NCBI RefSeq assembly: GCF_055900595.2 | Contig: NZ_CM148325.1 | DNA: 64,000 bases | Reading direction: 5' to 3' (one strand) | Shown: positions 1-64,000 of the stretch, one piece after another | How positions within the stretch are numbered: the first letter of the stretch is position 1 | Layout of the letters: the number at the start of each line of letters is the position of its first letter | The notes under the pieces: model-generated | Told to the model about the DNA's origin: nothing | Database searches by the model: none | What the model saw: the letters and a program-made list of their open reading frames with translations, nothing else | Made by a program: the position numbers and the translations under genes

Positions 1-2
1 TG

Positions 3-1514
<1,512 letters not shown>

Positions 1515-1525
1515 GAGCGGCGGTT

Positions 1526-2416
1526 ATGATGTTTAAGCAATACCTGCAAGTAACGAAACCAGGCATCATCTTTGGCAACCTGATCTCGGTGATTGGGGGA
1601 TTCCTGCTGGCCTCAAAGGGCAGCATTGATTATCCCCTGTTTATCTACACGCTGGTTGGGGTGTCACTGGTTGTGGCGTCGGGTTGTGTGTTTAACAACT
1701 ACATCGACAGGGATATCGACAGAAAGATGGAAAGGACGAAGAATCGGGTGCTGGTTAAGGGCCTGATCTCTCCTGCTGTCTCGCTGGTGTACGCCACCTT
1801 GCTGGGTATTGCTGGCTTTATGCTGCTGTGGTTTGGCGCGAATCCGCTGGCCTGCTGGCTGGGGGTGATGGGCTTTGTGGTTTATGTCGGCGTCTACAGC
1901 CTGTACATGAAACGCCACTCGGTCTACGGCACGTTGATTGGTTCGCTCTCCGGCGCAGCGCCGCCGGTGATTGGCTACTGTGCAGTGACAGGCGAGTTCG
2001 ATAGCGGCGCAGCGATCCTGCTGGCTATCTTCAGCCTGTGGCAGATGCCTCACTCTTATGCCATCGCCATTTTCCGCTTTAAGGATTATCAGGCGGCAAA
2101 CATTCCGGTGCTGCCAGTGGTGAAAGGCATTTCGGTAGCGAAAAACCACATTACGCTGTATATCATCGCCTTTGCCGTTGCCACGCTGATGCTCTCTCTT
2201 GGCGGTTACGCTGGGTATAAATATCTGGTGGTCGCCGCGGCGGTTAGCGTCTGGTGGTTAGGTATGGCCCTGCGCGGTTATAAAGTTGCTGATGACAGAA
2301 TCTGGGCGCGCAAGCTATTCGGCTTCTCGATCATCGCCATCACTGCCCTCTCGGTAATGATGTCCGTTGATTTTATGGTGCCGGACTCGCATACGCTGCT
2401 GGCTGCTGTGTGGTAA
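1526..2416 (+). CDS. cyoE: heme O synthase (protoheme IX farnesyltransferase)
   Basis: Start set to [16 protein letters not shown] (296 aa); UbiA-family polytopic membrane protein. Confidence 0.93.
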
Positions 2417-2430
2417 CACAACCTCTCTAT

Positions 2431-2459
2431 AAAAAAGGTGCTACGGCACCTTTTTTATT
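2431..2459. terminator. rho-independent terminator after cyoE
   Basis: aaaaaaGGTGCtacgGCACCttttttatt: GC stem flanked by A-run and T-run, so potentially bidirectional. Confidence 0.8.
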
Positions 2460-2469
2460 GTCTGAGAAC

Positions 2470-2547
2470 AGAGATACGGCTAATAACCGTATCTCTTGAC
2501 AGAGTGAGTATATGCACATAAATTAATCATACGGTTGATAGCCGTAT
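2470..2547 (+). promoter_or_regulatory. putative promoter/operator of the toxin-antitoxin operon
   Basis: Perfect 10-bp inverted repeat agagatacgg/ccgtatctct (2470..2496) overlaps TTGACA (2496..2501); a second atacgg/ccgtat palindrome at 2529..2547 shares the same core. Confidence 0.5.
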
Positions 2548-2600
2548 TATGCATGAGATCGACTCCCTACGATTTCATTCAGTTAATCAAAGAGGTCATA

Positions 2601-2912
2601 ATGCCTGGAAAAACAGTCGCTCTACCCGATATCGATAAAACGCTGAAAAATGCGCGGGTTGAACTCAAAACCAGTCCCGACGCCAAAAACAAACTTCGTG
2701 AAGCTGCGCAAGCCGTTGGGGTAGATTTAAGCGCTTTTATTTTGAGCGCAGCTATGGAACGCGCCGAAAGTGTGCTTGATAACCAACGTCGCCGTGAGCT
2801 TTCGAATCAAAGCTGGGAACTGATGAACCAACTCATCGCTGAACCTGCTCAACCGACGCTCGCCCTCAAGGCGTTAATGAAAAGGAAAAACAGCGATGGT
2901 CGACAAGCATGA
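2601..2912 (+). CDS. DUF1778-type antitoxin (TacA/AtaR/ItaR-like) of a GNAT toxin-antitoxin pair
   Basis: 103 aa from ATG 2601 with AGAGG Shine-Dalgarno upstream; the ORF-track start at 2535 is a non-ATG extension; immediately precedes and overlaps a GNAT ORF. Confidence 0.7.
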   Translation: MPGKTVALPDIDKTLKNARVELKTSPDAKNKLREAAQAVGVDLSAFILSAAMERAESVLDNQRRRELSNQSWELMNQLIAEPAQPTLALKALMKRKNSDGRQA

Positions 2913-3438
2913 AGAGATTACTCTGCCCATAGTCCTCTCCTGTAATTATCAGTCTGATATTACTTATCCTGGGCAAAAACAGTTTGATTGCGGTAACCCT
3001 GTTATCGATAAATTTGTACGCGCATCGCTAAAGAAAAGTGTGCGTAATAGCGACTGTGCTGCTAAAGCACTTATTGACAGACAAAGTGGTGAACTGATTG
3101 GCATCTGTACTTTTACGGCATATTCGCTGGAAAAACAACGCGTTTCTGGCGTCCTTCAGGGTTCACAACCTTCAGAGATTGGTGTTGTCAGATTAGTCAT
3201 GTTAGGGGTAGCGCGGAAATATCAAAAGCGGGGCTTTGGTCAGGACCTACTATGTGATTTTTTTGAACATGTAAAAATAATTCACCGGGCATTACCAATT
3301 AAAGGGGTTTATCTTGATGCTGACCCTGCCGCCATTAACTTTTATACTCGTCTCGGCTTTGTTCAGCTTTCAGCGAGGCCCAATGTTTTCGGTGCTGTAC
3401 CGATGTTTTTAGCGATTCAGCATATTCTCGCGGCTTAG
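2896..3438 (+). CDS. GNAT-family acetyltransferase toxin (TacT/AtaT/ItaT-like, predicted aminoacyl-tRNA acetylating)
   Basis: 180 aa; overlaps the upstream antitoxin by 17 nt; FDCG motif near N-terminus and Q-x-x-G-x-G acetyl-CoA motif (YQKRGFGQ). Confidence 0.7.
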   Translation: MVDKHEEITLPIVLSCNYQSDITYPGQKQFDCGNPVIDKFVRASLKKSVRNSDCAAKALIDRQSGELIGICTFTAYSLEKQRVSGVLQGSQPSEIGVVRLVMLGVARKYQKRGFGQDLLCDFFEHVKIIHRALPIKGVYLDADPAAINFYTRLGFVQLSARPNVFGAVPMFLAIQHILAA

Positions 3439-3682
3439 ATTATTATCGCCTCCGGCCATGGCAAGTTTTGCCTCAGCCGGAGACTGAGCAGCGTTACCAC
3501 TTTTGTTCAATTGCCCCCGCTTTCATCAGGTCCACATCCTTGCCTTTAATGGTTGCCGTTGCGGCAACGATCGTGGTCCTTATAGCTGCACAAGATTTTC
3601 GTTCAAATTCCGGTTTATAAAGAATAAGCAACGAATTACTGGTAAATGAATCAAGCCGGTAATCTGTAAAGTTAATATCCAG

Positions 3683-4429
3683 TCAGTTTAAGCCGAAAGG
3701 TGCAAAGCCGACCGTTTGAATAGTTTCCTTACCTGACGGACTCTTGATGTTGTACGTAACACGAAGATTGGCCACTTCGCCTAATTTATTGGTTTTGGCA
3801 AAGAGGCTATCCATGCAGGAAAAACCTTTATCTAAAAAATTATCCCGCATTCCAGAACGGGTAATCGTGATCACCGGTAACGTATCGTCAACCGTTTTTC
3901 TGTCAATCATATCTTTTCGACAGGCGGCCATAAAGTCTTCCGGACCAGCATAAATGTGAACACCCTTATCAAGATATTCTTTCGCTTTACTACAATCCAC
4001 CTCGACATACTGACCATTGGCGTACATCATGCCCAACCTGGACCATGCTAAATTCACACCGCGTTGCGTAGCCTGATTAAATAACGTATACGCTTTGGCG
4101 TAATCCACTCGCACCTGTTCACCTTCGTAGTAGATATTCCCCAGCGCTAACGGAGCTTCTTCATCACCTTGTTTAGCGGCTAACTCGAACCATTTAATGG
4201 CTTCCTGAACGTTGGGTTTGGTATCGTAGCGGGGCTGATAATATTCCCAGCCTAACAGGCTTTGCGCGTCGACATCCCCCGACTCAGCCATTTTATACAG
4301 TGTCCTTATCACATCGGGGGCAGGCTTTTCACTGTATATGCTGTCATACAATTCATGCGCTTTCTCGCTTGCCAGTGAACCTTGTGAGGCAATTAATAAA
4401 ATAGCCAATAAACTCTTTTTATTTAACAT
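3683..4429 (-). CDS. secreted Sel1/TPR-like repeat protein with an uncharacterised C-terminal domain
   Basis: 248 aa; N-terminal signal peptide MLNKKSLLAILLIASQGSLA; Sel1-like repeats (AAKQGDEEAPLALGNIYYEG, ATQRGVNLAWSRLGMMYANG); AT-rich. Confidence 0.65.
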   Translation of the reverse strand: MLNKKSLLAILLIASQGSLASEKAHELYDSIYSEKPAPDVIRTLYKMAESGDVDAQSLLGWEYYQPRYDTKPNVQEAIKWFELAAKQGDEEAPLALGNIYYEGEQVRVDYAKAYTLFNQATQRGVNLAWSRLGMMYANGQYVEVDCSKAKEYLDKGVHIYAGPEDFMAACRKDMIDRKTVDDTLPVITITRSGMRDNFLDKGFSCMDSLFAKTNKLGEVANLRVTYNIKSPSGKETIQTVGFAPFGLN

Positions 4430-4845
4430 AAATAACCTTTATGCATCCATCACTATATTTTTCAATATACCTAACCACCAAACATCCACTTCATGAATAA
4501 ATACACAGCCATAACAACCTCAGGTAATAAGTAAACATTTAAGCTGAAGCAGAATAACCAGCACCTCCAACACCTCTATTTATTGCGATAAAATAACACC
4601 ATCCTTTAATAAAAAATAACACACTCATCAACAAATCCGAAAATAATATCATTCGTGGCAGGATAAAATCAGGCGAGCTTTTCATTTGTTATATTTAACG
4701 CACAAAGTATTAATGGCAAGAATACGAGAGAAGCGCATGCCTGACGTAAAAATCACGCTCTTATGTAATATTTACTCATTAACACTCTGTTTACCCAACA
4801 TGCGCTCCGCACTACACTATGTGGGCAATTTTTTAAGAGGTGGTA

Positions 4846-6210
4846 ATGAACGATTATAAAATGACGCCAGGTGAGCGGCGCGCGACCTGGGGTTTAGGGA
4901 CCGTATTTTCATTGCGCATGCTGGGCATGTTTATGGTACTGCCGGTTCTAACTACGTACGGTATGGCACTGCAAGGTGCCAGTGAAGCATTAATCGGTAT
5001 TGCCATTGGTATTTATGGCCTGACTCAGGCCGTTTTTCAGATTCCGTTTGGCCTGCTTTCCGACCGCATTGGTCGCAAACCATTAATTGTCGGCGGGCTG
5101 GCGGTGTTTGCCGCCGGTAGCGTTATCGCTGCGCTTTCCGACTCTATCTGGGGAATTATTCTGGGCCGGGCGTTACAAGGTTCTGGAGCGATTGCCGCTG
5201 CCGTTATGGCGCTACTTTCTGATCTCACGCGCGAACAAAACCGCACCAAAGCGATGGCGTTTATCGGCGTGAGTTTTGGCATTACCTTCGCCATTGCGAT
5301 GGTACTTGGCCCTATCATCACTCACAAACTTGGACTGCACGCGCTATTCTGGATGATCGCTATTCTGGCAACGACCGGTATTGCGTTGACCATTTGGGTT
5401 GTGCCCAACAGCAGCACGCACGTACTTAATCGTGAGTCCGGAATGGTGAAAGGCAGTTTCAGCAAAGTGCTGGCAGAACCGCGACTGCTGAAACTCAACT
5501 TCGGCATTATGTGTCTGCACATGCTGCTGATGTCGACGTTTGTTGCCCTGCCCGGACAGTTGGCTGATGCGGGGTTCCCGGCGGCTGAGCACTGGAAGGT
5601 CTATCTGGCGACGATGTTAATCGCCTTTGGCTCGGTTGTGCCTTTCATTATCTACGCGGAAGTTAAGCGCAAAATGAAGCAAGTCTTTGTCTTCTGCGTC
5701 GGGCTGATCGTGGTTGCGGAAATTGTGTTGTGGAACGCACAAACGCAGTTCTGGCAACTGGTGGTCGGCGTGCAGCTTTTCTTTGTGGCGTTTAATTTGA
5801 TGGAAGCCCTCCTCCCCTCGCTTGTCAGTAAAGAGTCGCCAGCCGGTTACAAAGGTACGGCGATGGGCGTTTACTCCACCAGCCAGTTTCTTGGCGTGGC
5901 CATTGGCGGTTCGCTGGGTGGCTGGATTGACGGCATGTTTGACGGTCAGGGCGTATTTCTCGCTGGCGCAATGCTGGCCGCTGTGTGGCTGGCTGTCGCC
6001 AGTACCATGAAAGAACCGCCGTATGTCAGCAGTTTGCGCATTGAAATCCCATCGGACATTGCCGCAAACGAGACGTTAAAAGTGCGTTTGATGGAAACTG
6101 CGGGTGTCAAAGAAGTGTTGATTGCAGAAGAAGAACATTCAGCTTATGTGAAAATCGACAGCAAAGTGACGAATCGCTTTGAGGTTGAACAGGCAATTCG
6201 TCAGGCATAA
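4846..6210 (+). CDS. yajR: MFS transporter YajR
   Basis: 454 aa from ATG 4846 (MNDYKMTPGERRATWGLG); multi-TM MFS protein. Confidence 0.92.
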   Translation: MNDYKMTPGERRATWGLGTVFSLRMLGMFMVLPVLTTYGMALQGASEALIGIAIGIYGLTQAVFQIPFGLLSDRIGRKPLIVGGLAVFAAGSVIAALSDSIWGIILGRALQGSGAIAAAVMALLSDLTREQNRTKAMAFIGVSFGITFAIAMVLGPIITHKLGLHALFWMIAILATTGIALTIWVVPNSSTHVLNRESGMVKGSFSKVLAEPRLLKLNFGIMCLHMLLMSTFVALPGQLADAGFPAAEHWKVYLATMLIAFGSVVPFIIYAEVKRKMKQVFVFCVGLIVVAEIVLWNAQTQFWQLVVGVQLFFVAFNLMEALLPSLVSKESPAGYKGTAMGVYSTSQFLGVAIGGSLGGWIDGMFDGQGVFLAGAMLAAVWLAVASTMKEPPYVSSLRIEIPSDIAANETLKVRLMETAGVKEVLIAEEEHSAYVKIDSKVTNRFEVEQAIRQA

Positions 6211-6222
6211 AAAACGAGGCGA

Positions 6223-6312
6223 ATTGCCTGTTGCGCTACGCATATCAGGCCTACAAAGTTCCTGAGTGACAAATCTTTGTAGGCCGAATCAGGCGTTCAT
6301 GCCGCATCTGAC
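6223..6312. repeat. REP/BIME palindromic units
   Basis: Two inverted REP-like units (gcctgttgcgctacgcatatcaggcctac ... gtaggccgaatcaggcgttcatgccgcatctgac) downstream of yajR. Confidence 0.75.
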
Positions 6313-6337
6313 ATGAACAAAGCGCAGGTTGTCGCGA

Positions 6338-6829
6338 TTAATCGCGGAAGTTTTTGAACTGGAACGGCTGACCCAGATCGCCACCACGTACCATCGCCAT
6401 GACAGCCTGCAAATCATCACGAGATTTGCCCGTCACACGGATCTCATCGCCCTGAATTTGCGCCTGCACTTTCAGTTTGCTGTCTTTGATCATCTTGACG
6501 ATTTTCTTCTGGGTCGCGCTTTCAATGCCCTGTTTCAGTTTCGCTTCCACAAACCAGGTTTTACCGCTATGAACGATATTTTCCGGTACATCCAGCGAAC
6601 TGCCTTCAATGCCGCGCTTCAGCAGCTTGGCACGCAGAATATCCAGCAACTGATTGACCTGGAAGTCGGACTCGCTCAACACTTTGATGGTTTTGCTGGC
6701 GTCGTTCAGCTCAAATGAGGCTTCAACGTTACGGAAGTCAAAACGGGACTCCACTTCGCGGCTCGCGTTATCGACCGCGTTTCGTGCTTCCTGAAGATCA
6801 ACTTCAGAGACAATATCGAAAGATGGCAT
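6338..6829 (-). CDS. yajQ: nucleotide-binding protein YajQ (UPF0234)
   Basis: 163 aa from [20 protein letters not shown]; the ORF-track 56-aa N-terminal extension was not used. Confidence 0.92.
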
Positions 6830-6908
6830 CTTTTCCTCTCCCTTCATTTTTGATGCGAAGCATAATACCTGCAAAGTTAAATAACCGACAGTCCTGCACC
6901 AGGACGTA

Positions 6909-6952
6909 TCCCTTAATTGTGCATAGTCGCAACAGCATGCACAATTAAGGGA
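6909..6952. promoter_or_regulatory. 16-bp perfect inverted repeat in the divergent yajQ-panE intergenic region
   Basis: tcccttaattgtgcat (6909..6924) and atgcacaattaaggga (6937..6952) with a 12-nt spacer. Confidence 0.5.
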
Positions 6953-6996
6953 TAGCCTTATTGAACACCCGGAGTGGTTGCGGGTGAGGAGGAACA

Positions 6997-8461
<1,465 letters not shown>

Positions 8462-8476
8462 TGTCGGATGCGGCAA

Positions 8477-8502
8477 ACGTCGCATCTGACCAGATGCGAC
8501 GT
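8477..8502. terminator. REP-like perfect hairpin between convergent yajL and thiI
   Basis: acgtcgcatctg-ac-cagatgcgacgt, 12-nt arms. Confidence 0.6.
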
Positions 8503-8514
8503 AAAAACCACAAA

Positions 8515-9963
8515 TTACGGACGATACACCTTCACATTGTTAAAGCCCTGCTCGCGTAGATAGAGCGCCTGCAGGCGGCTCATCACCCCGCGCTCACACC
8601 ACAACAGCCAGGTTTTGTTCTGGTCGAGATCGCCAAATTTGGTGCTCAGTTTATAGAACGGCAGAGAAACCACGTCGATACCTTCAACTCTCAGCGGCTT
8701 ATCTTCTTGTTCATCAACAGAACGGATATCGAGGATCACGTCGTTCGGGCCGAAGCCGTTGACGGTTTCCACTTCCACCACTTCCTGCTCGGTCTGCTGA
8801 GCGATTTCGCGGATATCAACGTTATTCGCTTCCTCAACCACTTTATCGAGAATGCTGAAGTCGAACTTCTCTTCTTCCGCTTCAATCTTCGATTTAACCG
8901 CTTTCACCGTCGGGCTTTTGGAGATAACACCGCAGTATTCCGGCATGGTGCGGGCAAAATCTTCGGTGCCAATCTGGCGAGCCAGGTTGATGATGTGCTC
9001 TTTGTCGTAAGAGATCAGCGGACGCAGGATCAGCGTATCGGAGACGTTATCAATCAGGCGCAGGTTGGTTAGCGTCTGGCTGGACACCTGTCCCAGCGCT
9101 TCGCCGGTGACGAGCGCCTGTACGCCGTAACGTTCAGCCACTTTAGACGCGGCACGCACCATCATACGTTTGAGGATTACGCCCATCTGACCGTCGTCGA
9201 TTTTCTCGAGAATTTCACCGACGACCGGCTCAAAGTTAATGGCGACAAAACGCACGCGGTGGGAGCTACCAAAACGGTTCCACAGATAATGCGCCACCTG
9301 ACGAACACCAATTTCATGCGCCGCGCCGCCGAGATTAAAGAAGCAGTAATGCACGCGGCAGCCGCGACGCATTAACATATAACTGGAAACACCGGAGTCG
9401 AAACCACCGGAAATAAGCGACAGTACATCTTCCTGGGTGCCGATTGGGAAACCGCCAATGCCTTCGTAGCGGCCTTTGATCAGCAGGAGACGATCGTCTT
9501 CAACTTCCAGATGGACAGTCACATCCGGATTGGTCAGCTTCACGCGCGCGGATTCAATATGCTGATTTAAACCGCCGCCGACGTAACGTTCCACATCAAT
9601 CGAGCTAAACTCATGCTTACCACGGCGCTTCACGCGTACGCAGAAGGTTTTACCTTCCAGCTGCTCGCGATACTGAACCAACGCTTTCTCGAAAATATCG
9701 TGCATGTCGGTAAACGGCACGTCTTCGACTTCGAGAATATGGTGGATACCCGGAATACGGGTCAGGGCGTCGCGAATAGCCAGACGCTGGTTTTCATCTT
9801 TTGCGCGAACTTCGATGTTATCCCAGTGGCGGACGACAGCGAGCGTCTCATCATAGTGCTTTAAAACGTTACGAATGTTCCCGGTAAGGATTTTTATAAA
9901 GCGCAAGCGCACAGATTGGCTTTTGATGGTGATTTCCGGGAACAATTTAATGATAAACTTCAT
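8515..9963 (-). CDS. thiI: tRNA 4-thiouridine synthase / thiamine biosynthesis protein ThiI
   Basis: 482 aa; THUMP + PP-loop (SGGFDSGV) + C-terminal rhodanese. Confidence 0.95.
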
Positions 9964-10168
9964 GGCGGCAATGGTTCGTTGGCAAGTCTTAAGCGACTTG
10001 TATAGGGAAAAATACAGCAGCCCACACCTGCGGCTGCATCCAGGCGCGGAAGTATACCACTAACATCGCTTTGCTGCGCACATCACCTTACCATTGCGCG
10101 TTATTTGCTATTTGCCCTGAGTCCGTTACCATGACGGGGCGAAAAATATTGAGAGTCAGACATTCATT

Positions 10169-10411
10169 ATGCCGAAGAAAAATGAGGCGCCCGCCAGCTT
10201 TGAAAAGGCGCTGAGCGAGCTGGAACAGATTGTAACCCGTCTGGAAAGTGGCGACCTGCCGCTGGAAGAGGCGCTGAACGAGTTCGAACGTGGCGTGCAG
10301 CTGGCACGTCAGGGGCAGGCCAAATTACAACAAGCCGAACAGCGCGTACAAATTCTGCTGTCTGACAATGAAGACGCCTCTTTAACTCCTTTTACACCGG
10401 ACAATGAGTAA
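10169..10411 (+). CDS. xseB: exodeoxyribonuclease VII small subunit
   Basis: 80 aa; stop overlaps ispA start. Confidence 0.95.
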
Positions 10412-11310
10412 TGGACTTTCCGCAGCAACTCGAAGCCTGCGTTAAGCAGGCCAACCAGGCGCTGAGCCGTTTTATTGCCCCACTGCCCTTTCAGAACACT
10501 CCCGTGGTCGAAACCATGCAGTATGGCGCATTATTAGGTGGTAAGCGCCTGCGACCGTTCCTGGTTTATGCCACCGGCCATATGTTCGGCGTTAGCACAA
10601 ACACGCTGGACGCACCCGCTGCCGCCGTGGAGTGTATCCACGCGTATTCATTAATTCATGATGATTTACCGGCAATGGATGATGACGATCTGCGTCGCGG
10701 TTTGCCGACCTGCCATGTGAAGTTTGGCGAAGCAAACGCGATTCTCGCTGGCGACGCTTTACAAACGCTGGCGTTCTCGATTTTAAGTGATGCCGATATG
10801 CCGGAAGTGTCGGATCGCGACAGAATTTCGATGATTTCTGAACTGGCGAGCGCCAGCGGTATTGGCGGAATGTGCGGTGGTCAGGCATTAGATTTAGATG
10901 CGGAAGGCAAACTCGTACCTCTGGACGCACTCGAGCGTATTCATCGCCATAAAACCGGCGCATTAATTCGCGCCGCCGTTCGTCTTGGTGCATTAAGCGC
11001 CGGAGATAAAGGACGTCGTGCTCTGCCAATTCTCGACAAATACGCAGAGAGCATCGGCCTTGCCTTCCAGGTTCAGGATGACATCCTGGATGTGGTGGGA
11101 GATACTGCAACGTTGGGTAAACGCCAGGGTGCCGACCAGCAACTTGGTAAAAGTACCTACCCTGCACTTCTGGGTCTTGAGCAAGCCCGGAAGAAAGCCC
11201 AGGATCTGATCGACGATGCCCGCCAGTCGCTAAAACAACTGGCTGAACAGTCACTCGATACCTCGGCACTGGAAGCGCTAGCGGACTACATCATCCAGCG
11301 TAATAAATAA
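10411..11310 (+). CDS. ispA: farnesyl diphosphate synthase
   Basis: 299 aa; DDxxD motifs (LIHDDLPAMDDDD, FQVQDDILD). Confidence 0.95.
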   Translation: MDFPQQLEACVKQANQALSRFIAPLPFQNTPVVETMQYGALLGGKRLRPFLVYATGHMFGVSTNTLDAPAAAVECIHAYSLIHDDLPAMDDDDLRRGLPTCHVKFGEANAILAGDALQTLAFSILSDADMPEVSDRDRISMISELASASGIGGMCGGQALDLDAEGKLVPLDALERIHRHKTGALIRAAVRLGALSAGDKGRRALPILDKYAESIGLAFQVQDDILDVVGDTATLGKRQGADQQLGKSTYPALLGLEQARKKAQDLIDDARQSLKQLAEQSLDTSALEALADYIIQRNK

Positions 11311-11334
11311 ACAATAAGTATTAATAGGCCCCTG

Positions 11335-13197
<1,863 letters not shown>

Positions 13198-13376
13198 TCC
13201 CTACTCCACTCCTGCTATGCTTAAGAAATTATTCATAGACTCTAAATAATTCGAGTTGCAGGAAGGCGGCAAACGAGTGAAGCCCCAGGAGCTTACATAA
13301 GTAAGTGACTGGGGTGAACGAATGCAGCCGCAGCACATGCAACTTGAAGTATGACGAGTATGGCAGGAGTGGCAGC

Positions 13377-14351
13377 ATGCAATACAACCCCTTAGGAAAA
13401 ACCGACCTTCGCATTTCCCGACTTTGCCTCGGCTGTATGACCTTTGGTGAGCCGGATCGCGGTAATCACGCATGGACACTGCCCGAAGAGAGCAGCCGTC
13501 CCATCATTAAACGCGCGCTGGAAGGCGGCATAAATTTCTTTGATACCGCCAATAGTTATTCTGACGGCAGCAGCGAAGAGATCGTCGGTCGTGCACTGCG
13601 GGACTTTGCCCGTCGTGAAGACGTGGTCGTTGCAACTAAAGTGTTCCATCGCGTTGGTGATTTGCCGGAAGGATTATCCCGTGCGCAAATTTTGCGCTCT
13701 ATTGACGACAGCTTGCGACGTCTCGGCATGGATTATGTCGATATCCTGCAAATTCATCGCTGGGATTACAACACGCCGATCGAAGAGACGCTGGAAGCCC
13801 TGAACGACGTGGTAAAAGCCGGGAAAGCGCGTTATATCGGCGCGTCATCCATGCACGCCTCGCAGTTTGCTCAGGCGCTGGAACTGCAAAAACAGCACGG
13901 CTGGGCGCAGTTTGTCAGTATGCAGGATCACTACAATCTGATTTATCGCGAAGAAGAACGAGAGATGCTGCCGCTGTGTTATCAGGAAGGCGTGGCGGTG
14001 ATTCCGTGGAGTCCGCTGGCGCGGGGACGTCTGACGCGTCCGTGGGGAGAAACCACCGCGCGGCTGGTGTCGGATGAAGTGGGGAAAAATCTCTACCAAG
14101 AAAGCGATGAAAATGACGCGCAGATTGCAGAACGCTTAACGGGCGTCAGTGAAGAACTGGGGGCAACGCGAGCACAAGTCGCGCTGGCCTGGTTGTTGAG
14201 CAAACCTGGCATTGCCGCACCGATTATCGGTACATCGCGGGAAGAACAACTTGATGAATTGCTGAACGCGGTGGATATCACCTTGAAGCCGGAACAGATT
14301 GCTGAACTGGAAACGCCGTATAAACCGCATCCGGTCGTAGGATTTAAGTAA
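13377..14351 (+). CDS. yajO: aldo-keto reductase YajO
   Basis: Start set to MQYNPLGKTDLRISRLCLGCMTFG (324 aa); ORF-track extension not used. Confidence 0.92.
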   Translation: MQYNPLGKTDLRISRLCLGCMTFGEPDRGNHAWTLPEESSRPIIKRALEGGINFFDTANSYSDGSSEEIVGRALRDFARREDVVVATKVFHRVGDLPEGLSRAQILRSIDDSLRRLGMDYVDILQIHRWDYNTPIEETLEALNDVVKAGKARYIGASSMHASQFAQALELQKQHGWAQFVSMQDHYNLIYREEEREMLPLCYQEGVAVIPWSPLARGRLTRPWGETTARLVSDEVGKNLYQESDENDAQIAERLTGVSEELGATRAQVALAWLLSKPGIAAPIIGTSREEQLDELLNAVDITLKPEQIAELETPYKPHPVVGFK

Positions 14352-14581
14352 ATTTCGCTTTTCACCCATTTTATCTGCTGAATTCCCCATCGTCTGCGAT
14401 GATGGGGACAACGTACCTCCCATCATCTTCTGTAACCATAATCCACCTCTGCAAGAGAAATTCTTGGTGAATGAGTTTGCAGCTATTCATCATCTTCATC
14501 CCTTTGAGCGATTTTTGATAGTTTCTCCAGGTAATATCCCCTAAAACTGTCTTATTTAGTCAATGTAAGAGGATTACAATC

Positions 14582-39286: not shown

Positions 39287-42200
39287 AAATTCTCAGCCTG
39301 CGCCTGAAAAACCTGAACTCGTTAAAAGGCGAATGGAAGATTGATTTCACCCGCGAGCCGTTCGCCAGCAATGGGCTGTTTGCGATTACCGGCCCAACCG
39401 GCGCGGGGAAAACCACCCTGCTGGATGCCATTTGCCTGGCGCTGTATCACGAAACTCCGCGCCTTTCTAACGTTTCACAATCGCAAAATGATCTAATGAC
39501 CCGCGATACCGCCGAATGTCTGGCGGAAGTGGAGTTTGAAGTCAAAGGTGAAGCGTACCGTGCATTCTGGAGCCAGAATCGGGCGCGTAACCAGCCAGAC
39601 GGTAATTTGCAGGTGCCGCGCGTAGAGCTGGCGCGCTGTACCGATGGCAAAATTCTCGCTGACAAAGTGAAAGATAAGCTGGAACTGACGGCGACGTTAA
39701 CCGGACTGGATTATGGGCGTTTCACCCGTTCGATGCTGCTTTCGCAGGGGCAATTTGCTGCCTTCCTGAATGCCAAACCAAAAGAACGCGCGGAATTGCT
39801 CGAGGAATTAACCGGCACCGAAATCTACGGGCAAATCTCTGCGATGGTCTTTGAGCAGCACAAATCGGCCCGCACTGAGCTGGAGAAACTGCAAGCGCAG
39901 GCCAGCGGCGTCGCGTTATTAGCGCCAGAACAAGTGCAATCGCTGACAGAAAGTTTGCAGGTACTCACTGTCGAAGAGAAACAGTTACTCGCCGCGCAGC
40001 AGCAAGAACAACAATCGTTAAACTGGTTAACGCGTCTGGACGAATTGCAGCAAGAAGCCAGCCGCCGTCAGCAGGCATTGCAACAGGCGTTAGCCGAAGA
40101 AGAAAAAGCGCAACCTCAACTGGCGGCGCTCAGTCTGGCACAACCGGCGCGAAATCTTCGTCCGCACTGGGAACGCATCGCAGAACACACTGCGGCACTG
40201 GCGCATACTCGCCAGCAGATTGAAGAAGTAAATACTCGCTTACAGCGCACAATGGCGCTTCGTGCGAGCATTCGCCACCACGCGGCGAAGCAGTCTGCAG
40301 AATTACATCAGCAGCAACAAAGCCTGAATGCCTGGTTACAGGAACACGACCGCTTCCGTCAGTGGAACAACGAACTGGCGGGTTGGCGTGCGCAATTCTC
40401 TCAACAAACCAGCGAACGCGAGCATCTGCGGCAGTGGCAGCAACAGTTAACCCATGCAGAGCAAAAACTTAATTCACTTCCGGCGATCTCGTTGACGTTA
40501 AGCGCCGATGAAGTTGCTAGCGCCCAGGCGCAACATGCTGAGCAACGCACGCTGCGTCAGCGCCTGGTCGCGCTGCATGGGCAGATTGTTCCCCAACAAA
40601 AACGCCTGGCGCAATTACAGGTTGCTATCCAGAATGTCACGCAGGAACAGACGCAACGTAACGCCGCACTTAACGAAATGCGCCAGCGTTATAAAGAAAA
40701 AACGCAACAACTTGCCGATGTGAAAACCATTTGCGAGCAGGAAGCTCGTATCAAAACGCTGGAAGTTCAACGTGCGCAGTTACAGGCGGGTCAGCCTTGC
40801 CCACTTTGTGGTTCCACCAACCACCCGGCAGTAGAGGCGTATCAGGCACTGGAACCGGGTGTTAATCAGGCCCGCTTACTGACGCTTGAAAACGAAGTGA
40901 AAAAGCTCGGGGAGGAAGGCGCGGCGCTGCGCGGGCAACTGGACGCCTTAACGAAGCAGCTTCAGCGTGATGAAAACGAAGCGCAAAGCCTCCGACAAGA
41001 TGAGCAAGCACTTACTCAACAATGGCAAGCTGTCACGGCCAGCCTCAATATCACCTTGCAGCCACAGGACGATATTCAACCGTGGCTGGATGCACAAGAT
41101 GAGCACGAGCGCCAGCTGCGGATACTCAGCCAACGGCATGAATTACAAGGGCAGATTGCCGCGCATAATCAGCAAATTATCCAGTATCAACAGCAAATTG
41201 AACAACGCCAGCAGCAACTCTTAACGGCATTGGCGGGTTATGCACTGACATTGCCACAGGAAGATGAAGAAGAGAGCTGGTTGGCGACGCGTCAGCAAGA
41301 AGCACAGAGCTGGCAGCAACGCCAGAACGAATTAACCGCGCTGCAAAACCGTATGCAGCAGCTGACGCCGATTCTGGAAACGTTGCCGCAAAGTGATGAA
41401 TTCCCGCACAGCGAAGAAACTGTGGCGCTGGAAAACTGGCGGCAAATTCATGAACAATGTCTCGCGTTACAAAGCCAGCAGCAGACGTTACAGCAACAGG
41501 ATGTTCTGGCGGCGCAAAGTCTGCAAAAAGCCCAGGCGCAGTTTGACACCGCGCTACAGGCCAGTGTCTTTGACGATCAACAGGCGTTCCTTGCGGCGCT
41601 AATGGATGAACAAACACTAACGCAACTGGAACAGCTCAAGCAGAATCTGGAAAACCAGCGCCGTCAGGCGCAAACGCTGGTCACTCAGACAGCTGAAACG
41701 CTGGCACAGCATCAGCAACACCGACCTGACGGCCTGGATCTCAGTGTGACGGTGGAGCAGATTCAGCAAGAGTTAGCGCAAACTCACCAAAAGTTGCGTG
41801 AAAACACCACGAGTCAGGGCGAGATTCGTCAACAGCTGAAACAGGATGCGGAAAACCGTCAGCAACAACAAACCTTAATGCAGCAAATTGCTCAAATGAC
41901 GCAGCAGGTTGAGGACTGGGGATATCTTAATTCGCTAATAGGTTCCAAAGAGGGCGATAAATTCCGCAAGTTTGCCCAGGGGCTGACGCTGGATAATTTA
42001 GTCCATCTCGCTAATCAGCAACTTACCCGGTTACACGGGCGCTATCTGTTACAGCGCAAAGCCAGCGAGGCGCTGGAAGTCGAGGTTGTCGATACCTGGC
42101 AGGCAGACGCGGTACGCGATACCCGTACCCTTTCTGGCGGCGAAAGTTTTCTCGTCAGTCTGGCGCTGGCGCTGGCACTTTCAGATCTGGTCAGCCATAA

Positions 42201-42426
42201 AACGCGTATTGACTCGCTGTTCCTCGATGAAGGTTTCGGCACGCTGGATAGCGAAACACTGGATACCGCCCTTGATGCCCTGGATGCTCTGAATGCCAGT
42301 GGTAAAACTATCGGCGTGATTAGCCACGTTGAAGCGATGAAAGAGCGTATTCCGGTGCAGATCAAAGTGAAAAAGATCAACGGACTGGGATACAGCAAAC
42401 TGGAAAGTGCGTTTGCAGTGAAATAA
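39283..42426 (+). CDS. sbcC: SbcCD nuclease ATPase subunit C
   Basis: 1047 aa; Walker [10 protein letters not shown]; long Q-rich coiled coil; CPLCGS zinc hook; overlaps sbcD by ATGA. Confidence 0.96.
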
Positions 42427-42551
42427 CTATTCAGCAGGATAATGAATACAGAGGGGCGAATTATCTCTTGGCCTCGCTGGTCGTTATCCTGCAAGCTATC
42501 ACTTTATTGGCTACGGTGATTGGTAGCCGTTCTGGTGGTTGTGATGGTGGT

Positions 42552-43736
42552 ATGAAAAAAGTTATTTTATCTTTGGCTCTGGGCACGTTTGGTTTGGGAA
42601 TGGCCGAATTTGGCATTATGGGCGTGCTTACGGAGCTGGCACATAACGTAGGTATTTCGATTCCTGCCGCCGGGCATATGATCTCGTATTATGCGCTGGG
42701 GGTGGTGGTCGGTGCACCAATCATCGCACTCTTTTCCAGCCGCTACTCACTCAAACATATCTTGTTGTTTCTGGTGGCGTTGTGCGTCATTGGCAACGCC
42801 ATGTTCACGCTCTCTTCGTCTTACCTGATGCTCGCCATTGGTCGGCTGGTTTCCGGCTTTCCGCATGGTGCATTTTTTGGCGTCGGGGCGATTGTGTTAT
42901 CGAAAATTATCAAACCCGGCAAAGTCACCGCCGCCGTGGCGGGGATGGTTTCCGGGATGACAGTCGCCAATTTGCTGGGCATTCCGCTGGGGACGTATTT
43001 AAGTCAGGAGTTTAGCTGGCGTTACACCTTTTTATTGATCTCTGTGTTTAATATCGCGGTGATGGCATCGGTCTATTTTTGGGTGCCGGATATTCGCGAC
43101 GAGGCGAAAGGAAAGCTGCGCGAACAATTTCACTTTTTGCGCAGCCCGGCCCCGTGGTTAATTTTCGCTGCCACGATGTTTGGCAACGCGGGTGTATTTG
43201 CCTGGTTCAGCTACGTAAAGCCATACATGATGTTTATTTCCGGTTTTTCGGAAATGGCGATGACCTTTATTATGATGTTAGTTGGGCTGGGGATGGTGTT
43301 GGGGAATGTGCTAAGTGGCCGGATTTCAGGACGTTATTCACCACTACGCATTGCGGCAGTGACTGATTTCATTATTGTGCTGGCATTGCTGATGCTCTTT
43401 TTCTTCGGCGGCATGAAAACAACGTCGCTTATTTTTGCTTTTATTTGTTGCGCGGGATTATTTGCCCTCTCTGCACCGCTGCAAATATTGTTACTGCAAA
43501 ATGCCAAAGGTGGAGAATTATTAGGTGCCGCAGGTGGGCAAATAGCGTTTAACCTCGGTAGCGCCGTCGGCGCATATTGCGGAGGTATGATGCTGACGCT
43601 GGGGCTGACTTATAATTACGTGGCGCTGCCTGCCGCCCTGCTTTCGTTTGCTGCGATGTCGTCGTTGCTGCTGTATGGTCGCTATAAGCGCCAGCAAGCG
43701 GCGGATAGTCCGATGCTGGCGAAACCACTGGGATAG
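42552..43736 (+). CDS. araJ: MFS transporter AraJ
   Basis: Start set to MKKVILSLALGTFGLGMAEF (394 aa). Confidence 0.92.
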   Translation: MKKVILSLALGTFGLGMAEFGIMGVLTELAHNVGISIPAAGHMISYYALGVVVGAPIIALFSSRYSLKHILLFLVALCVIGNAMFTLSSSYLMLAIGRLVSGFPHGAFFGVGAIVLSKIIKPGKVTAAVAGMVSGMTVANLLGIPLGTYLSQEFSWRYTFLLISVFNIAVMASVYFWVPDIRDEAKGKLREQFHFLRSPAPWLIFAATMFGNAGVFAWFSYVKPYMMFISGFSEMAMTFIMMLVGLGMVLGNVLSGRISGRYSPLRIAAVTDFIIVLALLMLFFFGGMKTTSLIFAFICCAGLFALSAPLQILLLQNAKGGELLGAAGGQIAFNLGSAVGAYCGGMMLTLGLTYNYVALPAALLSFAAMSSLLLYGRYKRQQAADSPMLAKPLG

Positions 43737-43755
43737 GTTGCAGTCACTGCTTGTT

Positions 43756-43843
43756 GTCGGATGCGGCGCGAGCGTCTTATCCGACCTACGCGAGCTGCTC
43801 ATTTTGTAGGCCTGATAAGACGCGGCAAGCGTCGCATCAGGCA
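43756..43843. repeat. REP/BIME palindromic units
   Basis: gtcggatgcggcgcgagcgtcttatccgacctac and inverted gtaggcctgataagacgcggcaagcgtcgcatcaggca. Confidence 0.85.
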
Positions 43844-43868
43844 TGATGCACCAATTGCCTGTTTTTTT

Positions 43869-44777
43869 TTACTCTTGTGGCCATAACCACGCAGCGCCGC
43901 GTACGCCGCTGGAATCACCATGTTTCGCCTTACGCACCGGCGTTTCACATTCGCCGCCGAAGACAAATTGTTTAATCAACTGCGGAACCGTTTGATATAA
44001 ACGATCTACATTGCTCATCCCGCCCCCCAACACAATCACATCCGGATCGAGAATATTCACGACATGTGCCAGCGATTTTGCCAGCCGCAGCTCGTAGCGA
44101 CGCAATGCCAGTTCCGCTACCGGATCGCTTTCTTCTACCAGGCGGATAATTTCACTGCCTTTCAGCGCATGTCCGCTCAAACGACGATAATCCGTCGCGA
44201 ATCCCGTGCCCGAAATAAAGGTTTCAATACAACCTTGTTTACCGCAATAACAAGGGACTTCCTCGCGATAACGCAGTTCATCTTCGTCCATCCACGGTAG
44301 CGGATTGTGTCCCCACTCGCCTGCCGTGCCATTGCCGCCGATATGCGCTCGACCATTGAACGCTACGCCCGCGCCGCATCCCGTGCCGATAATCACGGCA
44401 AATACCGTCTGCGCTCCCGCTGCTGCGCCATCTACCGCTTCCGAGACCGCCAGACAGTTGGCGTCATTTGCCAACCGCACTTCCCGTTGCAACCGCGCGC
44501 TTAAATCTTTATCAAATGGCTGACCGTTAAGCCAGGTTGAATTGGCATTTTTCACCACGCCAGTGTAAGGCGAAATCGAGCCTGGAATGCCCATGCCTAC
44601 CGTTCCGCGCTGCCCTGTCGCCTGCTCCGCCATATCAACCAACGTGGCGATCGTTTCGATGGTCTGATGGTAATCATCACGCGGCGTGGGCAGACGATGA
44701 CGATACAACTGCTCCCCTGCATCGCCCAGTGCAATCACTTCAGTTTTGGTGCCGCCTAAATCGATACCTATACGCAC
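43869..44777 (-). CDS. mak: fructokinase (manno/fructokinase, ROK family)
   Basis: 302 aa from GTG start (reverse complement of cac at 44775..44777) giving [14 protein letters not shown]. Confidence 0.9.
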
Positions 44778-44901
44778 GGTACTCTCCTTATTTTTTTCAA
44801 TATCAATAGCGTAGAGACGGACAACCGGATTGGCAATGCAAGGCCGCCGACAATTCGTTATCATGCCCGCTAAATTTAACGACAAGGCCGTGGAAATTAT
44901 C

Positions 44902-45813
44902 ATGCTGTGGTTCAAAAATTTAATGGTTTACCGTCTTAGCCGCGAGATTTCGCTGCGTGCAGAAGAGATGGAAAAACAGCTAGCCTCGATGGCATTTACC
45001 CCATGCGGCAGCCAGGACATGGCGAAGATGGGCTGGGTTCCTCCGATGGGATCGCACAGCGATGCGTTAACGCACGTTGCCAATGGTCAAATTGTTATCT
45101 GCGCGCGCAAAGAAGAAAAAATCCTCCCGTCTCCGGTGATTAAACAGGCGCTGGAAGCAAAAATCGCCAAGCTGGAAGCGGAACAGGCGCGCAAGCTGAA
45201 GAAAACCGAAAAAGATTCGCTGAAAGATGAAGTGCTGCACTCTCTTCTGCCGCGCGCTTTCAGCCGTTTCAGCCAAACCATGATGTGGATCGACACGGTA
45301 AACGGTTTGATTATGGTGGACTGCGCCAGTGCCAAAAAAGCAGAAGATACGCTGGCATTACTGCGTAAAAGCCTGGGGTCGTTACCGGTTGTACCATTGA
45401 GCATGGAAAACCCGATTGAACTGACGCTGACCGAATGGGTACGCTCTGGTAGTGCGGCACAAGGCTTCCAGCTGCTTGATGAAGCCGAACTGAAATCGTT
45501 GCTGGAAGATGGCGGCGTGATCCGCGCGAAGAAACAAGATTTGACCAGCGAAGAAATCACCAACCACATTGAAGCAGGAAAAGTGGTGACTAAACTGGCG
45601 CTCGACTGGCAGCAGCGCATTCAGTTTGTGATGTGCGACGATGGTTCACTCAAGCGTCTGAAGTTCTGCGACGAGCTGCGCGATCAAAACGAAGATATCG
45701 ACCGTGAAGATTTTGCCCAACGTTTTGATGCCGATTTCATCCTGATGACCGGTGAACTGGCAGCATTAATCCAAAACCTGATCGAAGGATTAGGTGGCGA
45801 AGCACAACGTTAA
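44902..45813 (+). CDS. rdgC: recombination-associated protein RdgC
   Basis: Start set to [16 protein letters not shown] (303 aa). Confidence 0.94.
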
Positions 45814-45830
45814 TTGCTGATTTGCCTTTA

Positions 45831-45869
45831 ATGCCGGATGCGACGCCTGCGGCGTCTTATCCGGCGTAC
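45831..45869. repeat. REP palindromic unit
   Basis: atgccggatgcgacgcctgcggcgtcttatccggcgtac. Confidence 0.8.
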
Positions 45870-46036
45870 GAATCCACACCAGGCATATAATCATTCGCTA
45901 CGGCGGGCAATAATTTTTAGCGCAGCAATATTATGCGTTTTACGCCGTAACTGATCCAACCGTCTCATCCCTATTCGCCTGTCAGCGGCACGCAGAATAT
46001 TCACTAACCCCCATTTATCGCTGGTAAATTGTTTCG

Positions 46037-46345
46037 TTAACAGCTCCGCTTTTGGGTATCAATATATTCACGCAATAAATCAGAAATTGAACAAATATCC
46101 GTCAGATAAGGATACCAGCAAGTTTCACCATGAAAATTACGCACTCCACCATTGCCTGCCATAAAGTCTTTTGGGTAATCCCAGATCACGTCTTTATCCA
46201 ACGTGATCCAATAACGCGGTAAATCGGTGCTTCCACCATTTTGGCTGCGCATGGGATAACGGGTACAGTGAATTTGCAGGTTGATCGTTGGCGTCAGTAA
46301 GTCATAAATCTCCCTCTGTAACTTGCTCCAGGGGCGTTGTGTCAT
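46037..46345 (-). CDS. small hypothetical cytoplasmic protein, translationally coupled to the upstream 762-aa gene
   Basis: 102 aa; start ATG overlaps the upstream stop (ATGA); GAGGA Shine-Dalgarno inside the upstream gene; no signal peptide or TM segment; several Cys/His/Trp. Confidence 0.6.
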
Positions 46346-48630
46346 TGTTTTTCCTCAAGCCGGTTACGCGCTTCACTGCGAATTTGCCGCGTTGCCCCGG
46401 TTTTCACTAAATCACGTAACTGCGAAAGATCGGGCTGATCGACAAATAAGATTAATGATGGATCCTCTTTTAACCACGCCGTTTTCACATCGGCAGCCAA
46501 CTGTGGATTATTAATAGCCAGCGCCCGATCCTGTGACTCAGTCAATGTCGTTAACAAAGAGGCTGGGGTATGTACATTGCGCAACGCCGTCTGCCGCAAA
46601 TGATCATTGTGACTTTTCAGCAATCCGCACCACCATTCATCATCTGATTTATCTTTTATCGTATCCAGCTCCGCAAAAATATCGCTTTCCTCATGATTCC
46701 AGCGGTGTAATCCTCTTTCACTTTGTCTACGGGTGCTATTTTTCATACTGACAACAGACAACGCCCAGTCAGAGTTAAAACGATACTGTTGATCGAGTTT
46801 GTTGATAATTCCGGAGGGTAAATCTTTATTATCAAATAACTGGTTTCGCATCCGATAGCGGTATTCAGCAGGTAAATAAACCAGTAAATCGATAGCATTA
46901 TTAAGCATCTCTTCGTCAATAATACCATTATCAATCAGCGCCAGCTGTACTTCGTAGGCTTGCTCTTGATCTTCTTGCCGTTTACTCATCATTAATTTTA
47001 AGGTGTGTTGCCATAATTGTTTCTTATACTCCAGAGGTAACAATTTATCGCGTGCCAGCTCATACCAGATGCTGGGAATGTCATGCTGATTCAGTAGATA
47101 ACTAATCACTTCCTTCGAGGTCAGATAACGCATGCCGTCACGTAAATTGTGCACATCTTCTTTTGCCAAAGTCAGTTGACGCGACTCCGGCAAAGCGACC
47201 AATAACGCCTTCACGATATTTTTATTTTCTTTATTATCCAGATACATTTGTTCTGCGATACGTTCAACATCCTCTGTCCTCAGGGTCGCTGACAGTTGGG
47301 TGATTTTTAGTTCAGTAAGCGTCCGGGCTAATGCTTGACGAACTTTCAGCGATTTATCTTTACTCAACAACACCGCTTGTTGTGCGGTTAAATCGGTTCC
47401 GGTAATTCTTTCGCGTAACTCCAGATCTTCGCTATTTATCAATTCATCAACCACTGCAGTTGGAACCAGCCAGGCGTAATCGTAATGGCTGATTAATGTC
47501 TTGCGCACACTGAGAAAAGGGCTTTGACTTAACGATACAACAATATCAGGAGAAAGATTATCCTGTCTGGCCTGCTCCAGCTGTACGCTCTCGACGGGTA
47601 CAGACATTAATTTTTTATTCACTTCGGCGGATATATTGCTGTTTTTAACCAGTCCTCTGGCAACAGCTTCATCTTTAATTAATTCATCGGTAAGCAAATG
47701 CATGTGTTGAGCAGGCCAGGACTGCGCCATTGATTCACGCGTCTGGTCATCGGGGTGCTGTAACAGTTGCAGCATAACGGCGGTTGACAAACTTTCTATA
47801 TGAGTCAGAAAACGTGCCACCAGTGGATCTTCATGCTTTATTTTATCCGCAAGGAAATTATCGAGTTTCCCCGTTTCAATCCATTTTAATTTCTCATTAA
47901 TTTCAGGAGCAGCTTTATCTCGAAAAAGAGGTAAACCCTGAACGATATTGTCTACGACGCTATCATAGTCAGGATACGCATTGGAAATATTATCGGTTTC
48001 GATTTCACTATGATCATAAAGATTAGGCGTCACCAGTGAATAGGCTTTTTGAATATTCTCGTCCCAGTTATATTCTTCACCGCTTTCATCTTCATTGATA
48101 TAAAACTCAGCTTTGATGACCTCAAATTGCGTTGCTTTATCGGAAACAATAATGCCTCGCGCGTTAATTCCTTTCATCACTTCAAAGTTGTGATCATTAT
48201 AATCAGCATAAACTAAACCTTTTGCTGTCATCTGCCCTTTGACATACGCGAAATCATGATTAATAAAGTTATCGACAATAACATTACCTAATACAATCAG
48301 ATGACCATTACCTGACAGATAATCATCATAATCGCCGGAAATCGTTAAATTACCGTTCACCACCAGTTTATGCTGATTGCTGAAGTTAGTGGGTAATGAT
48401 AGGTCACCATTATGATAATACCAGCGGATATTATCTTTTAGCATATAAGCAGCTTCCATACTATCGTTGGTTGCCGCTTTAACCACGTTGCGCTCATCTG
48501 CCGTCATAAGATGAAAGTCAGAGGTGATAAGGTCCTCGCTACTGATCCACTCTGTGGCACATGCATTGCCAGTCATAAAAAATACGACCATACAGATGAC
48601 CAATATATTAATTCTATTCATAATCTTCAC
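46342..48630 (-). CDS. large hypothetical exported protein: N-terminal beta-rich region plus C-terminal alpha-helical repeat region
   Basis: 762 aa; AT-rich; signal peptide (MKIMNRINILVICMVVFFMTGNACA); start may be GTG 48630 or ATG 48621; no recognisable catalytic motif. Confidence 0.65.
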   Translation of the reverse strand: MKIMNRINILVICMVVFFMTGNACATEWISSEDLITSDFHLMTADERNVVKAATNDSMEAAYMLKDNIRWYYHNGDLSLPTNFSNQHKLVVNGNLTISGDYDDYLSGNGHLIVLGNVIVDNFINHDFAYVKGQMTAKGLVYADYNDHNFEVMKGINARGIIVSDKATQFEVIKAEFYINEDESGEEYNWDENIQKAYSLVTPNLYDHSEIETDNISNAYPDYDSVVDNIVQGLPLFRDKAAPEINEKLKWIETGKLDNFLADKIKHEDPLVARFLTHIESLSTAVMLQLLQHPDDQTRESMAQSWPAQHMHLLTDELIKDEAVARGLVKNSNISAEVNKKLMSVPVESVQLEQARQDNLSPDIVVSLSQSPFLSVRKTLISHYDYAWLVPTAVVDELINSEDLELRERITGTDLTAQQAVLLSKDKSLKVRQALARTLTELKITQLSATLRTEDVERIAEQMYLDNKENKNIVKALLVALPESRQLTLAKEDVHNLRDGMRYLTSKEVISYLLNQHDIPSIWYELARDKLLPLEYKKQLWQHTLKLMMSKRQEDQEQAYEVQLALIDNGIIDEEMLNNAIDLLVYLPAEYRYRMRNQLFDNKDLPSGIINKLDQQYRFNSDWALSVVSMKNSTRRQSERGLHRWNHEESDIFAELDTIKDKSDDEWWCGLLKSHNDHLRQTALRNVHTPASLLTTLTESQDRALAINNPQLAADVKTAWLKEDPSLILFVDQPDLSQLRDLVKTGATRQIRSEARNRLEEKQ

Positions 48631-48764
48631 TGATATTTATATCAACCTTGATGAATTATGAATATATCGGAAATCGAAAAAATCGCAGCAAAGGAAATAT
48701 TATTATGGGTTAAAGAGAGGATATTTCAGAAAAATGCCCTCCCGTTCATGGGGAAGGCGAGGAA

Positions 48765-49049
48765 TTACAGATAGCGGCACAGATAAGAGGTGGGTTCGGC
48801 AACTTGCAGATGAAACTCGCTGTGACCGGGAACATTAAACACCGAACCGGCTTCATACACTTGCCAGTCGGTCGCGTCAGGCAGTAAAACATTCAGCGCG
48901 CCACTGATTACCGTCATCTCTTCCGGTTCAGCGGTGCTGAAGGTGTATTCGCCTTCAACCATAACACCTACGCTGGCGCGGCCAGTGCTACTGCTGGAAA
49001 AGCCGATCGATTTCACTTTGCCGGAAAAGTACTCATTACTTTGAAGCAT
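48765..49049 (-). CDS. ppnP: pyrimidine/purine nucleoside phosphorylase PpnP (YaiE)
   Basis: 94 aa; [17 protein letters not shown]. Confidence 0.94.
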
Positions 49050-49120
49050 AAACTGGCCCTGTCTGGTAGTTGAACATCTACTTCACTATAGGGGCCAGAG
49101 GCGCTGGCTGTCACGCAAAA

Positions 49121-49798
49121 TTACACCAGCAATTCCGCTGCCAGCCTTGCAATCAATACGTTAGAGAGCAAGACAGGAACATTGAGCTGTTTTTGCAGTA
49201 AATCGCGATGACGCTGGTTAAATCCCAAACAATCCAGCATGATGACATCTGCGCCTTTTGCCAGTAATTCTTTCCCGGCATCAATGATTTTTTGTTCCGA
49301 ATCATGAATGGGGTTACCCAATGAAAATACCGGCGATTTCTGCAAAATTTGCCATTTTTGCGCCTGAACGGGCAGCATCTCCTCAACCGGAACGATAACC
49401 CCCACCTGATGATCTTCAATAATAGAGGAAACCAGCGGTGGCAATATTCGCGACGGCTCAAGAAAGATCGTATTACGCGCGGTCATACTACTAATGTTTG
49501 CCGTACTCATTAATATAATGACGTCGTAACCCTGATTATCGAGCACTTCAACCACACCTTGCAGGTCTCGCTCCACTTTGCGACGCGAAACATGGGCCAG
49601 CTGGTTGTCATTTAATAATGTGAGAATTGTGTCTTCGCCTGCTTCTGGCGCGTACTCCGCCATCACTTCTTCGCGGCTTAACTTCCCCAGCAGGCTATGA
49701 TGGGAAATATTATCTTCGTCAATGTATTCTGTCAGGAGCGGCAAAACTTCCTGCATAGGTACAATGCCGATGGTCAGGATCGCCAACGACGCACTCAT
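49121..49798 (-). CDS. aroM: protein AroM
   Basis: 225 aa; position between ppnP and yaiA-aroL. Confidence 0.9.
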
Positions 49799-50055
49799 TG
49801 TTCTTCCACCTTACTTTTATTTCGTCGTTAATTACCAGGCAAGCGCTAAGCACCACTGCCGACACTTACCTGTGCTACAAATGACAAAAAGCGTAGCAGC
49901 AGACCTGCACGGCATAATGTAAAGATTCCAAATGATTCCAGTAATGGATTGTTATTGTTTAATATTCTAATTATTTGAAAAACATGAATTGTGAAAAATG
50001 TGACGCAGATCCCTTGTGGTGGCACTCAGAATCCCTTCCGAGCAGTCTGATGCGG

Positions 50056-50256
<201 letters not shown>

Positions 50257-50296
50257 TTATTTCACGGGATGAACGTTAAGTATAGGCGCTCGAAAA

Positions 50297-50821
50297 TCAA
50301 CAATTGATCGTCTGTGCCAGGGCGCTGCGAATTTCAGAAATCACCTGGCTGGGTTCGTTTGTTGCGTCGATGATAATATGCGCAACTTCGCGATATAGCG
50401 CATCGCGTTCTTCCAGCACTTCCTGAACTTCTTCGCTCAGCGGTTTCCCCGTTAAGGTTGGCCGTAAATCTTCTTCCGGTGCAGCTTGCAGTCGGTTAAC
50501 CAGGACTGATACTGGCGCACACAAATAAACCACGATCCCGTTATTTTGCATAAAGTGACGATTAAATTCCGTCAGGATAATGCCGCCGCCCGTGGCGATA
50601 ACGGTGGATGGCGCAGTTACCGCTTCCAACGCCGCCGTTTCTCTGGCGCGGAATCCCGCCCACTCTTCCCTTTCGACGATCTCCGCGACCGTCATATTGA
50701 GCTGTGATTGCAACCACTGGTCGGTATCGACAAATCGACGGTTAAGCGAATCGGCAAGGGCCATTCCGACCGTTGTTTTACCACAGCCCCGAGGCCCGAT
50801 CAGAAAAAGAGGTTGTGTCAT
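50297..50821 (-). CDS. aroL: shikimate kinase II
   Basis: 174 aa; Walker [10 protein letters not shown]. Confidence 0.96.
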
Positions 50822-51003
50822 CGTGGGTTTTCCCCAATAGGTCGCAATGCGGCGAAAGCCGGTGTCATGAGAATAGCGATCATACCATCAAACTAGTACA
50901 ATTTCGATTGTAAAGAAAAAATTCCACTTAAAGTGAAAATTTTAATACATCCCTTACTATACCAATAAATTTTCAAGAATGAAGTGTAAATAATAAATTA
51001 CAT

Positions 51004-51462
51004 TCAGCCACGACTACGTTGCACTTCCAGCCACCACTTCTCCAGCTCCGCGGCAAAGGCCTGGCGGTCACGTTGTGTAAGGCTATCTGGTCCCCCGGTC
51101 TGGATCCCACTGGCGCGTAAGGTATCCATAAAATCGCGCATCGTCAGGCGCTCACGAATGGTCGCTGGTGTGTAACGTTCGCCGCGTGGATTAAGCGCCG
51201 CAGCGCCTTTCTCGATGGCTTCAGCAGCCAAAGGAATATCTGCGGTGATCACCAAATCGCCAGCTTCACACTGCCGGACAATTTCGTTATCGGCAACGTC
51301 GAAACCTGCCGCGACGCGCAGCGTTCGAATAAATCGCGAAGGCGGTACGCGTAAACTCTGGTTTGCTACCAGTACCAGCGGCATCTGCATACGTTCAGCC
51401 GCGCGATACAAAATCTCTTTAATTACATTGGGACACGCGTCGGCATCCACCCAAATTGTCAT
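51004..51462 (-). CDS. yaiI: UPF0178 protein YaiI
   Basis: Start set to [18 protein letters not shown] (152 aa); ORF-track extension not used. Confidence 0.9.
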
Positions 51463-51581
51463 AAAGTCATCCTTTGTTGGGTAATTCTCTATTGTGTCGC
51501 GCTTTTGCCTTCCGGCATAGTTCTGTTTATGCTTCTGCCAGCGATTATCAAAACAATGAATTTCACGGCAGGAGTGAGGCA

Positions 51582-64000: not shown

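Follow-up and report, generated by a model that had tools for sequence, protein, structure and literature searches.

The cyoE-yajR gap of Escherichia coli as a probably old, variable locus carrying ItaRT and a dead Sel1-repeat gene

Background

Adjacent chromosomal genes may be nearly contiguous in one strain and separated by several genes in another, which raises the question of whether the larger arrangement was gained or the smaller one is itself derived. The interval between cyoE and yajR poses this question in the DNA analysed here, a stretch of 64,000 nucleotides (the window; RefSeq assembly GCF_055900595.2, contig NZ_CM148325.1), where cyoE ends at position 2416 and yajR starts at 4846. 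An earlier note, made from the sequence without database searches, stated that this gap is short in K-12 and read its content in the window as a discrete insertion bearing a toxin-antitoxin pair and a secreted Sel1-repeat protein. The statement was correct, as the gap measures 148 bp in a K-12-like genome. The insertion is a different matter: the reading favoured here, with a probability of about 0.78, is that the gap is an old variable chromosomal locus, holding in this strain the ItaRT system and a dead Sel1 gene, and not the site of a recent insertion.

Results

Edges and composition of the segment

The window was aligned by blastn with a K-12-like genome (L001), used as the empty-site reference, giving two blocks at 700-2459 and 4767-6600. 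Since the alignment stops at 2459 and resumes at 4767, the extra DNA amounts to about 2,307 bp, in place of which the reference has about 25 nt.

2429..2458, plus strand: cyoE intrinsic terminator, a bidirectional A6-stem-loop-stem-T6 hairpin forming the left boundary of the variable segment
2460..4766, no strand: segment without BLAST-alignable counterpart in K-12-type 'empty' E. coli (blastn against L001)

The left breakpoint is sharp and lies directly after the T-run of the terminator, in agreement with the left edge that the earlier note had placed at this terminator; a sharp edge of this kind is among the observations that favour a recent insertion. The hairpin has perfect 13-nt arms and a 4-nt loop (fold -17.2 kcal/mol, z = -8.0). 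Its sequence is the same in K-12-like empty sites and in island-bearing E. coli, and this E. coli-specific stem, common to both alleles, speaks for a deletion from an occupied ancestor. The terminator of Pseudocitrobacter is homologous, with both stem arms changed and the pairing kept. The right edge is diffuse: about 100 nt 5' of yajR are homologous to K-12 with an identity of only about 60%, and the dimorphic stretch therefore effectively reaches the yajR ribosome-binding site, at about 4835.

The GC content is 32-50% over 2400-4800, against about 50-60% in the cyo and yajR flanks. The lower values are compatible with a foreign origin, and to that extent support a recent insertion, and equally with an AT-rich regulatory region. 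Against such an insertion, the hallmarks of mobile DNA were not found. No integrase, transposase or recombinase is present among the open reading frames and RefSeq annotations of 2417-4845, where protein-family library searches covered itaR, itaT and the Sel1 gene, and no tRNA lies in positions 1-9000 of the window; the earlier note had likewise listed no integrase, transposase or tRNA. Moreover, the segment has no flanking direct repeats, terminal inverted repeats or target-site duplication, only short, low-identity, chance-like repeats.

The ItaRT operon

2474..2547, plus strand: candidate itaRT promoter/operator region, with inverted repeats I3 and I6 and a promoter-like site
2601..2912, plus strand: itaR, antitoxin of 103 aa, RHH/DUF1778, TacA family (ORF, PDB matches, RefSeq)
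2896..3438, plus strand: itaT, GNAT toxin of 180 residues (ORF, match to 7BYY)

The toxin-antitoxin pair is the already characterised ItaRT system of E. coli HS and BL21. The antitoxin gene lies upstream of itaT on the same strand and overlaps it by 17 nt. ItaR is identical to its HS counterpart at 100 of 103 residues (differences A6V, T7A, V11I), matches KacA (E 3.5e-11) and other DUF1778 antitoxins (E 8.6e-9) in a phmmer search of the PDB, and is labelled by RefSeq as a DUF1778/TacA-family antitoxin; its orthologue in Pseudocitrobacter has an annotated Pfam TacA1 domain. ItaT agrees at 175 of 180 residues with PDB 7BYY, which is ItaT(G115D) (E 1.3e-115), and at 176 (97.8%) with wild-type HS ItaT, the differences being Q131R, A151T, T161R and A164V. 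The acetyl-CoA loop Q/RxxGxG/A is present as Q110-K-R-G-F-G115, and V36, I37, F40, M102, G115 and Y150, all required in ItaT, with the first four lining the pocket and Y150 catalytic (Zhang et al. 2020, PMC7367177), are all kept. Judged from its sequence, the operon appears to be an intact type II toxin-antitoxin operon. The exact protein pair (WP_001353405.1 and WP_000227787.1) is also found in CE10, 2013C-4282 and EC42405.

HS and BL21 are the named carriers of ItaRT, for which toxicity, Ile-tRNA acetylation and complex-dependent repression have been demonstrated; in HS, a 172-bp stretch 5' of itaRT has promoter activity, which the ItaR-ItaT complex represses, while the significance of the system to the host is, according to its authors, unknown (Wilcox et al. 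2018, PMC6125619). By analogy with the HS orthologue, ItaT of the window would transfer an acetyl group from acetyl-CoA to the alpha-amino group of charged Ile-tRNA, and with lower efficiency to that of Val- and Met-tRNA, thereby blocking translation, and ItaR would bind the toxin and neutralise it. Two ATACGG-N7-CCGTAT palindromes, at 2474-2492 and 2529-2547, flank a -35 TTGACA (2496-2501) and a -10 TAAATT (2519-2524), a promoter-like site matched at 10 of 12 positions; both the half-sites and the -35 recur in Pseudocitrobacter, where the 7-nt spacers vary. The complex would repress its own promoter, probably through these palindromes, and it is from the sequence that we infer which bases form the putative operator.

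The Sel1-repeat gene

3449..3484, no strand: stable hairpin separating the stop codons of two convergent genes, itaT and full-length Sel1
3494..4429, minus strand: Sel1-repeat gene, its product exported and with a beta-sandwich at the C-terminus; pseudogene (translation, RefSeq)

The hairpin folds at -21 kcal/mol on the plus strand (z = -3.0) and at -29 kcal/mol on the minus strand (z = -4.3); because no U-run follows it 3' on either strand, a role as intrinsic terminator is unsupported.

Of the three extra genes that the earlier note had listed, the antitoxin and the GNAT toxin stand, and the Sel1 open reading frame is present but truncated. The full-length gene has 936 nt (311 codons), whereas the 248-aa frame (3683..4429, minus strand) stops at a premature TGA at 3683-3685, codon 249 of 311. 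This is the only in-frame stop, the frame being otherwise open to the normal one. Because the TGA stands in for the codon of R249, invariant in 14 homologues, the 248-aa frame is a nonsense-truncated pseudogene, and RefSeq likewise calls the gene a pseudogene ('internal stop'). The lesion inactivates the gene by removing the last third of the beta-sandwich. Seven genomes share the stop, matching the window at 100% over 3494-4766; the gene is intact in close relatives with 99.4% and 98.7% identity, and strains 2013C-4282 and EC42405 carry the intact 311-aa version of the same allele.

For the intact protein, the predicted architecture is a Sec signal peptide followed by three Sel1 repeats and a beta-sandwich of IrmA-like fold that contains a disulfide. 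Pfam Sel1 (PF08238) matches three times in residues 54-155 (E 4.5e-7, 5.9e-4 and 6.8e-3). The AlphaFold2 model has a helical N-terminal half, with paired helices at 37-154 (pLDDT 83-94, about 90), and a beta-sandwich at 187-310, with a pLDDT of 75 for the whole protein and 82 for the C-terminal domain; four cysteines are invariant among the homologues. The modelled C-terminal domain is an FNIII-like beta-sandwich whose nearest solved fold is IrmA (PDB 5EK5), and a PDB search with a profile of this domain, at a threshold as loose as E <= 10, did not recover IrmA. The domain has 37 representatives at E <= 1e-3 among 1.84 billion cluster representatives, and two-domain Sel1/beta-sandwich relatives were seen only in Escherichia, Shigella, Salmonella and Pseudocitrobacter. 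The dN/dS of the gene is 0.2-0.35, and its dN against Pseudocitrobacter is 0.32, against 0.04-0.11 for neighbouring genes.

The intact protein would probably bind other proteins, either in the periplasm or after secretion, with host factors or the cell envelope as its target. A rival reading, which we regard as doubtful, is that these proteins are not host-interaction factors but periplasmic immunity proteins, orphan antidotes to the envelope-acting toxins of competitors, and that the gap is a hotspot of immunity genes. Some type VI phospholipase effectors are countered by Sel1-like immunity proteins of the periplasm, and the signal peptide, the cysteines and the rapid evolution of the family agree with this role. 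So do the tandem, divergent Sel1 paralogues in a gap polymorphic for presence and absence, the use of the same gap by other small uncharacterised genes, such as a DUF1493 gene in Citrobacter, and the frequent decay of the gene, which carries a nonsense codon in the window strain, is hit by IS1 in strain 100416 and is incomplete in the copies from Shigella sonnei. However, no toxin, Rhs, CDI or T6SS gene is adjacent in any locus examined, the protein has no PADLOC match and no specific NCBIfam match, and the nearest solved fold of its C-terminal domain belongs to a secreted, cytokine-binding protein.

The AT-rich control region and the putative yajR promoter

4430..4845, no strand: AT-rich divergent control region, comprising the Sel1 upstream region (leftward) and the putative yajR promoter (GC, conservation)

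The very AT-rich tract that the earlier note had described ahead of yajR is confirmed by a GC content of 32-36% over 4430-4845, compared with about 50-55% in the flanks. Its identity to the HS allele is 52-75%. A single alignment spanning 3510-7000, the tract included, gives about 91% identity to E. albertii, and from 4465 onward the sequence is 94% identical to Escherichia sp. E4930, where it precedes the gene of a 499-aa Sel1 paralogue.

Conservation points to a yajR promoter with a -35 TTTACC at 4790-4795 and a -10 TACACT at 4813-4818, spaced by 17 nt; the hexamers are conserved in all eight haplotypes compared, in which spacer and leader vary according to occupancy class. In the core promoter, K-12 shares 88% identity with Citrobacter, 78% with empty Salmonella and 71-74% with occupied E. 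coli, and the window shares 81% with Pseudocitrobacter. These comparisons draw on about 60-100 nt and differences of about 8-15 bases, and the similarities could reflect convergence under shared regulation.

Distribution in E. coli

The whole segment is present in 1,366 of 5,426 complete E. coli genomes, itaRT in 1,368 and the Sel1 gene in 1,369 (about 25%), always in single copy and always between cyoE and yajR. It is absent from K-12, O157:H7, ST69 and a canine UPEC isolate and is, as the earlier note had proposed, accessory in the species. E. coli matches listed as plasmids are records of 1.2-4.8 Mb, and phage matches are unannotated fragments of 2-6 kb; true plasmids lack the segment and carry only itaRT-like modules at no more than 71% identity, such as the distant pairs on plasmids of Citrobacter, Serratia and Rahnella.

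Between HS, an occupied strain, and K-12, an empty one, identity is 99.8% in the 3' part of cyoE and the 5' part of yajR, and only 59% in the 100 nt 5' of yajR. The empty sites of K-12, O157, UPEC, ST69 and ESC53083 are 99% identical and have one common junction. A single junction shared by five lineages also fits one deletion followed by spread.

Furthermore, the island is mosaic: CE10 has the ItaRT of the window (99.6% nucleotide identity) and another Sel1 allele (87%). The Sel1 allele classes within E. coli differ by a dS of 0.36-0.42, which exceeds the divergence of cyoE or yajR between E. coli and E. albertii.

The same site in other genera

In both Pseudocitrobacter loci (L014 and L009), cyoE is followed by itaR, itaT and two Sel1 genes, Sel1(308) and Sel1(478/494), with yajR next in L009. 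Between window and Pseudocitrobacter, dS is 0.55-0.61 for itaR, 2.6 for itaT, 0.69-0.79 for cyoE and 1.5 for yajR, estimates (NG86 on 100-450 codons) that are noisy and, for itaT and yajR, near saturation. The junction between the terminator and the itaRT promoter, T6-ATTGTCTG with the operator palindromes, is conserved between E. coli and Pseudocitrobacter. Sel1 paralogues also lie between cyoE and yajR in E. albertii, Escherichia sp. E4930, Escherichia sp. MOD1-EC7003 and Salmonella Cerro. In Salmonella, occupied and empty strains have flanks 98-99% identical, gaps of 3,576 and 220 bp, and 61% identity 5' of yajR.

The 311-aa type of Sel1 gene was found in only 2 of about 100,000 species-representative genomes. 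Because it is so rare, an ancient origin implies either very many losses or the lateral spread of a cassette that included its junctions.

Discussion

The discrete insertion into a K-12-like site proposed by the earlier note is contradicted by the shared gene order and comparable dS of Pseudocitrobacter, the Sel1 paralogues in the same gap, the conserved junction and the missing target-site duplication. On the favoured reading of an old variable locus, the occupied gap and the empty gap would both be long-lived alternatives that come with different types of yajR promoter, and homologous recombination in the flanking cyoE and yajR would exchange one for the other within a species. Sel1 genes would be the lasting occupants, and itaRT would be one neighbour among several that can stand beside them; itaRT may act as an addiction module that slows the loss of the segment.

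A more far-reaching version of this reading is tentative, and we consider it unlikely: the gap would have an ancient two-state polymorphism across Escherichia, Salmonella and Pseudocitrobacter. Its occupied state would comprise fast-evolving exported Sel1/IrmA-fold proteins, a yajR promoter of its own type and, in some lineages, ItaRT as an addiction module protecting the cassette, and its empty state would have a yajR promoter of another type. Balancing selection, exerted by host interaction or by conflict between bacteria, would have preserved both states over tens of millions of years, and recombination in the flanks would have reshuffled them.

It is improbable that the ancestor of E. coli was simply occupied and lost the segment in one deletion, from the terminator T-run to just 5' of the yajR promoter, which then spread vertically and by recombination with no long-lived empty allele. 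The occupied state of outgroup Escherichia lineages and of Pseudocitrobacter would be expected under such a deletion, as would the near-identical empty sites with their single junction, and a weak alignment links the K-12 spacer to the final 40-120 nt of the occupied allele. Nevertheless, the 100 nt 5' of yajR in K-12 are only 59-60% identical to occupied alleles despite the near-identity of the K-12 and HS coding flanks, the K-12 core promoter is nearer to those of Citrobacter and empty Salmonella than to those of occupied E. coli, and the same two-state pattern arises independently in Salmonella. A recent arrival of a small mobile or recombination-borne itaRT and Sel1 island 3' of the cyoE terminator, with the K-12 state ancestral, is very improbable: that 75% of E. 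coli genomes lack the segment and that toxin-antitoxin modules are typical cargo of mobile DNA, with distant relatives on plasmids, is outweighed by its confinement to one site and its absence from real plasmids and phages, the flank-like dS in Pseudocitrobacter and the depth of the E. coli Sel1 allele classes.

The components of the segment are already known, and what changes is their labelling. The "GNAT toxin and antitoxin" are ItaRT, an aminoacyl-tRNA-acetylating system characterised biochemically and structurally, and the adjoining "Sel1 protein" is a pseudogene in the window strain. A small segment bearing a toxin-antitoxin pair can mimic an insertion when set against K-12, which is a poor "ancestral" reference for this gap; the segment more plausibly represents one variant of an old locus that undergoes recombination. 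Moreover, itaRT adjoins a fast-evolving exported Sel1 gene in all of the approximately 1,367 E. coli carriers and in Pseudocitrobacter, which suggests the idea that ItaRT stabilises the Sel1 gene. The Sel1/beta-sandwich family itself comprises very few, unstudied proteins restricted to a handful of enteric genera, and its modelled IrmA-like fold raises the binding of host factors as an idea.

Comparison with known systems

The window pair has the same overlapping-gene operon and the same upstream region as ItaRT of HS and BL21(DE3), and the same chromosomal site as HS. It is an allelic variant of the HS pair, with substitutions that all fall outside the residues tested in PMC6125619 and PMC7367177. 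TacAT of Salmonella, AtaRT of E. coli O157:H7 and KacAT of Klebsiella share the order of DUF1778 antitoxin and GNAT toxin and the same aminoacyl-tRNA acetylation chemistry, but are only distantly similar to the window pair (phmmer E 1e-5 to 1e-9; for ItaT, KacT at 1.7e-6 and AtaT/TacT-type chains at about 1e-5). The tRNA specificities differ as well, AtaT acting on initiator Met-tRNA and TacT on several others (papers cited on ItaRT).

With Sel1-like-repeat proteins in general, the exported protein has in common the Sel1 repeats, the helical-repeat fold and the N-terminal signal peptide, whereas its C-terminal domain belongs to a very small family. IrmA, secreted by uropathogenic E. coli, is a stand-alone, 13-kDa, domain-swapped dimer that binds IL-2, IL-4 and IL-10 (Moriel et al. 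2016, PMC4807369). The likeness to it lies at the level of the fold only, with 18% identity in the structural alignment, and the domain that is free-standing in IrmA is, in the window-type protein, fused to Sel1 repeats.

Organisation and distribution of the cyoE-yajR segment

In the window, the interval between cyoE and yajR comprises the following features.

Ends at 2416: cyoE
2429-2458: hairpin 3' of cyoE (terminator), with perfect 13-nt arms and flanking A- and T-runs; fold of -17.2 kcal/mol, z = -8
2601..2912, plus strand: itaR, a 103-codon ORF
2896..3438, plus strand: itaT, a 180-codon ORF overlapping itaR by 17 nt
3683..4429, minus strand: Sel1-repeat ORF as read
4430-4845: AT-rich tract, 32-36% GC
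Starts at 4846: yajR

The earlier note had described these genes and the AT-rich tract, and the absence of tRNA, integrase and transposase, accurately: no tRNA was found in window 1-9000, and neither an integrase nor a transposase is present among the ORFs or RefSeq annotations of the interval. Terminal inverted repeats and target-site duplications were likewise not found, the repeats present being only short and of low identity. An Rfam scan of 2300-5000 (E <= 1) returned no structured RNA above threshold, and a match of STnc50 over the terminator was rejected as sub-threshold (23.5 bits; gathering score, 55). A strong hairpin at 3449-3484 (-21 kcal/mol on one strand and -29 on the other) separates the convergent stops of itaT and the Sel1 gene, with no U-run 3' of it.

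In a K-12-like genome the gap measures 148 bp; its alignment to the window stops at 2459 and resumes at 4767, leaving 2,307 bp of extra DNA. The whole segment is present in 1,366 of 5,426 complete E. coli genomes, the TA genes in 1,368 and the Sel1 gene in 1,369, every carrier having one copy between cyoE and yajR and non-carriers having the short gap, so that the segment had rightly been called accessory. The empty sites of K-12, O157:H7, a canine UPEC isolate, ST69 and ESC53083 are mutually 99% identical and have a single common junction. That yajR differs from K-12 by 5% was rejected as a sign of hitch-hiking, since in a 27-kb comparison identity to K-12 is only 95-99% throughout the window and yajR does not stand out. 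Elsewhere in the window, about 1.9 kb between yajO and pgpA (14352-16291) is also missing from the K-12-like genome; it holds a 509-aa ORF (14582..16111, plus strand) with a stretch resembling pentapeptide repeats.

The ItaRT pair

The window toxin matches PDB 7BYY (E 1.3e-115, 175/180 identities), which is ItaT(G115D) of E. coli HS (PMC7367177). Compared with the wild-type HS proteins, ItaT has four residue differences and ItaR three, and by these identities the TA pair is ItaRT, a known and characterised system. Wilcox et al. reported that ItaT is toxic, is neutralised by ItaR and acetylates Ile-tRNA, that a promoter in the 172 bp upstream is repressed by the ItaR-ItaT complex and not by ItaR alone, and that the same pair occurs in BL21(DE3); the significance of ItaRT to the host was stated to be unknown (PMC6125619). 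Zhang et al. extended the substrates to Val- and Met-tRNA and identified V36, I37, F40, M102, G115 and Y150 as functionally important (PMC7367177), and all six residues are kept in the window ItaT. PADLOC, which searches for defence systems, returned no match for ItaR, ItaT or the Sel1 paralogues except a PtuA fragment of 17.7 bits, which is meaningless.

Upstream of itaR, a promoter-like TTGACA-17-TAAATT (2496-2524) is flanked by two ATACGG-N7-CCGTAT palindromes, which are candidate itaRT operators; their half-sites and the -35 are kept in Pseudocitrobacter, while the spacers vary.

The Sel1 protein and its decay in the window strain

The intact Sel1 gene of HS has 936 nt and encodes 311 aa. 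By inspection, the protein carries a putative Sec-type signal peptide (KK, hydrophobic core, SLA|SEK), followed by three Sel1 repeats (residues 54-155, Pfam) and a C-terminal domain predicted to be a β-sandwich (pLDDT 82 when modelled alone); four cysteines are invariant. No sequence homology of this domain was detectable to IrmA, a secreted protein of uropathogenic E. coli with the closest solved fold, and stand-alone relatives of the domain were rejected as a link to IrmA, as the short matches look like fragments and have no IrmA-like sequence. The domain family is very small: of 1.84 billion representatives, 37 reach E <= 1e-3. Relatives with both domains were encountered in Escherichia, Shigella, Salmonella and Pseudocitrobacter only. 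Matches of the Sel1 proteins to NCBIfam MerG, AlgK, MotX and ExoR are far below threshold and reflect Sel1/TPR repeats, not orthology.

Computed on the intact allele, dN/dS is 0.2-0.35 overall, a sign of constraint, not of positive selection: nothing points to dN/dS > 1, and hypervariability is confined to the signal peptide. Sel1 dN against Pseudocitrobacter is 0.32, or three- to eightfold the dN of the adjacent genes.

Judged by its reading frame, the gene is a pseudogene in the window strain, as it is also labelled by RefSeq. The frame contains a single stop, TGA at 3683-3685 (codon 249, an arginine invariant in 14 homologues), and is then open to the normal stop at 3494; with the truncation, the final four of the predicted strands are lost, as is the fourth conserved cysteine. 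Over 3494-4766, seven genomes match the window at 100% and so have the same stop, and the same allele is intact in 2013C-4282 (99.4%) and EC42405 (98.7%), a distribution by which the nonsense mutation is recent. Independent inactivation by an IS1 element within the gene was found in E. coli strain 100416, and partial copies in Shigella sonnei are another sign of decay.

The same gap in other genera

The gene order of the window recurs in Pseudocitrobacter, where a MAG (L014) and a similar metagenome contig (L009) carry cyoE, itaR, itaT, a 308-aa Sel1 gene and a 478/494-aa Sel1 paralogue, with yajR next in L009. Identity to the window is 82-86% (aa) for itaR, 89% (aa) for itaT and 58-59% for the 308-aa Sel1. 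The terminator is homologous, although both stem arms have changed (GGTGC/GCACC vs CCCGC/GCGGG), and in both genera it is followed by TTTTTTATTGTCTG and the operators. Between the window and Pseudocitrobacter, dS is 0.55-0.61 for itaR and 2.6 for itaT, against 0.69-0.79 for cyoE and 1.5 for yajR, which suggests that the TA genes have occupied this site for about as long as the flanking genes. In L009, itaT is cut down to residues 11-89 (5984-6220) and itaR is intact; when TA pairs decay, the toxin is usually lost first.

Other occupants were found elsewhere. E. albertii has a 311-aa Sel1 gene and, where itaRT would be, an unrelated 325-aa signal-peptide protein (L007 5048-6025, between the Sel1 gene and cyoE) with no match in Pfam or NCBIfam, whereas Escherichia sp. 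E4930 has 499-aa and 312-aa Sel1 genes without a TA pair. In Escherichia sp. MOD1-EC7003 a Sel1 gene is accompanied by a 315-aa ORF (L013 4812-5759, between the Sel1 gene and cyoE), one more variable neighbour at the site, which, judged by eye from its sequence, looks like a 5'-truncated amidohydrolase gene. The 3,576-bp gap of Salmonella Cerro holds two large Sel1 genes of 489 and 503 aa (L021 472-3464), while other Salmonella, with a YajR protein identical to that of Cerro, have a 220-bp gap with REP-like palindromes (L022 3781-4000). In Citrobacter, two DUF1493 genes (L024 2900-3750) represent unrelated small genes at the same site in another genus.

From 4465, the AT-rich tract is 94% identical to the DNA preceding the 499-aa gene in E4930. 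By this match the tract is the control region of a Sel1 operon whose first gene has been lost in both E. coli and E. albertii. Its reading as a decayed second Sel1 gene was rejected, as tblastn with the 499-aa paralogue gave no match in 4430-4845.

Mosaicism and mobility

The segment is internally mosaic by allele comparison. Over the TA genes the window is 95-100% identical to HS, but over the 5' end of Sel1 and the AT-rich tract only 52-77%. Only 18 genomes carry the window's Sel1 allele (at least 95% identity), against 1,351 with an allele of about 85% identity, and the E. albertii gene (92% nt, dS 0.17) resembles the window's more than the common E. coli allele does (87% nt, dS 0.42). CE10 shares itaRT at 99.6% identity, yet it has the common Sel1 allele.

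No genuine plasmid or phage was found to carry the segment. The "plasmid" matches in E. coli are records of 1.2-4.8 Mb, and on true plasmids, from Citrobacter, Serratia and Rahnella, only distant itaRT-like pairs occur (65-71% identity). Two unannotated "phage" records, OR845150.1 (6.5 kb) and OR844664.1 (2.3 kb), cover window 2460-3544 at 97-98% and are probably host DNA, not phage genomes.

Occupied and empty forms

HS, which is occupied (with the segment or Sel1 genes in the gap), and K-12, which is empty (with the short gap), are 99.8% identical over the 400 nt at the 3' end of cyoE and the 550 nt at the 5' end of yajR, but only 59% identical over the 100 nt upstream of yajR. Salmonella repeats this pattern: the flanks of its occupied and empty forms match at 98-99%, the DNA upstream of yajR at 61%. 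In the stretch that runs from the conserved -35 (TTTACC) up to the yajR start codon, K-12 has 88% identity with Citrobacter and 78% with empty Salmonella, against only 71-74% with occupied E. coli; the window is 81% identical to Pseudocitrobacter. As K-12 is nearer to Citrobacter than to occupied E. coli, its gap does not seem to have arisen by recent deletion from an HS-type allele. The earlier proposal of an insertion is probably also wrong, given the same gene order and flank-like dS in Pseudocitrobacter and a yajR promoter that differs by form.

The simplest reading, held with moderate confidence since it draws on short sequences, is that the occupied and empty forms are both old, each with its own type of yajR promoter, and that they would be exchanged by recombination in the conserved flanks.

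Relation to known systems

No paper on a cyoE-yajR island was found in the library searched, the sole one naming both genes being unrelated, and the BL21 and HS locus tags of the neighbouring genes were found in the literature only in the ItaRT paper itself. What is possibly new, in a modest way, is an old variable locus at cyoE-yajR spanning several genera, whose persistent residents may be a small, unstudied family of exported Sel1/β-sandwich proteins.

What the first reader, a model, noticed from the sequence alone, without database searches (positions are those of the whole stretch)
2470..2547. Paired palindromes sharing an ATACGG/CCGTAT core flanking the TA promoter
Seen in sequence: a perfect 10-bp inverted repeat agagatacgg-N7-ccgtatctct whose right arm overlaps a TTGACA -35 hexamer, and about 30 bp downstream a second palindrome atacgg-N7-ccgtat just ahead of the antitoxin start. 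Two operators with the same core bracketing the promoter is the arrangement expected for autorepression by an antitoxin or toxin-antitoxin complex. The first palindrome also lies immediately after the cyoE terminator, so it could add to termination of cyo read-through.
Basis: seen in the sequence. Interest (0 to 1): 0.45.

Follow-up and report, generated by a model that had tools for sequence, protein, structure and literature searches.

The report
Two ItaR operators flanking itaRT promoter
The two palindromes are almost certainly the DNA sites where the ItaR-ItaT toxin-antitoxin complex of E. coli sits to shut off its own promoter; this is an ordinary, expected regulatory arrangement whose exact sites had not been mapped for this module in the papers I could search.

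Summary
The window is E. coli. Downstream of cyoE lies the known itaRT module: a DUF1778/RHH antitoxin (2601-2912) and the GNAT toxin ItaT (2896-3438).

Both palindromes (cores 2474-2492 and 2529-2547) are ATACGG-N7-CCGTAT. The core and spacing (TACGG-N7-CCGTA) match the operator co-crystallised with the homologous KacA-KacT complex (PDB 5ZGN).

In 22 related loci, from Enterobacterales to Nitrospirae, I found 27 exact TACGG-N7-CCGTA sites. All lie within 320 bp upstream of the antitoxin gene and none elsewhere (0.007 expected by chance).

In ten genera with the two-site layout, the invariant blocks of the intergenic region are the two sites, the -35 (TTGAC) and the TA...T of the -10 (17-bp spacer).

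Site 1 always ends 4 nt before the -35. Site 2 follows the -10 and covers the predicted transcription start.

Wilcox et al. 2018 showed that the ItaR-ItaT complex represses this upstream region, but no operator was mapped.

So these are new members of a known operator class. Interest is low to moderate. The most novel point is that the co-resident ataRT and itaRT modules share one operator core, which could allow cross-regulation.

The parts
2429..2458 (+). cyoE intrinsic terminator (AUAAAAAAGGUGC-UACG-GCACCUUUUUUAU). This is context, not part of the operator system. The left edge of the itaRT island lies just after it (about 2457-2460).
   Evidence: Perfect 13-bp stem (I2). Stable in the RNA fold. 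Essentially identical (one A/T difference) in itaRT-less K-12-like strains, where sequence diverges right after the T run.
2470..2496 (.). Operator O1. Core ATACGG-CTAATAA-CCGTAT at 2474-2492. The allele-specific extension AGAG/CTCT gives the 10-bp perfect inverted repeat. The core ends 4 nt before the -35, and the extended arm shares base 2496 with it. It spans about -57 to -39 relative to the predicted start.
   Evidence: Same core and spacing as the KacAT crystal operator. TACGG..T...A.CCGTA is invariant in 10 genera, with a fixed 4-nt gap to TTGAC.
2496..2501 (+). -35 hexamer TTGACA of the itaRT promoter
   Evidence: Promoter scan, 10 of 12 matches. TTGAC is invariant in 10 genera.
2519..2524 (+). 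-10 hexamer TAAATT, with a 17-bp spacer. The predicted transcription start is near 2531 (inferred, not mapped).
   Evidence: TA...T is invariant and the 17-bp spacer is constant in 10 genera.
2529..2547 (.). Operator O2, ATACGG-TTGATAG-CCGTAT. It begins 4 nt after the -10 and spans the predicted start (about -2 to +17). Its centre is 55 bp from the centre of O1.
   Evidence: CGG.T...A.CCGTA is invariant in 10 genera. Its position matches the single AtaR-type site, which lies just after the -10, and the KacA operator, which spans the transcription start.
2590..2595 (+). Shine-Dalgarno sequence AAGAGG of itaR
   Evidence: Sequence, 5 nt before the ATG at 2601. RefSeq annotates the same start in related strains.
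2601..2912 (+). itaR: DUF1778/TacA-family ribbon-helix-helix antitoxin, 103 aa. The beta-strand KNARVELKTS (residues 16-25) is the predicted DNA reader.
   Evidence: Pfam PF08681, 1.1e-17. KacA 3.5e-11 and AtaR 8.6e-9 in the PDB, with KacA R8/D10/R12 aligned to ItaR R19/E21/K23. Of this strand, K16, R19-E21, K23 and S25 are invariant and N17, A18, L22 and T24 nearly invariant among 22 relatives.
2896..3438 (+). itaT: GNAT acetyltransferase toxin, 180 aa, overlapping itaR by 17 nt
   Evidence: PDB 7BYY, 1.3e-115 over residues 1-180. GNAT Pfam domains. Gene pair as described for E. coli HS (PMC6125619).

Best explanation
P1 and P2 are the two operators (O1, O2) of the itaRT toxin-antitoxin operon.

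By analogy with the KacAT-DNA and AtaRT-DNA structures, each TACGG arm is read by the two-stranded beta-sheet of one ItaR ribbon-helix-helix dimer. One ItaT-ItaR2-ItaR2-ItaT heterohexamer therefore covers one whole palindrome.

- O1 abuts the upstream edge of the -35 hexamer, so a complex bound there should block sigma region 4 and the alpha C-terminal domain of RNA polymerase.
- O2 starts 4 nt after the -10 and covers the predicted start site, so a complex bound there should block open-complex formation or promoter escape.
- Together they would give tight autorepression when toxin and antitoxin are balanced. Loss of ItaR, or excess ItaT, would release the promoter.

Shown here: the sequences, their non-random occurrence, their identity to a structurally characterised operator, their conservation and their fixed position relative to the promoter.

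Taken from the literature: repression of this upstream region needs the ItaR-ItaT complex and is not achieved by ItaR alone.

Inferred: the stoichiometry, the transcription start, and steric occlusion as the mechanism.
For: 1. Locus identity. The toxin matches ItaT (PDB 7BYY, E 1.3e-115). The antitoxin is a DUF1778/TacA family member. The module sits between cyoE and yajR in 1367-1369 of 5426 complete E. coli genomes.

2. Published function. A 172-bp upstream fragment drives about 40-fold expression. ItaR+ItaT returns it to near background, and ItaR alone has no effect (PMC6125619).

3. Match to a solved operator. [quoted passage not shown] P1 and P2 have the same TACGG-N7-CCGTA.

4. DNA-contacting residues. 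KacA R8, D10 and R12 align with ItaR R19, E21 and K23. These three residues are invariant in 22 ItaR-like proteins.

5. Comparative occurrence. In 22 loci (105.6 kb) there are 27 exact TACGG-N7-CCGTA sites. All lie within 320 bp upstream of the antitoxin gene and none elsewhere, against 0.007 expected. Two Nitrospirae loci carry one-mismatch sites in the same place.

6. Phylogenetic footprint. In ten genera with two sites, the invariant blocks are O1, TTGAC, TA...T and O2 (plus two isolated positions in each 7-nt gap). The O1-to-(-35) gap is always 4 nt and the promoter spacer is always 17 bp.

7. Variation within E. coli. Substitutions between alleles fall outside the cores and the hexamers.

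8. Precedent for two sites. Salmonella TacAT shows two binding sites in its promoter by EMSA (PMC5449658).
Against: - No binding or footprint data exist for ItaR on this DNA in the papers I could search, and the transcription start is only predicted.
[quoted passage not shown] If that is literal rather than relative to the start codon, it would lack O2, and O1 alone would suffice for repression.
- O1-O2 spacing varies from 54 to 60 bp among genera. Co-operation between the two bound complexes that depends on helical phase is therefore not indicated, and the need for two sites is unexplained.
- The palindrome arms never vary. Conservation therefore cannot formally distinguish DNA recognition from a sequence-constrained RNA hairpin at O2.
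Confidence: 0.85

Rival explanations
1. P1 is mainly a second terminator or insulator hairpin that stops cyoABCDE read-through from entering itaRT.
For: P1 lies 11 nt after the cyoE terminator, and its RNA hairpin is predicted to form in both the MFE and centroid structures. Insulating a toxin operon from a strongly expressed upstream operon would make sense. A bound repressor could also act as a roadblock (inference).
Against: - There is no U tract after the stem (UGACAGAG), so the defining feature of an intrinsic terminator is absent. The terminator scan did not list it.
- The cyoE terminator is essentially unchanged (one A/T difference) in strains without itaRT and is a perfect 13-bp stem with a U run.
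- The same O1 occurs 4 nt before the -35 in genera where the operon is not next to cyoE, for example L003, L006, L007 and L010.
- The stem extension beyond the core is broken in the common E. coli allele.
Confidence: 0.05
2. P2 acts at the RNA level. As a hairpin at the very 5' end of the itaRT mRNA it would control transcript stability or translation, and P1 is only a duplicated relic.
For: If transcription starts near 2531, P2 is transcribed and can form a 6-bp stem with a 7-nt loop at the 5' end. 5'-terminal hairpins are known to stabilise E. coli mRNAs (general knowledge).
Against: - The arms are invariant in sequence with no compensatory changes across ten genera. Loop positions 2 and 6 are also invariant, which fits DNA recognition better than RNA pairing.
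- O1, which has the same sequence, lies upstream of the promoter and is not transcribed from it.
- In Nitrospirae loci the site lies between the -35 and the -10.
- No Rfam family reaches threshold.
Confidence: 0.05
3. The palindromes are targets of an unrelated host regulator, or are recombination sites marking the edge of the itaRT island.
For: P1 lies within about 15 nt of the left island boundary. One O157:H7 strain (TR01) has lost itaRT but keeps the whole P1 core fused to the yajR upstream region.
Against: - The motif travels with DUF1778 antitoxin genes in unrelated genomic contexts and phyla, and is absent from the rest of the 105.6 kb of flanking DNA.
- It has no other copy in the 64-kb window.
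- Its position is fixed relative to the promoter hexamers, not to island ends.
Confidence: 0.03

Closest known systems
kacAT operator of Klebsiella pneumoniae (KacA4-KacT2-DNA crystal structure, PDB 5ZGN; PMC6698736)
   Same: - Same arm sequence and spacing, TACGG-N7-CCGTA, with an AT-rich centre.
- The operator overlaps the transcription start, like O2.
- The antitoxin has the same fold family (E 3.5e-11), with aligned basic/acidic/basic reading residues.
- The toxin acts as co-repressor.
   Different: - kacAT is described with one palindrome, whereas itaRT has two, the extra one upstream of the -35.
- The KacA site extends as ATGTACGG...CCGTACAT. ItaR-branch sites are mostly ATACGG...CCGTAY with a CTA-N-TAG centre.
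- The reading residues are R/D/R in KacA and R/E/K in ItaR.
- KacA alone binds DNA, whereas ItaR alone did not repress.
ataRT operator of E. coli O157:H7 (AtaR-AtaT heterohexamer on a palindromic operator; Jurenas et al. 2019, as summarised in PMC8138530 and PMC6698736)
   Same: - Upstream of ataR I found ATGTACGG-TGACATA-CCGTACAT immediately after a -10-like TATGCT. This is the same core and spacing, in the same position as O2.
- High-affinity binding needs the toxin-antitoxin complex. This matches the ItaRT-only repression.
   Different: - ataRT has a single site. It sits at a different chromosomal locus, between the liv binding-protein genes next to panM.
- AtaR aligns with ItaR only at E 8.6e-9.
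- I could not read the primary AtaR paper.
tacAT promoter of Salmonella enterica (VanDrisse et al. 2017, PMC5449658)
   Same: Two separate binding sites for the TacA-TacT complex in the promoter region, shown by EMSA with split probes (-81 to -46 and -46 to -6). This is the same two-site logic.
   Different: I did not retrieve the sequences of the TacA sites, so I cannot say whether they carry the TACGG core. TacA acetylation by TacT changes binding, whereas ItaR was not found to be acetylated.

Membership tests
Operators of DUF1778 (TacA/KacA/AtaR-type) RHH antitoxins of GNAT toxin-antitoxin modules | Inverted repeat with TACGG arms separated by 7 bp, as in the operator co-crystallised with KacA-KacT | tested here: met
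   P1 is TACGG-CTAATAA-CCGTA and P2 is TACGG-TTGATAG-CCGTA. The crystal operator is TACGG-TTATTAA-CCGTA.
Operators of DUF1778 (TacA/KacA/AtaR-type) RHH antitoxins of GNAT toxin-antitoxin modules | Located in, and overlapping, the core promoter of the operon that encodes the antitoxin | tested here: met
   The O1 core ends 4 nt before TTGACA and O2 begins 4 nt after TAAATT. The promoter hexamers are conserved in 10 genera. The transcription start is predicted only.
Operators of DUF1778 (TacA/KacA/AtaR-type) RHH antitoxins of GNAT toxin-antitoxin modules | Cognate antitoxin carries the N-terminal RHH beta-strand with the base-contacting residues (KacA R8, D10, R12) | tested here: met
   The alignment places ItaR R19, E21 and K23 at these positions, with conservative changes. 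They are invariant in 22 ItaR-like sequences.
Operators of DUF1778 (TacA/KacA/AtaR-type) RHH antitoxins of GNAT toxin-antitoxin modules | Motif co-occurs with orthologous and paralogous antitoxin genes regardless of genomic context | tested here: met
   27 exact sites upstream of the antitoxin in 22 loci, none elsewhere, 0.007 expected. AtaR-branch loci also carry it.
Operators of DUF1778 (TacA/KacA/AtaR-type) RHH antitoxins of GNAT toxin-antitoxin modules | Physically bound by the antitoxin or the toxin-antitoxin complex, with repression depending on the site | not testable with these tools
   Indirect only. The ItaRT complex represses a 172-bp upstream fragment (PMC6125619). No site mutants or footprints were found in the held papers.
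itaRT module (E. coli HS type) | GNAT toxin essentially identical to ItaT, preceded by an overlapping DUF1778 antitoxin gene | tested here: met
   PDB 7BYY, E 1.3e-115 over 180 residues. PF08681 antitoxin. 17-nt gene overlap.
Rho-independent (intrinsic) terminator, considered for P1 | Stable stem-loop immediately followed by a run of U | tested here: not met
   The stem forms but is followed by UGACAGAG. It is not listed by the terminator scan.
Conditional cooperativity (regulation dependent on the toxin:antitoxin ratio, as in kacAT and ataRT) | Repression is strongest at a defined toxin:antitoxin ratio and is relieved by excess toxin | not testable with these tools
   Known for kacAT and ataRT. 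For itaRT it is only known that the complex represses and ItaR alone does not.

The most novel reading that the evidence does not exclude
The operator core TACGG-N7-CCGTA is shared by distant branches of the DUF1778 antitoxin family: ItaR, AtaR, KacA, and even relatives in Nitrospirae at 42-47% identity.

Paralogous modules with this core co-reside in one cell. Strain ECL27977 (NZ_OZ474909.1) carries both itaRT and ataRT. In the whole collection, ataRT is in 1625 and itaRT in 1369 of 5426 E. coli genomes.

The promoters of different GNAT toxin-antitoxin modules could therefore be cross-repressed by each other's complexes, forming a small regulatory network. The extra upstream site O1 in the ItaR branch might tune or insulate that cross-talk.

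The held papers tested cross-neutralisation between proteins, not cross-binding to operators.
Probability: 0.25. Interest if true: 0.5.

Novelty: new member of a known kind. Interest (0 to 1): 0.25.

Why it matters
- It gives exact, testable operator coordinates for itaRT. The module's autoregulation was previously known only at the level of a 172-bp fragment.
- It shows that a whole family of acetyltransferase toxin-antitoxin modules keeps one operator core across phyla, while the number and placement of sites change: upstream of the -35, after the -10, between the hexamers, or two sites.
- That makes cross-regulation between co-resident modules directly testable. It also gives a simple sequence signature (TACGG-N7-CCGTA next to a DUF1778 gene) for annotating promoters of this family.
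- It does not change the general picture of type II toxin-antitoxin autoregulation.

Tried and rejected
- First Pfam call used the wrong frame (2602 instead of 2601) and failed. It was repeated correctly.
- The supplement of Wilcox et al. 2018, which has the reporter primer sequences, is not held. I could not decide whether the published reporter fragment includes O2.
- Jurenas et al. 2019 (AtaRT-DNA structure) is not held. I recovered the ataR upstream sequence from genomes instead.
- The Rfam scan of 2300-3000 at a permissive threshold gave only sub-threshold chance hits, so a known RNA element was rejected.
- The terminator scan flagged P2 on the minus strand (2547 to 2529) as terminator-like. 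I rejected this as an artefact of the palindrome being followed by AT-rich promoter DNA. No gene ends there on that strand.
- Phase-dependent looping between O1 and O2 was considered. It is not supported because the spacing varies from 54 to 60 bp among genera.
- The extended 10-bp arms of P1 were considered as the functional unit. This was rejected because the extension differs between genera and is broken in the common E. coli allele.
- Literature searches for a mapped ItaR operator, or for operator-level cross-talk among GNAT modules, found none.

Full report
**What is there**

The window is E. coli. Positions 2380-3480 are 100% identical to strain Z0117EC0005. The cyoBCDE genes run to 2416.

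A perfect 13-bp stem with a T run (2429-2458) is the cyoE terminator. After it come, in order:
- palindrome P1: AGAGATACGG-CTAATAA-CCGTATCTCT, 2470-2496;
- TTGACA, 2496-2501;
- a 17-bp spacer;
- TAAATT, 2519-2524;
- palindrome P2: ATACGG-TTGATAG-CCGTAT, 2529-2547;
- a 53-nt leader containing the Shine-Dalgarno AAGAGG (2590-2595);
- the ATG at 2601.

The two genes that follow are a DUF1778/TacA-family antitoxin (2601-2912; PF08681, E 1.1e-17) and a GNAT acetyltransferase (2896-3438). The acetyltransferase matches PDB 7BYY at E 1.3e-115 over all 180 residues. That makes it ItaT, so the pair is the itaRT module described from E. coli HS (PMC6125619).

The module, together with a Sel1-repeat gene on the other strand, is an island between cyoE and yajR. 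It is present in about 1368 of 5426 complete E. coli genomes. K-12-like strains have the cyoE terminator followed directly by yajR.

Yes.
- ATACGG-N7-CCGTAT, allowing one mismatch, occurs only at these two places in 64 kb, against 0.11 expected.
- The shorter TACGG-N7-CCGTA also has no other copy in the window.
- Given one copy, the chance of a second exact copy within 100 bp is about 1e-5.
- Perfect inverted repeats of 10 bp or more are far commoner in the window than in simulated sequence. Most look like terminator-type hairpins. P1 differs from the cyoE terminator in lacking a T run, and it shares its core with P2.

Two refinements apply. P2 lies just after the -10, not just before the start codon. 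The perfect 10-bp arms of P1 belong to a rare allele. In the common allele (the 95-99% identity class, 1352 genomes) the right arm is CCGTATgTCT, while the ATACGG/CCGTAT core, the -35, the -10 and P2 are unchanged.

**What it is**

Three independent lines of evidence point to operators of ItaR.

1. *Literature.*
   - A 172-bp fragment upstream of itaR has promoter activity of about 40-fold over background. Co-expressing ItaR and ItaT returns it to near background, and ItaR alone has no effect.
   - No operator was mapped there or in the later ItaT structure paper.
   - No other paper held in the library deals with ItaR.

2. *Match to a solved structure.*
   - The operator co-crystallised with the homologous KacA4-KacT2 complex of Klebsiella is AAATG-TACGG-TTATTAA-CCGTA-CATGA.
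   - Two RHH dimers each read one arm, and the AT-rich centre is compressed (PMC6698736).
   - P1 and P2 have the same arms and the same 7-bp gap.
   - The KacA residues that contact bases (R8, D10, R12) align with ItaR R19, E21 and K23. Within the strand KNARVELKTS, K16, R19-E21, K23 and S25 are invariant among 22 ItaR-like proteins, down to 56% overall identity.

3. *Comparison of related loci.*
   - I collected 18 loci encoding ItaR relatives (15 Enterobacterales, 3 Nitrospirae MAGs) and 6 loci of the AtaR/KacA branch.
   - In the first 22 loci (105.6 kb) there are 27 exact TACGG-N7-CCGTA sites. All lie within 320 bp upstream of the antitoxin gene and none anywhere else, against 0.007 expected.
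   - Two Nitrospirae loci carry one-mismatch sites in the same position.
   - Ten genera share the two-site layout: Escherichia, Pseudocitrobacter, Edaphovirga, Phytobacter, Rahnella, Buttiauxella, Trabulsiella, Chimaeribacter, Serratia and Kluyvera.
   - Aligning their promoter regions gives a clean footprint. The invariant blocks are TACGG and CCGTA of site 1, TTGAC, TA...T, and CGG and CCGTA of site 2, plus two isolated positions in each 7-nt gap.
   - The gap between site 1 and the -35 is always 4 nt, and the -35/-10 spacer is always 17 bp.
   - The extended consensus in this branch is R-TACGG-CTA-N-TAG-CCGTA-Y.

**How it most likely works**

By analogy with 5ZGN, and with the AtaRT model summarised in PMC8138530, one ItaT-ItaR2-ItaR2-ItaT heterohexamer should occupy each palindrome.

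O1 (core -57 to -39, counting from a predicted start at about 2531) abuts the -35. O2 (-2 to +17) covers the start site, as the KacA operator does.

Occupying both sites should exclude RNA polymerase from both ends of the promoter. The toxin's role would be to hold two RHH dimers at the right distance. That would explain why ItaR alone did not repress.

These steps are inferred: the stoichiometry, the transcription start, and steric occlusion as the mechanism.

The O1-O2 distance varies from 54 to 60 bp between genera. Each site's position relative to its promoter hexamer is kept far more tightly: exactly 4 nt for O1, and a few nt after the -10 for O2. I therefore favour two independently acting sites over a phase-dependent loop.

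**Variation in the family**

- The AtaR/KacA branch has a single site, ATGTACGG-N7-CCGTACAT. In the E. coli and Salmonella loci (L019, L020) it lies just before the antitoxin start, after a -10-like hexamer in L019.
- Xenorhabdus ItaR-like loci keep only a site upstream of a -35-like TTGC.
- Superficieibacter keeps only the site downstream of the promoter.
- In Nitrospirae the site lies just downstream of a TTGACA.
- Salmonella TacAT has two binding sites by EMSA, so a two-site promoter is not new for the family.

**The termination idea**

P1 can fold as an RNA hairpin, but three things argue against a terminator role:
- It is followed by UGACAGAG, not a U run.
- It belongs to the island, not to cyo. 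The cyoE terminator is essentially the same (one A/T difference) in strains without the island.
- The same O1 sits 4 nt before the -35 in genera where the operon is elsewhere.

A roadblock by bound repressor remains possible but is pure inference.

**Other rivals**

- An RNA role for P2 is not favoured. The arms never show compensatory change, loop positions 2 and 6 are conserved too, the identical O1 is not transcribed from this promoter, and no Rfam family matches.
- A host regulator or a recombination site is not favoured. The motif follows the antitoxin gene across contexts and phyla.

**Comparison and novelty**

This is a new, unmapped member of a known operator class. It has the same motif and the same logic as kacAT and ataRT, and the two-site arrangement has a precedent in tacAT.

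The most novel reading left open concerns cross-regulation. Distant branches of the family keep one operator core, and itaRT and ataRT co-reside in at least one E. coli genome (NZ_OZ474909.1 appears in both hit lists). ataRT is in 1625 and itaRT in 1369 of 5426 genomes. The complexes may therefore cross-regulate each other's promoters. The held literature tested only cross-neutralisation between proteins.

**Verdict**

- The main interpretation is supported, with about 0.85 confidence.
- The termination add-on is not supported.
- Interest is low to moderate (0.25).

Noticed in passing
L002:2391-2444, L004:2392-2445, L008:2361-2426: In the three Yersiniaceae loci (Edaphovirga, Rahnella, Serratia) the two-operator promoter lies 215-290 bp upstream of the antitoxin ATG. 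In between is a short ORF with a GGAG ribosome-binding site: MKFTANVFNLNRFRCIF, MRNQSKALNFSRFIKLS and MSLKKIQNLNNFKGIPFTGKR, which share an LN..(R)F pattern. This could be a leader peptide or a third small gene in an operon whose toxin attacks charged tRNAs.
   Followed up: partly
L026:1501-1539 (E. coli O157:H7 strain TR01); corresponds to window 2455-2493: This strain lacks itaRT but keeps the complete P1 core, ATACGGCTAATAACCGTAT, right after the cyoE terminator and fused to the yajR upstream region. It is a deletion scar that leaves an orphan operator, seen in 1 of 5426 genomes.
   Followed up: partly
window 2457-4750: The itaRT island also carries a Sel1/TPR-repeat gene on the minus strand (3683-4429; PF08238, E 1.4e-19). 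It is inserted between the cyoE terminator and yajR, and K-12-like strains have neither gene. In a Pseudocitrobacter MAG the orthologous module also follows a cyoE-like 3' end and terminator.
   Followed up: partly
window 2535-2912: The mechanical ORF, and one database entry (P0001, 125 aa, E. coli IAI39), start at TTG 2535, inside operator O2. The real start is the ATG at 2601 behind AAGAGG, as RefSeq annotates it in other strains.
   Followed up: yes
NZ_OZ474909.1 (hits H61 and H76): The same E. coli genome carries both itaRT and ataRT, two paralogous modules with the same operator core. In the whole collection, ataRT is in 1625 and itaRT in 1369 of 5426 genomes. Phytobacter massiliensis may also carry both: the longest contig recorded for the AtaR-like protein P0143 has the same length, 535681 bp, as the contig of L003.
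   Followed up: partly
L016-L018 (Nitrospirae MAGs), about 2440-2465: Antitoxins only 42-47% identical to ItaR still have a TACGG-N7-(C/T)CGTA site. Here it lies just downstream of a TTGACA hexamer, so the operator core is kept across phyla.
   Followed up: partly
window 2529-2547, minus strand: The terminator scan lists P2 as a terminator-like site on the minus strand. This is a false positive, caused by the palindrome lying next to AT-rich promoter DNA.
   Followed up: yes

Follow-up and report, generated by a model that had tools for sequence, protein, structure and literature searches.

An itaRT toxin-antitoxin operon on an Escherichia coli chromosome, with a candidate operator flanking its promoter

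In this study, a pair of overlapping genes at positions 2601-3438 of the window, that is, of the whole 64-kb stretch of DNA analysed here, was recognised with very high confidence as the chromosomal itaRT type II toxin-antitoxin operon of Escherichia coli, and we infer that the allele found here functions as its counterpart in strain HS does. The identity of both proteins to those of HS, the shared gene order and the family assignments together indicate that the pair is the itaRT module of Wilcox et al. 2018 (PMC6125619), and it is an intact, ordinary and already characterised module. In RefSeq the toxin is entered only as 'GNAT family N-acetyltransferase', and the antitoxin appears as 'DUF1778' or 'TacA family antitoxin'. 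The name itaRT brings with it a mechanism and a target, Ile-tRNAIle, that are already known, and the main value of the result lies in correct annotation. The only addition to the known system is a pair of palindromes around the promoter, which may reasonably be taken as a previously unmapped ItaR-ItaT operator conserved across genera.

Gene organisation and family assignment

The ORF listing of the window places a 103-aa ORF at 2601-2912 on the plus strand, with ATG at 2601 and TGA at 2910-2912, and a 180-aa ORF at 2896-3438 on the same strand, with ATG at 2896 and TAG at 3436-3438; the two share 17 nt (2896-2912). This is the arrangement put forward in the original prediction, and RefSeq agrees with it, since matching CDSs of 312 and 543 nt are annotated in a genome whose identity to the window is 100% across positions 2420-4700. 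The first ORF is assigned as itaR (2601-2912, plus strand), encoding an antitoxin of 103 aa with a ribbon-helix-helix N-terminus and a DUF1778/TacA1 domain, on the basis of HS identity, Pfam and PDB matches; the second is assigned as itaT (2896-3438, plus strand), encoding a GNAT aminoacyl-tRNA N-acetyltransferase toxin of 180 aa that starts inside the last 17 nt of itaR, on the basis of HS identity and PDB entry 7BYY. A Shine-Dalgarno sequence, AAGAGG, lies at 2590-2595 in front of itaR, and a Shine-Dalgarno-like element, AAGGA, at 2882-2886 in front of itaT. The ATG at 2601 is the likely start of itaR given the AAGAGG element, the fit to an ItaR of 11.4 kDa and the position downstream of the predicted promoter. 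When the antitoxin ORF is extended mechanically to its greatest length (125 aa), it begins with TTG at 2535; this start was rejected because it lies only ~10 nt past the predicted -10 element, lacks a Shine-Dalgarno sequence and conflicts both with the 11.4-kDa ItaR (PMC6125619) and with RefSeq.

Both motifs that had been read from the second ORF are present in the toxin, FDCG at residues 30-33 (F30-D31-C32-G33) and YQKRGFGQ at residues 109-116 (Y109-Q-K-R-G-F-G-Q116), the latter including the acetyl-CoA motif Q110-x-x-G113-x-G115; FDCG is also visible in the PDB alignments of the toxin to KacT and 9ILR. PDB sequence search with the toxin matched 7BYY over residues 1-180 (E 1.3e-115), an entry that represents ItaT(G115D) from E. 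coli HS (PMC7367177), and the window toxin carries the wild-type G115. The toxin is identical to HS ItaT at 176 of 180 residues (~98%), the differences being R131Q, T151A, R161T and V164A (window residue first, HS residue last), and the antitoxin is identical to HS ItaR at 100 of 103 residues (~97%), with V6A, A7T and I11V, in the same notation, located near the N-terminus. In Pfam, the antitoxin matched TacA1/DUF1778 (PF08681, E 1.3e-17, residues 19-96) and, more weakly, a NikA-like RHH model (E 2.4e-5, residues 16-70), and its PDB matches comprise KacA (5ZGN, 3.5e-11) and AtaR (6AJM, 8.6e-9). The toxin matched the GNAT models Acetyltransf_7, _10 and _1, and ItaT, KacT, AtaT and TacT are the solved toxins among its PDB matches. 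Neither the 7BYY match of the toxin nor the TacA1 match of the antitoxin is plausibly due to chance.

The defining features of the GNAT/DUF1778 (TacAT-AtaRT-KacAT) family are present, namely the GNAT acetyl-CoA loop and catalytic Tyr, a TacA1 antitoxin gene immediately upstream and an overlapping bicistronic operon, and so are those of orthology to ItaRT, namely near-identity of toxin and antitoxin, synteny and the residues mapped by mutagenesis. A DUF1778 antitoxin followed by a GNAT toxin like AtaT, TacT and ItaT, as originally predicted, is thus borne out by these matches. In speaking of an ItaT-type module, the prediction had the family right but was too cautious, since by ~98% and ~97% identity to HS and by position the locus is itaRT itself.

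Generic GNAT Pfam domains alone would permit the second ORF to be a housekeeping or detoxifying N-acetyltransferase (RimI/RimL-like, aminoglycoside- or polyamine-acetylating) that merely stands beside an unrelated small gene. The RefSeq label goes no further than the GNAT family, and NCBIfam contains no specific model for either protein, returning only sub-threshold matches to MobA, MshD and PaiA, of which those to MshD and PaiA are weak. However, the second ORF is 98% identical to the experimentally toxic ItaT, and the upstream gene is not unrelated, encoding a DUF1778/TacA1 antitoxin 97% identical to ItaR. Homology and profile searches had been proposed as a check on the prediction, and among the 17 PDB matches of the toxin at E <= 0.01 the best are GNAT toxins of toxin-antitoxin systems and the weakest is the RimI enzyme 9MTO (E 0.005). 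Identity to ItaT together with the cognate antitoxin therefore excludes the housekeeping reading, to which we attach a negligible probability. PADLOC gave no defence-system model for toxin or antitoxin, and nothing reached the Rfam gathering threshold across the 64 kb.

Functional residues and expected activity

ItaT of strain HS is a dimeric GNAT enzyme (PMC7367177) that on its own stops growth and translation, and is neutralised by ItaR in a tight complex (PMC6125619). It acetylates Ile-tRNA (PMC6125619); its main substrate is Ile-tRNAIle, mostly as the GAU isoacceptor, and Val- and Met-tRNA are further targets (PMC7367177). In vivo, ItaT makes ribosomes pause at codons for Ile, AUU and AUC above all, and peptidyl-tRNA hydrolase (Pth) counteracts the toxicity, which places the block at elongation (PMC9177977). 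Mutagenesis of the HS protein covered V36, I37, F40, M102, G115, Y150, L133, K46/K47 and K80, of which V36, I37, F40 and M102 form the hydrophobic aminoacyl pocket, Y150 is catalytic and L133 lies at the dimer interface (PMC7367177). All ten mapped residues (V36, I37, F40, M102, G115, L133, Y150, K46, K47 and K80) are conserved in the window toxin. The proposed basic tRNA-binding patch, for which the electrostatic surface suggested K39, R42, R50 and R82 (PMC7367177), is also fully kept (K39, R42, K46, K47, K80, R50 and R82). Compared with HS, itaT shows 12 synonymous and 4 non-synonymous differences, and the resulting dN/dS of 0.09 indicates that the toxin is under purifying selection.

The original prediction held that the target tRNA could not be read from the sequence, which was too pessimistic, since orthology and the conservation of every specificity-pocket residue make Ile-tRNAIle the expected primary target of the window ItaT, with Val- and Met-tRNA as probable secondary ones. 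Toxicity of the window ItaT and its neutralisation by the window ItaR are likewise assigned by way of the HS orthologues. ItaT would acetylate charged Ile-tRNAIle, the blocked aminoacyl-tRNA would drop out of elongation, ribosomes would pause at AUU and AUC codons and growth would stop, an effect that Pth could undo. ItaR would bind ItaT tightly and so neutralise it, and the complex would in turn repress the itaRT promoter; the 17-nt overlap of itaR and itaT would suit translational coupling. The window allele is expected to behave like the HS protein, as its four substitutions are conservative to moderate and fall outside all mapped functional residues.

It is conceivable, though improbable, that the window ItaT differs from HS ItaT by a shifted aminoacyl-tRNA preference or an altered potency. 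In the corresponding alternative to HS-like function, the window carries a derived toxin allele (R131, T151, R161, V164) that is attenuated or shifted in aminoacyl-tRNA preference, in a module that is intact in sequence. T151 adjoins the catalytic Y150, R131 is two residues from the dimer-interface residue L133, and evolutionary shifts in GNAT toxin specificity are known (PMC9177977). The Citrobacter outgroup has Q131, A151 and A164 as in HS, and its residue at position 161 is P (T in HS, R in the window); probable derived states in the window thus number at least three out of four (R131, T151 and V164), and position 161 does not polarise. On the other hand, the mutations known to affect toxicity or activity lie at other positions than these four, dN/dS is 0.09, the cognate antitoxin is intact, itaRT DNA at least 99% identical to that of the window occurs in 103 genomes, and the toxin of strain CE10 is identical. 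We thus consider a derived, attenuated or shifted allele very improbable, and HS-like activity remains the preferred reading. Were the allele to differ, two functionally distinct natural ItaT alleles would exist at one E. coli locus. The substitutions between the window and HS alleles may offer a natural experiment on the evolution of GNAT toxin specificity.

The promoter palindromes

A sigma-70 promoter, TTGACA-17-TAAATT, was predicted by promoter scan at 2496-2524 on the plus strand with 10 of 12 matches to the consensus hexamers, and this strong sigma-70-like promoter sits 76 bp upstream of itaR. Both hexamers, TTGACA and TAAATT, separated by 17 nt, are identical in HS, where the upstream region drives ~40-fold reporter expression and the promoter is repressed by the ItaR-ItaT complex, not by ItaR alone (PMC6125619). 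Two palindromes bracket the predicted promoter. Palindrome 1, ATACGGCTAATAACCGTAT, lies at 2474-2492, ends 3 bp upstream of the -35 element and is proposed as the distal ItaR-ItaT operator site, and palindrome 2, ATACGGTTGATAGCCGTAT, lies at 2529-2547, starts 5 bp after the -10 element, covers the transcription start, expected at about 2530-2533, and is proposed as the proximal operator site. Each is 19 nt long with the form ATACGG-N7-CCGTAT, and they are spaced 55 bp start-to-start, about five helical turns. The 64 kb contain the pattern ATACGG-N7-CCGTAT at these two sites only, where chance would give 0.11 occurrences.

The palindromes are conserved within E. coli and beyond. Palindrome 1 is invariant in the window, HS, MY203L1 and CE10, and none of the 8 substitutions that separate the 184-bp upstream region of the window from that of HS touches a hexamer or a palindrome core. 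In the Citrobacter freundii plasmid homologue, ATACGGCTGATAGCCGTAC is followed by TTGACG and then by ATACGGCCAATAGCCGTAT, the two sites standing at 1228 and 1283 of that sequence, 55 bp apart; its upstream DNA gave no blastn alignment to that of the window, and the palindrome layout is nonetheless the same. The Rahnella victoriana homologue has TACGG-N7-CCGTA on either side of a TTGACC promoter with a spacing of 57 bp. Upstream of the Serratia plasmid homologue no clear pair of TACGG-N7-CCGTA sites was found, thus the operator motif is not universal among relatives. Position and conservation suggest that the two palindromes are probably the ItaR-ItaT operator, and the repressing ItaR-ItaT complex would bind both of them. 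Neither an operator nor a palindrome is mentioned by Wilcox et al. (PMC6125619), and a full-text literature search yielded no paper mapping one. Autoregulation has been shown in HS but not mapped, and with the palindrome pair there is now a specific candidate operator, which could be tested at little cost.

The accessory islet and its distribution

The operon belongs to an accessory islet of ~2.3 kb (2462-4770, boundaries approximate) that comprises itaR, itaT and a convergent TPR/Sel1 gene and is bounded by the cyoE terminator on one side and the promoter region of yajR on the other. K-12 MG1655, without the islet, has a cyoE-yajR spacer of 148 bp, and when this spacer is aligned to the window, similarity is lost after ~2461 and regained at ~4772. 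The G+C content of the islet is 43.0%, compared with 49.9% for the window, and the gene order cyoE, itaR, itaT, TPR gene, yajR is common to the window and HS. Among 5,426 complete E. coli genomes, itaRT is carried by 1,368 (about a quarter), once per chromosome apart from a record-start artefact. In 103 of these carriers the itaRT DNA is at least 99% identical to that of the window, and in the remaining carriers it is 95-99% identical; in CE10 both encoded proteins are exactly equal to those of the window. Three E. coli 'plasmid' matches, in records of 1.2-4.8 Mb, were discounted as evidence of plasmid carriage, and the plasmid-borne relatives of itaRT have 65-72% nucleotide identity.

With the same biochemistry, the role of the module may be selfish addiction or stabilisation of the 2.3-kb islet, or abortive-infection defence against phages, rather than stress tolerance or persistence. 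A selfish, addictive role has been discussed by Wilcox et al. (PMC6125619), the accessory islet that holds the module is low in G+C and limited to about 25% of genomes, and close relatives are found on a Rahnella megaplasmid and on a Citrobacter plasmid whose genes include one with the annotation phage baseplate protein. However, PADLOC returned no matching defence model, and no phage or mobility genes flank the islet within the window. Such a role is possible, though less likely than not, and leaves the assignment of the pair as itaRT as it stands.

The TPR/Sel1-repeat gene occupies 3494-4429 on the minus strand, and was considered as a third component of the module and rejected, being absent from the Citrobacter, Rahnella and Serratia homologues, convergent to itaRT and a pseudogene here. 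It has a premature stop at codon 249 of 311, where HS has Arg, and RefSeq flags an 'internal stop' in this gene in a genome identical over that stretch. Its nucleotide identity to the HS allele is 86.5% with dS 0.43, compared with 97-98% for the adjacent itaRT, and this contrast in divergence indicates that recombination has made the islet a mosaic, the breakpoint lying close to the 3' end of the TPR gene. Between the stop codons of itaT and the TPR gene, which converge on each other across a gap of 55 bp, an inverted repeat (CTCCGGC ... GCCGGAG, arms of 7 bp, loop of 19 nt) occupies 3450-3482; the terminator scan did not call this repeat, and found no canonical intrinsic terminator for itaRT.

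Other accessory genes were observed elsewhere in the window. A pentapeptide-repeat protein of 509 aa is encoded at 14582-16111 on the plus strand. Its gene is an insertion between yajO and pgpA, neighbours with a 54-bp spacer in E. coli HS, and the protein resembles HetL and the pentapeptide effectors PipB/PipB2 only weakly, below the threshold. A Lys/Asn/Glu-rich 'hypothetical protein' of 481 aa is encoded at 29074-30519 on the minus strand between acpH and malZ, two genes that only 5 bp separate in HS. No significant match to it came from Pfam, NCBIfam, PADLOC or PDB sequence search, and its gene, an orphan of the accessory genome, is widespread, occurring in 1,127 of the 5,426 complete E. 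coli genomes. An ORF of 762 aa at 46342-48630 on the minus strand, named by RefSeq as a DUF2773 domain-containing protein, had no NCBIfam or PADLOC match; the frame is uninterrupted here, the annotation of the closely related genome E200086 shows a frameshift in its counterpart, and in HS only a remnant that lacks the N-terminal part is left.

Comparison with known and related systems

The closest system is ItaR-ItaT of E. coli HS (PMC6125619, PMC7367177, PDB 7BYY), which lies at the same site with genes of 312 and 543 nt and a 17-nt overlap, and whose promoter hexamers, palindromes and catalytic, pocket, tRNA-binding and dimer residues are identical to those of the window. The window differs from HS by four toxin, three antitoxin and eight upstream substitutions, and its TPR allele is far more divergent. 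KacA-KacT of Klebsiella pneumoniae (5ZGN, 5XUN) and AtaR-AtaT of E. coli O157:H7 (6AJM, 6AJN, 6GTS) likewise have an RHH/DUF1778 antitoxin before a GNAT toxin, and KacT and AtaT share the FDCG motif, the acetyl-CoA loop and the catalytic Tyr with the window toxin. However, both systems are distant in sequence (E 1e-5 to 1e-6 for the toxin and 1e-8 to 1e-11 for the antitoxin) and are located at different loci, and the reported tRNA preference of AtaT differs from that of ItaT, being broad with a Gly bias, with initiator Met-tRNA reported in vitro. TacA-TacT of Salmonella Typhimurium (5FVJ, 7AK8) belongs to the same family, with the TacA1 model and Pth-reversible N-acetylation of aminoacyl-tRNA; TacT is weakly similar to the window toxin (E about 8e-4), prefers Gly-tRNA and acetylates its own antitoxin, whereas ItaR is not acetylated by ItaT (PMC6125619).

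Modules of the same kind are also carried by Citrobacter freundii plasmids of ~97-99 kb (NZ_CP056338.1, NZ_CP145667.1). In the ~99-kb NZ_CP056338.1, the ItaRT-like module is located at 1468-2308, immediately downstream of a gene annotated as 'baseplate protein', which suggests that relatives of the chromosomal itaRT exist in a phage-plasmid context. The Citrobacter toxin is 77% identical to that of the window, and the module has the same 17-nt overlap and a palindrome-flanked promoter, but it differs from the chromosomal operon in being plasmid-borne, in having a longer 5' leader (~165 nt from palindrome 2 to the ATG) and in having no adjacent TPR gene.

Follow-up and report, generated by a model that had tools for sequence, protein, structure and literature searches.

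A Sel1-repeat reading frame of 248 codons beside itaRT is the nonsense allele R249* of an accessory gene with 311 codons that encodes a predicted exported Sel1/IrmA-like protein

The described systems closest to the locus analyzed here are the β-sandwich protein IrmA, the exported Sel1-repeat proteins (Pfam PF08238) and the toxin–antitoxin (TA) pair ItaRT. IrmA (c1275 of UPEC CFT073; PF18673; PDB 5EK5) is a secreted protein, released into the supernatant, with an FNIII-like fold, an atypical Cys21–Cys80 disulfide and a C-terminal strand-swapped dimer, and it has been reported to bind IL-2, IL-4, and IL-10 (PMC4807369). It is a stand-alone protein of ~150 aa with an acidic surface, encoded on mobile islands beside agn43. 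Among the exported Sel1-like-repeat proteins, EsiB (c5321; PDB 4BWR) consists of a signal peptide and a Sel1 α-solenoid of ~490 aa (467 residues in the solved chain) with cysteines in the repeat region, and binds secretory IgA (PMC3735183). Sel1E from the vgrG4 locus of Klebsiella pneumoniae is a documented T6SS (type VI secretion system) immunity protein with Sel1 repeats; it is encoded in a tandem paralogous array of five Sel1 genes and has a C-terminal extension of no assigned family (PMC7108748). Its likeness to the proteins considered below is one of description. The Sel1-like Tli5b immunity proteins of Pseudomonas play a similar role, and both Sel1E and Tli5b adjoin their T6SS effector. 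ItaRT, known from E. coli HS and BL21, is a pair of proteins of 11.4 and 19.8 kDa whose complex autoregulates itaRT (PMC6125619).

The window, i.e., the whole stretch of 64,000 nucleotides analyzed from contig NZ_CM148325.1 (RefSeq assembly GCF_055900595.2), carries between cyoE and yajR a Sel1-repeat open reading frame (ORF) and a TA pair on the opposite strand (Table 1). Both lie on a small islet, as the earlier note on this DNA had recognized from the sequence: its bounds came from a blastn comparison of the window with the K-12 intergenic region, the islet is absent from K-12, and its G+C content (0.35–0.48) is lower than that of the flanks (0.51–0.57). The same note had taken the ORF for a complete 248-aa protein. 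The ORF is real and is located on the (-) strand, but it is not the whole gene, a 311-codon frame having been cut by a TGA. It represents the R249* nonsense allele of an accessory gene of 311 codons in the cyoE–yajR gap. Taken as a whole, the locus is best explained, and in our judgment probably so, as carrying the R249* allele of a gene whose intact product would be an exported Sel1/IrmA-like adaptor, with ItaRT as an independent neighbor.

Table 1. Features of the Sel1 gene and of the surrounding islet, in window coordinates.
Feature	Position	Strand	Basis and remarks
Accessory islet, 2.3 kb	about 2460..4766		Flanked by the cyoE terminator and by the promoter region of yajR; ~25 nt there in K-12
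itaR, DUF1778/RHH antitoxin, 103 aa	2601..2912	(+)	Annotation; sizes in the ItaRT paper
itaT, GNAT aminoacyl-tRNA acetyltransferase toxin, 180 aa	2896..3438	(+)	PDB 7BYY, E 1.3e-115, residues 1–180
Strong hairpin	3448..3484		RNA fold; flanked by two convergent stops, that of itaT (3438) and that of the full-length Sel1 gene (3494)
Full ancestral frame	3494..4429	(-)	Translation through the stop; 311 codons + TAA at 3494–3496
Codons 250–311, no longer translated	3497..3682	(-)	Once strands 263–270, 284–294, 297–300, and 307–310 (AF2 model) and Cys280
ORF of the earlier note	3683..4429	(-)	ORF list; 248 codons + TGA stop; 5′ 80% of the ancestral gene
Premature stop TGA, codon 249	3683..3685	(-)	Alignments with intact alleles
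Retained N-terminal half of the predicted IrmA-like β-sandwich, residues 183–248	3686..3883	(-)	Strands 187–196, 205–213, 219–229, and 235–242 (AF2 model); includes Cys205
Predicted Sel1-repeat α-solenoid, residues 21–178, ~4 helical hairpins	3896..4369	(-)	Pfam PF08238 and AF2; includes invariant Cys146 and Cys170
Predicted Sec signal peptide, codons 1–20	4370..4429	(-)	MLNKKSLLAILLIASQGSLA; pattern kept across homologs

Translation past the in-frame TGA revealed 62 further sense codons, open up to the TAA and conserved with respect to the intact orthologs, so that the frame downstream of the stop is still recognizable, as in a pseudogene. The intact E. coli orthologs are 311 aa long (WP_001490882.1, WP_077250576.1, and WP_000932788.1). 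In the alignments, the closest intact allele has CGA (Arg) at codon 249 and the major allele has CGG, and the causal change is a C>T at nucleotide 745 of the gene, i.e., window base 3685 (CGA>TGA). The closest intact allele, that of strain 2013C-4282 (WP_000932788.1), differs from the window at 4 of 936 nt, C745T among them. In the RefSeq/PGAP annotation of NZ_CP098223.1, which is 100% identical, the span corresponding to 3494–4429 is a pseudogene noted as having an "internal stop" and named "tetratricopeptide repeat protein"; PGAP gave the same call for the locus in an isolate from a human in Mali. A sequencing error as the cause of the TGA was ruled out owing to the number of independent assemblies that carry it (10 independent complete genomes and ~230 contigs).

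About a quarter of the complete E. coli genomes have an intact 311-aa ortholog; the carriers of the Sel1/IrmA-like gene include BL21 and STEC O26, O103, and O111, and the major allele occurs in laboratory B strains, commensals and STEC. The allele class of the window comprises only 18 complete genomes, and its cluster also takes in strains named only Escherichia sp. Exact matching of 61 nt around the TGA located the stop in 10 of these 18 genomes, the remaining eight being without it. A larger protein collection had the intact form on 657 contigs, the exact 248-aa product on 197 and its 4-residue variant on another 35; truncated forms make up roughly a quarter of the assemblies of this allele class. 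All differences between the two truncated haplotypes cluster at nucleotides 133–343, and their 3′ halves, stop included, are the same. Since the 3′ half and the stop are common to both, the truncation appears to have arisen once, with divergence or recombination thereafter.

For the intact product, a signal peptide, a four-hairpin Sel1 α-solenoid and an eight-stranded β-sandwich are predicted with good confidence. AF2 modeling of the full 311-aa protein from an alignment of 16 homologs gave a pLDDT of 82.9 and a pTM of 0.82. The N-terminus (MLNKKSLLAILLIASQGSLA followed by SEKAH) combines a basic n-region with a hydrophobic core, residues −3 and −1 being small, and this Sec-type n/h/c layout is present in all homologs despite a highly divergent N-terminal sequence. 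The signal peptide proposed earlier was hence retained as a sequence-based prediction, and export of the intact protein by Sec can be expected on good grounds. Residues 1–18 were unstructured in the model (pLDDT <50). Where at least two Sel1 repeats had been noted, Pfam PF08238 gave three matches (residues 54–89, 95–124, and 131–155; best i-Evalue 4.2e-7), and the NCBIfam scan returned only sub-threshold Sel1-type matches. Paired helices were predicted over residues 40–178, mostly with pLDDT >90, as in an α–α hairpin solenoid. The solved relatives of this region by sequence include 4BWR, 6OK3, and SEL1L, the best being EsiB/c5321 (4BWR, E 1.7e-40). Like EsiB, the window family combines a signal peptide with a Sel1 α-solenoid and has cysteines among the repeats. 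It has ~4 hairpins in E. coli and more in its ~490-aa paralogs and, unlike EsiB, always ends in a β-sandwich.

The C-terminal region of the 248-aa ORF matched no Pfam family past residue 158 and none from NCBIfam. The earlier note had likewise left the last ~80 aa without a family, and that much held; the region is, however, a linker helix and the first half of a domain of roughly 125 aa rather than a unit of its own. The domain has eight strands in the AF2 model (Table 1), and the C-terminal 149 residues modeled alone gave a pLDDT of 77.8. Foldseek, which had been suggested for this region and was run here with the C-terminal model of the intact protein against solved structures, placed two IrmA chains at the top (E 1.9e-5 and 5.1e-5; next match 4e-3), and IrmA was the nearest solved structure to the β-sandwich by two independent methods. 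The modeled domain showed the FNIII-like β-sandwich fold of the IrmA family. Comparison of 15 domain sequences with 15 IrmA sequences by hhalign (E 0.005, probability only 6.9%) superposed Cys205 on Cys21 and Cys280 on Cys80 of IrmA, i.e., the disulfide pair of IrmA aligned with the two invariant cysteines of the domain, and also aligned the motifs LRVT..K..G, FG, and AT...NG. In a column-shuffle control, 1 of 120 shuffles reached the score (observed 23.1; shuffled mean 12.6, sd 2.3). The Pfam IrmA model PF18673 had no match even at E ≤ 10 when the 248-aa ORF, with just the first half of the domain, was scanned, and a profile of the domain alignment searched against PDB sequences gave only a chance match, CalS10 (E 2).

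These results suggest that the C-terminal domain is IrmA-like in its modeled fold and probably homologous to IrmA. As the hhalign probability was only 6.9%, homology is regarded as plausible and not as proven, and owing to the weak relationship at the sequence level, the domain is referred to as IrmA-like and is not filed under PF18673. The two also have in common a signal peptide and the status of an accessory gene of Enterobacterales. The identity between them is only about 17%, and the domain has an extra loop of roughly 15–20 residues with respect to IrmA; whereas IrmA stands alone on mobile islands, the domain here is fused C-terminally to Sel1 repeats at a fixed chromosomal site. On the CFT073 irmA island, a hypothetical protein encoded beside a SEL1-like gene was considered as a separate copy of the sandwich and was rejected (hhalign E 0.2).

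The C-terminal domain is rare: a full HMM scan of 1.84 billion representatives identified 30 proteins at E ≤ 1e-3. The domain is located at the C-terminus in most matches longer than 260 aa, and complete proteins almost always carry Sel1 repeats ahead of it; a few matches of 130–170 aa may be stand-alone domains or fragments. Cys146, Cys170, Cys205, and Cys280 are invariant across the family. AFDB added members from Salmonella (~500 aa, roughly 30% identity), E. fergusonii, Morganella, Proteus, Pectobacterium, and Achromobacter, and a scan of species-representative genomes added Pseudocitrobacter, Brenneria, Affinibrenneria, and Symbiopectobacterium. In GCA_006432735.1, presumed to be Salmonella, the yajR–cyoE gap harbors three ~490-aa paralogs, an unrelated exported ORF of 326 aa and a 122-aa remnant of the short type. 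A single 484-aa copy adjoins cyoE in enterobacterium L010, two Pseudocitrobacter-like genomes (L007 and L014) have two copies each, one short and one long, and Escherichia has one short form between cyoE and yajR. The Pectobacterium member is found among a LysR regulator, a choloylglycine-hydrolase-like gene and guaBA, and the Affinibrenneria locus also has unrelated neighbors. The presence of Sel1/IrmA-like genes in the same gap across enterobacteria indicates that the gene has long resided at the site and tends to duplicate and decay.

Between two E. coli allele classes, the Sel1 gene showed a dN of 0.087 and a dS of 0.37 (omega 0.23), as compared with dN of 0.002–0.013 and dS of 0.04–0.2 for cyoE, itaR, itaT, and yajR; its dN is ~7 to 40 times that of these four neighbors. 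The gene is constrained, fast-evolving and deeply diverged, possibly through recombination with other Escherichia lineages. Homologs in several genera together with the dN/dS of 0.23 show it to be a real gene and not a chance ORF. It is accessory, being absent from K-12, and does not encode a widely conserved core periplasmic protein of known function, in keeping with the earlier proposal.

What is new here is the IrmA-like fold of the C-terminal region and a small Sel1/IrmA-like family at the cyoE–yajR site. It is tentatively suggested, with a confidence somewhat short of evenly balanced, that the C-terminal module is a true and highly diverged homolog of IrmA, that the Sel1 + IrmA-like proteins form a hitherto undescribed family of exported, disulfide-bonded binding proteins and long tenants of the cyoE–yajR gap in the Enterobacteriaceae examined, with members at other sites in Pectobacteriaceae and in Achromobacter, and that IrmA is a free-standing offshoot of it. 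Fast evolution and frequent decay would be in line with a part in host or interbacterial interactions. If so, the IrmA fold would not be limited to a small stand-alone UPEC vaccine antigen and would be a reusable C-terminal module of exported Sel1 proteins, which would give a handle on proteins now labeled only as "tetratricopeptide repeat protein" in E. coli, Salmonella, and plant-pathogenic Enterobacterales.

R249* takes away the last four of the eight strands along with Cys280 and leaves Sel1 residues 21–178 untouched. With these strands and Cys280 lost, the sandwich would be unable to close and Cys205 would remain unpaired, and owing to such a half sandwich with an unpaired cysteine, folding in the periplasm would be unlikely. 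Most likely, the product is unstable and degraded or otherwise non-functional, and the allele is a pseudogene or a strong hypomorph persisting in one lineage; the window copy is judged to be non-functional or crippled. Could the 248-aa product still be functional, either as a Sel1-only exported protein or because read-through of the UGA yields enough full-length protein? The Sel1 solenoid is complete, and the truncated allele persists on ~232 contigs in two haplotypes and is common in its lineage, which would fit a tolerated and still useful Sel1-only form. UGA followed by C is, moreover, a comparatively leaky termination context in E. coli, and some full-length protein may be made. Owing to the intact Sel1 part and the leaky context, the allele may be a hypomorph rather than a null. 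On the other hand, a half sandwich with an unpaired invariant cysteine would be a typical substrate of periplasmic proteolysis, all complete members from other genera keep the full C-terminal domain, and decayed fragments of the family are known elsewhere (the Salmonella 122-aa remnant, a partial entry for Shigella sonnei and, in AFDB, short entries for Shigella). A functional 248-aa product is hence considered unlikely, and the loss or severe impairment of function in the window copy is preferred.

As for the intact protein, the family most likely represents a disulfide-bonded, periplasmic or secreted, non-enzymatic binding adaptor. Following Sec export, periplasmic oxidation (DsbA) would be expected to form the likely disulfides Cys146–Cys170 and, equivalent to that of IrmA, Cys205–Cys280. 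A ligand, either protein or peptide, would sit in the Sel1 groove, and binding or dimerization would have a second surface in the IrmA-like FNIII module. The neighboring genes point to no particular ligand. A more specific version, in which the intact protein would be a host-directed factor binding cytokines or immunoglobulin by analogy with an EsiB-like Sel1 part joined to an IrmA-like module, is attractive, as EsiB and IrmA are the nearest solved relatives of the two halves and bind secretory IgA and interleukins, respectively. The similarity of the Sel1 part is, however, generic and at the level of repeats; members of the domain family are also found in Pectobacterium, Brenneria, Affinibrenneria, and Achromobacter, i.e., in plant pathogens and an environmental genus, and the major E. 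coli allele is present in laboratory B strains and commensals as well as in STEC. The host-directed version is weakened by this occurrence in plant pathogens and B strains, and we regard it as improbable.

Tandem arrays and the example of Klebsiella Sel1E suggested another version, namely, that the family members would be orphan periplasmic immunity proteins against T6SS effectors. The export signal, the tandem paralogs (three and a remnant in Salmonella, two each in L007 and L014), the fast protein divergence relative to the neighboring genes and the recurrent decay would all be consistent with such an analogy. Unlike Sel1E and Tli5b, however, no member examined has a vgrG, hcp, PAAR or effector gene beside it: the loci in E. 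coli, Salmonella and their relatives are flanked by cyoE and yajR, and those in Pectobacterium and Affinibrenneria have unrelated neighbors. PADLOC, run with the Sel1 protein and ItaRT, found no meaningful link to a defense system, the one match being to PtuA and insignificant (E 0.0019). The immunity version is thought to be slightly less probable still than the host-directed one, and the general binding adaptor is retained as the function of the intact family.

The adjacent TA pair is, on the basis of its sequence, the characterized ItaRT. The 17-nt overlap of itaR and itaT and the sizes of the two genes are as published (PMC6125619), and the pair agrees with the ItaRT described in both reports (PMC6125619, PMC7367177). 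The earlier note had placed the Sel1 gene divergent from the TA pair; it is in fact convergent with it, tail-to-tail on the opposite strand, and divergent from yajR. The pairing, considered unusual in that note, carries no functional signal, the TA being ItaRT and relatives of the Sel1 gene occupying the cyoE–yajR slot without it. Comparative genomics, to which the note had looked for co-occurrence of the two, showed them linked in the E. coli islet and separate outside E. coli. It is very improbable that the Sel1 gene and itaRT constitute a single functional unit of three genes, e.g., with the exported protein regulated by or cooperating with the TA, for although the genes are almost always together in E. 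coli (whole islet in 1366 genomes vs. the Sel1 gene in 1369) and occur in the same order in a Pseudocitrobacter MAG, cyoE–yajR Sel1 genes lack ItaRT in Salmonella and in enterobacterium L010, Escherichia sp. MOD1-EC7003 has a 315-aa ORF of no assigned family in place of the TA, L007 keeps intact Sel1 genes beside a decayed itaT, a Citrobacter plasmid carries a lone ItaRT homolog (77% identity) amid phage tail genes, the Sel1 gene and itaRT are convergent with a strong hairpin between them, itaRT is autoregulated by its own complex (PMC6125619), and dS between E. coli lineages is 0.37 for the Sel1 gene vs. 0.04–0.10 for itaRT. The co-occurrence in E. coli is attributed to one islet inherited at one site. 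The pairing looks incidental, and ItaRT would be an independent neighbor of the Sel1 gene, not a relative, with a separate evolutionary history. For the window, this means a broken copy next to a known TA, in a pairing that needs no special explanation.

The hairpin between the two convergent genes had a folding energy of −29.4 kcal/mol (z −4.8), and none of 200 shuffles was as good; it is likely to be a bidirectional terminator, as judged from the predicted fold. Its position just past the stop of the 311-codon frame indicates that the transcription unit was built for the 311-codon gene and not for the 248-codon ORF. A simple scan of the strand of the gene found no promoter-like sigma-70 site upstream of the Sel1 start, and an Rfam scan of the islet for structured RNA returned only a sub-threshold STnc50 (E 0.68). 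Searches of the literature by locus tags, by yajR/cyoE/Sel1 and by Sel1 with IrmA found no published work on the Sel1 gene of the window. STM0438, a candidate for the corresponding locus, is named in one list of Salmonella virulence genes.

Comparison of the Sel1 gene of the window (3494-4429) with its counterpart in strain XJ5.2 (locus L003) revealed two deeply diverged allele classes of this gene in E. coli, sharing ∼88% nucleotide and 84% amino acid identity (dS 0.37, dN 0.087), whereas the flanking itaRT, cyoE and yajR showed 95-98% nucleotide identity in the same comparison. Within the Sel1 gene, the divergence was greatest in the signal-peptide codons, with dS reaching ∼1.1. The allele class of the window was found to be rare, occurring in 18 of the 5426 complete genomes. 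Strains named Escherichia sp. and an entry of E. coli M863, a cryptic-clade strain, fall into its 90% cluster as well. These observations hint at recombination into the Sel1 locus.

The adjacent toxin-antitoxin pair shows independent mobility, as a homologue of ItaRT was found among baseplate and tail genes, which flank it on a Citrobacter freundii plasmid; this carrier looks like a 97-kb phage-plasmid. The pair also occurs in a decayed form in two enterobacterial metagenome contigs, where itaR is an orphan antitoxin adjoining two intact Sel1/IrmA-like genes.

The contents of the yajR-cyoE gap varied in other genomes. In the genome that is probably Salmonella enterica (L029), the gap (5001-11031) harbored Sel1/IrmA-like paralogues and a remnant of a shorter domain, and no TA module was present in it. 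It additionally encoded a 326-aa ORF with a signal peptide, which gave no Pfam match. In Escherichia sp. MOD1-EC7003, a different ORF, unassigned to any family, occupied the place of itaRT. A SEL1-like gene was also located ∼10 kb upstream of irmA in CFT073, on the island common to agn43 and irmA. By hhalign, the 180-aa protein encoded after it did not resemble the IrmA-like domain (E 0.2). In Klebsiella, the T6SS immunity protein Sel1E is reported to have a ∼70-residue C-terminal extension without an assignable domain (PMC7108748).

Coordinates of features in the window and in the comparison loci
Feature	Location	Strand	Source	Remarks
itaR and itaT remnant	L007 6984-7544; likewise L008		Enterobacterial metagenome contigs	itaR intact; ItaT residues 11-89 only
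ItaRT homologue	L033 2706-3546		C. freundii plasmid NZ_CP145667.1	77% identity to ItaT
yajR-cyoE gap	L029 5001-11031		GCA_006432735.1, probably S. enterica	Three ∼490-aa Sel1/IrmA-like paralogues
122-aa ORF	L029 9161-9529			Decayed copy of short, E. coli-type C-terminal domain
315-aa ORF	L013 4812-5759		Escherichia sp. MOD1-EC7003	Between cyoE and Sel1 gene, in place of itaRT
378-aa SEL1-like repeat protein, then 180-aa hypothetical protein	L027 39724-41438 (NC_004431.1 1219723-1221437)		CFT073	
Divergent spacer, Sel1 gene/yajR	4430-4845		Window	416 nt, very AT-rich (G+C ∼0.35)
STnc50 match (Salmonella sRNA family)	2425-2492	-	Window	Rfam, sub-threshold: 23.5 bits (gathering score 55), E 0.68

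Most of the spacer that separates yajR from the Sel1 gene is islet DNA. K-12 has in common with it no more than the final ∼80 nt ahead of yajR, and hence the yajR upstream region differs in islet carriers. For the Sel1 gene, a simple scan did not detect any sigma-70 consensus site. At the other edge of the islet, the STnc50 match overlaps the terminator hairpin of cyoE and is probably nothing other than this terminator.

Follow-up and report, generated by a model that had tools for sequence, protein, structure and literature searches.

What purpose does a long perfect palindrome serve between two divergently transcribed genes, and does it act as DNA, as RNA, or as both? The question is raised by an inverted repeat in the spacer between yajQ and panE, within a 64-kb stretch of E. 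coli DNA that is referred to as "the window" in this study. Most probably, this palindrome has two jobs: as RNA, it forms the RNase III hairpin of a long yajQ leader, and as DNA, its arms carry a core promoter. The first of these is already in the literature, where the palindrome appears as a hairpin that RNase III cuts in the long leader of yajQ. We therefore regard it as a minor, largely explained feature with core biology that is already known, and not as a new regulator site; little changes for the field because the main function has been published. What is added here is the promoter embedded in the arms, the implied twin of that promoter facing panE, and the history of the element as an insertion.

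Coordinates and comparisons

The window is inverted relative to K-12, and a position in NC_000913.3 equals 451512 minus the window position, as checked against the sequence. The published transcription start sites (TSSs) 443640, 443827, 443882 and 443902 of U00096.2 correspond to window positions 7096, 6909, 6854 and 6834, respectively. For the comparison between species, 80 yajQ loci of species representatives were used together with targeted look-ups; the Escherichia sample comprised E. coli and E. albertii only, obtained by cluster look-ups and one PanE homology search. Cleavage of the hairpin and the roughly two-fold yajQ mRNA stability with RNase III are published results of others. The identification of promoter P3 as the source of the substrate and the placing of the P2 start within the palindrome combine published TSSs with the coordinate mapping of the present analysis. 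The features are collected in Table 1.

Table 1. Positions in the window of the palindrome, the promoters and the RNA elements of the yajQ-panE spacer
Feature	Position	Strand	Description
Palindrome, left arm	6907-6924		TATCCCTTAATTGTGCAT; 3' arm of the hairpin in yajQ-sense RNA
Palindrome, loop	6925-6936		12 nt, non-palindromic; AGTCGCAACAGC on the plus strand
Palindrome, right arm	6937-6954		ATGCACAATTAAGGGATA; 5' arm of the hairpin in yajQ-sense RNA
yajQ distal promoter P3	7096-7108	minus	-10 TACAAT (7108-7103); TSS G 7096 (Kim 2012; Ettwiller 2016)
yajQ middle promoter P2	6909-6944	minus	proposed -35 TTGTGC (6944-6939), 17-bp spacer, proposed -10 CACAAT (6921-6916)
yajQ proximal promoter P1	6854-6867	minus	-10 TATTAT (6867-6862) within GGTATTATGC
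Minor yajQ-strand TSS	6834		weak, score 2.3
yajQ Shine-Dalgarno	6835-6842	minus	GGGAGAGG
Predicted mirror promoter to panE	6917-6952	plus	-35 TTGTGC (6917-6922), 17-bp spacer, -10 CACAAT (6940-6945)
CCUCCUC tract of the P3 leader, candidate anti-Shine-Dalgarno	6986-6992	minus	antisense of the panE Shine-Dalgarno GAGGAGG; thermodynamic prediction
Small hairpin GUCCUG-GUG-CAGGAC	6891-6905	minus	P2 transcript positions +5 to +19; next to the RNase III hairpin, on its 3' side

The palindrome and its hairpin

The two genes diverge: yajQ is read leftward, its minus-strand ATG ending at 6829, and panE is read rightward from a plus-strand ATG at 6997. The spacer between them is 167 bp. The earlier note on this DNA had placed the palindrome correctly between these two starts. 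It had described perfect arms of 16 bp around a 12-nt loop; the repeat and its loop are real, but the arms are 18 bp each, so that the length was understated (K-12 arms: 444558-444575 and 444588-444605 of NC_000913.3). With loops of 3 to 20 nt allowed, this is the longest perfect inverted repeat of the window, the second-longest having arms of 13 bp. In thirty first-order Markov simulations of the window, the longest repeat had arms of 8 to 12 bp; the length of the palindrome is far beyond chance.

No further copy of an arm was found in the window with up to three mismatches allowed (0.02 expected). The palindrome is single-copy and was found in 5424 of 5426 complete E. coli genomes, and the 61 bp centred on it are identical in 5344 of those 5424. 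With one locus per E. coli genome, it is not a dispersed repeat (REP/BIME, ERIC/IRU or MITE) or the end of an IS element; the second "place" that a search returns per genome comes from the match of the palindrome to its own opposite strand. An origin from a mobile element was likewise rejected, as there was no phage match and the only "plasmid" matches were to Mb-sized E. coli replicons, which are mislabelled chromosomes.

When folded as RNA, the palindrome has a free energy of -30.2 kcal/mol (z = -6.4), and none of 200 shuffled sequences was equally stable. The duplex has 18 perfect pairs, or about 22 to 24 when flanking pairs and pairs within the loop are included (-30 to -31 kcal/mol). It is thus a long, near-perfect duplex of about two helical turns, as in an RNase III stem-loop. 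An intrinsic terminator, which had been dismissed from the start, can indeed be set aside: the stem is A+T-rich rather than G+C-rich, there is no T-run on either strand, and a terminator scan returned no site in 6700-7100. A search of Rfam 15 gave no match over 6907-6954 at E <= 10. The likeness of an arm to the region of the yajQ Shine-Dalgarno sequence (16 of 21 positions) is at about the chance level for a 400-bp region.

Transcription starts and promoters in the spacer

A single yajQ TSS, at 443640(+) in older K-12 coordinates and with a 5' UTR of 267 nt, was reported by Kim 2012; that dataset has no panE TSS and also misses P1 and P2. Cappable-seq, which records 5'-triphosphate ends, gave four positions on the yajQ strand (Ettwiller 2016): 443640 (score 35.9), 443827 (43.2), 443882 (63.7) and 443902 (2.3). 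The distal start, P3, lies inside the panE coding region in antisense orientation and yields the 267-nt leader with the hairpin. As the palindrome is downstream of this TSS, which was mapped in two independent datasets, the duplex is transcribed on the yajQ strand, and the hairpin is present only in P3 transcripts. The proximal start, P1, is an A at U00096.2 443882, the strongest of the four, with a leader of 25 nt; its GGTATTATGC motif is invariant in 15 of 15 aligned Enterobacteriaceae spacers.

The middle start, P2, falls within the palindrome itself. Its TSS is an A (U00096.2 443827, NC_000913.3 444603) exactly 7 nt past the hexamer CACAAT, and its 80-nt leader is without the hairpin. Although this TSS is published, the assignment of hexamers to it is ours. 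So assigned, P2 would be wholly inside the palindrome, which spans its positions -45 to +3, with the putative -35 in one arm and the putative -10 in the other. Hexamer spacing and the distance of about 7 nt from -10 to TSS are those of a sigma-70 promoter, and 7 of 12 consensus positions match, including A2 and T6. The hexamers are weak at 7/12, and a generic promoter scan with a threshold of 9/12 reports no site in the spacer. These -35 and -10 hexamers of a mapped promoter had been missed in the earlier note.

Because the arms of the palindrome are perfect complements, a copy of the same core promoter is predicted to face panE. From -45 to +3, this mirror promoter is the P2 sequence except for the central 12 nt of its spacer, and the 12-nt loop lies in the middle of the 17-bp spacer in each of the two promoters. 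By symmetry, a panE TSS is predicted at A 6952 (K-12 444560, minus strand), with a 45-nt leader. A symmetric bidirectional promoter has TSSs on both strands; here the yajQ-strand TSS is mapped and the panE-strand TSS is predicted. In the search for a panE-strand TSS, neither yajQ nor panE was listed in the supplements of SMRT-Cappable-seq and Adams 2021, and full-text literature searches for the TSS coordinates or for a "bidirectional promoter" at yajQ-panE returned nothing relevant.

Cleavage by RNase III

Gordon, Cameron and Pfleger (2017; mBio 8:e00128-17, PMC5371410) reported a novel RNase III site at NC_000913.3 444573, annotated as "Intergenic (panE-yajQ)". This position is 6939 in the window, inside the right arm and 3 nt from the loop. 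Together with the position of the palindrome inside the 267-nt yajQ 5' UTR (Kim 2012; Ettwiller 2016), it bears out the structured leader element that had been the less favoured suggestion for this repeat. The site was found by comparing RNA-seq coverage between the wild type and an rnc deletion strain, aligned to NC_000913.3, with 96 reads at 444573 in the rnc mutant versus 2 to 3 in the wild type (PMC5371410). A long double-stranded hairpin was predicted in the yajQ 5' UTR, T7 transcripts were cut by purified RNase III with the cuts mapped by 5' RACE, and the yajQ mRNA half-life was about 6 min in the wild type versus about 3 min in the rnc mutant (Gordon 2017, PMC5371410). The same authors pointed out that a complementary hairpin could also form in panE-sense RNA, and they proposed a stabilising 5' hairpin (PMC5371410).

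Which strand is cut in vivo deserves attention. According to the primers, both in vitro templates start within the neighbouring gene (PMC5371410), so the in vitro work proves that the hairpin is cleavable, and not which strand is cut in the cell. The in vivo RNA-seq may not have been strand-specific. Given both points, the in vivo cut strand rests on the P3 TSS. The stabilisation of yajQ mRNA by RNase III is modest (two-fold), and its mechanism is a candidate only. One such candidate is the small hairpin of Table 1, which lies close to the start of both the processed mRNA and the P2 mRNA and may act as the stabiliser proposed by Gordon 2017.

Folding of the yajQ leader

Within the full 267-nt P3 leader, the hairpin forms with a pair probability of about 1.0. 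In the same leader, the yajQ Shine-Dalgarno sequence is predicted to pair with the CCUCCUC tract (p = 0.46-0.9), and the predicted probability that the yajQ AUG is unpaired is 0.05, versus 0.5 to 0.97 in the shorter isoforms. The mean accessibility of the yajQ Shine-Dalgarno sequence is no higher in the shorter isoforms because local pairings form there instead, and only the pairing partner and the accessibility of the AUG differ. An RNase III cut might thus free the yajQ ribosome-binding site from the candidate anti-Shine-Dalgarno tract. As the shorter isoforms make local Shine-Dalgarno pairings of their own, we offer this, on the strength of thermodynamic modelling, as a weak hypothesis only.

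Evolutionary history

Among the 80 yajQ loci and the look-ups, the perfect dyad was found only in E. coli and E. albertii. Members of the C. freundii complex (C. werkmanii, C. youngae, C. braakii and Citrobacter sp. FP75) carry a homologous but degenerate dyad in a 174-bp spacer. The block was absent from the sampled Salmonella, Klebsiella, Enterobacter, Leclercia, Lelliottia and Pseudescherichia, and from C. amalonaticus and Citrobacter sp. RHB25-C09. In C. amalonaticus and C. farmeri, the same spacer backbone carries 9 bp in place of a block of about 60 to 70 bp, and it is because of this backbone that the dyad is considered to have arrived as an insertion.

The degenerate dyad was seen in six loci of the C. 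freundii complex, of which four were folded and gave -6.9 to -21.7 kcal/mol. The outer positions of the arms drift, and the inner parts that bear the hexamers are invariant: TTGTTC-N18-TACAAT toward yajQ and TTGTAC-N18-AACAAT toward panE are kept in all six. To judge from these alignments, what Citrobacter has conserved resembles a pair of promoters and not a helix.

Two further changes set Escherichia apart. The -10 hexamer TACAAT of P3 occurs only there, by way of a synonymous TGT Cys codon in panE; other genera have TGCAAT, TGCAGT or TACAGT at this position. Next to the insertion point, a panE-sense TATACT (TATAAT in Salmonella) is widely conserved and has been destroyed in Escherichia. These observations suggest that: an ancestral panE promoter may have been replaced by one inside the dyad; and the stem may have turned perfect in the lineage that began transcribing through the palindrome. 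Both suggestions, and with them the connection of P3 to the perfect stem, are drawn from a single lineage.

The spacer SNPs sampled in Escherichia spare the arms, and one of them, carried by the E. coli locus L087, is in the loop. A comparison of E. coli with E. albertii shows no differences in the 48 bp of the palindrome and 4 in the 119 bp of the rest of the spacer, which is not a statistically significant contrast. Common SNPs of the neighbouring spacer are at spacer positions 110 and 127.

Discussion

The following sequence of events would account for the data. According to published work, transcription from P3 (TSS 7096) runs antisense across the panE start and through the spacer. The 18-bp arms of the resulting RNA fold into an extended duplex, RNase III cuts it, and the downstream yajQ mRNA lasts about twice as long as the uncut form. 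The RNase III product would be approximately the same as the P2 transcript, the cut in the 3' arm being expected about 13 nt upstream of the P2 TSS, a distance estimated from the published cut at 444573 plus a 2-nt stagger. In the DNA, the 48-bp palindrome would be a core promoter, with TTGTGC in one arm and CACAAT in the other, 17 bp apart. The mirror promoter would serve panE and compete with P2 for RNA polymerase, which could occupy the palindrome in one orientation at a time. Hairpin cleavage might also detach the anti-Shine-Dalgarno tract and release yajQ translation, although this last step is a weak inference. The block that carries the element is an insertion of about 60 to 70 bp shared with the C. 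freundii complex, and its stem is perfect only in Escherichia, the lineage with P3.

A more ambitious reading would join these parts into a three-way coupling of yajQ and panE through: competition between back-to-back promoters with reciprocal -35 and -10 elements; antisense overlap; and RNase III processing that detaches the anti-Shine-Dalgarno tract. According to this reading, the arrangement was recently assembled from the insert and accompanied by the loss of the ancestral panE -10 (TATACT/TATAAT) in Escherichia. Taken jointly, we consider this coupling possible but rather doubtful.

The RNase III site between panE and yajQ in Gordon 2017 and the palindrome are the same object. Not in that paper are the promoter borne by the hairpin (TSS 444603, with hexamers in the arms) and its panE-facing copy, nor the insertion origin and the finding that only Escherichia has P3 and the perfect stem. 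The palindrome is comparable to the hairpins of aceEF and pflBA, where an RNase III hairpin holds the -35, the -10 and the TSS of an internal promoter (Gordon 2017, PMC5371410). As in these operons and in metY-nusA-infB P2, a hairpin made by read-through encloses a downstream promoter. For this reason, namely that the hairpin holds -35, -10 and TSS, the RNase III product of that class nearly equals the internal-promoter transcript. The palindrome differs from aceEF and pflBA in that its -35 and -10 are in opposite arms, so that the promoter is duplicated on the other strand; yajQ is absent from the internal-promoter class as given by Gordon 2017. In adhE, RNase III removes a structure that occludes the ribosome-binding site and thereby raises expression. 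The yajQ leader would be alike only under the anti-Shine-Dalgarno hypothesis, in which a cut upstream would release the Shine-Dalgarno sequence and AUG and increase both translation and stability, and the predicted occluding partner would be the distant CCUCCUC tract and not the cleaved stem.

Bidirectional promoters driven by symmetry reportedly share a single pseudo-symmetric -10 region, and their two TSSs lie some 18 bp from each other. The palindrome is different, as each -35 would overlap the other promoter's -10, and the TSSs would be 43 bp apart, the panE-facing one being predicted. The likeness to that class, as described by Warman et al. 2021, is that RNA polymerase binds in either orientation, with divergent transcription and mutual exclusion.

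Several other explanations of the palindrome were weighed against its two proposed jobs. The back-to-back promoter pair could be the sole selected function, the hairpin and its cleavage by RNase III being by-products of read-through from P3. We think this unlikely, even though, in the C. freundii complex, both strands keep invariant hexamers around a decaying stem, the mapped P2 TSS is about as strong as those of P1 and P3, and the effect of RNase III is just two-fold. Complementarity at 18 of 18 positions is not needed for a promoter. Moreover, the extra pairs outside the hexamers (ATCCCTTA/TAAGGGAT and GCAT/ATGC) nonetheless match perfectly in Escherichia and are unchanged in 5344 of 5424 genomes, and the perfect stem coincides with the gain of P3.

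That a dimeric or tetrameric transcription factor co-regulates yajQ and panE with the palindrome as its operator, the explanation preferred at first, is very improbable. Perfect dyad symmetry, a location between divergent genes and overlap with promoter elements would all suit an operator, and in vitro binding of NtrC, the sole regulator reported for the spacer, has been recorded there by gSELEX, with a peak at U00096.2 443846 (about 6890 in the window). However, arms of 18 bp with a gap of 12 bp, and hence with centres 30 bp apart, are far larger than the half-sites of known operators. Salmonella, Klebsiella, Enterobacter, Leclercia and C. amalonaticus lack the element in spite of having the same divergent gene pair, and in Citrobacter the outer arms drift while only the hexamer-bearing inner parts are kept. 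The arms contain no match to the NtrC or sigma-54 consensus even with three mismatches, and the gSELEX peak is beside the palindrome, near a half-site-like sequence, TGCACCA, at 6895-6901. Counts of NtrC and sigma-54 motifs across the window were at or below chance. Short conserved half-sites matching a known motif were not found; motifs of the CRP, FNR and PdhR type were excluded on half-site spacing in a comparison by eye, and a literature search found no paper naming a regulator for the palindrome.

Just as hard to credit is a neutral insertion relic, or a quasi-palindrome perfected by template switching, that RNase III and RNA polymerase use incidentally. Mutation by template switching is well known to "correct" imperfect palindromes, and the element is confined to one lineage, arose by insertion, matches no Rfam family and has no significant excess of conservation in our sample. 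Against this stand the measured effect on yajQ mRNA half-life (Gordon 2017, PMC5371410), a mapped TSS of substantial strength within the palindrome, and a sequence that is near-invariant in the E. coli collection and E. albertii while the neighbouring spacer has common SNPs. Neither a relic nor a promoter pair by itself fits the perfect 18-bp stem and the half-life effect as well as the two-job reading does.

If the palindrome is indeed both RNase III hairpin and promoter, it would offer a worked example of a single sequence that works as a promoter in DNA and as an RNase III substrate in RNA. It would also be a case of regulatory turnover that can be dated: an insert would have brought new promoters; a synonymous change of a panE codon would have made an antisense promoter; and the stem would have been perfected in the one lineage where it is transcribed. 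Should the panE-facing promoter prove real, the spacer would be a natural model of mutually exclusive divergent transcription with reciprocal -35 and -10 elements, unlike the class with a shared -10.

Other features in and around the spacer

The P3 transcript covers, in antisense, the panE ribosome-binding site and the initial 100 nt of its coding region (6997-7096). The divergent mRNAs therefore overlap head-to-head, by about 145 nt if panE starts at 6952, and this overlap could give antisense or RNase III-dependent cross-regulation of panE. Directly 5' of the panE Shine-Dalgarno sequence, with an overlap of 1 nt, 6966-6986 forms a stem of 6 bp with a 9-nt loop. It reads CACCCG...CGGGTG in E. 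coli and E. albertii and CACCTG...CAGGTG in most other genera; this compensatory double change suggests a conserved structure in the panE leader.

The NtrC-half-site-like TGCACCA at 6895-6901, beside the gSELEX peak near 6890, is inside a small palindrome, GTCCTGCACCAGGAC, in which no full NtrC site was found. On the minus strand, the yajQ frame is open across the whole spacer to a TTG at 6997, giving a 219-aa ORF (6338-6997). The roughly 56 stop-free codons are probably due to chance (p of about 0.07).

Two records carry other changes in the spacer. In NZ_LT883142.1 (E. coli), the spacer matches only from query position 54 on, with a second matching place in the record, which suggests an insertion or rearrangement between the proximal yajQ promoter and the palindrome, near 6883. 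In an Enterobacter-like genome (L011, MAG OH_SBB_50), the yajQ-panE spacer is interrupted by another insertion, about 45 bp long, GTTGAGTGACTCCGTCACCGCCTTCCTGCAACTCGAATTATTTGGGG, at alignment columns of about 156 to 213, which presumably resembles part of an ERIC/IRU repeat. The yajQ-panE spacer seems to accept insertions repeatedly.

Beyond the 3' end of yajQ, a perfect inverted repeat with 13-bp arms, AACAGGCAATTCG-N19-CGAATTGCCTGTT, at 6188-6232 straddles the yajR stop codon (6210). REP-type palindromic units occupy 6210-6330, between yajR and the yajQ 3' end, with weak, sub-threshold Rfam matches to the REP-derived sRNA families naRNA4, ES036 and STnc390; REP40a is placed next to yajQ in one paper's table. 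Among these units, at 6248-6285, is a perfect 11-bp inverted repeat, GGCCTACAAAG...CTTTGTAGGCC.

Follow-up and report, generated by a model that had tools for sequence, protein, structure and literature searches.

What does the inverted repeat that brackets the spacer between dxs and yajO do, and what is the long sequence lying between its arms? The repeat was noticed in a stretch of 64,000 nucleotides (hereafter the window), where its distal arm lies close to the yajO start codon. We examined whether the two arms pair, which transcripts carry them, and what the intervening sequence contributes. The reading developed below is that the hairpin would act as a transcript-isoform-specific gate on the yajO ribosome-binding site. 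As a complete chain, comprising the gate, Rho termination with subsequent trimming, a separate yajO promoter and a mobile repeat carried as a passenger, this reading is given a probability of roughly 60%.

The identities of dxs and yajO agree with the RefSeq annotation, and the spacer region is 100% identical to that of E. coli strain Z0117EC0005 (E. coli chromosome). Between the dxs stop codon (13195-13197) and the yajO ATG (13377), the spacer measures 179 nt, matching the approximately 180 nt of the original prediction. The features referred to in the text, in window coordinates, are as follows.

11335-13197, plus strand: dxs coding sequence, 620 aa, the upstream gene (ORF list; Pfam DXP_synthase_N, Transket_pyr and Transketolase_C; RefSeq annotation of identical DNA).
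13198-13203, plus strand: C/U-rich linker from the dxs stop codon to the stem (6-22 nt and C/U-rich in other species).
13204-13222, plus strand: 5′ arm of the hairpin, with the core CCACTCCTGC at 13206-13215 (folds; empty-site E. coli; 80 species).
13213-13221, plus strand: putative extended −10 TGcTATGCT for yajO, inside the 5′ arm (conservation; K-12 transcription start 7 nt downstream).
13228, plus strand: equivalent of the published K-12 yajO-only transcription start site (TSS), between the arms (NC_000913.3 438284, reverse strand; SMRT-Cappable-seq, PMC6131387; measured in K-12).
13235-13361, no strand assigned: ERIC/IRU element, 127 bp, in the hairpin loop (primer matches, homology limits, filled/empty alignment).
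13283-13314, no strand assigned: central inverted repeat of ERIC, CCCCAGG...CTGGGG (repeat search; coincides with the ERIC1R/ERIC2 primer sites).
13356-13375, plus strand: 3′ arm of the hairpin, with the core GCAGGAGTGG at 13363-13372 (the first 6 nt of the arm are here the ERIC terminus).
13357-13365, minus strand: putative extended −10 for antisense transcription, where the ERIC end meets the 3′ arm (predicted antisense start 13350).
13365-13369, plus strand: yajO Shine-Dalgarno sequence AGGAG, 7 nt before the ATG (sequence, conservation, predicted accessibility).
13377, plus strand: equivalent of the dominant K-12 Term-seq RNA 3′ end (438135, minus strand; coordinate mapping from K-12).
13377-14351, plus strand: yajO coding sequence, 324 aa, an aldo/keto reductase (ORF list, domain search, RefSeq annotation).

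The inverted repeat and its stem

The two 10-mers CCACTCCTGC (13206-13215) and GCAGGAGTGG (13363-13372) lie exactly where the original prediction had placed them and are exact reverse complements, and the local hairpin that it reported inside the spacer is likewise present (13283-13296 / 13301-13314). The repeat extends to 16 nt at 88% complementarity (13206-13221 / 13357-13372). RNA folding, which had been suggested as a check, bore out the pairing: the minimum-free-energy structure joins both arms in a 19-bp stem (13204-13222 / 13356-13375) that includes G-U pairs and one bulge. The distal arm was also correctly described as lying just upstream of yajO, since the Shine-Dalgarno sequence, AGGAG at 13365-13369, is part of it and the ATG follows 7 nt later. 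This motif pairs with CUCCU at 13209-13213, and the CTCCTGC of the 5′ arm complements the Shine-Dalgarno region of yajO.

A folding energy of −80.1 kcal/mol (z = −7.95 relative to shuffled sequences) was obtained for the spacer as a whole, most of it contributed by the ERIC element described below; when that element is left out, the arms form a compact hairpin at about −28 kcal/mol whose loop is about 14 nt long. A perfect inverted repeat of at least 10 bp occurred in 36 of 5000 spacer shuffles (0.7%) and in 31 of the 710 sliding 180-nt windows of the 64-kb window (4.4%), so that the 10-bp repeat taken alone is suggestive and not decisive. Decisive evidence that the stem is real comes from the retention of the pairing in E. 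coli strains without the intervening 125 bp and in all 80 other species surveyed.

Two familiar classes of RNA element were considered and rejected. An intrinsic terminator lacks its U tract here (CAGCAUGCAAUAC follows the stem, with no T run), a terminator scan found none in the spacer, and the published intrinsic-terminator score of 1.03 falls below the 3.0 cut-off. A riboswitch, a thermometer or a known RNA family was set aside because a search of the spacer and the whole window against Rfam gave no family reaching its gathering score, and because neither the sequence nor the length of the loop between the arms is conserved.

An ERIC element in the loop

Judged by its sequence, the segment at 13235-13361 is a bona fide and ordinary ERIC/IRU miniature inverted-repeat element. 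It was identified with the ERIC1R and ERIC2 primers, in what we take to be their standard sequences: each matches at 21 of 22 positions, ERIC2 at 13299-13320 on the plus strand and ERIC1R at 13277-13298 on the minus strand, with 0 matches expected by chance. The local hairpin of the original prediction coincides with these primer sites. Comparison with the ERIC copy between ybhI and ybhJ gave 94.5% identity over 127 bp, with homology stopping precisely at 13235 and 13361. At megablast sensitivity, the segment matches 5,425 of 5,426 complete E. coli genomes at a median of 5 places per genome, and further copies were found in loci L021 and L078 of the survey described below. The ERIC transcript folds into a long imperfect hairpin in minimum-free-energy structures.

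ERIC elements, also termed IRU or RU-1, are described as intergenic, co-transcribed, present in several copies per genome and polymorphic in presence or absence between strains (PMC2229807, PMC10969869). The spacer element shares their 127-bp length, imperfect palindrome, primer-site core and TA ends, and is likewise intergenic, multicopy and polymorphic. This part of the finding is already known. The element itself is no different from its relatives; what is particular is its placement in the loop of a seemingly functional hairpin, at mRNA positions +8/+9, and an end that would complete an antisense promoter. No paper pairing ERIC with yajO was found in a literature search. Rfam holds no ERIC family, and the Vibrio antisense RNA AS5 model (RF02818, V_AS5) aligns end to end with 13235-13358 at 52.5 bits (E = 3e-10), below its gathering threshold of 96, so that the window sequence is not a member by the Rfam criterion. 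V_AS5 probably models an ERIC-like repeat in Vibrio.

Filled and empty alleles

The full-length (filled) spacer is carried by 2,843 of the 5,426 complete E. coli genomes (52%). The remaining approximately 48% give a two-piece match that spans 125 bp less and keeps both arms. Filled and empty alleles were aligned using this window, K-12, O157:H7 and strain CDE6306. The empty site is TTCATGGCAGG (in the alignment, ...CCACTCCTGCTATGCTTAAGAAATTATTCATGGCAGGAGTGGCAGCATG) and the filled K-12 site is TTCA-TA-GACTC...GAGTA-TA-GCAGG, the net insertion relative to empty alleles being 125 bp. The element ends with TA on the left and TG on the right in this window and with TA...TA in K-12; position 13362 is polymorphic, with A in K-12 and G in this window. 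Among 25 evenly spaced records, 5 were filled with G, 7 were filled with A and 11 were empty, the others being 1 filled copy with an internal insertion and 1 partial plasmid match. Citrobacter sp. MGH106 and Kosakonia oryziphila carry TTCATAGC, with TA, at the insertion site.

Because both arms are present in empty sites, they are resident sequence and not part of ERIC. The long-range character of their pairing is due to the insertion, the arms of ancestral and empty alleles lying only 14-30 nt apart. In the proposed history, ERIC would have entered the loop at a TA that corresponds to +8/+9 of the yajO transcript. The stem, whose loop had been about 14 nt, would have become a rod some 170 nt long, and the yajO leader would have grown from 24 to 149 nt.

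The loop has also received ERIC in relatives. E. albertii carries it in the same loop with an internal insertion of about 80 nt, and its stem is weakened by an A-A mismatch (P(unpaired) 0.25). In Phytobacter and its relatives, an ERIC subfamily (75.6% identical) occupies the loop, having entered one base away, and only the two ERIC termini are left in one relative (L038). Parsimony favours two separate insertions over a single ancient one followed by many precise losses.

Conservation across Enterobacteriaceae

The survey covered one genome per species at 80 other Enterobacteriaceae loci, from genera including Escherichia, Citrobacter, Salmonella, Enterobacter, Klebsiella, Kosakonia, Leclercia, Lelliottia, Pluralibacter and Atlantibacter. 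Both the position of dxs directly upstream of yajO and the hairpin were found in 80/80 loci. In 74 of the 80 species, the spacer is 54-75 nt long and free of ERIC, and all 74 fold into the shared hairpin (Y)CGCTCCTGCTATGCTTAA - variable loop - AGCAGGAGYGG, with the start codon 5-8 nt further on. The stem is 14-19 bp in empty alleles and other species. Across the 80 species the yajO Shine-Dalgarno sequence always lies in the 3′ arm, with GGAG invariant in the 77 spacers that were aligned; the loop, the linker and the synonymous sites at the end of dxs vary freely.

Covariation across enterobacterial spacers, the second check put forward with the original prediction, is present. It was assessed for a 16-pair helix in the 77 aligned spacers against 500 shuffles and slid registers. 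The helix has 83.8% of its cells paired versus 33-51% in slid registers, every one of which is worse. Five pairs changed on both sides, and the covariation score was 0.113 versus 0.080 in shuffles. For paired cells, double-changed pairs and covariation score alike, 0/500 shuffles reached the observed value, in a statistic that ignores phylogeny. The covarying pairs are the outer ones only, outside the Shine-Dalgarno core, and include pair 25-93 (G-U 30, G-C 27, A-U 8, U-A 2) and pair 23-95 (C-G 48, U-A 10, U-G 8). The seven core pairs, CTCCTGC/GCAGGAG, never vary and thus carry no covariation information in either direction; each arm would be conserved separately by its own function, Shine-Dalgarno or −10.

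A putative promoter in the 5′ arm

The 5′ arm is conserved beyond the needs of pairing. CTCCTGCTATG and the following TT are invariant in 77/77 aligned spacers, with the intervening C and the later AA nearly so, and the TATG of this arm finds a partner (pairs 34-84, 35-83 and 36-82) in no more than about half of the species. The extended −10 TGcTATGCT reads TGCTATGCT in 83 of 84 spacers and TGCTATGAT in the remaining one. This conservation supports a role for TGcTATGCT as the extended −10 promoter of yajO, one that is likely to be general beyond K-12.

The yajO start predicted from this promoter, 7 nt after the −10 hexamer, agrees with the capped TSS at K-12 position 438284. The SMRT-Cappable-seq operon table for K-12 (PMC6131387) contains a yajO-only unit with its TSS at 438284 reverse (row 'b0419 438284 reverse same'). 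Transcription starts at the A of TATGCTtaagaaA, which follows TATGCT at a distance of exactly 7 nt and is equivalent to 13228. Window positions p were converted from K-12 coordinates as p = 13376 − (c_v3 − 438136) = 13376 − (c_v2 − 437360). With the capped start lying between the arms, yajO's own mRNA is without the 5′ arm. The same study classes the xseB-ispA-dxs units as 'ShorterEnd' versus the four-gene operon of RegulonDB, that is, they stop before yajO (PMC6131387). The transcript ends used here were all determined in K-12, whose allele is filled and carries A at 13362, and we infer that they apply to this strain and to empty alleles.

Other 5′ ends have been reported. Adams et al. (PMC7815308) cloned the yajO leader from 13205, with the 5′ arm included, and Kim et al. 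2012 recorded a weak 5′ end at v2 437453 (19 reads), equivalent to window position 13283 at the ERIC apex, which is a probable processing product. Given these ends at 13205 and 13283, some yajO-specific transcripts may carry both arms.

Three further candidates around the promoter were discarded. A leader peptide beginning at the invariant ATG in TATGCTT would have 4-17 codons with unrelated ends between species and an anti-Shine-Dalgarno-like sequence upstream. A −10 CATAAT over the dxs stop codon, which would serve a start at 13205, is found in Escherichia and Citrobacter and lacks conservation beyond them, with GCCTGA in many other species. A predicted promoter TTAAGA-18-AATAAT (13221-13250) would be ERIC-made and has no TSS data in its support.

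Accessibility of the yajO ribosome-binding site

The predicted accessibility of the Shine-Dalgarno sequence depends on where the transcript begins. In thermodynamic folding predictions for this window, AGGAG has P(unpaired) ~0.000 in RNA reading through from dxs and 0.28-0.66 in RNA starting at 13228, in each case with or without ERIC. Over 84 spacers, the median P(unpaired) was 0.000 in read-through RNA (81/84 below 0.05) and 0.52 in RNA from the yajO TSS (72/84 above 0.3); the values for loci L019, L038 and L039 are unreliable because a later GGAG was picked there. The proposal that the long-range structure occludes translation initiation of yajO consequently holds for the predicted read-through fold, in which AGGAG is buried, and fails for yajO's own mRNA, which is without the proximal arm.

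These predictions suggest the following sequence of events. Read-through transcripts of xseB-ispA-dxs would carry both arms, and the stem would close over AGGAG and leave yajO untranslated. Rho would then terminate transcription in the untranslated start of yajO, and exonucleases would trim the RNA back to the stem, which would remain as the 3′ end of the dxs message. Transcripts from the yajO promoter would begin inside the loop, without the 5′ arm and with an open ribosome-binding site, their leader being 23-34 nt in empty alleles. At the DNA level, the 5′ arm would double as the yajO extended −10. The gate would in this way uncouple YajO synthesis from transcription of the dxs operon, and ERIC would be a passenger, the predicted behaviour of both transcript isoforms being unchanged by it. 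That the stem forms in vivo and blocks yajO translation is inferred. A literature search found no paper describing a gate at dxs-yajO.

Coupling by ribosomes that end at the dxs stop codon was considered as a means of opening the stem and was rejected. The stem begins 6-8 nt after the stop codon in E. coli and 12-22 nt after it in many genera, so that direct melting would not be general and would open no more than the outer pairs.

A Rho-dependent 3′ end at the base of the stem

Published 3′ ends in K-12 fit the gate model. In the Term-seq data of Adams et al. 2021 (PMC7815308), a dominant 3′ end falls on the minus strand at 438135, which is +1 of the yajO ATG and maps to 13377, 2 nt beyond the last paired base of the stem. 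This end had 38,352 reads, a Rho score of 2.89 within a significant Rho termination region, and the intrinsic-terminator score below the cut-off that was given above (PMC7815308). A lacZ fusion to the yajO 5′ UTR and ORF was more than 2-fold higher in the rhoR66S mutant (PMC7815308). The leader in that fusion was cloned from TCCACTCCTGC... (13205) and so includes both arms. The authors remark in general terms that Rho termination within a coding sequence probably follows translational repression (PMC7815308), and Rho termination at yajO would plausibly be a consequence of the translation block proposed here. A significant Rho termination region alone does not prove lack of translation as its cause.

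The same 3′ end would be expected if the hairpin were selected only as a barrier or stabiliser at the 3′ end of the xseB-ispA-dxs mRNA, its overlap with the ribosome-binding site having no regulatory meaning. Besides the strong Term-seq end 2 nt beyond the stem base, this explanation is favoured by full-length reads in which dxs units end before yajO and by a stem that is stable, at −28 kcal/mol, even without ERIC. However, a pure barrier could sit anywhere in the spacer, whereas in 80/80 species the 3′ arm coincides exactly with the Shine-Dalgarno region and the exact complement of that region forms the 5′ arm. A role as barrier and nothing else is thus rather unlikely, and a 3′-end barrier is compatible with the gate model as a second function of the hairpin.

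Antisense RNA and double-stranded RNA

A second set of K-12 data concerns the opposite strand. Among RNase III double-stranded RNAs captured with p19, Huang et al. 2020 (PMC7373196) defined cluster S-43 at v2 437393-437579, corresponding to 13157-13343 of the window. Among coding loci in K-12 the cluster ranks fourth in abundance, and the authors attributed it to an unannotated antisense RNA (PMC7373196). Read on the minus strand, the sequence where the 3′ arm meets the ERIC end forms an extended −10, TGCTATACT in K-12 and TGCCATACT in this window, from which an antisense start is predicted at v2 437386 (window position 13350). The predicted start equals the Thomason antisense TSS, '437386 +', as listed for S-43 in Table S1 of that paper, where a Conway antisense unit at 437387-437951 is given as well (PMC7373196).

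An antisense RNA from the junction promoter explains S-43. In K-12-type alleles, the TATACT of ERIC beside a resident TGC would direct antisense RNA back across ERIC into dxs. As the hexamer TATACT is the ERIC terminus, the antisense promoter would owe its origin to the insertion; at this place, the empty allele reads TGCCATGAA. The TGCCATACT of this window is without the first T of the hexamer, and a weaker antisense promoter would be expected here.

A more speculative extension sees in the dxs-yajO hairpin a conserved insulator that works in both directions and has promoter potential in each of its arms. ERIC would there switch on strong antisense RNA to give RNase III-cleaved duplexes with the dxs 3′ end and the yajO leader. 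We regard this as a tentative possibility, well short of even odds. If it held, empty, filled-A13362 and filled-G13362 alleles would differ heritably in the post-transcriptional control of Dxs, and the presence of ERIC in the same loop in the Phytobacter clade would hint at targeting to, or retention at, a TA beside stems.

The double-stranded RNA also bears on an alternative that we consider improbable, in which the long stem, above all in its ERIC-bearing form, would serve chiefly for RNase III to separate the dxs and yajO messages, comparable to Correia elements of Neisseria. The abundance of the K-12 p19 cluster over this region would suit such a site, as would the ERIC-extended rod, which is long enough to be a substrate. 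Yet the cluster reaches 41 nt into dxs and ends at 13343, which fits a sense-antisense duplex over an intramolecular stem, and p19 misses the cleavage products of imperfect intramolecular stems according to the authors (PMC7373196). In empty alleles and other species, moreover, a stem of 14-19 bp is short for RNase III.

Functions of the separate arms and of the whole spacer

Independent conservation of the two arms could be held to leave nothing for pairing to explain: with a −10 in one arm and a Shine-Dalgarno sequence in the other, only DNA-level functions would be at work and the complementarity would be incidental. Each arm does have its own reason to be conserved, and the core pairs never vary. 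Against this stand the covariation of pairs 25-93 and 23-95, which lie outside both motifs, a pairing that beats every slid register and shuffle, and the invariance of CTCC upstream of TG, which no promoter requirement would impose. We accordingly give this explanation a low probability, similar to that of the RNase III site.

The original prediction took the whole 180-nt spacer as yajO's own leader, with the long-range pairing as its dedicated regulatory fold. Adams et al. likewise took 13205 onward as the yajO 5′ UTR, and their construct was Rho-sensitive. Two observations count against this view of the spacer: the capped, triphosphate-specific yajO-only 5′ end lies at 13228, between the arms and inside the loop, and 127 bp, or about 70% of the spacer, are a mobile repeat that is missing from approximately 48% of E. 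coli and from 74/80 other species. As an account of the pairing it is very improbable.

A chance match, or an origin of the 10-bp repeat in the terminal inverted repeats of ERIC, might be suspected because ERIC is itself an imperfect palindrome directly flanked by the arms, but it is refuted by the presence of both arms in empty sites and in 74 ERIC-free species and by the limits of ERIC homology at 13235 and 13361, inside the arms.

Relation to known systems

The gate model has a close parallel in transposons. Fold-back inhibition is said to silence externally initiated transposase transcripts of IS10/Tn10 and IS50/Tn5, reportedly from work by Davis, Simons and Kleckner (1985) and by Schulz and Reznikoff (1991). 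Both arrangements place the ribosome-binding site in the 3′ arm and its complement upstream of the gene's own start; transcription from that start begins between the arms (the K-12 TSS at 13228 for yajO), which would leave the gene's own transcript open. Three differences are apparent. The dxs-yajO hairpin is located at a chromosomal housekeeping operon junction and not at a transposase gene, and is known from sequence, folding and published transcript ends; its 5′ arm also bears a putative promoter −10; and silencing appears to be coupled to Rho termination and to formation of the 3′ end of the upstream mRNA. By analogy, the gate at dxs-yajO would be a new example of a known mechanism.

The two genes that it would uncouple are metabolically related, dxs being the flux-controlling first step of the MEP isoprenoid pathway and the yajO enzyme being able to bypass the dxs step; yajO figures in PMC7092628 as knock-outs only. 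A conserved gate would bear on the annotation and engineering of the 'xseB-ispA-dxs-yajO operon', and would provide a sequence-level explanation for three published K-12 entries, namely the Rho-dependent 3′ end, the yajO-only capped transcript and the abundant double-stranded RNA cluster. The ERIC polymorphism amounts to a natural experiment, in which a mobile repeat is apparently tolerated inside a regulatory hairpin and able to create an antisense promoter. For genome scanning, a long-range inverted repeat round a structured spacer may be an old short hairpin that was split by a mobile repeat.

Miniature elements elsewhere offer partial comparisons. The terminus of a Correia element supplies a −10-like hexamer and forms a promoter beside suitable flanking bases. 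In Yersinia, as De Gregorio et al. 2005 are summarised in PMC2229807 and PMC10969869, an RNase E site in an ERIC arm is exposed by ribosomes terminating nearby and destabilises the mRNA. According to these summaries, the Yersinia elements resemble the spacer copy in being co-transcribed between two genes, in forming a long hairpin and in giving upstream and downstream RNA different fates; at dxs-yajO, in contrast, the differential fate is predicted from the resident flanking stem, which exists without ERIC. Transcribed Correia elements in Neisseria are associated with RNase III cleavage (PMC10969869). The spacer ERIC is like them in this association and in a terminus that gives a −10-like hexamer, but it belongs to a different family, and its double-stranded RNA is most likely a sense-antisense duplex and not the element's own hairpin.

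ERIC variants in the loop and elsewhere in the cluster

The loop of the dxs-yajO hairpin carries different forms of the ERIC element in several Enterobacteriaceae, and further copies occur elsewhere in the gene cluster, at another intergenic site. Loci from other species, each represented by one genome, are designated L plus a number, with coordinates given within the locus:

L005, 2368-2447: additional stretch of about 80 nt within the dxs-yajO ERIC copy of Escherichia albertii, close to its apex
L027, L032 and L039, about 2361-2485: diverged ERIC in the loop, orientation as in E. coli, entry one base off the E. coli site
L021, 443-542, and L078, 442-559: further ERIC copies in two Enterobacteriaceae genomes

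An enlarged copy of the E. albertii kind is also present in one E. coli match record, H36 (GPEC60-33-648), where the match consists of two pieces spanning 208 nt. The gate stem of E. albertii, formed by the arms that flank the element, contains an A-A mismatch (CACCTGC vs GCGGGAG). The diverged element, at 75.6% identity to the E. coli copy, occupies the same hairpin loop in Phytobacter diazotrophicus, P. ursingii, and "Kosakonia sp. S29". In the metagenome-assembled genome UBA3516 (L038, 2413-2503), just the two ERIC termini are left, CTTACTCG...AAGTAAGACGAGTAA, a remnant that looks like the product of an internal deletion. The copies in L021 and L078 lie elsewhere, approximately 2 kb upstream of yajO.

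Polymorphism at the right-hand junction

Window position 13362, at the right-hand ERIC junction, is an A/G polymorphic site. With A, as in K-12 and E. albertii, the junction reads TA, the stem has a U-A pair here, and the antisense −10 box is TATACT. With G, the base in the window and in every empty E. coli allele (lacking the element but retaining both stem arms), the pair is G-U and the hexamer CATACT. Among filled records in an evenly spaced sample, G was found in five and A in seven. The filled allele with G could represent a step toward precise loss of the element, or it could be a recombinant.

RNA 5′ ends and Rfam matches

Two minor RNA 5′ ends reported for K-12 map inside ERIC: a sense end at the apex, supported by 19 reads (window 13283, K-12 v2 437453; Kim 2012), and a weak antisense transcription start site (window 13243, K-12 v2 437493, minus strand; Huang 2020, Table S1, PMC7373196). 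Each could be a processing product or the output of a weak ERIC-internal promoter. The Rfam model RF02818 (V_AS5, "Vibrio antisense RNA AS5") matches window 13235-13358 with E = 3e-10 and 52.5 bits, relative to a gathering score of 96. The model aligns to the element over its full length, and this match suggests that RF02818 describes an ERIC-like repeat and not a dedicated RNA gene. A weak DicF-like Rfam match on the minus strand inside the yajO coding sequence (13523-13564; E = 0.43, 18.7 bits compared with a gathering score of 48) is almost certainly due to chance.

The yajO start codon and downstream gene

In five species (L030, L046, L052, L062, and L071), with starts assigned from tblastn, yajO begins with GTG and not ATG (column 101 of A2, the alignment of dxs-yajO spacers); their Shine-Dalgarno sequence and stem are the same as elsewhere. 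Immediately downstream of the locus lies the following gene:

14582-16111, plus strand: pentapeptide-repeat protein gene, 509 aa, between yajO and pgpA

K-12 does not have this gene, and of 5,426 complete E. coli genomes only 932 carry it at full length; it is therefore a variable accessory gene directly downstream of the dxs-yajO locus.

Follow-up and report, generated by a model that had tools for sequence, protein, structure and literature searches.

Between ppnP and rdgC, the 64,000-nucleotide stretch of DNA analysed here (hereafter the window) carries two overlapping genes, a large one for a protein with a signal-like N-terminus and a small one for a protein lacking such a signal. This arrangement raises the question of whether they act as a functional pair, as an initial annotation had suggested, or are independent occupants of a locus of which Escherichia coli K-12 retains a remnant. 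We consider it fairly probable that the interval is a decaying, low-G+C Escherichia islet (the ykiA islet) holding two independent, horizontally acquired genes, one for an exported binding protein and one for an orphan-immunity-type protein of the SF0329 family.

The ykiA islet and its remnant in K-12

The two minus-strand open reading frames were located at 46342..48630(-) and 46037..46345(-). They meet at a translational-coupling junction (46342..46356, minus strand) in which a GAGGA Shine-Dalgarno sequence (46352-46356) precedes the ATG of the small gene by a 6-nt spacer and the ORFs overlap by ATGA (46342-46345). The conservation of this ATGA coupling in Escherichia could still mean a lineage-specific functional link. 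The large ORF was confirmed, with a different start: RefSeq uses the ATG at 48621, giving 759 amino acids, not the GTG at 48630 that had given 762. Likewise, the description of the pair as uncharacterised held for function only, as both proteins are already annotated, as DUF2773 (PF10971) and SF0329 (PF25753/NF049912), respectively; a literature search on DUF2773, SF0329, PF25753 and DUF4304 found nothing relevant. The G+C content was 0.37-0.45 over positions 46400-48800 against about 0.50-0.55 in the flanks, and the two-gene unit has the appearance of a horizontal acquisition. The ancestral islet would have been a low-G+C, horizontally acquired element; nowhere but in Escherichia do its two genes lie side by side with coupled translation. 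Between the end of the SF0329 gene and the rdgC stop codon, a REP-type palindromic element was read from the sequence at 45830..45880 (strand not assigned), where the sole Rfam match, to the REP-derived naRNA4 (45830-45865), was sub-threshold.

Alignment of the interval against K-12 bore out the earlier statement that K-12 carries a remnant only, and supported the suggestion that the window holds the intact form of a degraded locus. K-12 ykiA lies at the same ppnP-rdgC locus with the same promoter region and reading frames and corresponds to the ~113 codons at the 3' end of the large gene, and K-12 YkiD (27 amino acids) consists of the first 11 and last 16 residues of SF0329, being the remnant of an in-frame deletion. 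K-12 has undergone two large deletions, the one in the large gene beginning exactly at its ATG in an alignment of K-12, O157 and E. whittamii, whereas the window retains the whole large gene (759 amino acids) and, but for a 1-bp frameshift, the entire small gene. The ppnP-rdgC interval is the full-length form of a locus surviving as ykiA/YkiD scraps in laboratory E. coli. O157:H7 is among the few lineages in which the islet persists intact, and intact alleles of the large gene are found in both O157:H7 and 2013C-4282.

The K-12 remnant also informs the translation and regulation of the intact genes. YkiD of K-12 has been confirmed by immunoblot as a 27-amino-acid protein (PMC6001520), and because it begins at the same ATG, translation of the small gene does initiate there in vivo. 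The ppnP-ykiA intergenic region (48622..48764, minus strand), which holds the promoter region of the unit, is nearly identical to that of K-12, and terminator-like and promoter-like sites were predicted within it, including a ppnP terminator at 48736-48758. The ykiA promoter of K-12 is activated by BglJ-RcsB (PMC3950696), a measurement made on the remnant, not on the intact gene. By extension from K-12, the large gene would be expressed from a promoter of its own, located downstream of that terminator and activated by BglJ-RcsB. The ykiA pseudogene, YkiD and the BglJ-RcsB-activated promoter of K-12 can accordingly be read as relics of one ancestral two-gene islet.

Sequence and predicted fold of the large protein

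The large gene (46342..48621, minus strand; stop codon TGA at 46342-46344) is an intact DUF2773-family gene, that is, a full-length ykiA, with RefSeq homologues of the same length of 759 amino acids and orthologues named 'DUF2773 domain-containing protein'. Pfam DUF2773 matched residues 679-759 over its full model (positions 1-81) with an i-Evalue of 7.5e-39. Comparison with O157, 2013C-4282 and E. whittamii gave dN/dS values of 0.12-0.19; judged from the sequences, the gene is intact in the window and under purifying selection. The number of relatives depended on the search, as a word-indexed search returned 6 clusters, an exhaustive profile search about 45 full-length homologues and a narrow-alignment profile scan of genome contigs only 3 loci.

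A Sec signal peptide was predicted for residues 1-22 (48556..48621, minus strand), with cleavage after A-C-A (MNRINILVICMVVFFMTGNACA|TEW), the call being made by eye and from conservation among homologues, not with a trained predictor. About 30 of 42 homologues share a hydrophobic N-terminus and an AxA-type site followed by a conserved [AG]x[ED]W, in keeping with the signal peptide initially described, and the AlphaFold2 (AF2) model has a low-pLDDT helix at residues 3-15. A lipoprotein signal was considered and rejected on the sequence, since the G-N-A preceding Cys21 misfits a lipobox.

The AF2 model of the large protein (pLDDT 90.8) consisted of the signal peptide, a bactofilin-like beta-helix and a long alpha-solenoid, and so reproduced the beta-rich N-terminal and helical-repeat C-terminal regions noted previously. 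The beta-helix domain spans about residues 65-176 (48094..48429, minus strand) and contains the conserved motifs GxYDDY and YNDxxFEV. The solenoid of short paired helices spans about residues 186-759 (46345..48066, minus strand) and includes LRV repeats at roughly residues 330-440 (47302-47634, minus strand) and, at its C-terminal end, the DUF2773 segment (46345-46587, minus strand). Assignment to the LRV proteins is based on both profile homology and fold: the family profile matched the LRV protein 1lrv_A with an E-value of 1.8e-12 over about 100 residues, the model has the short-helix solenoid, and Pfam LRV_2 gave a weak match in one homologue. The central solenoid thus shares with the Azotobacter vinelandii LRV protein (1lrv) and with HEAT-like alpha-solenoids the same short paired-helix repeat, but the protein of the window is exported, three times longer than 1lrv and carries an N-terminal beta-helix where 1lrv has an Fe-S cluster domain.

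The beta-helix forms a right-handed triangular core of about 100 residues, as is characteristic of bactofilins. No Pfam match to the bactofilin family was obtained, sequence identity to the bactofilins BacA (2n3d) and 6ria of Thermus was 9-16%, and other beta-helices (adhesins and autotransporter passengers) scored equal to or slightly above bactofilins, with worse rmsd. Bactofilins are cytoplasmic polymer formers, whereas the beta-helix here belongs to an exported protein and is joined to a solenoid; the signal peptide of this protein argues against a cytoplasmic location. The absence of a recognisable enzymatic motif noted at the outset was upheld, no enzyme or toxin domain being found in the large protein; an NCBIfam match to EstV lipase was discarded as spurious (15.7 bits against a cut-off of 300), and PDB sequence searches with the single proteins returned nothing useful. 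The default reading of a beta-helix joined to a solenoid in the predicted structure is a binding protein, and the large protein is probably one that is exported; passing through Sec and having no catalytic domain, it would bind something in the cell envelope.

A frameshifted SF0329 gene

The 102-amino-acid ORF, previously taken for a full gene, is truncated, a feature that had been overlooked; intact SF0329 proteins have 149-152 amino acids. The SF0329-family gene as a whole occupies 45891..46345 (minus strand) and is inactivated by a 1-bp deletion at 46054..46056 (minus strand), where the alignment shows CCC in place of the CCCC of intact alleles. The conserved C-terminal third runs on out of frame to 45891. 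The truncated ORF (46037..46345, minus strand) consequently ends before the last three helices of the fold, which follow the break in the SF0329 model (residues 114-121, 127-136 and 140-150), and is also missing the nearly invariant residues F107, D110, W112, D122, R123 and R124. Pfam PF25753 recognised SF0329 with an E-value of 4.8e-22. Against NCBIfam NF049912 the ORF of the window scored 51.8 bits, below the curated cut-off of 60 bits because of its truncation, while the intact O157 orthologue scored 93.7 bits. The score below the cut-off and the presence of both halves in two frames therefore identify the window copy as an SF0329 pseudogene.

The initial reading of the small protein, described as having no signal peptide, as cytoplasmic was supported. 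SF0329 has dN/dS values of 0.04-0.055; the family, made up of small cytoplasmic alpha/beta proteins, is strongly conserved even between phyla.

Independence of the two genes and the wider context of SF0329

The co-occurrence of the two genes bore on the question of pairing. By a check set beforehand, conservation of the small ORF does not follow that of the large gene: SF0329 is deleted beside an intact large gene in E. whittamii and Escherichia sp. E1V33, in an Escherichia-like contig (L024) SF0329 is intact and the large gene deleted, and in the window itself the large gene is intact while the small one is a pseudogene. Escherichia thus presents all combinations (both intact, large only, small only, both degraded). 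Among complete E. coli genomes, the SF0329 core was present in 920/5426 and the large gene in 446/5426. Outside Escherichia, to which the pairing is confined, the large protein is stand-alone, none of six homologues having an SF0329 neighbour, and 78 of 80 metagenomic SF0329 loci had no neighbouring gene for the large protein. Because SF0329 has been lost and retained separately from the large gene, the proposal of a functional pair is not supported; the two proteins are independent, being neither a toxin/immunity nor a secretion/chaperone pair.

The first of these readings, in which the large protein acts as a delivered effector or toxin against which the small cytoplasmic one gives cognate immunity, is suggested by the layout of contact-dependent and T6SS toxin-immunity pairs, where the gene for a large exported or secreted protein overlaps a small downstream gene whose product is cytoplasmic. 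The small gene does lie directly downstream on the same strand with an ATGA overlap, and the SF0329 family is placed among immunity genes elsewhere. However, the large protein has no recognisable toxin or enzymatic domain, the genes have been lost independently in both directions and an immunity gene has not been kept with the intact large gene in E. whittamii, in E1V33 or, given the frameshift, in the window. With the co-occurrence data contradicting it, we regard this reading as highly improbable, and a tempting but wrong annotation is removed from the locus. It is also very unlikely that SF0329 is a chaperone or accessory protein that helps the large protein to be folded, exported or modified in Escherichia. 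The translational coupling agrees with such a role, as does the shared promoter, and most E. coli genomes with the large gene probably hold SF0329 as well, to judge only from the totals (446 against 920). Yet two other Escherichia species and six unrelated contexts have an intact large gene and no SF0329, SF0329 is found on its own in about 474 E. coli genomes (again from the totals) and in nearly all other taxa, and a Sec signal peptide needs no dedicated chaperone.

The SF0329 family comprises 562 clusters of about 55-68% identity, with members in Bacteroidota, Bradymonadia, Zoogloeaceae and Leminorella. SF0329 lay within a co-directional run of small genes in 22 of the 38 loci with adequate flanks, and a tyrosine recombinase lay upstream in 9/34; in 12 loci, as many as 21 small genes in a row came after a Phage_integrase-family recombinase located upstream on the same strand. 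The arrays had a G+C content of 34-35% (recombinase 40%), and an intergenic motif, TAACAAACAGC...GCTGCCGGACATTA, recurred between cassettes. Neighbouring genes encoded SUKH, Imm9, Imm10, Imm33, Imm51, DUF4240, Macro and ADP-ribosylglycohydrolase proteins. These features fit the description of rAID-1, with its 5' tyrosine recombinase, co-directional small genes, G+C content of at most 41% and repetitive intergenic sequences (Ross et al., bioRxiv 10.1101/471110). The rAID-1 recombinase is itself defined by at least 44% identity to BF9343_RS08045, and the likeness drawn here is based on the other features. In contrast to rAID-1 genes, the Escherichia copy of SF0329 sits between the large gene and rdgC with neither array nor recombinase, and the family is outside the catalogued immunity families and conserved to a far higher degree than orphan immunity genes usually are. 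In about 85 loci, no cognate toxin turned up next to SF0329, the larger neighbours checked being housekeeping proteins (RtcB, ribonucleotide reductase, permeases) or immunity-type ones (SUFU, Imm33).

Since SF0329 recurs in recombinase-associated orphan-immunity arrays, an orphan immunity-type or otherwise protective role in the cytoplasm is the most likely one, and on this context SF0329 probably has such a role. The intact protein would protect against a toxin, a function that the 1-bp deletion would have abolished in the window. Its travel in orphan-immunity cassette arrays across phyla provides a testable lead for the family. Extending protection to both genes, the large periplasmic protein might counter an effector acting in the periplasm and SF0329 one acting in the cytoplasm. 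The array contexts of SF0329, the low G+C content and the patchy presence and repeated independent decay of the locus in Escherichia would suit such a two-gene immunity islet, and repeat proteins can act as immunity proteins in polymorphic toxin systems. It is nevertheless distinctly unlikely, as the large protein, at 759 amino acids, far exceeds the usual immunity proteins, matched no Imm or SUKH family in a Pfam scan and has homologues that stand alone among housekeeping genes with no arrays or toxins near.

A related proposal, fairly unlikely in our estimation, is that SF0329 is an uncatalogued protective family of unusual conservation and very wide transfer, giving immunity to some conserved toxin or acting as a single-gene defence, with the beta-helix/LRV protein as its periplasmic counterpart; if so, the ancestral ppnP-rdgC islet would have served interbacterial defence in two compartments and since been discarded by most modern E. 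coli. On balance it is also unlikely that SF0329 is a nucleic-acid-binding, regulatory or anti-phage cassette protein whose presence in immunity arrays reflects general cassette traffic, given that neither SF0329 nor the large protein matched PADLOC or PHROGs and that identifiable neighbours of SF0329 belong mostly to polymorphic-toxin immunity families.

Some observations on the orphan-immunity-type reading of SF0329 may be added. Conservation of the family (about 60% identity, dN/dS about 0.05) is unlike that of fast-evolving immunity proteins and counts against an immunity role, as does the fact that recombinase-linked cassette arrays also carry non-immunity genes. The C-terminal helices of SF0329 are rich in Arg and Lys and could instead bind nucleic acid.

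Layout of the locus and a frameshift in the SF0329 gene

The window contains, as described in the initial annotation, two minus-strand ORFs of 762 aa (46342..48630) and 102 aa (46037..46345) in the ORF listing that share an ATGA overlap (46342-46345), with a GAGGA motif on the same strand (46352-46356) six bases before the ATG of the small gene. The low G+C content of the unit was likewise borne out (0.37-0.45 versus about 0.50-0.55 in rdgC, mak, ppnP and aroM). It is flanked by rdgC (plus strand, ending at 45813) and ppnP (48765..49049, minus strand). RefSeq starts the orthologous large gene at the ATG equivalent to 48621, resulting in a 759-aa 'DUF2773 domain-containing protein'. A REP-type palindromic element (45830-45880) is located between the stop codons of the small gene and rdgC; the Rfam naRNA4 match at this position is sub-threshold (27.6 bits versus a gathering score of 59.5).

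The 102-aa ORF is truncated; the RefSeq orthologues, annotated 'SF0329 family protein', have 149-151 aa. The missing C-terminal portion, which carries three of the fold's five helices and many nearly invariant SF0329 residues, is encoded in a different frame (45891-46055) as the result of a 1-bp deletion at CCC 46054-46056, and the 102-aa product scores 51.8 bits against NCBIfam (cut-off 60) versus 93.7 for the intact protein. In the nearest strain, 2013C-4282, 99.7% identical across this region, both genes are intact; the lesion is therefore either strain-specific or a homopolymer sequencing error. Within the window, functional capacity is possible for the large gene only. SF0329 alleles of O157:H7 (L002 1699-1720; window ~45891-45915) have one more A in an adenine run close to the 3' end, which alters the last residues to ...ALKNYCPP and results in 149 instead of 151 aa.

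Pfam and NCBIfam already list both families as uncharacterised, and RefSeq annotates the locus; new here are this frameshift, an account of K-12 ykiA and YkiD as relics of the two genes, the large protein's beta-helix and LRV architecture, the independence of the two genes and the link of SF0329 to rAID-1-like arrays (recombinase-associated clusters of orphan immunity genes).

Remnants and decay in Escherichia

Comparison with K-12-type genomes upheld the statement in the initial annotation that K-12 retains only a short ykiA-type remnant. In these genomes a deletion extends exactly from the ATG of the large gene to about codon 645, leaving ykiA as 113 codons behind an almost unchanged promoter region. 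The SF0329 gene has undergone an in-frame deletion between two AGTTAC(A/G)G direct repeats, producing the 27-aa YkiD from its first 11 and last 16 codons (L003 1692-1775 compared with window 45891-46345); YkiD is thus a gene relic and not a dedicated small-protein gene. Synthesis of YkiD was confirmed by tagging and immunoblotting (PMC6001520), which shows that translation does begin at the coupled start codon in vivo. BglJ-RcsB activates the ykiA promoter (PMC3950696), and the conserved intergenic sequence suggests that this activation may extend to the intact large gene.

The N-terminal 1.9 kb of the large gene were found in 446 of 5426 complete E. coli genomes, many of the listed carriers being O157:H7, and the SF0329 core in 920 of the 5426. 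At this ppnP-rdgC locus, E. whittamii and Escherichia sp. E1V33 retain the large gene intact but have lost all of SF0329 except its last ~20 codons, an event independent of that in K-12 because the left end points differ. The reverse state was seen in an Escherichia-like metagenomic contig (L024; order ppnP, large-gene remnant, SF0329, rdgC), in which a 151-aa SF0329 is intact and the large gene is cut to its last ~56 codons, while CH458-type E. coli have a frameshifted SF0329 and no large gene. In E. coli CUWW06 (H42, NZ_CP182139.1 1255833-1257144) an IS1B element splits the DUF2773 gene, adding another independent way in which the locus has decayed. In genomes that have kept them, both genes are under purifying selection, with dN/dS values of 0.12-0.19 (large gene) and 0.04-0.055 (SF0329), compared with 0.008 for rdgC and 0.11 for aroM.

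The large protein and its relation to SF0329

A word-based search found the large protein almost only in Escherichia (6 clusters); an exhaustive profile search returned about 45 full-length representatives (735-820 aa, 18-49% identity), besides thousands of repeat-only matches. In about 30 of 42 aligned homologues the N-terminus is hydrophobic and runs up to an AxA-type site, after which comes a conserved [AG]x[ED]W. This motif directly follows the predicted signal-peptide cleavage site (window residues 23-25, about 48547-48555); its Trp25 is invariant in a 5-sequence alignment only and not in the 42-sequence alignment. An AlphaFold2 model based on the homologue alignment (pLDDT 90.8) begins with a detached N-terminal helix representing the signal peptide; a beta-helix (about residues 65-176) follows, and then an unbroken solenoid of short helix pairs from residue 186 to 759. 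The family profile matches an Azotobacter LRV protein (E 1.8e-12), and the only Pfam match is DUF2773, covering the C-terminal 81 residues. Pfam, NCBIfam, PADLOC, PHROGs and PDB sequence searches revealed no catalytic or toxin family. Judged by its architecture, the protein most likely has a non-enzymatic binding role in the envelope after Sec export. The beta-helix bears conserved GxYDDY and YNDxxFEV motifs, which could mark a metal site or a binding site.

Outside the Escherichia locus, six homologues stand alone in neighbourhoods unrelated to it, none of them (0/6) near SF0329. A metagenome scan for SF0329 gave 211 relatives; of the 80 loci fetched, the large protein adjoins SF0329 in two, both E. 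coli-like. The pairing is specific to Escherichia and joins two horizontally acquired genes whose distributions are independent of each other. The initial annotation's toxin/immunity reading fails on two defining features: the large protein lacks a toxin domain, and an intact 'toxin' does not require the 'immunity' gene. These co-occurrence data also weaken the secreted-protein/chaperone reading. A 49%-identical homologue (L009 5001-7241) occupies a different chromosomal site in another organism, with enterobacterial-looking neighbours, sprT/endA on one side and an MFS sugar transporter/metK on the other, which suggests that the large gene was acquired more than once, or moved.

The SF0329 family and its arrays

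At 90% identity SF0329 resolves into 562 clusters, typically sharing 55-68% identity with the E. coli protein, with named members in Shigella, Leminorella, Prevotellaceae, Bradymonadia and Zoogloeaceae and host loci of 33 to 67% G+C. SF0329 lies in co-directional runs of at least three small genes in 22 of the 38 loci with 1 kb or more of flank on each side, and a closely related tyrosine recombinase was present upstream on the same strand in 9 of the 34 loci with 3 kb or more of upstream sequence (twelve loci in all). The arrays have a G+C content of 34% and a repeated TAACAAACAGC...GCTGCCGGACATTA element 3' of each gene. These features fit the published description of rAID-1 clusters, namely an XerD-like recombinase, co-directional genes at <=41% G+C and integron-like intergenic repeats (10.1101/471110), and the long arrays of genes of 100-230 aa behind a tyrosine recombinase (L015 2866-12483, L016 1775-8756 and L017) look like clusters of this type. 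L015 and L016 are otherwise near-identical loci with shuffled cassette order. Their recombinases are 99.7% identical; in all three arrays the intergenic repeats are attC-like and most cassettes lack a Pfam family.

The neighbours of SF0329 are hyper-diverse (154 clusters from 198 neighbours), and those with any Pfam match belong mostly to polymorphic-toxin immunity families (SUKH/SMI1_KNR4, SUKH_5/6, Imm9, Imm10, Imm33, Imm51 and SUFU), with DUF4240, Macro and ADP-ribosylglycohydrolase also represented. This context makes orphan-immunity-type protection the most likely role of SF0329, although its unusual conservation and the lack of a known toxin partner argue against it; no toxin gene directly adjoined SF0329 in the examined loci.

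In Leminorella grimontii (L005 3238-6471), SF0329 is the last gene of a same-strand run of small genes (HTH_35, two unknowns, WGR+DUF4240 and a 109-aa unknown) located between the tol-pal/cpoB genes and aroG, which looks like another enterobacterial islet of immunity-like genes. In a Bradymonadia MAG (L006 1-5356), genes encoding a TerB_N/TerB_C protein, a BrxC_BrxD-family ATPase and a DEAD-box helicase, possibly a defence cluster, lie about 650 bp upstream of a solitary SF0329.
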